From assembly GCA_963804955.1 (NCBI GenBank), contig CAWDSQ010000006.1, forward strand, positions 1-42,287: a stretch of 42,287 bases of DNA, written 5' to 3'. Below the pieces are notes generated by a model, which saw only the letters and a program-made list of their open reading frames with translations, did not search any database and was not told where the DNA came from. This document shows positions 1 through 42,287 of this stretch, one piece after another. The translations under genes and the position numbers were made by a program. The first letter of the stretch is position 1. Each line of letters begins with the position of its first letter. Source of the DNA: an uncultured delta proteobacterium. GTDB taxonomy: Bacteria > Desulfobacterota > WTBG01 > CAIYCZ01 > CAIRTM01.

Positions 1-150
1 CGGGCTGGGGCAATCTATGATACTATCCCAGTTGTAACAAAGCTCCTGGCCGGTGTCAGGAAGTTTGAACTCCCTGGAAAATACAGGTGATGCGATAACA
101 AGCCCTGCAGCATAAATCAAAACAGCGCGGAAAATCTTTTTATGTTTCAT
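1..150 (-). CDS. Secreted protein, N-terminal fragment (runs off the window edge); probable DUF1566/Lcl-domain family
   Basis: Manual minus-strand translation from ATG at 150 gives MKHKKIFRAVLIYAAGLVIASPVFSREFKLPDTGQELCYNWDSIIDCPSP. This is a signal peptide followed by the LPDTGQxxCY...CP motif typical of DUF1566 protein N-termini. A purine-rich RBS (GGAAAGGA) lies upstream. Confidence 0.65.
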   Translation of the reverse strand, partial: MKHKKIFRAVLIYAAGLVIASPVFSREFKLPDTGQELCYNWDSIIDCPSP

Positions 151-683
151 GCATTTTCCTTTCCCTGTGAGACTTAAGTATTTTGTATCTCTGTTTCTAC
201 ATTTTGAACCCTTTACCGCTTCACTAAAATTCAGCATTACAGCTCGGATAAACAATAAACCTTTAAGATACAAAACACCAGAAATAGTATTTCATATTTT
301 GAGGTATTACAGGAAAGATTAGGAGCATGCCAATCCTGTGCTCTTGACTTGCGGCCACAAACCAACTAAACGATTCTAAATGCAAAACCCGGACTATTGC
401 GCAATTAATTCCATATTATCAAAAGTACTCTTTGCTCTGTCAGATTACGTTAAACCTAAGATTTGCGGCAGCCTGCTGCCATGATACAGGAAAAACAGTG
501 CCCGCATTACCTGTTCATGCAAATTTTTCAATGCTGGTTTGCAAAGTGCGCCGTGCGCACCGTTCATCACGACAATCAAATTATAAAACCCATCAACAAC
601 CCGTTTTTATACTCCGCGGGCATATCACCACACCGTCCGGCGCCACTCCCATCATTGGTGCGCGCAGCGCACCCTGCATGCTG

Positions 684-708
684 AAAAAAGGCGGGCTATT
701 GCCCGCCT
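684..708 (-). terminator. Rho-independent terminator after the 735-953 gene
   Basis: Inverted repeat AGGCGGGC-tatt-GCCCGCCT with A6 on its left, which is a U-tract on the minus strand. Confidence 0.7.
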
Positions 709-734
709 GAAATTTTGAAGTGTAAAAACTTTTT

Positions 735-953
735 TTACGCAAACAGGCTCATCATCCACGTGTTGATCGGTTTCATAACACCGCTCCACATGATAAGGCC
801 GATAAGGGCCGAAACGCCGACAACAACCCAGCATTTCTGAACAGCCGTGAAAGCGGTGCTGCGCAGCAGGGCATAAATGCCCAGCGGCGGAAATGCCTGC
901 AGAGAGAAAATAACTTTTGCGCGGTTGTTATACCATTTTACTTTTTCTTCCAT
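735..953 (-). CDS. Small hypothetical membrane protein (72 aa)
   Basis: ATG with an AAGGAGAG RBS, a KWY...FPPLGIYALLR motif and two hydrophobic segments; a terminator follows. Confidence 0.7.
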   Translation of the reverse strand: MEEKVKWYNNRAKVIFSLQAFPPLGIYALLRSTAFTAVQKCWVVVGVSALIGLIMWSGVMKPINTWMMSLFA

Positions 954-978
954 GCGCTCTCCTTTTTAATTAATGAGT

Positions 979-1035
979 CTATAGGCTTTTAGTCTGTAGG
1001 CTGTAGGCTATTTAAGATCTGTAATAGACTGTAGG
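979..1035. repeat. Degenerate 7-bp tandem repeats (CTGTAGG/CTATAGG), 3' flank of four-helix-bundle gene 1
   Basis: ctataggc...ctgtaggctgtaggc...ctgtagg, the reverse complement of the array at 1441-1548. Confidence 0.75.
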
Positions 1036-1057
1036 TACATACAAGCTAAAAGCATAG

Positions 1058-1428
1058 TCACCTTAAATTCACGGCTACTTGCAGCATTGAGCGAACAAGC
1101 GCTCCTAAAACCTTTTTCACCTCGGACATATCGCTCACATTGTCTCAACGCCATGCCCATCGAGATAACCCAGCACGCTTTGACAAAGATAGCTGATAAT
1201 GAAGTTCGCGCAGAGATCCGAATGCTATTTCAAAAAATCGCACATACTCCACCTGGCTCTCACGGGCACAGCCCTCGACGATATTTGAGGGAACTGAAAC
1301 AGCCGCTCTCCTCATCTGAGAAGTCAATCCGTATATTTCCGACTTGGCGGAGAGGGAGTGGCATCGTATACTTGCACTGCGAGCTCGTCAGCAAGCTGAT
1401 AAGCTCTCAGTTTTGTATGGTCACGCAT
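1058..1428 (-). CDS. Four helix bundle protein (TIGR02436 / 23S rRNA intervening-sequence protein family), with apparent frameshifts
   Basis: MRDHTKLRAYQLADELAVQVY...EIYGLTSQMRRAAVSVPSNIVEGCARESQVEYVRFFEIAFGSLRELHYQL...EVKKVLGALVRS. The QxRRAAxSVPSNIxEG motif is the family signature. Confidence 0.88.
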
Positions 1429-1440
1429 AACCGCACTTCC

Positions 1441-1548
1441 TAATAGCCTAAATCCTACAGCCTATAGCCTATAGCCTACAGTCCTTATCTTAATCCTACA
1501 GCCTATAGCCTAACAGCCTACAGCCTACAGCCTAACACCCTACAGCCT
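1441..1548. repeat. 7-bp tandem repeat array (CCTACAG/CCTATAG, about a dozen imperfect units), 5' flank of four-helix-bundle gene 1
   Basis: cctacagcctatagcctatagcctacag...cctacagcctatagcctaacagcctacagcctacagcctaacaccctacagcc. Confidence 0.9.
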
Positions 1549-1552
1549 TTTT

Positions 1553-2303
1553 TTACTTCTTCGCCTTGCCCTGCGCCGCCACTGCTGCCATGGCCCGTGC
1601 TATCTCATCGGGATCGCCCAGATAGCGGTGGCTGAGGGGCTTGAGTGTCGTCGTCAAGCTCATACACCAGGGGCACGCCCGTGGGAATATTGAGCTCGGT
1701 GATATCAGCCTCGGAAACATTGTCGAGATACTTCACCAGCGCCCGCAGCGAATTACCATGCGCTGCAATGATGGGCTTTCTGCCGGCCCGCAAGGCCGGG
1801 GCAATAACAGTATGCCAGAAAGGCAGAAAACGCGCAACCGTATCCTTGAGGCTTTCGGTCAGCGGCACATCTTCGGGGGAAAGATCGGCATAGCGGGGAT
1901 CACGGCCCGGCCAGCGCGGATCCGACATCTCAAGGGCCGGCGGCGGCGTATCATAGCTGCGCCGCCAGATTTTCACCATCTGCTCGCCGTGCTGCGCCGT
2001 GGTCTCGGCTTTATTGAGCCCCTGCAGCGCGCCGTAGTGCCGCTCATTGAGCCGCCAGGAATGCACCACGGGAATCCACATGAGATCCAGCTCCTCAAGG
2101 GCCAGCCAGAGGGTCTTCACCGCCCGGCGCAGCACGGAGGTATAGGCGATGTCAAACACGAACCCCTCCTGCTTCAGCAGCCTTCCGGCCCCTGCCGCCT
2201 CCTGCACGCCGCGCTCGGACAGATCAACATCTGTCCAGCCGGTGAAGCGGTTTTCCTTGTTCCAGAGGCTTTCGCCATGGCGCAGTAAAACAAGCTGGTG
2301 CAT
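1553..2303 (-). CDS. gpmA: 2,3-bisphosphoglycerate-dependent phosphoglycerate mutase (frameshift near 1640)
   Basis: [58 protein letters not shown]. The true C-terminus [13 protein letters not shown] is in a shifted frame. Confidence 0.95.
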
Positions 2304-2311
2304 AGTCCCTC

Positions 2312-3482
2312 CTAATTGGATGTTAATTTCTTGAGCATGCGCAGCACCCAGGCATCCCGGGGCGCAATAGCCCCTTCCGGGCACAGCTCCTGGCAGCAGT
2401 AGCAGCGAATGCAGGTCTCATCATCGATACGCACGCAGGCGCCGGGGGCGGGCTGCGTGATGGCATGAGCCGGGCAGGCCTCCATGGCAGATGCCGCAGC
2501 CTTTGCAGCTGGAGGCATCAACTGCCGGCCACGCTGTCAGCAAACGCCGCAGCAGGCCTGCAAAAGGCCGGAAATACGCAGGGCCTTCCACATGCATCAG
2601 GGCTGCGGGCTTGAGATCGGTGATTTTTAAAGGCTCGATGGGATCGCCGGCAAGCCGTATGCCTTCAAGGTCGGCGGCAAGGCCCAGCTCCTGCGCTGCT
2701 TTAAATATATATACTGTGTCGGGCGCCACGCCGGCAATGGCGCAGGCCACGCGGTCAAGGCTCACCATGTCGCGCGATGCGGCAAGAAAGCCGAGCTTGC
2801 GGGGGTTGCCGCTGCTGGGGCCATTGCCCTCCATGCCGATAACGGCGTCAAGCACTGAAATGGCCGGCTTGACCGTATAGGCAAGCTCAACCAGCATCCG
2901 GGCGAAATGGTCCTGGCTGCGGCCGCTCTGCAGATGCCACTGGGCCTTTTGCCTGCCGGCAAAAGCGCCGAACATGTTTTTTACCGCCAGGGTCATGACC
3001 ATCATGGCATGCGTTTTAAACTTTGCCAGGTTGATGACCACATCGGCCTCAATAATATCGCGGGCGATGGAGAAAGAGCGATTATGAAACCCTGCCGGCG
3101 CCGGGACCGTAACACTGTCGGCAAAGTCGACAACCTCCACGCCAAGCTCGCGGGCCATGTCAAGAATGCCGCATTTTGCAGCCACTTTCTGCGCAGTCCC
3201 GAAGCCCGGCGAATCGCCGATGGCAACCGAGGCTGCGCCCGCATCGCGGCACAGCTCCACAAGGGCCCGCACAACCGCAGGGTGCGGAGATACGCACTGC
3301 TCTGCCGTTGCAGGGGTCAGCAGATTAGGCTTGAGCAGCACTTTGGAGCCGCGCGGGATACTGTTTGCCCACCCGCCCGCGCTGTCTTCGCCGAGCTTTA
3401 CGAGCGCCTCCTTCACCAAAACATAGTCATAGGAAGGGCAGCGGCGTACGGCTACGGTTCTATCCTGCTGTGGAAGCGCCAT
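2312..3482 (-). CDS. DUF362 domain protein with C-terminal 2x[4Fe-4S] ferredoxin domain (frameshift near 2490)
   Basis: [39 protein letters not shown]-terminal CKGCGIC...CP and [12 protein letters not shown]. Confidence 0.9.
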
Positions 3483-3491
3483 ATATATTTC

Positions 3492-6417
3492 TTACATCAG
3501 AGTTACAACACGGGGAAAAAGCCCGCTCTCGGCATGGGCCTGGCCGACCGCCTGCGCAGACCCCAATGCGGCAACCGCGCCATAGTCGCGCACGGCATCC
3601 AGAACATCGGCAAAAGCGCGCACATGGGCCGGCGTGGTGGCAAGAATCTCATCGCGCATCTGCTGGCGCGAGGCATCCGATACGCCGTTGAAACGCCGCT
3701 GCATCGACACAAGGCCCCGGGCATCGGGCAGCAGATAGCTGTCCAAATCGCCGATGGCGCCGATGATGCTTTTGGTAAGCTCCTCATCGGTAATGCTCGT
3801 GCTGCGCAAAAACGCGGCTGCGCCGTCATAGATATCAAGCGTTGCCAGAAGATTCGGATCGCGGTAGGAAACAAATACAAAGCCGCCCGACAGGCGGTCG
3901 AAGCTGCAGAACGCGCCATACGCGCCGCCCTGCACGCGCACGCGCTCCCAGAGATAGGAGGTGCGCAGAAGCTGGGATATCACATGCACCGAGCCGTGGT
4001 ACTGGTAGCCAAGGCTGTAGAGGTTGGCTCCCTTGCCCACATAATTGACGGGTGTCGGGACCACCAGCGCCTCGCCTGCGGGCAGCGGCTGAGGCTGCCA
4101 GGGCTCCGGCAGGGCTTTCCCGTCGGGCAGCGCCGCCAGAAACGACTCGGTTTCCGCCCTGCCCAGCCGCCACAGGCCGGCATCGGCGGTAACATTGATA
4201 ACCATGGCAGGCCGCTGCACCAGCGCGCCGCGCACGGCTCGCAGATCGGCTGCCACCGACTCCCAGTCTGTCTGAATCCGCTGTTCAAGCCGCCGCAAAA
4301 ATTGCAGATAGGAAACGCCGCTCATCTGCTCGTCCGCCCAGTCCGCTTCGGAAAACCGCGCCTGCAGGCGCGAGCTGACCAGCTGATGGCCGGCGGGCAC
4401 GAGGCGCTGCTCCTGGGCGGCCCGCTCTTCAAGCAGTATCTGCTTAAAGCGTACAGGATCGTCAACGCGGGCCGAGCGAAGGATATCGCCGCAGATGGCG
4501 AAAAGCTCTTTTATGCCCGAAGCCATGGCCTTGCCGCGCATAAGAAGCCATGCTGCTCCGGACGAAGCGCCGACAACCGACGAGGTGAAAATGCTGCAGC
4601 GCAGCCCGCCGGTGGACCGGCCGATGCGCTGGGACAGCGAAACAAAATCCTCGCGCCCCGGTGCCGGTCTCCAAAAGCAGCCTGCCCATGAGCCCGGCAT
4701 AGGGCAGATACTGCTGCGGCAGCAGGTGCAGGTTAAGGCCGATGTCGAGATACAGGATGCCGCTGGTGAACAGGTCATGATACAGAATGGTGCCGCCAGC
4801 CCGGCCTGCGGCCCCGTCGCAGGGAATGAGCCGGTTTGTGCGCTCAAGGTCGGCAAGCCCGAGCCTGGGTATGGAGGCAAGCGCTTCGGGCGGATCAGGG
4901 GTCTGCTGCAGGCGCTTGAGCAGGCTGGTGTTGTCCGCAACGGCCTGAAGCTGCGCCGGGCTGAAGGCGGCCTTTGCCTGCTCCAGCACCAGCTTTTCCG
5001 CAGCCTCATTGCGCTCGGCAAGCCCGTCATCGGGGGTCAGGAGAACCGTGGTGCGATGCGGATTCTCAAAAAAATGCCGCCTGATAAGCCTGGAAAAATA
5101 GCCCGGCTCCCGCGCGATCCGCTCCTTGAGGCGCCCGAGCGGCGCCTCGAAGGCAAGCGCGTCGCAGGGATCGCCGCCATAGAGCCACACGGTAAGGCCG
5201 CGCAGCATGAGCGCAAGGCCCCGCGGAAAGCGGCCCGTATTGTTCTCGCGCAGCCGGAACTCAACCGTGTTGACCGCGGCCTCGACCGTGCGCGGGTCTA
5301 TGCCCTCGCGGGCAATCGTCTCCAGCGCCGACAGAACAAACGGCTCGACCTCCTGCATCCGCTCAGGGGCAACTCCCTTGAGGCCCGCTGAAAAATACAG
5401 CTGGGCAAGCTCTGCTTCAAGCCCGATGCCGGCAAGGCCGTCGCCAAGGCCGGAGTCAAGCAGCGCCTTGCGCAAGGGGGAAGCCGGCATGCCCAGCAGG
5501 GCAAATTCAAGCATGCCCAGCGTAAGGGTCGTCTGCACATCCACAACCGGCGTTAAAAGCCAGTTCACGGTCACCATCCCTTTGCCGCCCCCGGGGCCTT
5601 CGGCCCTGCCTGCCGGATAGGAGCGCACAAGCCTGCGCGGCTCGGACAGCCGCGGCTGAAGCGCAATGGAGGAATCGGGCTGCTGCGCGGAAAACTGGGA
5701 AAGGCAGGCATCCAGATACCGCAGGCGCTCCTGCGGGTCATCATCACCATAAAAATATATGCGCGCATTTGACGGATGATAATGGCGGCGATGAAACTCG
5801 CGGAACGCCTCATAGGTCAGGCAGGGAATTTTTTCGGGATCGCCGCCCGAGTCAAGGCCGTACAGCGTGTCGGGAAAAACGGATATCTGGCTGCAATGGG
5901 CCAGCAGGTTCTCGGGCGAAGCATAGGCGCCTTTCATCTCATTGAAGACCACGCCCTTGTAGGACAGAGGGCTGTCGGGGCGGTCAAGCTCATAGTGCCA
6001 GCCCTCCTGCTCGAAAATATGGCGGTTTATGCGCGGATAAAACACGGCGTCGAGATAGACATCGATAAGATTATAAAAGTCCCTGAGGTTCTGGCTGGCA
6101 ACGGGATAGCAGGTTTTGTCGGGATAGGTGAAAGCATTGAGAAATGTCTGGAGCGACCCTTTCAGCAGCTCTACAAAAGGCTCCTTCACCGGGTACTTGC
6201 GCGACCCGCACAGCACCGAATGCTCAAGGATATGGGCAACGCCCGTTGAGTCGTTTGGCGGGGTGCGGAAGGTGATCCCGAACACCTTGTTGGTGTCATC
6301 GTTGACCAGCGACAGCAGCTCTGCGCCCGTGGCGACATGCCGGTAGAAAAAAGCCTCTGTTTTCAGCTCGCGGACCGGCCTGTCGTGAATCAGTTCAAAA
6401 CCGTGGCATACGTTCAT
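3492..6417 (-). CDS. Insulinase family (M16C) presequence protease PreP-like metallopeptidase (frameshift near 4660)
   Basis: STGVAHILEHSVLCGSRKYPVKEPF (HxxEH), FLNAFTYPDKTCYPVAS, KGVVFNEMKG; C-terminal YLWERVRVQGGAYG and SYRDPN. Confidence 0.93.
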
Positions 6418-7532
6418 GGATAACCTCTGTGGGGTGAAAAGCTGCGTGCGGGCTGCCGGGGGATTACTCGGGCCCGTCCTCCATCGAAAGCCGGTACTTT
6501 CTGATTTCGGGAATAATATGAGAGAAATGCATCGAATATATGCGGATCGAAATGCACGCCCCGGTCTTTTGTCATGATATCGAGGGTCTCCTCCTCTGAC
6601 AGGGCCTGCCGGTACACGCGCTCGTGCACGAGAGCATCATACACATCAAGAATCGCCACCATGCGGGCCGATTCAGGTATCCGCTCGCCGGCAATGCCGT
6701 AGGGATAGCCGGTTCCGACCCACTTCTCATGATGTGAAAGGGCGATGTCGCGGGCCATATTCAAAAGAGATATGTCCGAGCCGCTCAAAATGTGCGCGCC
6801 GATGGTCGTATGGGTTTTGATGACTTCAAACTCCTCGGCGGTCAGCAGCCCCTGCTTCAGCAGAATGACATCGGGCACGCCTATCTTGCCGATATCGTGC
6901 ATGCAGGCTGCAATGCGGATTTCATCCTTGAGCCGTTCCCCCCAGCCCAGCTCACCTGCAAGCAGATAGCAGTACACGCCAAGGCGCCGCGTGTGCGAGC
7001 CCGTTTCAATGTCCCGGTACTCGCAGGCCGAGGTCAGGCGCATGCAGATTTCTTCCTCGCGGCGGCGGACATCAGCCGTGCGCGAGCGCACATCATTTTC
7101 AAGGCGGGCCTCATACTGCCTGCTCTGCATGTGCAGGCGCCGGCGCTCGAGGGCATTGACCACGCTGATGGCGATTTCGTTCAGGTCAAAAGGCTTGATC
7201 ACAAAGCCGTAGGCCCCCAGCTGCAGGGCCTTGACAGCCGTCTTGCGGTCATCAACCGCCGTCACCATGATGACGGCCATATCGGGGTATTGATCCTTGA
7301 TAATAGTCAGCAGCTCTATGCCCGTTTTGCCCGGCATCATGATATCTGAAACAACCAGGGAAAATGTTCCCTGCTCGAGCTTGCCAAGGGCATCTTCGGC
7401 CGAATGGGAAATGTCGCAGGTATAGCCCTCAGCCTCAAGACATTTTGCTATAATGTCGCTGATGAGGGGCTCATCATCAACCACAAGTATCATGTCTTTT
7501 GCCGCAGAATTAAACAAACACAACCTCGTCAT
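6414..7532 (-). CDS. Response regulator with HD-GYP cyclic-dinucleotide phosphodiesterase domain (RpfG-like); start uncertain
   Basis: Receiver domain ILVVDDE...SDIMMPGKTG...KPF. HD-GYP motifs ETGSHTRR, MHDIGKIG, HHEKWVGTGYP, DVYDAL...RVYR. The extreme C-terminus is probably frameshifted. Confidence 0.9.
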   Translation of the reverse strand: MTRLCLFNSAAKDMILVVDDEPLISDIIAKCLEAEGYTCDISHSAEDALGKLEQGTFSLVVSDIMMPGKTGIELLTIIKDQYPDMAVIMVTAVDDRKTAVKALQLGAYGFVIKPFDLNEIAISVVNALERRRLHMQSRQYEARLENDVRSRTADVRRREEEICMRLTSACEYRDIETGSHTRRLGVYCYLLAGELGWGERLKDEIRIAACMHDIGKIGVPDVILLKQGLLTAEEFEVIKTHTTIGAHILSGSDISLLNMARDIALSHHEKWVGTGYPYGIAGERIPESARMVAILDVYDALVHERVYRQALSEEETLDIMTKDRGVHFDPHIFDAFLSYYSRNQKVPAFDGGRARVIPRQPARSFSPHRGYP

Positions 7533-7857
7533 TCTTTCGTGAAAGGATTGCCGGTACGAGAAGGCAGCCTGTTGTTCAGGATTATAGTAGTATATAGAAT
7601 TTAATACCACGCGCAAATAACTTTTTCAACCAATCCGCACAACCCAGTTTTACATGGTAGTAAAGACTTCATTTTTCCATGCCTTTTCCTGCCCGTATAC
7701 ATCGCCACCGGGCCACGTTTTTTAATAAAATCTTTGCAGAACTGCCAAATACAGATATACTTATCCAATTAAAAAAACCTTTTTTTACCGGCAGCCGCAG
7801 GTTTTCTGCAAAGCCGGTGTTATTTCATATACATACAAAAATCAGGGGTCGCCCATT

Positions 7858-9159
7858 ATGAAACTACCGCGTACACGCTCCGCCATTATCGCCCTCGGCG
7901 CAGCCTGCATCATAGCCGGTGTGCTGCTTGTGATGAAGTGCTCGTCAAAACCCCCGTCTCTGTTCAATACTGCCACGGTAACGCGCGGCGACCTCTCGGC
8001 TGCCATCAGCGCCACCGGCACGGTTGAACCCGAGGATGTCATCGACGTGGGAGCGCAGGTGGCGGGCCGCATTGTCTTTTTCGGCAAAGATAAAAACGGC
8101 AAAGAAATTGATTACGGCTCCGAGGTCGAGGCGGGCACCGTGCTGGCCCAGATCGACGATGCCCTCTACGCTGCCGATGCGGCGCAGGCCCGGGCGGCTG
8201 CGGTGCGCGCGGAGGCGGATCTCGGGCAGCTGCAGGCAAAACTGTTTCAGGCAAAACGGGACTGGGAGCGGGCGCAGAAGCTCGGGCCCTCGGATGCGCT
8301 GTCACAGAGCGATTATGATTCGGCAAAATCGGCTTTTGATGTCGCGCAGGCAAATGTGGCTGTGGGCCGTGCTGCGATTGGCCAGGCGCAGGCAGCACTG
8401 CAGCGGGCCGAGCAGAACCTGAGCTACTGCACCATCAAGTCGCCGGTAAAGGGCGTCATTATCGACCGCCGCGTCAATATCGGCCAGACCGTGGTGTCAA
8501 GCCTGAATGCGCCCAGCCTTTTCCTGCTTGCGCTGGACCTCAAGCGGATGCAGGTGTGGGTTTCAGTCAACGAGGCGGACATCGGCAGCATCCATATGGG
8601 GCAGGCTGTGAGCTTTACGGTTGACACCTACCCGGGGCAGATTTTTCACGGCGAAGTGGGCAAGATACGGCTCAATGCCACCATGACGCAGAATGTGGTC
8701 ACCTATACCATTGAGGTTATCACCGATAATTCAGACGGCCGGCTGCTGCCCTATCTGACGGCCAATGTGCAGTTTGAACTCTCCCGCAGCACGAATGTCC
8801 TGCTGGTTCCGAATGCCGCGCTTCGCTGGTTCCCGCAGCCCGCGCAGGTGGATGTGAAGTTTAAAGATATTGTGGAAGGCGCGGCGGACACCACCGGCAC
8901 GAGCGCGGGCGCCGGGCTGCACAAGGCAGCCCCGGCCGATGCTAAAAAACGCGAGGGCTATGTGTGGCTGCAGGATGGACGCTCTGTGCGGCCCGTCAAA
9001 GTCGGCATCGGCCCCACCGATGGCGCTATGACCGTCGTACAGGGCGAGGAAGTAAAAGAGGGTCTGGAGGTCATTGTGAGCGAGCAGCGGCAGGCTGCTG
9101 CAGGCGACAGCGCCAAGAGTCCTTTTGCACCCCAGGGCTTTGGCAGCAAGAAAAAATAA
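7858..9159 (+). CDS. MacA-like efflux periplasmic adaptor (membrane fusion protein)
   Basis: N-terminal anchor, ATGTVEP...VGAQVAGRI, coiled coil, IKSPVKGVII, VNEADIG; first gene of an ABC efflux operon. Confidence 0.92.
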   Translation: MKLPRTRSAIIALGAACIIAGVLLVMKCSSKPPSLFNTATVTRGDLSAAISATGTVEPEDVIDVGAQVAGRIVFFGKDKNGKEIDYGSEVEAGTVLAQIDDALYAADAAQARAAAVRAEADLGQLQAKLFQAKRDWERAQKLGPSDALSQSDYDSAKSAFDVAQANVAVGRAAIGQAQAALQRAEQNLSYCTIKSPVKGVIIDRRVNIGQTVVSSLNAPSLFLLALDLKRMQVWVSVNEADIGSIHMGQAVSFTVDTYPGQIFHGEVGKIRLNATMTQNVVTYTIEVITDNSDGRLLPYLTANVQFELSRSTNVLLVPNAALRWFPQPAQVDVKFKDIVEGAADTTGTSAGAGLHKAAPADAKKREGYVWLQDGRSVRPVKVGIGPTDGAMTVVQGEEVKEGLEVIVSEQRQAAAGDSAKSPFAPQGFGSKKK

Positions 9160-9160
9160 A

Positions 9161-9221
9161 AAGGTTCAAGGCTTTCTGTCTTAACCTTGAACATTGAACC
9201 TTGAACCTTGAACCTTGAACA
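9161..9221. repeat. Gene-less inverted 7-bp repeat site: AAGGTTCAAGG ... (AACCTTG)x5
   Basis: 9161-9171 aaggttcaagg is the reverse complement of the tandem array aaccttg aacattg aaccttg aaccttg aaccttg aaca at 9183-9221. Confidence 0.85.
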
Positions 9222-9240
9222 TGTTGCTCTGATACAAGCA

Positions 9241-9954
9241 ATGAATTTAATCGAGCTTCGAGATATATACAAAACCTACCATGTCGGCGAGCTGGACCTG
9301 CCCGTGCTCAAGGGGATATCGCTGTCGGTCAAGCAGGGAGAGCTCGTGGCGCTCATGGGCGCTTCGGGCTCGGGTAAAAGCACCCTCATGAACATTCTCG
9401 GGTGCCTTGATCATGCCACCTCGGGAGACTACCTGCTTGACGGGCAGGAAGTGTCGGGCCTGTCCGCTGACGGCCGGGCGCTGCTTCGCAATAAAAAAAT
9501 CGGCTTCGTCTTTCAAAGCTTTAATCTGCTGGCCCGCACAAGCGCCCTTGAGAATGTGATCCTGCCGCTGACCTATACCCACGAGCCTCTCTCCGACCAT
9601 GAAGCAAACCGCCGGGCCATGGAGCTTATCAAGCTTGTTGGCCTTGAAGATCGGGCGCATCATGAGCCGTCGCAACTCTCGGGAGGGCAGCAGCAGCGCG
9701 TTGCCATAGCACGCGCGCTTGTCAACCGGCCGTCGCTGCTCTTTGCCGACGAGCCCACAGGCAACCTCGACTCCCATACAAGCCAGGAAGTGCTGGCCAT
9801 GTTCGAGCAGCTCAACCGGGAAGAAGGAATTACCATCATACTGGTGACGCATGACCCCAATGTCGCGCGGCACGCGCGCCGCACTATTCATATCAGCGAC
9901 GGCATGATCGTAGATGACGATTTTGCACCGCCTGCGCCCGGAGGTGAGGCATGA
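9241..9954 (+). CDS. MacB/LolD-type ABC transporter ATP-binding protein
   Basis: Walker A GASGSGKST, LSGGQQQRVAIARAL, ADEPTGNLD, VTHD. Confidence 0.95.
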   Translation: MNLIELRDIYKTYHVGELDLPVLKGISLSVKQGELVALMGASGSGKSTLMNILGCLDHATSGDYLLDGQEVSGLSADGRALLRNKKIGFVFQSFNLLARTSALENVILPLTYTHEPLSDHEANRRAMELIKLVGLEDRAHHEPSQLSGGQQQRVAIARALVNRPSLLFADEPTGNLDSHTSQEVLAMFEQLNREEGITIILVTHDPNVARHARRTIHISDGMIVDDDFAPPAPGGEA

Positions 9955-11342
9955 GGCGCATACGGCTTTTCAGAATACTGCGCACCATCCGCACCGCGCT
10001 GAAGGCCCTGCGCCGCAACCCCATGCGCGCCGCCCTGACAGCCCTCGGCATCATTATCGGCGTGGCGGCAGTCATCATCATGATGGAAATCGGCAAGGGG
10101 TCATCGGCGGCCATTCAGCGGACCATCGCCAATATGGGCGCCAATAACCTGCTGATCCTGCCGGGCACGGCCGCAAGCGGCGGCGTGAGCTTCGGCGCGG
10201 GCAGCGTCATGACCCTCACCCCGCAGGACGCCGAAGCCATCCTCAAAGAGTGCCCGGCCGTGCGCAGCGCGGCGCCCGTGGTGCGCGCGCGCACGCAGGT
10301 AATTTATGAAAACAAAAACTGGGTGCCCGTTTTTATTTTCGGCACCACCACCGAGTATCTCGCCGTGCGGGAATGGACCGCCATGGCGCAGGGCGAGATG
10401 TTTACCGACAGCGATATCCGCAACGCGAGCAAGGTGTGCGTGCTCGGGCAGACGCTGGTGCGGGAGCTGTTCGGCGGCGCCTCGCCAATCGGCAAAGAAG
10501 TGCGCGTAAAAAATATCTCTTTCAAGGTGGTGGGCGTGCTCAGCGGCAAGGGCGCCAATATGATGGGCATGGACCAGGACGATATCCTGCTTGCTCCCTG
10601 GACCACCATCAAGTACCGGGTGACCGGCTCATCGGCAACCACGGCCAACCAGAGCAGCTCTTCTTCGGCAGCCTCAACCGGGGTGAACTCTCTCAATAAG
10701 CTCTATCCCAGCGACCAGCTCAACCTCTATCCGGTGCAGTCGGCCACGCAGCAGGCCAACACGCCGCTGCCGGTGCGGTTCACCAATGTCGACCAGATCC
10801 TGACCGCCGCGCAGTCCGGAGCCGAAATACCCCTGGCAATGCGGCAGATAACGCAGCTGCTGCGGGAGCGCCACCGTTTGAACCCGGGCGACCCCGATGA
10901 TTTCAACATTCGCGACATGACGGAAATGAGCAAAACTCTTTCATCCACGTCAACGCTTATGACCAACCTGCTGCTGAGCGTTGCCCTCATCTCCCTTGTT
11001 GTGGGCGGGGTGGGCATCATGAATATCATGCTCGTCTCGGTGACGGAGCGCACCCGCGAGATCGGCCTACGCATGGCAGTGGGCGCCCGTGCCCGCGACA
11101 TCATGCGGCAGTTTCTGGTGGAAGCCGTGGTCATGTGCCTGGCCGGCGGTGCTGTGGGCATTCTGCTCGGCTGCGGAAGCTCGTTCCTGATAACATTCAT
11201 GCTGCGCTGGCCCACGGAGACATCGCCTGCCGCCATCTTTTCATCGGTTATCGTTTCCGCCAGCGTCGGAATCATCTTCGGTTTCTACCCGGCATGGAAG
11301 GCCTCAAGGCTTGATCCTATAGAAGCATTGCGCTATGAATGA
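9951..11342 (+). CDS. MacB-type ABC transporter permease (FtsX domain)
   Basis: LTALGIIIGVAAVI, large periplasmic domain, GGVGIMNIMLVSVTERTREIGLRMAVGA, PAWKASRLDPIEALRYE; ATGA overlap with the ATPase gene. Confidence 0.95.
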   Translation: MRRIRLFRILRTIRTALKALRRNPMRAALTALGIIIGVAAVIIMMEIGKGSSAAIQRTIANMGANNLLILPGTAASGGVSFGAGSVMTLTPQDAEAILKECPAVRSAAPVVRARTQVIYENKNWVPVFIFGTTTEYLAVREWTAMAQGEMFTDSDIRNASKVCVLGQTLVRELFGGASPIGKEVRVKNISFKVVGVLSGKGANMMGMDQDDILLAPWTTIKYRVTGSSATTANQSSSSSAASTGVNSLNKLYPSDQLNLYPVQSATQQANTPLPVRFTNVDQILTAAQSGAEIPLAMRQITQLLRERHRLNPGDPDDFNIRDMTEMSKTLSSTSTLMTNLLLSVALISLVVGGVGIMNIMLVSVTERTREIGLRMAVGARARDIMRQFLVEAVVMCLAGGAVGILLGCGSSFLITFMLRWPTETSPAAIFSSVIVSASVGIIFGFYPAWKASRLDPIEALRYE

Positions 11343-12823
11343 AGCTCGATTTTTTCAAAAAAAACGGTATACGCCCATGCGCCTTATACAGACGGTCATT
11401 AGTGTTGTGCTTGTGCTGGCAGCAGCGGGCTGCGCTGTCGGGCCCGACTTCAAACAGCCCGACACAGAAACGCCTGCGGCGTGGTCAAGCCTTGACGCCT
11501 TCGGGAAGCCGCAGGCAAGCACGGCCATAGCCGGGCCCGCAGCCCTGGCCGCGTGGTGGTCCATATTCAATGACCCGGCCTTGACCGGCCTGGTGGAAAA
11601 AGCGCTGGCAGCAAATCTCGACCTGAAGATCGCCGAGGCGCGCGTGCGCCAGGCCCGAGCCGCCCGGGGCACGGCCTTTGCCGGCCTGTGGCCCTCGCTG
11701 AACAGCTCGGCATCCTACCTGCGCTCCCATGAAAGCTCCCCGGGGGCATCCGACACTGCCATGGGAACCGGCGCCACGGCGCCAGGCCAGGTGCGCACCG
11801 ACCTTTTTCAGGCGGGCCTTGACGCGGCCTGGGAGCTTGATATTTTCGGCGGCACGCGCCGCAGCATTGAAGCGGCCGATGCCGATCTGCTGGCCGCCGA
11901 AGACAATCGCCGCAGCGTACTGGTATCGCTTGCTGCCGAGGTGGGCACCACCTATATAAGCCTCCGGGGCTATCAGCAGCAGCTCGCCATAGCCCGTAAA
12001 AACCTTGCGTCCCAGCTGCGCACCGCCGGCATAACCCGCAAGCGCTACGAAGCAGGCTTTGCCAATGCCCTTGACACGGCCAATGCCGAAGCTCTGGCCG
12101 CATCCACCCAGTCGCAGATCCCGCTTCTTGAATCAGCCGAGCGGCAGGCAATCTACAGCCTGAGCGTGCTGCTTGCCCGCGAGCCGGCAGCGCTGCAGCT
12201 GGAGCTCTCTCCCGAGGCGCCGCTTCCGCAGGTGCCTCAGCAGGTAGCCGTGGGCGTGCCTTCCGAGCTTTTGCGGCGCCGGCCCGATGTGCGAAGTGCG
12301 GAGGCGCAGCTGCATGCCGCCACCGCCCGCGTCGGCGTGGCGGTTGCAGACTTCTTTCCCAGATTTTCACTGGCCGGATCATTCGGCCTGCGCGGCGATG
12401 AGTGGCAGACCCTCGGCAGCCGCAGACAATCATGTCTGGTCGGGCGGACCCGGGGTCACCTGGAATATTTTTGATGCGGGCCGCACAATCTCCAGCCTGA
12501 AGCTCCAGAAGGCAGTGCAGGACGAGACGCTTGCGGCCTATGAAAAAGCCGTGCTCGCGGCGCTCAAGGATGTCGACAGCGCCCTTGTTGCCTACGCCAA
12601 GGAGCAGGAGCACCTGACAGCCCTTACCGATGCCGTAACAAACGGCCGCAAGGCCGTCGACCTTTCCCTGCAGCTCTACAGGGTCGGGCGCAACGATTAC
12701 CTGAGCGTGCTCATTGCCCAGCGCGCCCTGTTTGCCTATGAGGACGCATGGGTCATAAGCTCGCGCAACCTGGACACTACCCTGATCGCCCTGTACAAGG
12801 CCCTCGGCGGCGGCTGGGAATAA
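11335..12823 (+). CDS. TolC/NodT-family outer-membrane efflux lipoprotein (frameshift near 12415; alternative start 11377)
   Basis: Lipobox AAAGC-AVGPDF, WELDIFG, PSELLRRRPDVR, C-terminal LYKALGGGW in the second frame. Confidence 0.92.
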
Positions 12824-12828
12824 AAAAA

Positions 12829-12916
12829 CCGTTTCTGCCGTTTCAATAGTTTCAACAGTTTCAGTGATTCAAACGGCTGAAAAATCAAAACGGTTGGAGC
12901 TGTAGAAACGATTTTC
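12829..12916. repeat. 9-bp degenerate repeats (NNGTTTCAR, then inverted YTGAAACNG), 5' flank of four-helix-bundle gene 2
   Basis: ccgtttctg ccgtttcaa tagtttcaa cagtttcag tgattcaaa cggctgaaa ... aaaacggttggag ... gaaacg. Confidence 0.8.
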
Positions 12917-12927
12917 AGAGGGAATAT

Positions 12928-13317
12928 ATGAATATCAAAAAATTTGAAGATCTTGAAATCTGGAAACAAGCCCGCCAACTGGCAAATAATATTTACAACT
13001 TAAGTAAGACGGATAAATTCTCTAAAGACTTCGGCTTGCGCGATCAGATTCGCAGAGCTTCGGTCTCCATTTTGAGCAACATCGCTGAAGGATATGAGCG
13101 TGATGGTAATCAGGAGCTTATGCAATTCCTGTCTATTGCAAAAGGATCCTGCGGCGAAGTCCGCTCTCAGCTGTATATCGCAGGCGATCAGGGCTATATT
13201 TCAAAAGATGATTGCGAGCAGATGATTGATACATGCAAAAAGCTCTCTATCATGCTTCATAAATTCATCGAATATCTCAAAACCGCACCATATAAAGGCA
13301 ATAAATATAAAAAATAG
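12928..13317 (+). CDS. Four helix bundle protein (TIGR02436 / 23S rRNA IVP family)
   Basis: MNIKKFEDLEIWKQARQL...FSKDFGLRDQIRRASVSILSNIAEGYER...FLSIAKGSCGEVRSQLY; visibly more AT-rich than its neighbours. Confidence 0.95.
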   Translation: MNIKKFEDLEIWKQARQLANNIYNLSKTDKFSKDFGLRDQIRRASVSILSNIAEGYERDGNQELMQFLSIAKGSCGEVRSQLYIAGDQGYISKDDCEQMIDTCKKLSIMLHKFIEYLKTAPYKGNKYKK

Positions 13318-13376
13318 TTTCAGCAGTCCCAATAATTCAAACGACTGAAACAGCTGAAACATTGAAACGGCTGAAA
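13315..13376. repeat. 9-bp degenerate repeats, 3' flank of four-helix-bundle gene 2
   Basis: tagtttcag cagtcccaa taattcaaa cgactgaaa cagctgaaa cattgaaa cggctgaaa. Confidence 0.8.
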
Positions 13377-13378
13377 AA

Positions 13379-13783
13379 ATGTCTGATTTCATACCCGAAC
13401 CGCCTGCTGCATACACCTATGAGCTTCCCGGGGGATGGAGCGTGCTTGCGGGCAAAACCGATGAAGACAATGACCGGCTGAGCATAAAAATCGCCGCGCC
13501 GCAGGACTGGTGGTTCCATGTGCGCGGCATGCCCGGCAGCCATGTGCTGCTGCGGGCGCACGAAACAGGCCGGGAGCCCGATGCAGCAACGCTCAAGGCC
13601 GCAGCTGCCATTGCGGCATATCACAGCAAGGCCCGCGGCGGCGGCATAGTAGCTGTTTCCTGCACCATGGCCCGCTATGTAACCAAGCCCCGGGGCGCAA
13701 AGCCCGGCACCGTCTCCATTCGCAAAGAGCAGGTGCTGAAGGTCCGGCCGGGCCTGCCTGAGCGCACGGAAAAAACAGATTAA
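13379..13783 (+). CDS. Stand-alone NFACT RNA-binding (DUF814) domain protein
   Basis: VLAGKTDEDNDRLS, DWWFHVRGMPGSHV, AAAIAAYHSKAR, VTKPRGAKPGTV. Confidence 0.9.
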   Translation: MSDFIPEPPAAYTYELPGGWSVLAGKTDEDNDRLSIKIAAPQDWWFHVRGMPGSHVLLRAHETGREPDAATLKAAAAIAAYHSKARGGGIVAVSCTMARYVTKPRGAKPGTVSIRKEQVLKVRPGLPERTEKTD

Positions 13784-13803
13784 AGCAAAAAATGGGAGGC
13801 GCT

Positions 13804-14445
13804 ATGTCTTCTGATGATCAGGCTCTGAACGAATGGGCAGCAAATATTCTCAGGCAGGAGAACCGCTATTGCCAGGAGGTGACCATCACGAAGGTGCATG
13901 GCTCCTGCCCGTACGGACACCGTGAGGGCGAAACCTTTCGGGTTACGGCCATGCATGCCGGCGGCCTCTGCGGCTCGCTGCTCACGGCTATTTTCCCGTC
14001 CGTGGTGGCTCAGCACTATGGCGGCTCCGTGCTCTGGGAAACCGAAGCAGGCGCGTTTACCGGCCGCTGCCCTGAAGGCGGTACAGTCGAGGTGGCGGTC
14101 CAGCGCCTTGACAACCCCGAACCGGCACTCTATAAAAAGGAGTACCTGCCCGGGAATATGGCCGGGTGCGGATTATGTGTGCCTGATACGAACCGCCTCG
14201 TGGTCGAGGTAACGGATATTGCAGGCAGCTGTTATTACGGCCACAGCACGGGCGACAGAATTGAGGTAGACCCCTTTCATGTGAACGGCATGTGCTGCCT
14301 GCTCTACAACCAGCTCTATCCGTATATACATGTGCTGCTGTCGGGCGCGACACCTCCCTGGGCAACTATGCCGCACAGCATTGCCGGAGAATGCCCGGAT
14401 ATTTTTAACCGGCTGAGTTTCCGGATGTCGCTGGAAAAAAGATAG
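13804..14445 (+). CDS. Tandem TIGR04076-like Cys/His metal-binding domain protein
   Basis: GGAGG RBS before ATG 13804. Two copies of the pattern GSC-x-YGH-xx-G...C...P...CP[ED] (GSCPYGHREGETF...CPEG and GSCYYGHSTGDRI...CPDIFN). Confidence 0.7.
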   Translation: MSSDDQALNEWAANILRQENRYCQEVTITKVHGSCPYGHREGETFRVTAMHAGGLCGSLLTAIFPSVVAQHYGGSVLWETEAGAFTGRCPEGGTVEVAVQRLDNPEPALYKKEYLPGNMAGCGLCVPDTNRLVVEVTDIAGSCYYGHSTGDRIEVDPFHVNGMCCLLYNQLYPYIHVLLSGATPPWATMPHSIAGECPDIFNRLSFRMSLEKR

Positions 14446-14546
14446 AACCATAGCAGCGCCTTGCCCGGACAGGCACATACTGCACTGCCTTGTATGTGGC
14501 TGGCTCACGGTATGCCGGTTTCCCTTACACTCAAAGAAACAGCCCT

Positions 14547-16017
14547 ATGCTGAAACGTGCCCTCGTAACAACTCTGTCAGCGTGTTTCCTGTTTTTTGCC
14601 CCGGCTCTGCCTGCCCGGGCTGATACCATATTTTTTAAAAATGGCGCCCGGCTGGATATTTCCAGCACCTGGGAGGCCGACGGGCAGATAAAGTGCAGCC
14701 TCTACGGCCAGGAGGCGGGCTATCCGCTCAAGGATGTGCTGCGGGTTGAAAAAAACACTCTTCCGCCTGCACCGGCAGAAAAAACAGACTGCGGCTGACA
14801 TCAGGCGCGAGCTTGATATCCTCACGCTGCATAACGAGGCAATGGAGCTTGAGCGGAAAGGCGCTCTTGCGGATGCCCTTGACAAGGAAAAGCAGGCGTG
14901 CAGTCTTGATCCGGATAATGAGGGCGTGCGCACATCAGTGGGCATTTTGTACAATTCCCTTGGCATAGAGAAAAAAAAGCAGGGTGATTATGACGGGGCT
15001 TTGCAGCAGTTTCAGTCCGCCGCTGCATATGCACCCCGGGAGCCCCAGATAAAGAAAAATATTGCCGTGGTGTATATCGAGATGGCGCGGCAGGCTATGG
15101 AAAAAAATGATTACCGGACCGCTCAGGCATTGCTTGACACAGCCATGGGCTATGACCCGCTTAATCCCCATATCTTTGTCTCAGCCGGCAGGATAGCCTA
15201 TATCGGCAACAATTATGCGAAAGCCGGGCAGGACTGGTCGCGGGCCCTTGAGCTTGCCCCAAGCCTGAGCGAGGTGCGGGAGCAGCTGCAGAAGCTGCAG
15301 AAGGAAAAAAATCTGGAAGACGGCTTTGAAATTCGCGAGCGCGATAATTTCAGCATAAAATTTGAAAGCGCCCGGAACCGCGAACTTGCCGATGCGCTCA
15401 TGCAGGTGCTGCGGGATGCCTACCGCGAGGTGGGGCGGGACTTTGATCTCTACCCGGACTCTACCGTTCCCGTTATCGTCTATCCGCAGAGCGATATCAG
15501 CCGGCTTGCCTACTTTCCCGACTGGGCCGCGGGGTCCTATGACGGCAAAATCCGTTTCGGGGAAAATGTCTGGAAGCAGAGCCTGCACATGAAGGCCGTG
15601 CTCTATCATGAGTATACCCATGTGCTGGTGCGCATGGCGGCAGGCGGCAATGTGCCGTTCTGGCTCAACGAGGGCCTTGCCGAATACGAGGCCCGCCTCT
15701 TCAAGGCGCCTCACATGATCGGCGGCCGGAAAAAAATGCTGCACAGCGCGCAGCGCCTCTTTACCCTGAGCGAGCTTGCGGACATGAATATCCCGGCTCT
15801 GTCAAGGCTGCAGCCTCAGGCTATCGAGCTTGCCTATGCCCAGTCGGAATCATTTGTAACCTGGCTGATTGAAAAATATTCATTCAGAGATATGCGCAGC
15901 CTGCTGGCCCGCCTCGGCCGGGGCGAAAATATTCAGGCTGCCACAAGCGGCGAGCTTCATGAAGAGCTTGCGGTGCTGGAGCAGAAATGGCGGGAACAGC
16001 TCAATAGCGCCGAATAA
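14547..16017 (+). CDS. Secreted TPR-repeat protein with peptidase MA-like (gluzincin) domain (frameshift near 14790)
   Basis: Signal peptide ending ARA-DTIFFKNG, TPR helices, HEYTH followed by WLNEGLAEYE, AYAQS. Confidence 0.85.
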
Positions 16018-16531
16018 GAGCCGGGGGGCTGCGCAGCTTTTTCTTTGGCCCCTTGTTATATGCTGCCGGCAGCAGTATCTGAGGCCGCAGCGATACCGCA
16101 GGCTGCCGGCTCCGGCACATCTTTACTGCTGCATAATGATATTTGCAGCCCCTGTGTTTGCCCAGTATAAAATTATACCATAAATAAAAATTGTCCTGAT
16201 ATTTTCTTTATGATATATTTAAAAAATTAAGCTTTTTAACATTTAATTTCAATAAGGGTGTACGTGCGCAGATAGAAATTAATCAACCACGAAACAAATC
16301 CTTAATTTCACTATGCGCATATATTCTCTGCCCTGTTTTTTTGCTGCCCGGGCACACAGCTTGTATTCATCCCACATTCTTGGCAGCAATTGGTTTGCCC
16401 CGGACATCGTTTATTCCGGATGATGTCAGTTTTCAATCAGGCACGATGCCTGTGCATAAGCTTCAGCAGACGCCAGCACGAGCATCTCGGCCAGGGATAC
16501 GGTAAATTATTGCTTCAAAAAGGAGTTTTTC

Positions 16532-17275
16532 ATGGATCTATCTTTAATCGTTCCCTGTTACAATGAAGGCCCCTATCTTACTGATAACCTGACTTCCATT
16601 TACACCCTTCTCACCACAATGAATCTCAGCTTTGAAATGATTATCATTGAAGATACAAGCACGAATGACACATTGCAGAGAGTGCGGGAGTTTGCAAAAG
16701 AACGCCCCCATGTCCAGCTGTTTGCCCATGATATCAACCGGGGACGAGGCTATACTGTCAGCGAGGGCATTAGAAAAGCAACGGGGAGGGTCGTCGGCTT
16801 TATTGACGTTGATTTGGAGGTCGATTGCCACAACATAATACCTTTTGTTTTCAAAGTGATGGAGGGCTACGATGTTGTTAACGGTTTTCGGATTTATAAA
16901 ATCCGCTGGTGGGACCCGAGATGGATACTTTCAAAAGGGTATTTCTTACTAGCTAAGTTATTATGTCATTGGCATACGCCGTTTCATGATACCGAGGCGG
17001 GCTTTAAATTTTTCAACAGGGAAAAAATACTTCCCGTTATTGCTGAAGTTGAAGATAATCACTGGTTCTGGGATACCGAGGTCATGGTCAGATCGTTCTA
17101 TCATGGTTTGAAGATGGCGGAAGTCCCCATCCTGTTCATCAGAAAGAATCAGGCGTTCAGCACGTTAAACTCATTTTCTGATTCTTTCTATTATTTTAAA
17201 AAACTACTCGGTTTCCGGAAAGTTATCAGGCAATATGAGAACAACGGGGCGCCTGTGCGGCAACCGCACGAGTAG
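16532..17275 (+). CDS. GT2 glycosyltransferase, polyprenyl-phosphate (DPM/DPG-synthase-like) type
   Basis: LSLIVPCYNE, NRGRG, FIDVDLE (DxD), DTEAGFK, WFWDTE. Confidence 0.92.
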   Translation: MDLSLIVPCYNEGPYLTDNLTSIYTLLTTMNLSFEMIIIEDTSTNDTLQRVREFAKERPHVQLFAHDINRGRGYTVSEGIRKATGRVVGFIDVDLEVDCHNIIPFVFKVMEGYDVVNGFRIYKIRWWDPRWILSKGYFLLAKLLCHWHTPFHDTEAGFKFFNREKILPVIAEVEDNHWFWDTEVMVRSFYHGLKMAEVPILFIRKNQAFSTLNSFSDSFYYFKKLLGFRKVIRQYENNGAPVRQPHE

Positions 17276-17401
17276 TTTTTCGCATGTGACTTTGCAGGAT
17301 GAGATGCAATCTCTCGAAGTCAACTCTATTTCCGTCATCCCACGATGGTTTTAAAAGCCTTCTAAGAAGCAGGAAGCAGCACGGCTAACCGGAGCAGCAT
17401 T

Positions 17402-18786
17402 GTGAAATTATACAGCACCGCACTTGAAAAGCTTTACAGCCTTGCCGGCAAGGTGACGCCCTATACTGCCTGGTCCGTTTTGGAGGAAATCAGGAAAGGC
17501 GGGACGATGTCACCGGATGAGCTTGCGGCAATCCAGTGGCAGCGGCTGTCGGCTTGTATCAGTTTTGCCTATGAGAATGTTAAGCTATACCGGGACCTGT
17601 GGAGCCGCAGCGGCATTCACCCCAAAGACATTAAAGATAGAAATGATTTTCGCAGGCTGCCGGTACTGACCCGGGCTGAAATTGCCGCACAGTCCTCCCG
17701 GAGGATTTGATGAGCCGCAGCGCCGATACGCGGGGGCTTGTGTCCGTATGCTCATCCGGGACCACCACGGGCAAGCCGCTGCGCGTTTTCCTTGATAATG
17801 CCTGCTACAATCACCAGTACGCAAATCTCCTGTACGGATATTATCTGACGGGGTGGCGCCTGGGCACGCCCATGATGACGGTTCGCAACTTCGCGCATGG
17901 CGATTACCGGGGAGCATACTGCGACGGCGATTTTTCGCATGAGCCCTTTGAGGCAGTTCGGTCTTTGGTTTACCGCTTTGTTCACCGCAAGCAGCTCCTC
18001 CCGCCGCTGCAGGGAGACATGAAGCCAGACGATGCGCATATGGCCTCTCTGCACGGCAGAATCAAAGCCTATGCTCCGTACCTGCTTGAGGGGAATGCTT
18101 ATTTCTGGTATCAGTTTGCACGGTATCTGCTTGAGCGGGGCGAGCGTGCTGCCTTCAGTCAAAGCCGTGGAGATTGACGAGGTCTGCCTTGCTCCCGGCC
18201 AGAAGGAAATTATATCGCAGTGCTTTAGCTGTCCGGTGTATGACTGCTACGGCTCCCACGAGCTTGGCGTGGTGGCGCACGGCTGCCCGGCAGGCCGGAA
18301 GGGAATCATATTTTATCCCTTTCTCATTATGTGGAAATCATAGATACCGAAAGCGGCCAGGAAGCGCCCCCTGATGGTCTGGGCAGTGTTATCATAACAG
18401 ATATCTCAAACTCCGTAATGCCCCTCATACGCTATGAAACAGGAGACCTCGCGAGCAAACCTGGCGGCCCATGCTCATGCGGCATTGCCTATCCGCGCAT
18501 GAGCTCCATTGCCGGCCGCACCATAAACTGTGTTACCGCTGCAGGGAAAACATTCACGGAGAAATTTTTCCTTGAGCAGATCTTCCGCTTTGAGGGCGTT
18601 GTTGCGTTTCAGGTCGATAAATCAAAGCCGGGGGAATTACGGTGAATGTGATTGCCCGCACACCCGGCGTTCGGGAAATGATTGAAACCGGGCTGAAGCA
18701 GTCGCTGGGCATGCCGGTGACGGTCTGGTCTGGTTGATACTATTGCATTAGAGCGGCCGGGCAAAGCCCGGTGGGTGAGGGCTTAA
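17402..18786 (+). CDS. Phenylacetate-CoA ligase (PaaK/CapK)-like adenylate-forming enzyme (several frameshifts)
   Basis: AYENVKLYRDLW, LPVLTR, SSGTTTGKP, YGSHE and MPLIRYETGDLA are spread over consecutive frames. Confidence 0.85.
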
Positions 18787-18789
18787 AGC

Positions 18790-19365
18790 ATGGACATTGT
18801 CTACGGGCATCCAGCGACATACCGGTTAATTGAAAAGCTTATTTACGGCAGAAGCTATCGCTACCACTATGAAGCGCTGGCCCGCGAGATCGGCTCGTCG
18901 GCGCTGCTTGAGCTGTGCTGCGGAGACTGTCAGATTCTTGATTTCTACGGCGGAAGCAAGCTATCGGGGCGTTGATATAAACCCCACATTTGTGAAGCAT
19001 GCTGTCAGGCGCGGGCTGGACGTTGTCTGCAAAGATATAGGGGCCTATGATATTCCCAAAACAGAGTGCATACTTATTCATAACAGCCTGTATCAATTCT
19101 ATCCTCAGCATGAGGCGCTGATAGCTCGTGCGCTGGCAAGCGCCACGGAAAAACTGATTATCAGCGAGCCGGTAGTCAATCTTTCATCCTCGTCAAACCG
19201 TTTGATTGCGGCTCTGGCAAGGCGGCTGACAAGCATGGGCGGTTCCGTATCGACAAAACGTTTCAACAGGGGCGAGGCCGAGGACATTTTTCAGCGTTTC
19301 GGACGCGCAGCAAGGTTGAGTTTCTCGGCAGGAACCTGATGGGAGTCATAGGCAGGCAGGGCTGA
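18790..19365 (+). CDS. Class I SAM-dependent methyltransferase (frameshifts)
   Basis: LLELCCGDC (motif I variant), YRGVDINP, LIISEP. Confidence 0.75.
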
Positions 19366-19418
19366 TATAACCGGATTCAGCCGTACAACATGTTAATGTA
19401 TGAAAGGGCTGTTAACTC

Positions 19419-20428
19419 ATGATGCTGAAAACGGCACTTGCCGGCTGCCGGGCGCTCCTCAAACACGTCTGTGTTGAGAAGGCCTGTTCCTTTCAGCCTG
19501 GTTCTGGTTACCAATACGACCTGCAATTATCCTGCTCGTATTGTAAGATCTGGGCCCGCACTGACCCCGAGCTCACGACGGTTCAGATTGAGGCATTATC
19601 GACCAGGCTGCGCAGCTGGGCACGGTGCGGCTCGGCTTAACCGGCGGTGAGCCCCTGCTGCGCGACGATATCGGCCATATCATCTCCCATGCCAGGTCCC
19701 GGGGGCTCTATGTCAGCCTGAATACCAACGGCTCTCTGGTTGCGCAGCGTCTTAGCAGGATCTGAAGGATCTTGACCTCTCACGCTGTCTTTCGACGGCG
19801 ACGAGGCAGACCATGACCGCAGCAAAAACAAAGGCGCCTACGCCCATGTCATGAACGCCATCGCCCTTGCGAAACGGCACAATATCAAGGTTTCAACGAC
19901 GACAACCCTCACCCGCGACAATCTTCAGGCGGTTGACTTTGTCGTGAACAAAGCCCGGGAGCTGGGGTTTAAAGCGGCCTTCCAGCTGCTGCACCATCCG
20001 GCGGCAGCGGCCGGTGATGCGGCATTTCTCCTGCCGCCGGATGCGGCAGTACCGGGAGTGCCTGCGCAGGCTCATTGCCTGCAAGGAAGCAGTATCCTCG
20101 AACAGTGCTCAACTCACGGAGCTATTTTGACATCCTGCTCGCATGGCCCGATTATTCAGAGGCCGTTCTTGAGCAGCATACCGCGCAAGATGAACTGTAA
20201 GGCAGGGGGCTTTACTGCCATATCGATGTGAACGGTGACGTGTATCCGTGCCATCAGCTCTTAAAAACGTTTACGCCGCCCAATGTTCTCAAAATGCCCC
20301 TGGCCAGGGCATTGTCGCAACTGCCGCAGCACCGGTGCGCCATATGTCTTGCCGGTGATTATCTCGAATACAATCTGCTTTTCTCTCTGCGTCCGTCCGT
20401 CGTCATGAATGTGATAAAAAATTTTTAA
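19419..20428 (+). CDS. Radical SAM enzyme with SPASM/twitch-like C-terminus (multiple frameshifts)
   Basis: Split CN-x-x-CSYC motif, TGGEPLLRDD, SLNTNG, C-terminal NCKAG...NGDVYPC...CAIC. Confidence 0.8.
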
Positions 20429-20591
20429 AGGGCCTGCAGAGCAGCCGAAGCTCCGGTCTGATAAATGCATGCACATATAAAAACTTTACATATACTTCTT
20501 CTTTGGTATAGACGCCGATATACAGAAGTGCCGAAGCCCTGCTTCAGGGCTGAGAAGCCGCCTGCGTTTTTAGTTCGATGAGAGGAAAGCC

Positions 20592-21682
20592 GTGAATACT
20601 ATTCTTGAAATGGCACTGCTGTGCGGTGAAACCAAAATAAAAAAGGCTCTGGGGAGCTATCCCCATGGCCCGCTCATTGTTTATCTGTGCCCGACCGAGC
20701 TGTGTAATTTCCGCTGTAAAATGTGCGGGATCGGCAGGCCCGGCACCATAGACCGCACCGACGAGCTTTCCACCGACAGGATCATTTCTCTGCTTGCGGA
20801 AACGCAAAAAGTGCGGAACAAAAATTCTGGCGCTGTGGGGCGGCGAGCCGCTCACCAATAAAGGGCTTATTCCAGTCATAGAAGCGGCACATGCCTTAAA
20901 AATGCATACCTACCTGACAACCAACGGGTATCTTCTGGATGAGAACTGGCGCAGGCAGCTGATCAAAGCAGGGGTCGATACGGTCTCTGTATCCCTTGAC
21001 CACACAGCAGCCGCAGGCCATGACAGCCTGCGGGGCAAGCAGGGGGCCTTTGACCGCATTGTTGCAAATCTGAAGGCCATAATCCGGGAAAGTAGCGGCA
21101 GCGTCAATATCGGGCTCAATATGCTGATCCACAAAGAAAATATCGATGAAATAGTAAAAATGGCACGCCTTGCCGGTGAGATCGGACTTAAATGGCTTAA
21201 GTTCAATCCAGCACTCCCCGGCTATCCCTTCAATGATAAAAGCTTTGATGATCCGGGAATCCGCTTCACGGCCGAGGAAGTCGAGAGGTTCAGCAGCGCC
21301 ATACAGGAGGCGCGAAAACTGCTGGTGCAGCAGGGGCATGTATACCAACTCTCTGCCGTTTTTGATGGGGATGATACAGCATTTCGAAGGCCGTGATCTT
21401 TCAAAGGGCTGCTGCGCAGGCTTTCTGTCGGCCAATATAAGCAGCCGGGGCGATGTCACCATGTGCACCCGCGACAATCGCATTGTCGGCAATATAAAAA
21501 CCACGCCCTTTCAGGACGTATGGAACTCAGAGGCATTTAAAAACGCGAGAAAGCAGATAAACCGCGAGGCCTGCCGCCACTGCTGGCAATCCTGCTATGC
21601 CGAGGCTTCCTCCCGGCTGGATCTGTCTTTTCATCTTAAAAATCTTGGCACCACGCTCAAAGAGATCGGATTTACTAAATGA
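20592..21682 (+). CDS. Radical SAM/SPASM enzyme (frameshifts near 20810 and 21335)
   Basis: CNFRCKMC, WGGEP, TTNG, HDSLRG; SPASM CCAG...GDVTMC...GNI...VWNS...CRHCWQSC. Confidence 0.9.
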
Positions 21683-22948
21683 AAGCGCTTTCCTGGAATA
21701 AAAGAATTCCCCGGACCCGCCTGTATGTAAGCAATGCCGAACTGACGGGCGCGCTGGGGCGGCTGGTGTTTTCAGGGCCCGGCGCCGGCGCGCCGGTTGC
21801 TGAGCTTGAAAAAGCGTTCGCGGAAAAATGGCATACCGCAGCGGCCGCTGCCGGCCCCTATGCCCGGATCAGCCTGTATTATCTTCTGAAGGCGCTTAAC
21901 CTTCCGGAAAACAGCGAGATCATAACGACGCCGATAAACATACATGATATTTTCAACATGATTCTCTGCGCCGGCCTTCGGCCGGTGTTCATCGATATTG
22001 ACCCGGCCAATTATCAGATGTCTCCGGACGTGCTTGAGCAGGCCATAACACCTGCCACGCGGGCGGTTTTTGTGACCCATCTTTTCGGCATCGTGCCGGA
22101 TATGGAGCGGATCGCCGCGATCTGCAAAAAACACGGCCTGCTGCTCATTGAAGATGCCTCGCATTCCTTCGGCGCGACGCTGCGGGGCAAACAGATGGGC
22201 ACCTTCGGCAAAGCCGCAATTTTTTCCTTTTCATCGCTGAAAAGCATTTCCACGGGCTATGGCGGCATGGTCATCAGCGATGATACCGGACTTATCGCCA
22301 GCATACAGCAGTCCCTTAACGGGCTGCGGCCCTGCACGGTGATGGATATGCAGGGCATTCTCAGAAAAAATATAGTTATCGGCCTGGCTACGCAGCGTTT
22401 GCTGTTCGGGTATGCAGCCTTTCCCGCGATCCGCTTCCTGAACAGGCTGGATCCAAAAATCGTTTCCCGCTTGCAAACCGATAATCCCGTTCAGAAGCTC
22501 CTCCATGAGGTTCCCAGGGAATGGCTGTGGCGATTCAGCCCGCTGCAGGCTGATCTTGCCCTGCGCTGTCTGAAGCGTCTGGACACTGAAAATGCCATCC
22601 GGCAAAAGCATGCCCGCATCGTGCTTGATGCCCTCGGGCCGCATGCCCCGGACCGGCTGCCGGCGCTGCTTGCCGGTGCCGAAAATGTTTTCTGGCGCTT
22701 TCCGTTCAAAGTTCCCGAAGGCCACGAGTTTGCTAAATTCATGAACCGCTACGGCATTGATGTGACAACAACGCTTTTGCCCTGCTGCAGCCAGATGGAA
22801 ATATTCCAGCCCTATGCGGCTGACACGCCCCATGCCGCGCGCTGCGGTGCGGGAAACATATTTCTTACCCATCGAGCACTCCTTAACGGAGCAGCAGGTT
22901 GCGACGCTTGCCCAGGCCGCTGTTGAATTTGTTCGGGCCGGCGCATAA
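21679..22948 (+). CDS. DegT/DnrJ/EryC1/StrS PLP-dependent sugar aminotransferase (frameshift near the C-terminus)
   Basis: PVFIDID, THLFG, LIEDASHSFGA, FSFSSLKSISTGYGG (PLP lysine). Confidence 0.9.
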
Positions 22949-23002
22949 AGACTATACAAGGCATCCGAATCCTAAACCAGCTATTCACAAAGGATACACC
23001 TC

Positions 23003-24876
23003 TTGAATAAAAAATTTATTTTTTTATTTTTAACGGCTTTTCTTCTGCTGCAGGCATTTTTTATCAGCTGCTATCTGCCCTTTAGCGAATGGTTCAGCCC
23101 TTCGATTATTTACACCGATGACTTCGCCCTGCATTACGGAGATATGGCTGACAAAAAGTTTTTACTTGAAAATTTCGGCGCCACCTGGGGCTACAATCCC
23201 TATCAGCGCGCGGGAACCGTTGCCAATGTTATTGTCGGGATTGATAATAATGGCTGGGCGCTCTGGGCCTTTCTTCTGCCGTTTTTGTCGAGCGCCGTTG
23301 CCTTCAAGCTGTATTTTGTTTTTTTGATTCTCATAATACCGCTGCTGCTGTATGGCGCAGCGCGCAATTTCGGACTCGAAGGATGGCGAGCGCTGTCCTG
23401 TGCGTCGTGCTCGGAACCTTTTTTCTGCACGCTACCATCTGCGTTGATTTTCTCTACTGGGGCACGGTTTCCTATATAGCTTCCGTGTATATATCTCTGT
23501 ATATCGCCTCGCTTGCCTACCGCTTTTCCCGAACCGGCTCTCTGCCGGTGCTGCTCTGGCAGACCGTACTTCTGGGGACAGCGCTGTGGATTCATATTTT
23601 TACGGTAATCAACTGCATCACCTTTCTTATGGCGCTGTACCTCGCGCTCGGCCCGCGTCAGAACAGGCGAAGACTCGGGCTTAGTCTGGCTTCGCTCTTT
23701 GCGGCAAGCCTGCTCGCAACGCCCTGGCTCATACCTTTTATCAAATGGCTCGAAATATCGCACATTAACTCGCTCTGGACACCCTATACCACTAACGACA
23801 TGTTCGAATGGGTGAATACCTATTTTCGCCGCAGGCTGCTCTTTAATACCTACGGGGTGCCGTTTCAGAAATCCGTCTTGATTGATATCGGGCTCATGCT
23901 GTTTGGCATAGCAGGATTGCTCCAGTGGTGGCGCAGCGGCCAGCGCATCCGCTCGGCCGCGTTCGGGTATATCCTGGCCTTTCTGTTCCTGTTTGCCTAC
24001 TATGGCTCCTTTATAGAGTTTACCCGTACACTGACCCCTTTGCGGTTTACAATCATGATGAATGTCTGCCTTGTGGTTCCGGCATCTGCCGCCCTGTACA
24101 GCCTGTACCGCTGGGGATGCAATCGTTTTGCCATGCTGAAGATTCTGGCCCCTGTCTGCGCGATCATCGCGCTGAGCCTTTTTATGGTCCGGCCCTATTA
24201 CCATTTATTTATAAAAAAGGAATTTCGGCTTCTGACGCACATGCCGCAGGAGATGCAGCAGCTTATCAGCTATATGAAAAACTCAACTACGAATGAGGCA
24301 AGAATTCTGCTTGAAAATTCCGACTGGGAAAGCAAGCACCAGTATGGCGGGGGGCACTTCCCGTATATCTTCCCTCACCTTACCGGCAGAGAATTCATCG
24401 GCAATGATTATGCATTCAATCCTACCTGGGACAGCATGATCAGCTTTTTTTGCGGCCAGTTTTTCCAGCAGCCCATAGAGAAGGTCCCCCCCGGGCAGCT
24501 TAGAGCCCGCTGCGAGCTGTACAATATCGGCTGGGTCATCTGCTTTACTGCAGAGTCTAAGGCTTTTTTTGACCGCTTTCCTGACTTTTACATCCCCGAT
24601 GGCGCTATCGCTCAGTTTTCTCTCTACCGGGTCAATAGAAAACCCTCTTTTTTTATTAAAGGTTCCGGCAGTGTCAAGGCCGGCATGAACAGGATAGAGC
24701 TTGAAAATCTCATTCCGGAAAATGGTGAAATAATTATTTCCTATCACTGGATGAAATATTTCAAAACCGATCCGCCGGTAGATATGGAGCGGGTATTTTA
24801 TCTGGATGATCCCGTCGGTTTTATAAAGCTGAAAAACCCGCCGCGATCCGTGCTCATTTATAATAATTACAACTAA
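23003..24876 (+). CDS. Polytopic membrane protein, GT-C-like (PTPS-related/YfhO-like) putative glycosyltransferase (frameshift near 23385)
   Basis: First TM followed by YTDDFALHY...WGYNPYQRAG, many TM helices, and a soluble C-terminal domain with YNIGWVI. Confidence 0.6.
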
Positions 24877-24894
24877 ACGAAGGACTGGACGGCT

Positions 24895-25960
24895 ATGTCT
24901 TTAATCGGTTCGATCTCGCGGTGGTATTGGTCGTTTTATATGCACCGTAAGCCAAGGCCCCTGATAACGCATCTGGTGCTGACCAATATCTGCAACTACC
25001 GCTGCACATTCTGCTATGTCAATGCCGATGAGAAACGGTACACCATGCCCCTCGAGCAGTTTAAGCCCCTGATCCGGGACTTGCATGCGCTGGGCACCTG
25101 TTACCTCTATATCAGCGGCGGCGAGCCGCTGCTGGTAAAAAATATTGAGGACTATATAGTCTGGGCAAAAAAACACATCCCCTATGTTCACATCGTGACC
25201 AACGGCTCCCTTCTTGATCAAAACATGGCAAAGCTTTTAAACCGCTGCAAAATCAATGAGGTCTCCCTCAGCCTTGATGCCATGGAAAAAACGCATAACC
25301 TGCACCGCGGCAGCGACAAGGCTTTTTCAAACCTGCTGCAGGCTGTTGAGAATCTGAAGGCCCATGCCCCGCGTATCACAACGACCTGCACCACGATACT
25401 CGGGCCATGGAATATGGGCGAGCAGGAAGAGCTGCACCGCCTGTGCGCCTCGCTCGGCGTGCGCCAGCGGTATCAGGGGTTTCAGGAATATCCCTCTGTG
25501 CTGCAGCGCCAGAACGGCGCTACGCTTTTGACAAAAGAGTTTCTCGGAGCAGCTCCAGGCCTTTCTTGCCACCCTTCCTGCCCGGGACCGCGACCGGTAT
25601 ATGTCGCTGCAGGTGCAGTATTATGCGCACCGGCTGGGCATGGGGGAGCTGAAGCACCCCATATTCTCCGATCCCTGCCTTTTGCCGTATTATTATGTCA
25701 ATATCCTCGGCTCGGGAGAAGTGTGCCCCTGCTATGGCGTAAAATCAGACATGTATCCGGGCACGGGCTTTCTTGACCCGCCAAAGAAATTTTCCCTGCA
25801 GGAGCAAAGCATTCGGGAAATTTTCAATGACCCGGCCTATGCCCGCATGGCCCATGATCTGAAGCCCTGCACCGAATGCAAAAATTATTTTGCCAGCTGC
25901 TATATACGGCCCCGGCTTGTCTTTCCTGCAGAAAAATATCTGCGGTATCACCTGTCGTGA
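24895..25960 (+). CDS. Radical SAM/SPASM enzyme (frameshift near 25545)
   Basis: CNYRCTFC, SGGEPLL, VTNG, HNLHRG; C-terminal PCLLP...GEVCPC...CTEC...SC. Confidence 0.9.
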
Positions 25961-26118
25961 ATAAAAATATGGCGTCAAAAGGCCTGCACCTGCTATGATT
26001 CCAGGAAAGCGGCATCTCTGCGCCCGGCGGCTGCGGGCAGCAGGGTTCTCCTGGCCCTACATACTCCGGTAACGATAACGGGTGTATGCCTTTTAATACC
26101 TGAAAAAAGGACCTTGCG

Positions 26119-27164
26119 GTGAAAAAACAATTTTATTTAATGTGCTGCACCATACTGGCAAGCTTTGTTTTTATAGTGCTGGTTTTGGAGGCGGGCGTGC
26201 GGGTGTATGACAAACTGCAGGCACAATAAGGCCGGCATTAACAGGATAGAGCACTATTCACGCTCCTGGCCGCTTCTGCAGGGGGTTGAAGGCAAAAAAT
26301 ATTTCTATGAGCTCCAGCCAGGCATTAGAAAAATCAGAGGAAGGGTTCATCTATCAGATAAACGACAAGGGCCTGCGCGACAGCAGGGAAACCTTTTCGC
26401 CTGATCCCGGGGCCTACCATATCCTGACCATCGGATGCTCGCAAACCTTTGGCGTCGGGCTCAACTATGAAGACACCTACAGCCATAAGCTTGAAATGCG
26501 CCTGAATGATTTTTACCGGCCGCAGGGCCGGACTTTTCAGGTCTGGGACGGCGGAGTTCCCGGCTACAGCCTGGAGCAGATTGTCGGGGCGTTTGAACAA
26601 AAAACATCGGCCCTGAAGCCGGACATGCTGATTTTAGGTTTTTTTATTGATACCATTGTGCGGCCCACATGGCACTTTAAGGGCGGGATCATGTATGACC
26701 CCCAGAAAAACTACTGGCTGCAGCAGCTCTTTTCGAAATCACACCTGATAAGCTTTATTCTGCTGCGGCTGAAAAATCAGAAGTTCAATCCCTACAATTA
26801 TTATGAAGGGTATTACGGCACTGTTGACCAGCGCTGGGATAACGCCATGCAGCAGATACAGTATTTAAACGATGTCTGCAAAGCCAGGGGGATCGCTTTT
26901 CTGGTTCTTGATCTTCCAACCCTGTTCTGGAAGGGGCCTCTCAAAAAAGAAGACTGGATAGAATATCCCCTGAACCAGAAGCTGGAAGCAATGTGCGCGA
27001 AAGAGGGCATCGCCTATACCAATGCGCTGCTGCCTTTTGAAGGCTATGAAGCCGGCCCCCTGTGGGCTGTTCCGGGCCTGGATTGTCATTACAACCCCAA
27101 GGCCGCGGACCTTGTCACGGAAAGCGCTTTTCGCAAGCTCGTCGAACTGGATCCGAAAAAGTAG
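26119..27164 (+). CDS. Membrane-anchored SGNH/GDSL hydrolase family protein (frameshift near 26300)
   Basis: GTG start after AAGGA, N-terminal TM with LEAGVRV, INDKGLRD, GCSQTFG (GDS-like), GVPGYS, DCHYN (DxH). Confidence 0.82.
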
Positions 27165-27277
27165 CAGCCTGCGGGCAAAGGCTGTCATGCTGCGGATGGG
27201 TGCTGAAAGCGCACCGGATGCCATGCAGAATAAGCACAAACAAGAATGGTTCCTGCTCTCCCGGAACCGCTCATAAC

Positions 27278-27312
27278 ACAAAGGCCGGCTCCTGTGAAGG
27301 GCCGGCCTTTGT
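27278..27312. terminator. Probable bidirectional terminator between the convergent clusters
   Basis: ACAAAGGCCGGCT...GGCCGGCCTTTGT inverted repeat. Confidence 0.65.
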
Positions 27313-27360
27313 AGTATCTTTGGCAGGGTGGGCGCAAACCGCCATTCTTCTGCGGCTATC

Positions 27361-27444
27361 GCAGGGGTGGGCAAAACAAAGTGTGCCCAGCATTTTTTAA
27401 TTGGTTTAACTATCGTTGAGCACGCTTCGCTTTGCCCAACCTGC
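27361..27444. repeat. Inverted REP doublet (REPIN-like)
   Basis: gcaggggtgggcaaaacaaagtgtgcccagc and the inverted copy cgttgagcacgcttcgctttgcccaacctgc (reverse complement gcaggttgggcaaagcgaagcgtgctcaacg). Confidence 0.65.
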
Positions 27445-27587
27445 TGATGCGACCGGCTCTGCCTCTTTAGAATGCAACGGCCTTCGGCCCGCATGACAAA
27501 TCTCTATTTTGTCGGTGTGGGAAGCGCAGCTGCAAAGCAATCTCTTTTCTTTAAAATCACCGCGCCCACCGAGGAGGCGTTTTCATG

Positions 27588-29708
27588 CTACAGCGCGCAC
27601 ACCGCCTCGCACACGGGCTGGTCGTCGCCGCCGCAGCCGGGGTCTGCGTCGCACACATCCCCTGCGCCGTCGCTGTCGGCATCATGCTGATAGCCGTTGC
27701 ACAGGGCCGGGCAGTTATCAACGGCATCGGCATAAAAGTCATGGTCAGAGTCAGTCTGCCCCTCGCACAGAGACTGCCCGCAGCCGCCTCCGCAGCCGGG
27801 GGTGGTATCGCACACATCGCCAATGCCGTCGTCATCTGCATCGAGCTGCTGCGGGTTGGCAATAACCGGGCAGTTGTCAAGTTCATTTAAAATACCGTCA
27901 GTGTCTGTATCGCATGATGTTTCGCACACAGGCTGCCCCTCGCCCCCGCAGCCGGGTTCTGCATCGCAGACATCGCCTGTGCCGTCAGCGTCGGCATCGA
28001 GCTGATCGGCATTGCACGTTGGCGGGGCAGTTGTCTATCGCGTCTCTCACAAAGTCTCCGTCGGTATCAGCCTGCCCCTCGCATACAGCCTGGCCGCAAC
28101 CGCCGCCGCAGCCGGGGGTTGTGTCGCAGACATCGCCTATGCCGTCAGTATCGGCATCAAGCTGCAGAGGGTTGGCAATGGCAGGGCAGTTGTCAAGTTG
28201 CATCAGGAACTACAATCACTATCACATCATCGGTAAACACCGCCGTAGGATAGCCATACCACGGATTAGTAAATCCTGTGGCTCCGGCACGATAGTACAC
28301 TTTAAAACCGCTTGCGCAGCCACCGAAAACAGCGCTTGCCATTGTCGGTGCATTACCGTAAAAATAGGCGGCAGCAAGACTTGAGCAACCGGAAAACCCC
28401 CACTTCCCAATACTTGTAACACTGCCCGGAATGCTAATGCTGTTCAAACCGGTGCAATAGCCAAAAGCTTCCTGCCCGAGACTTGTAACATTGTTCGAAA
28501 TGATCGCATTGGTCAAGCCTGAGCAATAGGCAAACGCAGCCTGTTCAATTCTGGTAACGCTGTTCGGGATGGTTACGCTGGTCAAAACGGAACATCCCAT
28601 AAACATGTAAGAATTAATGCTCGTAACGCTGTTCGAAATGCGCACGCTGGTTAACCCTGCGCACCAGGCAAAAGCGGCGGTTCCAATACTGGTAACACTG
28701 TCGGGAATGGTCAAACTGGTAAAACCGCAACCTTGAAATGCCTGTACCCCAATACTCATAACGCTGTTTGGGATTATAATGCTGGTCAAGCCTGTGCAAC
28801 CCTGAAATGCCATATACCCAATGCTTGTAACACTGCCCGGTATGGTAGCGCCGGTCAAGCTGCTGTTGTTCAAAAAAACCTGATCACCAATACTTACTAC
28901 CGGCATGCCGTCAATCGTTTCTGGAATTACAACATCTCCGCCAGCACCATTGTATCCCGTGATTGTAATAGTGCCGTTGGATACAGTGTACGTAAAATCG
29001 CCTTCAGTTCCAACTGTAGTGGTGGTTGTGGTTGTAGAAGGCGGGGTAAACACCGCCGTAGGATAGCCATACCACGGATTGGTAAAACCGGTTGCTCCGG
29101 CAAGATAGTAAACTGTAAAGCCGTGTGCGGAGCCAACAAACACTACTGATTCCATTGTCGGGGCATTCCCGTAAAAATATGCGCTGGTCAATAGAGTGCC
29201 ATTACAAAATGCACCCTCCCCAATACTAGCAACGCTGCCAGGAATGGTTATGCTGGCCAGGCTGGTGCAGTAACTAAACGCATAAGGATCAATGCTCGTA
29301 ACGCCATTTTGTATTGTAACGCTCGCCAAGCTGGTGCAGCCTTGAAACGCATATATCCCAATGCTCGTAACGCTGCCCGGTATGGTCACGCTGGTCAAAC
29401 CGGTGCAACTTGTAAACGCCGTCATTCCAATGCTCGTAACGCTGTCCGGAATGGTCACGCTGGTCACGTTTGTGCAAGTTTGAAATGCACCAGCCCCAAG
29501 AAATACTCCGGTAATACTTACAACCGGCATGCCTTCAATTGTGGATGGAATGACAACAGCTCCGCCCGAACCGGTGTATTTGGTGATTGTGACCGTGTTG
29601 TCTGATACCGTGTAGGTAAAATCCCCCGATTGCTGGGCAAAGGCCGATGAAGACAGAAACACACAACCAATAACGGACAGCAATGAATAGCGATTTTCTG
29701 AAATGCAT
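27588..29708 (-). CDS. Secreted BspA-type LRR (LRR_5) protein with 2 LRR modules and a Cys-rich TSP3-like tail (array gene 4; frameshifts)
   Basis: MHFRK... signal peptide ending [13 protein letters not shown] caps, [14 protein letters not shown] repeats, Thr-rich linker, [21 protein letters not shown] repeats, ends CEAVCAL*. Confidence 0.88.
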
Positions 29709-29816
29709 AAAATCCCTCCCCTTCTTTAAAATTCATTGCCTCTTGCAGGATGATGTATTGGTCATATTTTACCGTAGGGGCGGTTCGCGAACCGCCCCTG
29801 CAATTTCTTATACATG
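29709..29816. repeat. Conserved ~108-bp intergenic spacer, copy 1, with GTAG-type REP palindrome (29774-29800) and RBS
   Basis: Nearly identical to 34527-34635 and 36519-36625; contains GTAGGGGCGGTTCGCGAACCGCCCCT. Confidence 0.9.
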
Positions 29817-32800
29817 CTACAGCGCGCACACCGCCTCGCACACGGGCTGTCCGTCTGCCGCCGCAGCCCGGGTCTGCGTCGCACACATCCCCTGCGCCGT
29901 CGCTGTCGGCATCCTGCTGATAGGCATTGCACACCGCAGGGCAGTTATCAACGGCATCGGCATAAAAGTCATGGTCAGAGTCAGCCTGTCCCTCACAGAG
30001 AGACTGGCCGCAGCCGCCTCCGCACCCGGGGGTGCGTATCGCACACATCGCCTATGCCGTCGTCATCGGCATCGAGCTGCTGCGGGTTGGCAATAACCGG
30101 GCAGTTGTCAAGTTCATTTAAAATACCGTCATTGTCTGCATCGCATGATGTCTCGCACACAGGCTGCCCTTCTCCCCCGCAGCCGGGTTCTGCATCGCAG
30201 ACATCGCCTGTGCCGTCAGTGTCGGCATCTAGCTGAGACACATTGCACATGGCCGGGCAGTTGTCTATCGCGTCTCTCACAAAGTCTCCGTCGGTGTCAA
30301 CCTCCTGTTCGCATACCGCCTGGCCGCAGCCCCCGCCGCAGCCGGGGGTTTCGTCGCATACATCGCCTGTGCCGTCAGTATCGGCATCAAGCTGCAGCGG
30401 GTTGGCAATGGCCGGGCAGTTGTCTGAGGCATCGGGTATGCCGTCGCCGTCTGTGTCACTAGGCGCTGCTGTTGTGGTGGTTGTAGCAGGCGGGGTAAAT
30501 ACCGCCGTAGGGCAGAAATACCACGGATTGGTAAACCCGGTTGCCCCGGCAAGATAGTAAACAGTAAAGCCGCTTGCGCAGTTGGTTAAAAGCATCGTTC
30601 CCCATTGTTGGAGCATTCCCGTAAAAATATGCTGCGACCAAACTGATGCAACCGTCAAATGCTCGACCTTGAATGCTCGTAACGCTGTCGGGTATGGTCA
30701 CGCTGGTCAACCCGGTACAGTCTAGTAAACGCCAGATCCCCAATGCTCGTAACGCTGTTTGGTATGGTCACGCTTGTCAAACCTGTACAATCTTTAAATG
30801 CCCCCATAAAAATGCTTGTAACACCGGCAGGTATTGTAAAAACAGCTGACCTTGCGATAGGATATTGAATAAGCGTTGTGGTGGCTTTATTATACAGCAC
30901 ACCATCCTGACTGCTGTAGGCGGTATTGCCTGCATCAACCTCTATACTGATCAAACTGGTGCAACTAAAAAACGGCCCGGCTACGACCGCTAAAAGATTT
31001 AGATACTTTAGGGTAGTAACACCGCTCCCCAGATACACGCTGGTCAAACCGGTGCAACCTGAAAAAGATAGAATTCCAATGCTTGTAACACTATTCGGTA
31101 TGGTCACGCTGGTAAGACCGGTGCAGCCTGCAAACGCCTGACCCCCAATGCTCGTAACACTGTTTGGTATGGTCACGCTGGTCAAACCGGTGCAGCCGTA
31201 AAACGCACCCCAGGGCTGGCTCATCAAAGAGTCCTGCCCCGCAATCCTTACCACCGGCATGCTGTTTATGGTATCGGGGATGACAACCGCGCCCCCCGCG
31301 CCCGTATAGCCGACGATGGTGACCTGACTGTTTGAAACCGTGTAGGTAAAATCCCCAGCGACGCCAACTGTCGTGGTGGTTGTGGGTTGTGAAGTTGTAG
31401 TAGTGGTCGGCACCACAGATGTCGTTGTTGTGACCGGCGCTATACTTGTCGTTGTATTAAGTGCTGTTGTCGTGGTGGTGGTCGTTGTGTCGTCAGGCGG
31501 ACGGTTGTGGTCGTTGTTGTCACGACAGCCTTACAGATGACCATAGGACGGGCATTCGGCCAGCGTGGATCGGTCTCAAATTTAGAGTAACTATAAATAT
31601 CCGACTCATCGACAATAAACCAATTCGCGTCGCTCGCAGCACATCCATCCACTCGTATTATCCAGTTCCTATACCAGTAATTATTGTACATATTGAGGCT
31701 CAACTTTGCGTTCCACGGGGCAGGGGGTGCTACCCATGATGTCTGGCTTGACCATGCCGTTGAAAAAACATAACAGCCCCAGGCATAGCTTGTGCAGGCA
31801 GAATCAAAGGGATGATTTGCAGATACGAGCCTTCCATATGTCTTGTTCATCAAGAGGCTGCCAGGTGTCGATTCCGCCCCAGCTTAAATTAGTGCAGTAA
31901 TTTCTGGTCTCGGTGCGGACAGGATGGAAAGCCGGGGTAACAGCGTTAAAACCAATATCGGCATAGGTCTTTAACAATGTGCTCGTCCCGTCATTATTCA
32001 TCATGGCTATTTGATTGCCATCAGCGGCGGCGTCATTGTAATCGCAGTCACCATCCTGATTGCTGCAGCCGGCCTGAATATAATCAAACTTCCCGTCTCC
32101 ATCATTATCAATATCTACAGGCACGGTGGTGGTTGTAGGTGATGCAGTAGATGTCGTCGTTGTTGTTAGTATCGTTGTTGTGGTTGTCCCGGAGGGTAAA
32201 CACCGCGAAGGATAGCACGTAATGAACGTAGGACACCAGCTGGGACTGGCAAACCCGGCGGCTCCTGCAAGATAGTACACGGTAAAATTGCTTGCACAGT
32301 GCAAAAAGATATCAGACCAAGGTACTTCCGGCGCATTTCCGTAAAAATATGCGGCAGCCAAAGCGGTGCAGCCTTGAAAAGCAGATGCCCAAATGTTCGT
32401 AACGCTGGCAGGAATATTAATTCTGGTTAAAGCGGTACAGTCTTGAAAAGCAGATGCCCCAATGCTCGTAACACTGCCCGGGATGCTTACGCTGGCCAAA
32501 CCGGAGCAAAGCGTAAAAGCTCTATCCCCAATGCTCTGAACGCCGTTCATTATAATAACGGTGGTCAAGCCGCTGCAACTTTGAAACGAGGAAATCCCAA
32601 GGCTGGTAACACTGCCCGGGATGCTTACGCTAGTCAAGCCGGCGCACCCGGCAAAAGCATACCACCCGATACTGGTAACGCTGTCGGGAATGGTCAAACT
32701 GGTCAGGCCGCAACCTTGAAACGCCATATCTTCAATGCTTGTTACGCTGCCCGGTATGGTCACGCCTGTCAGGCCGCTTTTATTAAAAAAAGCCTGATAT

Positions 32801-34526
32801 CCAATGCTCACTACCGGCATGCCGTCTATGGTATCTGGAATTACAACCGATCCGCCGGCACCGGTATAGCCGATGATGGTGACCCTGTTGTTTCTTGCCG
32901 AATACGTAAGTTTTCCATATGAAATAACCGTTGTCGTCGTGCTTGTAGATGTCGGGGTGAACACTGCTGTAGGATCGCCATTCCAGGGATTGGTAAACCC
33001 GGTTGCTCCTGCAAGATAGTACACGGTGAAGCCGCTTGCGCTATTGCAAAATGGACTTTTACGATCAGACGCCCATGGGTATGGACAGCAATCATAATAT
33101 ACTATCTGCGGCGCATTCCCCAAAAAAAATGCGGAGGTCAAAAGAGCGCAATCAAGAAACGAGCCTGCGTTGTATGCATAACAACTCATGCCACACTGAC
33201 GCTGCGAACCATACATTCTCCTGACGCTGGCCGGAATAGTAACGCTGGTCAAACCGGTGCAGTTATAGAAAGCTTCCGCCCCAATGCTCGTAACACCGTC
33301 CGGGATAGTAAAACTTCCCGACTTACCGGGAGGATACATAATAAAGCGTGTCTCGCCTTGGTTATAAAGCACACCATCCTGACTGCTATAGCTTGGGTTA
33401 CCCGGATCGACATTTATGCTGGTCAAACCAGTGCAACCATAAAACGCAGCAGTCAATGGTACCACCAATGGTCGTAACGCTGACGGGTATGGTCATGCTG
33501 GTCAAACCGGTGCAACCATAGAAATGCAGAATCCCCAATGGTCGTAACACCGACCATAATGGTCACGCTGGTCAAACCGGTGCAGCCATAAAACGCAGCA
33601 TTGTCAATTATGGTAACGCTCTCCGGTATGGTTACGCTGGTCAAGCCAGTGCAGTAGTCAAACGCGCCTCCCCCAATACTCGTAACACTGTTCGGGATGG
33701 TAATGTGCGTAATGCTTGTTTTTTCATGAAACGCATGACTGCCAATGCTGACTACCGGCAGACCTTCTATCGTATCTGGAATTACAACCGCTCCGCCTGC
33801 ACCGGTATAGCCGGTGATGGTGACCGTGTTGTCTATTACCGTGTAGGTAAAATCCCCGTATACAATAACTGTCGACGTCGTTGTACTTGGTCTGGTCGTA
33901 GTGGTAGTCGGCGGCTGTGTGGTTGTAGTGGATGAAGTTGTAGTCGGGTCAAACACCGCCGTAGGATAGCCATACCACGGATTGGTAAACCCCGTTGCTT
34001 CGGCAACATAGTAAACGGTAAAGCCGCTTGCGCAGTTTAAAAAAACGTTTGCTCCCATAGTCGGCGCATTGCCGTAAAAATATGCGCGTGCCAACTTGTT
34101 GCAACCAAAAAACACCTGAACCCCAATGCTTATGGAGCTGCCGTATATGAACACAGTGTTCAATCCGTTGCACCAGCCAAACGCGCCATCCCCGATGCTT
34201 GTAACGCTGGAAGGAATAATCAGACTGGTCAAACCGGTGCAAAGGGCGAACGCATAAGACCCAATGCTTGTAACGCTGCCTGGGATAATGATACCGGTAA
34301 TGCCTGATTTACTTTGAAAAGCATTATTGCCGATACTGACTACAGGCATACCGTCTATGGTATCTGGGATTACAACCGCTCCGCCGGCGCCGGTATAGCC
34401 GGTGATGGTGACCTCGCTGCCTGATACTGTGTAGGTAAAATCCCCCCATTGTTCTGCAAAGGCAGATGAGCACAAAAACACACAACTAATGACTGACAGC
34501 AAAAATATCGATTTTCTGAAATGCAT
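29817..34526 (-). CDS. Large secreted BspA-type LRR protein (~1570 aa if frames are joined): 4 LRR modules, an internal non-LRR domain and a Cys-rich TSP3-like tail (array gene 3)
   Basis: ORF pieces 33453-34526, 31804-33468, 31440-31853, 30655-31416, 29993-30658 and the tail join through LRR or Thr-rich sequence with no internal signal peptide. One signal peptide [10 protein letters not shown]...SSAFA; ends CEAVCAL*. Confidence 0.8.
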
Positions 34527-34635
34527 AGAACCCCTCCCCTTCTTTAAAATTAATTGCCTCTTGCAGGATGATGTATGTGGTCATATTTTACCATAGGGGC
34601 GGTTCGCGAACCGCCCCTGCAATTTCTTATACATG
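34527..34635. repeat. Conserved intergenic spacer, copy 2 (REP palindrome 34593-34619)
   Basis: Nearly identical to copies 1 and 3. Confidence 0.9.
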
Positions 34636-36518
34636 CTACAGCGCGCACACCGCCTCGCACACGGGCTGTTCGCTGCCGCCGCAGCCCGGGTCTGCGTCGC
34701 ACACATCCCCTGCGCCGTCGCTGTCGGCATCCTGCTGATAGGCATTGCACCCCGCAGGACAGTTATCGATATTATCAGGAGTAAAATCATGGTCGGAGTC
34801 AGCCTGTCCCTCACACAATGTCTGGCCGCAGCCGCCTCCGCAGCCGGGGGTGCATCGCACACATCTCCTATGCCATCAGTATCTGCATCAAGCTGCAGGG
34901 GGTTTGCAATAACCGGGCAGTTGTCAAGTTCATTTAAAATACCGTCATTGTCCGTATCGCAAGATGTTTCGCACACAGGCTGCCCTTCTCCCCCGCAGCC
35001 GGGTTCTGCGTCGCAGACATCCCCTGTGCCGTCACTGTCGGCATCCTGCTGGTTCACATTGCAAACAGCGGGGCAGTTGTCTACTGCGTCTCTGACAAAG
35101 TCTCCGTCGGTGTCAACCTCCTGTTCACATACCGCCTGGCCGCACCCACCGCCGCAGCCGGGGGTTTCATCGCACACATCGCCTGTGCCGTCAGTATCTG
35201 CATCAAGCTGCAGTGGGTTGGCAATGCCCAGGCAGTTGTCAACTGCATCATCAACGCCGTCACCATCAGCATCATTAAAGGCAAGCTTCGCGACAAAGGC
35301 ATCACTGCTCCCCGCAAGCGGATTTATCGGGCTGCCCCAGGTTGCATTGCTCGTCCCCGTCACATACACATTACCAGTCCCGTCTACGGCTGTGCCATTA
35401 GCAGCATCACTACCAGTTGCTGACCCCATAAACATGTTCCACTGGCGGCTGCCGCTGCTGTCAATCTTCGCCACAAAGGCATCACTTCCTCCTGCAAACG
35501 GATATATCGGGCTGCCCCAGGTTGCACTGCTACCCCCCGTCACATACACAGTGCCAGACCCGTCTGCGGCTATGCCACTGCCCCAATCACCGCCAGTTGC
35601 TGACCCCATAAACGTGTTCCACAGGCGGTTGCCGCTGCTGTCAAACTTTGCCACAAAGGCATCTTCGCCTCCTGCATACGGATGTATCGGGTTACCCCAG
35701 GTTGCACTGCTACCCCCCGTCACATACACATTTCCGGACCCGTCTACGGCTATGCCATTAGCAGAATCATCACCGGTTGCTGACCCCATATCCGTGCTCC
35801 ACAGGCCGTTGCCGTTGCTGTCAAACTTTGTCACAAAGGCATCACCAATGATCTGCCCCGTCAAATACACATTGCCAGACCCGTCTACGGCTATGCCTTC
35901 AACATAATCTGTTTCTGTGCTGGGGCCCCAACCGAAAGCTATGATCCAGAGGGCGTTGCCGCTGGTAGTAAACTTTGTCAAAAATAAGCTCGTGCCACCC
36001 GGACCACCTCTCTCCCCCACGACATACACATTGCCAGACCCGTCTACGGCTATGCCTTCAGGAATATCAAAGGGGCTTCCAATCCAAGACTTAGTCCAGA
36101 GGCTGTTGCCGCTGCTGTCAAACTTTGCCACAAAGGTTTCGGTGTATCTATACGTTGGGGGAACGAATGTATACCACGTCACATACACATTGCCAGACCC
36201 GTCTACGGCTATGCCAATGCCTTGACCAGCAAACATGTGCCAGACCAGGTTGCCGCTGCTGTCAAACTTTGCCACAAAACCACCTAAGGTTCCATGTATC
36301 GGGCTGCCCCAGGTTTCACTGCTACGCCCCGTCACATAGATATTGCCAGACCCGTCTGCGGTTGTGGCATAAGCACTATCACTACCAGTTGCTGAACCCA
36401 TAAACGTGCTCCAGGTCATGGTTACGGCCTGCGCCTCCGCCTTCTGTATACATATGAAGCTGATGAGCACCAGGGAAACAATGACTGACAGTAGAACTAC
36501 CTGTTTTCTGAAGTGCAT
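34636..36518 (-). CDS. Secreted SBBP (seven-bladed beta-propeller) repeat protein with Cys-rich TSP3-like tail (array gene 2; frameshift near 34855)
   Basis: MHFRKQVVLL...AEA signal, about 7 repeats of GIAVDGSGNVYVTG...DAFVAKFDSSG..W, then [15 protein letters not shown] repeats; ends CEAVCAL*. Confidence 0.88.
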
Positions 36519-36625
36519 AGAACCCCTCCCCTTCTTTAAAAAATTGTCTCTTGCAGGGCGATTTATTTGGTCATATTTTACCGTAGGGGCGGTTCGTGAA
36601 CCGCCCCTGCAATTTCTTATACATG
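36519..36625. repeat. Conserved intergenic spacer, copy 3 (REP palindrome 36583-36609)
   Basis: Nearly identical to copies 1 and 2. Confidence 0.9.
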
Positions 36626-38072
36626 CTACAGCGCGCACACCTGCTCGCACACGGGCTGGCCATCAGCGCCGCAGCCAGGGTCCGGGTCGCACACATCGCC
36701 TGTGCCGTCAGTATCGGCATCAAGCTGATAGCTGTTGCACAGGGCCGGGCAGTTGTCAGCGGCATCCTGCATACCGTCTCTGTCCGTATCCACCTGCCCC
36801 TCGCAGAAAACCTGACCGCAGCCGCCGCAGCCCGGTGCACTGTCGCACACATCCCCTATCACGTCAGTATCGGCATCAAGCTGCAGGGGGTTGGCATTGT
36901 CGGGCAGTTGTCAACAACATCATAAATACCATCACTGTCCGTATCGCATGACTGCTCGCAGGCAGGCTGCCCCTCGCCCCCGCAGCCGGGGTCTGCGTCG
37001 CAGACATCGCCTGTGCCGTCAGTATCGGCATCGAGCTGAGACACATTACACAGGGCCGGGCAGTTATCAATCGCGTCTCTTACATAGTCTCCGTCAGTGT
37101 CAGACTGCCCCTCGCATACAGCCTGCCCGCAGCCGCCTCCGCAACCGGGGGTTTCATCGCATACATCGCCTATACCGTCAGTATCGGCATCGAGCTGAAA
37201 CGGGTTGGCAATGGTCGGGCAGTTGTCAAGTGCATCAGGGTACATATCACTATCAACATCAGTAAAAACCGCCGCAGCGAAGCAGATTAACGAATCCATG
37301 CCATAATAGCACCAGGGATTTGAAAACCCTGTGGCTCCGGCAAGATAGTAAATGCCTACACCGCTATTCCAATCAAAAGGATTAAAGATGTTGACGGCGA
37401 ATTGCCGTAAAAATAGGCGCCCAAATGCGAACACCCACCAAACGCAAAGGAGTCAATAAACATAACGCCTGCAGGAAAAATCACGCTGGTCAAACCGGCG
37501 CAGCCCCTAAACGCTTCCGCACCAATCTGCGTAACGCTGCCAGGGATGGCAAAACCGCCGATCCTTCCGCCCGGAAATTGAATAAGCTTTGTTTGTGATT
37601 TATCGTAAAGCACTCCATCATGACTGCTGAAGTTTGGATTATTCGCATCAACATCTATACGAGTCAAGCCAGTGCAATTAGAAAACGGAGGAAATGGATT
37701 GTAGATGGGTATCGGCCACCCCGAATACAAAGCACTCCCCATGCTCGCAACGCTGCTCGGGATGGTCACGGTGGTCAAACCGGTGCATCCCATAAATGCG
37801 TCATTGCCAATGCTCATTACGCTGTTCGGGATGGCTATGCTGGTAATGGCTGATTTTGCATAAAAGGCCTGTGCCCCAATGCTGACTACCGGCATGCCTG
37901 CTATGGTATCGGGAATTACAACTGCGCCCCCCGCGCCCGTATAGCCGGTGATGGTGACCTCGCTGCCTGATACTGTGTAGGTAAAATCCCCGGATTGCAG
38001 GGCAAAGGCAGATGAGCACAGAAACACACAGCCAATCAAGCACAGCAAGAATATTGATTTTCTGGAATGCAT
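36626..38072 (-). CDS. Secreted BspA-type LRR protein with 1 LRR module and a Cys-rich TSP3-like tail (array gene 1; frameshifts)
   Basis: [10 protein letters not shown]...SSAFA signal with [20 protein letters not shown] cap, LRR_5 repeats, DGVLYDK insert, TSP3-like repeats; ends CEQVCAL*. Confidence 0.88.
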
Positions 38073-38326
38073 ATGCTCCTCCCCTTTAGATGTTATTGGG
38101 CAATCGTTTTATAAAACCCCTCATCCCGACCTTCTCCCCTGGCAGGGCGAAGGGGCTTGCGTACACTGCTTGTTGAGATTGCCACGGCTTTCGGCCTCGC
38201 AATGACAACTTTTTTCAATGCATTTTTCAAAAAAAATTTCAACTTCCGTCAATGACACAGAATTAAAAGATCCGCCGGTTGCTGTCATTGGCAGAACTCA
38301 GTTGCCACGGATGTATCGGGCGCACA

Positions 38327-38361
38327 AAATAAAAGGCCTGTCCTTGAGATAAGGACAGGCC
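38327..38361 (-). terminator. Intrinsic terminator in the riboswitch expression platform
   Basis: Minus strand GGCCTGTCCTT-atctc-AAGGACAGGCC-TTTTATTTT (perfect 11-bp stem), about 20 nt 3' of the aptamer. Confidence 0.85.
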
Positions 38362-38382
38362 CGCCATGACAAGAAACTTCCA

Positions 38383-38464
38383 AACCGGCAACCCCGCTAT
38401 CCCAAACCTTCCGGACCGGAGACTTTGCGCTCTACCTTTCAAGGGTAGATTGCTCTTTTCGGTT
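38383..38464 (-). promoter_or_regulatory. GEMM-I (c-di-GMP-I family) riboswitch aptamer, A20 variant predicted to prefer 3',3'-c-AMP-GMP
   Basis: Minus strand AACCG-AAAAGA-GCAA-TCTACC-cttGAAA-GGTAGA-GCGC-AAAG-TCTCCGGTC...GATAGCGGGGTTGC-CGGTT. It has P1 (AACCG/CGGTT), P2 with a GAAA-containing loop, the conserved GCAAAG junction and P3, matching the Vc2-type consensus. Confidence 0.85.
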
Positions 38465-38685
38465 AGCACTATATATATGTACTTATGGCCCGTATTTAAT
38501 AATGTTGCAAGAAATAATACCTGAAAATGAAATAAATTTTTTCGGCCCTGTAAGTTTTAAACCTTAAAAATGCCGGCAATGTTTCTTTCTCGTTATGCCG
38601 GCGAACAACGGCATCCAGAGTGTGCACGTAGTTGCTACACAAAAACCCCGAACCATGGATGTGCTGGGTTCGCCCGGGATTTTTA

Positions 38686-38710
38686 AGGCAGGTTTAAAAC
38701 CTGCCTCTAC
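38686..38710 (-). repeat. GTAG-type REP palindrome
   Basis: Minus strand GTAG-AGGCAGGTTT-t-AAACCTGCCT. Confidence 0.55.
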
Positions 38711-38824
38711 TTGCAAAATGGTTGGGTTGATGTCAAAAAAACCAAAGCTTAATCAATTACTTAACCAAACCAACAACAATCCAATTGTTATATCTATTAT
38801 TTTTTCAGCCCTCGATTTTTCTGA

Positions 38825-38852
38825 TTGACAACTTTGAATACTTGTATACAAT
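38825..38852 (+). promoter_or_regulatory. Sigma70 promoter (TTGACA-16-TACAAT) overlapped by palindromic operator TTGTATACAA (38842-38851)
   Basis: Perfect -35, near-consensus -10 and a 10-bp perfect palindrome of GntR/FadR type, about 40 bp upstream of the GGAGG-ATG at 38891. Confidence 0.65.
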
Positions 38853-38890
38853 TATACACACATACAAAACAGCAACGGAGGTAACCGGCC

Positions 38891-40279
38891 ATGCTCAGAT
38901 TCAGCAGAAAAACCAATACGCTGATTCACACCAATTTTAAATACACCCTGCAGGATGTGCGCGACCCCAACCTGTACCGGGAGCTGTACAGCTATGATGA
39001 AATCCCGAAAATTCCGTTCAACCATATGCGGGTGCCCATGTCATGCCCCGATGACCTCTGGATAAGCGACACCACCTTCCGCGACGGCCAGCAGGCCCGC
39101 GCGCCCTATACGGTCGAGCAGATCGTGACCCTGTACGACCTGCTGCACAAGCTGGGCGGGCCCAAGGGCATTATCCGGCAGAGCGAATTTTTCATCTACA
39201 GCGACAAAGACAAGCAGGCCGTGCGCCAGTGCCAGGAGCGGGGCTACCGGTTTCCGGAAGTGACCAGCTGGATCAGGGCCACCAAGAACGACTTCAAGCT
39301 CGTGAAGGAAATGGGCATCAAGGAGACGGGCATACTGGTGAGCTGCTCCGACTACCATATTTTCAAAAAGCTCCAGACCAGCCGCAAGCGCGCCATGGAG
39401 CAGTATCTCGACATCGTGAAGGCGGCCCTTGATATCGGCGTGCGGCCCCGGTGCCATTTCGAGGACATAACGCGCGCGGATTTTTACGGCTTTGTGGTGC
39501 CCTTTGCCCTCAAGCTCCGCGACCTGATGGATGAGAGCGGCATACCCATAAAAATCCGGGCCTGCGACACCATGGGCTACGGCATCTGCTACCCCGGCGC
39601 GGCCCTGCCCCGCAGCGTGCCCGGCATCATCTACGGCCTGTATTTCCATGCCGGTTTCCCGAGCGCTCTCATCGAGTGGCACGGGCACAATGATTTTTAC
39701 AAGGCCGTGACCAATGCGGCGACAGCGTGGCTGTACGGCGCATCGGCCGTGAACTGCTCGCTGCTGGGCATCGGCGAGCGCACGGGCAATACGCCGCTTG
39801 AGGCCATGGTGATCGAGTATGCCCAGCTGCGCGGCACCACCGAGACATGGCGTACCTGACGGCGATTACCGAAATTGCCATATTATTACGAGAAGGAGCT
39901 TGGCTATGAACTGCCGCCCATGACGCCGTTTGTCGGCAAGAAGTTTAATACCACGCAGGCGGGCATCCATGCCGACGGGCTGCTGAAAGACGAGGAGATC
40001 TATAATATCTTCAATACCGATAAGATCCTCAACCGCCCGGTGGCCGTGACCGTCAACGCCCATTCGGGCGTGGCCGGCATTACGCACTGGATCAATGACC
40101 TTTGCCCTTGAAGGCGCCTACCGGATCGACAAGAAGCATGCCGTCATCACGGCGCTCAAGGACTGGGTCGACCAGCAGTATGCCCGGGAGCGCGTCACCG
40201 CCATCGGCGACGACGAGCTGGAACAGGCGCTTAAAAAATTGACCCTGAATTTTATGATCATCTGAAAAACTACGCGTGA
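38891..40279 (+). CDS. Re-citrate synthase (DRE-TIM metallolyase, isopropylmalate/homocitrate synthase family), with frameshifts after 39840
   Basis: LQDVRDPNLYRELYSYDEIPK, ISDTTFRDGQQARAPY, IIRQSEFF, SCSDYHIF, CHFEDITRAD, EWHGHNDF, GERTGN, AGIHADG. These resemble the clostridial Re-citrate synthase, and isocitrate dehydrogenase is adjacent. Confidence 0.85.
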
Positions 40280-40306
40280 ACACGGAAAAGGAGACACTGG
40301 ACAACT

Positions 40307-41307
40307 ATGCATACCATTACACTGATTCCCGGCGACGGCATCGGGCCGGAAGTTGCCGAGGCGACGCGCCGGGTGATTGAGGCAACGGGAGTTGCCATTG
40401 CCTGGGACGTGCAGAACGCGGGCGAAAGGGTCATGGCCAGGTGCGGCACGCCCCTGCCCGCGGCGGTGCTTGATTCGATCAGAAAAAACCGCGTGGCGCT
40501 CAAGGGCCCCATCACGACGCCCTGTCGGGCACGGGCTTCAGAAGCGTCAACGTGGCGCTGCGCAAAGAGCTTGACCTCTACGCCAATGTGCGGCCCTGCA
40601 AAACCTATGCGGGCGTGCCGGCGCGCTATACCGATGTGGATCTGGTGATCGTGCGGGAAAACACCGAGGACCTGTACGCCGGCATCGAGCATATGGTGGG
40701 CGATGATGCCGCGGAAACCATAAAGATAATTACGCGCAAGGGCTCCGAGCGCATTGTGCGCTATGCCTTTGACTATGCCGCTGCGCGAAGGCCGGCACAA
40801 GGTGACGGCCGTCCACAAGGCCAATATCATGAAATGCACCGACGGGCTGTTTCTGGCGTGGCGCGCGACGTGGCGGCGAAGTACCCGACATTCAGTTTGA
40901 GGACATGATCGTTGACGCCATGTGCATGAAGCTGGTGCAGGACCCCACGCAGTATGACGTGATGGTCATGCCCAATCTCTACGGCGATATACTCTCGGAC
41001 CTCTGCTCCGGGCTTGTGGGCGGCCTTGGCGTTGCGCCGGGAGCCAATATCGGCAAGGATCTGGCGCTGTTTGAGCCCGTGCACGGCAGCGCCCCGAAGC
41101 GGGCCGGCCAGAATATAATCAACCCGACGGCAACCATGCTCTCAGGGGTGCTGATGCTGCGGCATATCAATGAAACAGCGGCGGCAGACAAATGGAAGCC
41201 GCCATTGCCGCCGTGCTGAACGAAGGCCGCACGCGTCACCTATCGATCTCGAGGGCACGGCAAAGACCAGCGAGTATGCCGATGCGATTATAGCGAAGAT
41301 GAAATAA
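40307..41307 (+). CDS. icd: Isocitrate/isopropylmalate dehydrogenase family enzyme, probably NAD-dependent isocitrate dehydrogenase (frameshifts)
   Basis: [74 protein letters not shown]. Confidence 0.85.
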
Positions 41308-41379
41308 AGGCCGCTAGGGGCTGCCGATTTGTAGAGCCTTGCAGGCTTTAGAAATCTTTGAGTGCAAGATCCCCTATGC

Positions 41380-42061
41380 ATGGATCAACAGACACATCAC
41401 AACAAAAGACAATGACACGGCCGGGCTGCGGCGCAGGGTGTTTGCCATACTTGAGGAAGCGGTCTTAAACGGCAAATACAAAAACGGCGAAAGCCTTACC
41501 GAGTCGCGCCTGGCAGGCGAGCTCGGCGTGAGCCGCACCCCGATCCGCGAGGCCCTGACCCAGCTCGAAAACGAGGGCCTCGTGCAGCTTGTGCCCAACA
41601 AGGGCGCGGTGGTCACGGGCATTTCCCCGAAAGACATTCAGGACATCTACACCATCCGCATCATGATCGAGGGGCTTGCGGCTCGCTGGGCCGCGAAAAC
41701 ATCGGCGAGGCTGAGCTTCGGGAGCTCGAGGAGGCCATCGATCTGGAGGAGTTTTATACGTCAAAGGGAGATATCGGCCGGCTCATGGGCCTTGATTCGA
41801 ACTTTCACCAGATAATCTACCGCGCGGCAAAAAGCATGCCCCTGCAGCTATATGCTGCACACGTTTCACCACTATATCCAGCATGCCCGCAGCCAGTCCA
41901 TCGCAGCGCCGGGCCGCGCCCAGCGCGCGCTTGCCGAGCATAAGGCCATACTGCAGGCCATCCGGGAGCGCGACGGCGACACGGCCGAGCGCCTCATGGC
42001 CGATCATATCCGCAATGCAAGCCTCAACCTGATCAATACCATGGAAACCCGCCAGGCCTGA
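41380..42061 (+). CDS. GntR family (FadR subfamily, FCD domain) transcriptional regulator (frameshifts; start approximate)
   Basis: LTESRLAGELGVSRTPIREALTQLENEGLV..PNKGAVV; FCD motifs FH...EHKAILQAIRERD...AERLMADHI. Confidence 0.92.
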
Positions 42062-42073
42062 ACCCGGCTACAA

Positions 42074-42107
42074 ATAATGCCGGGCTGCCGGTCAGCCCGG
42101 GCATTAT
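42074..42107 (+). terminator. Stem-loop after gntR (possible terminator)
   Basis: ATAATGCCGGGCTG...CAGCCCGGGCATTAT near-perfect inverted repeat; no clear U-tract. Confidence 0.5.
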
Positions 42108-42141
42108 CAAATGTAAGAGGGGGCGAAAAATTCCCCCTTTA

Positions 42142-42282
42142 GAGACTGTGTCGCAATTGATTTATTAATGTCACTTCGAATCCGCCGCAGGCGGTGCGAA
42201 ATCTTAAGCCCTTGATTTTACTTACTACAAAGATCTCTCCCTTCGGTCGAGATGACAGCAAAGTTAATTGCGACACAGCCTC
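42142..42282. mobile_element. 141-bp MITE-like element with 19-bp terminal inverted repeats and TTA target duplication
   Basis: Left end GAGACTGTGTCGCAATTGA; right end reverse complement GAGGCTGTGTCGCAATTAA (17/19). TTA flanks both sides (42139-42141, 42283-42285). Internal TGTCA...AAATCT/AGATCT...GATGACA palindromic repeat. Confidence 0.7.
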
Positions 42283-42287
42283 TTAGC

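Follow-up and report, generated by a model that had tools for sequence, protein, structure and literature searches.

A PF05635 gene with its own inverted repeat arms in an efflux operon of an uncultured delta proteobacterium, and a repeat word that may follow the protein

What is a small gene, enclosed by inverted arrays of 9-nt repeats, doing between two genes of a host efflux operon, and do the repeats belong to the gene or to the place in which it sits? PF05635/TIGR02436 genes are among the commonest small bacterial genes of unknown function, annotated and usually ignored. Intergenic short tandem heptanucleotide repeats, of which the cyanobacterial STRR arrays are an example, are an equally old puzzle. 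Both occur in the window studied here, by which we mean the whole stretch of 42,287 nucleotides analysed (contig CAWDSQ010000006.1 of assembly GCA_963804955.1, an uncultured delta proteobacterium). A first-pass annotation, made from the letters of this DNA alone, had described a four-helix-bundle gene between a TolC-type gene and an NFACT-R gene, flanked by 9-bp repeats.

The gene and its place are as that annotation had them. The ORF at 12928..13317 (+ strand) encodes a 129-aa four-helix-bundle protein of the PF05635/TIGR02436 family, the "23S rRNA intervening sequence protein", which is Avd-like and is the cargo gene of the cassette. The PF05635 profile spans positions 1-105 of 106 with E 9.8e-38 and 129.1 bits (cut-off 33.8), and TIGR02436 gives 125.9 bits (cut-off 24). 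The nearest solved structure is 2GSC (XCC0516; E 1.1e-15), an entry deposited with 5 chains whose title, as cited in an excerpt of PMC3936711, speaks of five four-helix bundles. The conserved family motif G..R...S...N..E that the same excerpt gives is present in the translation as RRASVSILSNIAEG and aligns with the matching stretch of 2GSC; by homology to XCC0516, the protein is predicted to be a pentamer. It had also been claimed that the gene is more AT-rich than its neighbours, and its G+C content is indeed 39.5% (flanks 37.5-37.7%) against 63.9% for tolC and 62.0% for NFACT-R.

The upstream host gene (11335..12823, +) encodes a TolC/OEP-type outer-membrane efflux protein, with PF02321 matches on ORFs 11335-12474 and 12287-12823. 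These are two overlapping frames in the source assembly and a single frame in the congener G001, and one base is missing at 12424-12427 in all four metagenome runs compared. The downstream host gene (13379..13783, +) encodes an NFACT-R (RNA-binding domain) protein (PF05670, E 2.4e-10) whose orthologues in three congeners are 84-92% identical. With tolC, cassette and NFACT-R all on the + strand, the cassette lies in sense with a co-oriented downstream gene. A short leader (12916..12927, +) carries a GAGGG that resembles a Shine-Dalgarno sequence and may act as one ahead of the start codon. The PF05635 gene is the only intact ORF of more than 80 aa within the cassette, and the ORF list contains none inside it that encodes a recombinase. 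At 12000-14200 no Rfam family was matched (no rRNA or other) except for a chance miRNA match at E 0.42. PADLOC reported no defence family, and among sequencing runs looked up for 12300-13900 none of RNA contained the stretch.

On the 5' side, direct reading reveals an outer arm (12829..12866, +) of four tandem 9-nt units at 12829-12864, pyrimidine-rich on the coding strand and of the CCGTTTCAA type, followed by an inner segment (12867..12915, +) of degenerate purine-rich 9-nt units of the AAACGG type (inverted pairs I2, I4 and I8). Past the stop codon, a short pyrimidine-rich segment (13318..13338, +; inverted pair I17) folds as the 5' half of a local 3' hairpin, and the outer 3' arm (13339..13378, +) reaches the NFACT-R start codon with four purine-rich units of 9, 9, 8 and 9 nt at 13339-13373, of the AAACGRCTG type. 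Tandem Repeats Finder (TRF) reports period 9 at 12840-12863 (2.7 copies) and 13345-13376 (3.7 copies). The 5' and 3' arrays are mutual reverse complements (inverted pairs I3, I5, I6 and I7, 80-94% complementary). The first-pass annotation had also taken each flank to be an inverted array in itself; in agreement with this, 12829-12866 folds with 12867-12915 into a local 5' hairpin of -30.7 kcal/mol (z -3.98) and the local 3' hairpin reaches -13.8 kcal/mol (z -2.85), a stability matched by a single shuffle out of 200 in each case. A repeat scan of 12700-13500 returned short-unit arrays only and none of the template/variable-repeat kind.

Folded as a whole, the cassette RNA is more stable than every one of 100 shuffles (z -4.53), and in the minimum-free-energy fold 12832-12865 pairs with about 13340-13376, so that the stem encloses the ORF. 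The arms can therefore close a stem of about 35 bp round the whole ORF, or form the local hairpins instead. The gene is also bracketed by a direct repeat of 64 nt and 72% identity (left copy 12845..12908, right copy 13313-13376, +; D1 of the repeat search), and a 19-nt word at 12867-12885 recurs on its far side at 13361-13380. The suggestion that one hairpin had been duplicated round the gene is borne out by this direct repeat, and gene-less single hairpins of the same 9-mer fit it as well. One metagenome contig lacks 18 nt, exactly two units, at 12831.

Congeners have or lack the cassette as a whole. In G001 and G002 the tolC/NFACT-R junction is about 30 nt long and the gene is absent, and in G004 the same junction is occupied by an orthologous cassette whose protein is 75% identical. 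It had been proposed to search relatives for the junction with one hairpin and no gene; both empty junctions lack the gene, and that of G002 holds one copy of the bracketing 19-nt word and no full hairpin. This single word fits either duplication on entry or deletion between direct repeats. A transposon or MITE would have a transposase, or terminal inverted repeats with a short target-site duplication; what the cassette offers for comparison, besides its PF05635 ORF, is inverted arms and the 19-nt word that brackets the gene and stands once at the empty site of G002. Between the orthologous cassettes of the source genome (G000) and G004, the last three unit positions have changed concertedly on both flanks; the arrays of the G004 orthologue are direct, not inverted, and have no obvious closing stem. 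A third candidate for an empty allele, the X4 contig, in which 12819 is joined to 13397 via 51 other letters, is a single 225-nt record with a depth of 2.5 and less than 95% likeness, and was set aside as too weak.

A search of the whole source genome for the family, at E up to 1, identified 4 PF05635 genes only, and all four have flanking arrays, of four different units. One of them (copy 1) lies in the same window: a broken gene at about 1106-1428 between 7-nt GTAGGCT-type arrays (990..1548, - strand; TRF and profile match). Its period-7 arrays lie at 1445-1548, upstream on the gene's own strand, and at 990-1009, downstream, and the match contains 2 in-frame TGA codons or frameshifts. The earlier picture of two neighbouring cassettes that share a design and differ in repeat thus stands as to the arrays of copy 1; it has to be amended in that the copy 1 gene is broken and that the design is found across the family and is no local peculiarity. 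Altogether 2 of the 4 genes are damaged (copy 1, with 2 stops, and the copy on contig C8, with a frameshifted C-terminus), and the unit families of these damaged genes persist at other loci, GTTNGGA at about 28 and GTAGGCT at about 4.

The same genome has many arrays and hairpins that hold no gene. Single gene-less hairpins of the cassette's own 9-mer lie at C18:1700-1785 and C30:293738-293810. Within the operon of the cassette itself, a gene-less heptamer hairpin (9160..9222, +), made of AACCTTG x5.4 and an inverted partner (TRF; fold -17.8 kcal/mol, z -4.26), lies between the HlyD-type and ABC ATPase genes, and the same junction is occupied, with differing unit numbers, in G001, G003 and G004. 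A genome search at E up to 1 detected no PF05635 coding remnants in the loops of gene-less hairpins, and so gives no support for recent internal deletion. In all, we counted 241 arrays of period 7 or 9 that have 3 copies or more, and most of them lie outside long ORFs (of 179 with period 7, 130 do); the period-7 arrays have a second length mode at 30-34 nt, and gene-less array loci far outnumber the 4 cassettes. For the abundant gene-less families AAGGTTC, GATTCAA and the TGAACCAAT 9-mer the assembly (87% complete) contains no cognate gene, which indicates that arrays need no resident cognate gene. Pairing of TRF consensus sequences yielded 22 inverted pairs, a procedure that missed mixed-unit arrays and was superseded by local alignment of flanks. 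The only TRF inverted array pairs that hold a small ORF in their gap (423-565 nt) were those around PF05635 genes; the remaining pairs are 11-225 nt apart, except for two with gaps of 1.3-1.4 kb over ordinary genes.

The local alignment compared the upstream flank of each of 90 relatives with its reverse-complemented downstream flank, using permuted pairs as nulls. Complementarity exceeded the 95th percentile of the permuted pairs in 66 of the 90 and the 99th percentile in 53. The tandem score was above the 95th percentile of shuffles in at least one flank of 68 of the 90 relatives, against 4 of 148 control windows located 300-450 nt away; the shuffle was a partial dinucleotide one (neighbour-preserving swaps) that leaves arrays partly intact, making this threshold conservative. 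Among upstream arrays the best period was 7 in 35, 8 in 9 and 9 in 5; among downstream arrays the corresponding figures were 35, 8 and 5. The arms could also be made out by eye in 10 of 11 loci inspected in genomes of Calditrichaceae, Vecturithrix and Bacteroidales, which brings the relatives compared to about 100. Since the same design surrounds most relatives in several phyla, we regard the cassette as one member of a general design. Among 132 matches, 16 begin less than 500 nt from a contig start; a practical point is that such arrays break short-read assemblies.

Arrays of the relatives also have a preferred orientation. Of 51 upstream arrays 47 are purine-rich, and the median distance from the array end to the start codon is 14 nt; downstream arms are pyrimidine-rich in 35 of 50. 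The median number of units in upstream arms is 6.7 rather than 5, and 26 of 50 downstream arms have 4 or 5. The cassette studied here does not share this usual polarity, its outer 5' arm being pyrimidine-rich and its outer 3' arm purine-rich, and has the usual polarity only in its inner partial copies. The downstream neighbour is co-oriented with the PF05635 gene in 70 of 74 relatives, and the orientation patterns of the two neighbours (n=57) are (+,+) in 42, (-,+) in 12, (-,-) in 3 and (+,-) in 0.

We then asked of the repeat word the question posed by the first-pass annotation, whether the element is defined by its structure or the repeat is cognate to, and differs with, the protein subfamily. 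When the flank-unit labels (57 rows, 18 states) were mapped onto a tree of 90 PF05635 proteins, they required 23 changes, and none of 300 shuffles of the labels required fewer than 39, a result that favours the second alternative. Single-linkage clustering of the flanks produced one heterogeneous 12-member cluster (u0), so that the labels are cleaner than this test makes them look. Repeat period clusters weakly on the protein tree (16 changes, where no shuffle out of 500 needed fewer than 17). Related proteins from different genomes and phyla, encoded at sites that are not syntenic, are found with one and the same unit, L205/L118 and L203/L139 being the cross-phylum pairs. Among 12 pairs that have a unit in common (54-80% amino-acid identity), four-fold sites agree at only 107 of 327, yet the arm word is kept. 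Paralogues within one genome have the same unit in 3 of 148 pairs below 45% identity and in 5 of 7 at or above 55%. By a strict score, non-syntenic pairs have upstream flanks in common in 17% of cases at 55-65% identity and in 31% at 65-75%. These observations show the repeat word passed on and conserved along with the protein clade, and suggest that each branch keeps a word of its own.

The explanation that we prefer, and judge about equally apt to be right or wrong, is that of a cassette of the intervening sequence (IVS) type that is gained and lost, lies in sense within host transcripts, has arms cognate to its own protein and closes a stem cut by RNase III, for which the source genome has a gene. 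A PF05635 four-helix-bundle gene and its own repeat arms would together make up such a cassette between two genes of the host operon. The arms are a putative cognate nucleic-acid site of the encoded protein, and we propose about one protein subunit per 7-9-nt unit, with which the second length mode at 30-34 nt, the downstream arms of 4 or 5 units and the five chains of 2GSC agree and the upstream median of 6.7 units does not. By analogy with ORF-bearing 23S rRNA intervening sequences, the closing stem would isolate the cassette in the host transcript and RNase III would cut it. Gain and loss would proceed by recombination in the repeat arrays or hairpins; here recombination may have duplicated the hairpin round the gene, and on loss a single repeat word would be left. 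Several observations weigh against this explanation: two of the four PF05635 genes of the source genome are damaged, abundant gene-less families have no cognate gene there, related proteins do not always share a unit, and the cassette departs from the usual polarity and has a G004 orthologue with direct arrays.

Much of this could also be produced by a pure RNA-structure element, whose arms need only pair, as an RNase III or insulation stem. The protein would then not read the arms, the word would travel with the gene as one piece, and slippage or gene conversion would homogenise the arrays. The long-range stem (z -4.53), the RNase III precedent in 23S IVS, the sense orientation inside transcription units, unit numbers that vary between strains, the many related proteins with different words and the arms kept by broken genes all speak for this account. 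We nevertheless find it doubtful, since a stem requires neither tandem units of a fixed period of 7-9 nt nor a fixed purine-rich 5' polarity (47 of 51), retention of the word across phyla at near-saturated four-fold sites is hard to obtain from co-transfer alone, and the direct arrays of the G004 orthologue cannot close a stem.

A further account places the initiative with the host: generic intergenic hairpins, like STRR or the "global regulator sites", would be landing pads or recombination hot spots that catch selfish PF05635 genes, with no functional link between protein and word. Random capture would not, however, fix the orientation of the gene relative to the polarity of the arms, and would lead one to expect neither covariation of clade and word across genomes and phyla nor different words for diverged paralogues in one genome; the cross-phylum pairs point instead to a transferred cassette that brought its own word. 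For these reasons we hold it to be unlikely, in spite of the 241 period-7/9 arrays lying mostly outside long ORFs, with gene-less loci far more numerous than the 4 cassettes, the position of the gene-less hairpin at 9160-9222 conserved across 4 congeners, the gene-less hairpins of the cassette's own 9-mer word, and the paired heptanucleotide arrays of Geobacter metallireducens, which an excerpt of PMC2700814 catalogues without any gene. A diversity-generating retroelement (DGR), with the gene as its accessory protein Avd and the repeats as parts of the system, is scarcely conceivable and was rejected. PF05635 is homologous to Avd (PMC10053308, in excerpt), but no RVT_1 match, and hence no reverse transcriptase, was found in the whole assembly (87% complete) at E up to 0.001, the gene has tolC and NFACT-R as neighbours, and only short-unit arrays occur within 12700-13500.

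The IVS-type cassette with cognate arms has a wider reading, which we offer tentatively, as possible though hardly to be counted on: PF05635 may be a large family whose proteins recognise tandem 7-9-nt words in single-stranded RNA or DNA by their sequence, with a clade-specific code, and the orphan hairpins may be trans targets or relics. If so, hundreds of orphan heptamer and nonamer hairpins in this and numerous other bacterial genomes would be explained, among them the STRR-type arrays, the "global regulator sites" of Geobacter and the TAACTGA arrays; cassettes with a gene and hairpins without one would be parts of a single mobile and orthogonal post-transcriptional network, and a 30-year-old orphan protein family would account for a 35-year-old orphan repeat class. 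The locus offers a natural experiment, in that an occupied site can be compared with an orthologous occupied one in a sister species, with two empty ones and with hairpins of its own word that hold no gene. Conservation of the word within clades, polarity and sense orientation make it possible to test one small protein and one short nucleic-acid word as a pair, and suggest that intervening elements can be carried by operon transcripts as they are by rRNA.

Avd, with which the protein invites comparison, acts on nucleic acid together with a partner enzyme. The two are alike in belonging to a homologous four-helix-bundle fold family (PMC10053308, in excerpt), whereas the cassette gene stands alone with its arms in an assembly that lacks a detectable reverse transcriptase. 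The excerpts available of two papers on repeats describe paired "class 3" sites of five MTYCTGA units in Geobacter metallireducens (PMC2700814) and TAACTGA repeats in Beggiatoaceae, cyanobacteria and Bacteroidetes (PMC4679880). These arrays and STRR resemble those of the source genome, which number in the hundreds, in being short, tandem, intergenic and built of 7-nt units, often as inverted pairs, and a CAGAA-type family of the source genome resembles the Geobacter consensus in the excerpt. The excerpts of both papers make no link between the arrays and PF05635 genes, the terms "four helix", "intervening sequence" and "S23" being absent from them, and the cassette differs from the Geobacter and TAACTGA arrays in having a gene inside the array pair.

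We found no published description of repeat-armed PF05635 cassettes as a class, and the closest known system is the 23S IVS of Coxiella. ORF-bearing 23S rRNA intervening sequences were reportedly described in Leptospira by Ralph and McClelland in 1993. The helix-45 IVS of Coxiella burnetii, according to an excerpt of PMC4990558, has a 28-bp terminal stem that is cut by RNase III and 2-3 tandem heptamers, strain-variable in number, upstream of the S23p ORF; its authors consider that S23p is probably not made in vivo, which counts against our preferred explanation. As far as that excerpt goes, the cassette is unlike the Coxiella element in having arms that consist wholly of tandem units, with a period of 9 instead of 7, and a hairpin duplicated on both sides of the gene, and RNase III cutting, shown there, is here only supposed. 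The cassette also lies between protein genes of an efflux operon, not in helix 9, 25 or 45 of 23S rRNA. Set beside the same excerpt, the two elements are alike in their protein family, in complementary termini whose stem encloses the ORF, in being AT-richer than the host and sporadically distributed, and in their tandem units, heptamers in Coxiella and 9-mers with an 18-nt variant here.

The gap between the TolC/OEP-type gene and the NFACT-R gene is occupied by copy 2, the 9-mer cassette, whose own gene is consecutive with these two and lies, as they do, on the + strand. The first-pass annotation had placed a four-helix-bundle family member here, and we found an intact ORF of 129 codons (12928-13317, + strand) that matches PF05635 (23S_rRNA_IVP, E 9.8e-38) and TIGR02436 ("four helix bundle protein", 125.9 bits); the closest solved relative of its product is XCC0516 (2GSC, E 1.1e-15). 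The gene is also, as had been noted, more AT-rich than its neighbours, with a G+C content of 39.5% (flanks ∼37.6%) versus 62-64%. The 9-bp repeats described on either side were recovered by TRF as period 9 in both flanks. The outer 5′ arm (12829-12864, + strand), which starts 5 bases past the tolC stop codon, consists of four pyrimidine-rich 9-nt units, and the outer 3′ arm (13339-13373, + strand) of four purine-rich units reaching the NFACT-R start codon; the two are mutual reverse complements at 80-94%. Inside them, the complementary purine-rich unit recurs as a degenerate run (12867-12915, + strand), followed by a GAGGG leader, and a short pyrimidine-rich piece (+ strand) lies between the stop codon and the outer 3′ arm. 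Folded separately, each flank forms a hairpin (z -3.98 for the 5′ and -2.85 for the 3′ flank), in agreement with the annotation's reading of each as an inverted array, and its suggestion that a hairpin-like stretch was duplicated around the gene is borne out by a 64-nt direct repeat (12845-12908 and 13313-13376, 72%). The arms can also close a stem around the ORF: when the whole cassette is folded, 12832-12865 pairs with ∼13340-13376 (z -4.53, equalled by 0 of 100 shuffles). Copy 2 looks like a gene-less 9-mer hairpin with a gene inside and the hairpin core duplicated, and single gene-less hairpins made of its word are found elsewhere in the genome (contigs C18:1700-1785 and C30:293738-293810).

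Two other features of the window were recorded. The TolC-type gene (11335-12823) is split into two overlapping frames and is a single frame in the congener G001; at 12424-12427, one base is missing from the contigs of all four metagenome runs. The break may be a genuine frameshift or may stem from an error in the assembly of the window. Large tandem repeats with periods of 316, 69-70, 180 and 155 nt (27607-37229), unrelated to copy 2, probably lie inside big repetitive surface-protein genes.

The repeat-armed design is not a local oddity. Four PF05635 genes occur in the genome carrying the window (4.26 Mb in 36 contigs, 87% complete), all between short tandem arrays and with four different units. 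Besides copy 2 these are copy 1, also in the window, whose gene is broken and whose unit is a GTAGGCT-type 7-mer, and cassettes on contigs C1 (CAGAA-type 7-mer) and C8 (GTTCGGA-type 7-mer). The genome also has 241 arrays with a period of 7 or 9 and three or more copies, falling into a handful of unit families, and many inverted array pairs that are separated by 11-225 nt and enclose no gene. Among the TRF-detected inverted pairs a small ORF occurs only where the gap is 423-565 nt, and those ORFs are PF05635 genes; two pairs with gaps of 1.3-1.4 kb merely span ordinary genes. Two of the four PF05635 genes are damaged and their word families persist nonetheless, and for several abundant gene-less word families we found no PF05635 gene in the 87%-complete assembly; both observations count against the mechanism suggested below. 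The copy-1 pseudogene (1106-1428, - strand; two in-frame TGA/frameshifts) retains long 7-mer arrays at 990-1009 and 1445-1548, with 14.7 copies upstream on its own strand, and relatives of it that are intact, 89% identical and share its word occur in G001 and the congener G004 (L157 and L153). The C8 cassette (C8:71757-72679) has a frameshifted C-terminus and, on both sides, a direct repeat of ∼37 nt comprising a G+C-rich terminator-like hairpin, the stop codon and the initial repeat units; it looks as though insertion had duplicated the 3′ end of the host gene. Very long arrays of the same word families (C34:8189-8604, C26:132453-132727 and C30:293982-294113) include a 14-mer ×29.7, a 7-mer ×38.9 and a 7-mer ×18.6; one lies at a contig end. 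Several gene-less CAGAA-type hairpins (C1:59680-59740, C1:61750-61830, C5:225290-225350) share in their loops a small palindrome, rich in G+C, that precedes CATGAATTTTT-like sequence, indicating that they are copies of one repeated element and not independent slippage products.

PF05635 was identified in 33 of 41 same-class genomes (132 matches). The relatives used were 30 loci plus 75 of the 99 other rows from outside the window's genome, 24 partial matches being omitted; of 120 profile hits, 94 were close to full length and had a stop codon, 93 of these were unique, and the 90 that had both flanks and contained no N entered the flank analysis. In these 90, comparison of the upstream flank with the reverse-complemented downstream flank gave a median score of 15, versus 7.5 in permuted pairs, exceeding the permuted 95th percentile in 66 and the 99th in 53; for direct similarity, 19 lay above the 95th percentile. 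At least one flank carried a tandem signal at 68 loci, and both flanks did at 33; among control windows 300-450 nt away the count was 4 of 148. Period 7 scored best in 35 upstream and 35 downstream arrays, period 8 in 9 and 8, and period 9 in 5 of each, and the gene was lower in G+C than its surroundings at 79 of 85 loci. Arms were visible by eye at 10 of the 11 loci inspected in four genomes from other phyla (Calditrichaceae, Vecturithrix, Bacteroidales and Moduliflexus; 12 loci, L206 left out), L208 being the exception. Some genomes are particularly rich in matches (11 in G012, 10 in G023), and in G037 seven occur within 17 kb (C23:61262-78528) as a dense run of cassettes between successive genes. 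Sixteen of the 132 matches begin less than 500 nt from the first base of a contig and several retrieved stretches reach the far end, as would be expected if the arrays break short-read assemblies.

The cassette is a block that is gained and lost. The NFACT-R gene was found in three of four congeners. In G001 and G002 (NFACT-R 92% and 84% identical) ∼30 nt separate tolC from NFACT-R and hold no gene; in G004 (NFACT-R 89-90% identical) the junction holds a 75%-identical PF05635 gene with related 9-mers, arranged as direct arrays on both sides. The gene-less junction that the annotation had proposed to look for exists in two relatives. The G002 junction retains a single copy of a 19-nt word found on both sides of the copy-2 gene, not a full hairpin, and the remodelled G001 junction has no trace of that word. 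The neighbour identities suggest G001 as the nearest relative; should that hold, the cassette must have been lost at least once. Environmental contigs at ∼95% identity cover the entire copy-2 cassette, and in one of them the 5′ arm is short by exactly 18 nt (two units). Elsewhere in this efflux operon, a gene-less heptamer hairpin (9160-9222) separates the HlyD-type gene from the ABC ATPase gene; it occupies the same junction in G001, G003 and G004, with differing unit numbers.

The word is also tied to the protein clade. On the protein tree, flank-similarity clusters (57 labelled rows, 18 states) require 23 changes and 300 label shuffles at least 39, a clear result for the earlier proposal that each protein subfamily has its own cognate repeat; period clusters weakly (16 changes versus a shuffle minimum of 17). 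Kinship alone could yield such clustering of words. Upstream-flank similarity above 13.5 was found in 0-2% of cross-genome pairs below 55% protein identity, 17% at 55-65%, 31% at 65-75% and in six of six pairs above 75%; the outer flanks of those six were alike in four and unscorable in two. Word sharing judged by eye is wider than this strict score indicates. In 12 same-unit pairs with 54-80% amino-acid identity, four-fold degenerate sites are near saturation (identical at only 107 of 327), and the word is still common to the arms. Same-word pairs even cross phyla: L205/L118 (Bacteroidales/Desulfobacterota; 7 of 29 four-fold sites identical) and L203/L139 and L203/L133 (Calditrichaceae/Desulfobacterota). 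Paralogues within genomes share a word in 3 of 148 pairs below 45% identity and in 5 of 7 at 55% or more, and between the orthologous cassettes of the window's genome and G004 the last three unit positions differ concertedly on both flanks. The flank-identity, four-fold-site, paralogue and orthologue results argue for selection acting on the word itself, jointly with the protein.

Cassettes are placed in sense within operons. On the coding strand, upstream arrays are purine-rich in 47 of 51 cases (more G than C in 45, the opposite in 5), and the median distance from their end to the start codon is 14 nt. Of 50 downstream arrays 35 are pyrimidine-rich; their start lies a median of 10.5 nt past the stop codon. 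Copy 2 is atypical, its outer arms having reversed polarity and only its inner partial copies the usual one. The downstream neighbour is co-oriented with the PF05635 gene at 70 of 74 loci and the upstream one at 55 of 70; at the 57 loci where both are clear the arrangements are (+,+) 42, (-,+) 12, (-,-) 3 and (+,-) 0. These counts place the cassettes in sense, ahead of a co-oriented gene, as expected for an element living in a transcript.

We suggest that the copy-2 protein binds its own tandem word. By homology to 2GSC, which has five chains and is described as five four-helix bundles in a title cited in PMC3936711, it may be a pentamer. Hints on unit number come from a second mode at 30-34 nt in the lengths of period-7 arrays in the window's genome, from the 4-5 units in 26 of 50 downstream arms of relatives and from the paired five-unit arrays catalogued in Geobacter (PMC2700814); for upstream arms, however, the median is 6.7 units. 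RNase III may cut the closing stem, by analogy with the Coxiella 23S intervening sequence (IVS), and an RNase III gene is present in the genome.

A full-text search on the family names returned no published description of a repeat-armed PF05635 class, and among the heptamer/heptanucleotide papers retrieved for the family or for IVSs only the Coxiella paper was relevant. The available text of the Geobacter (PMC2700814) and Beggiatoaceae (PMC4679880) repeat papers contains neither "four helix" nor "intervening sequence" nor "S23". PF05635 genes have been reported within cas loci, one example lying between cmr3 and cmr2 (PMC3936711), and as Avd homologues (PMC10053308). The copy-2 locus adds a 9-mer, duplicated-hairpin variant, a series of alleles that are occupied, empty or gene-less, an argument from synonymous saturation and the polarity and orientation counts. 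The Coxiella 23S IVS, as described in PMC4990558, carries 2-3 heptamers ahead of its ORF, in strain-variable number, and its cutting by RNase III was demonstrated experimentally; its authors think that S23p is not made in vivo, which counts against the mechanism suggested here. Copy 2 differs from it in having 9-mers and resembles it in having a stem that can close around the ORF, at which cutting would be expected by analogy.
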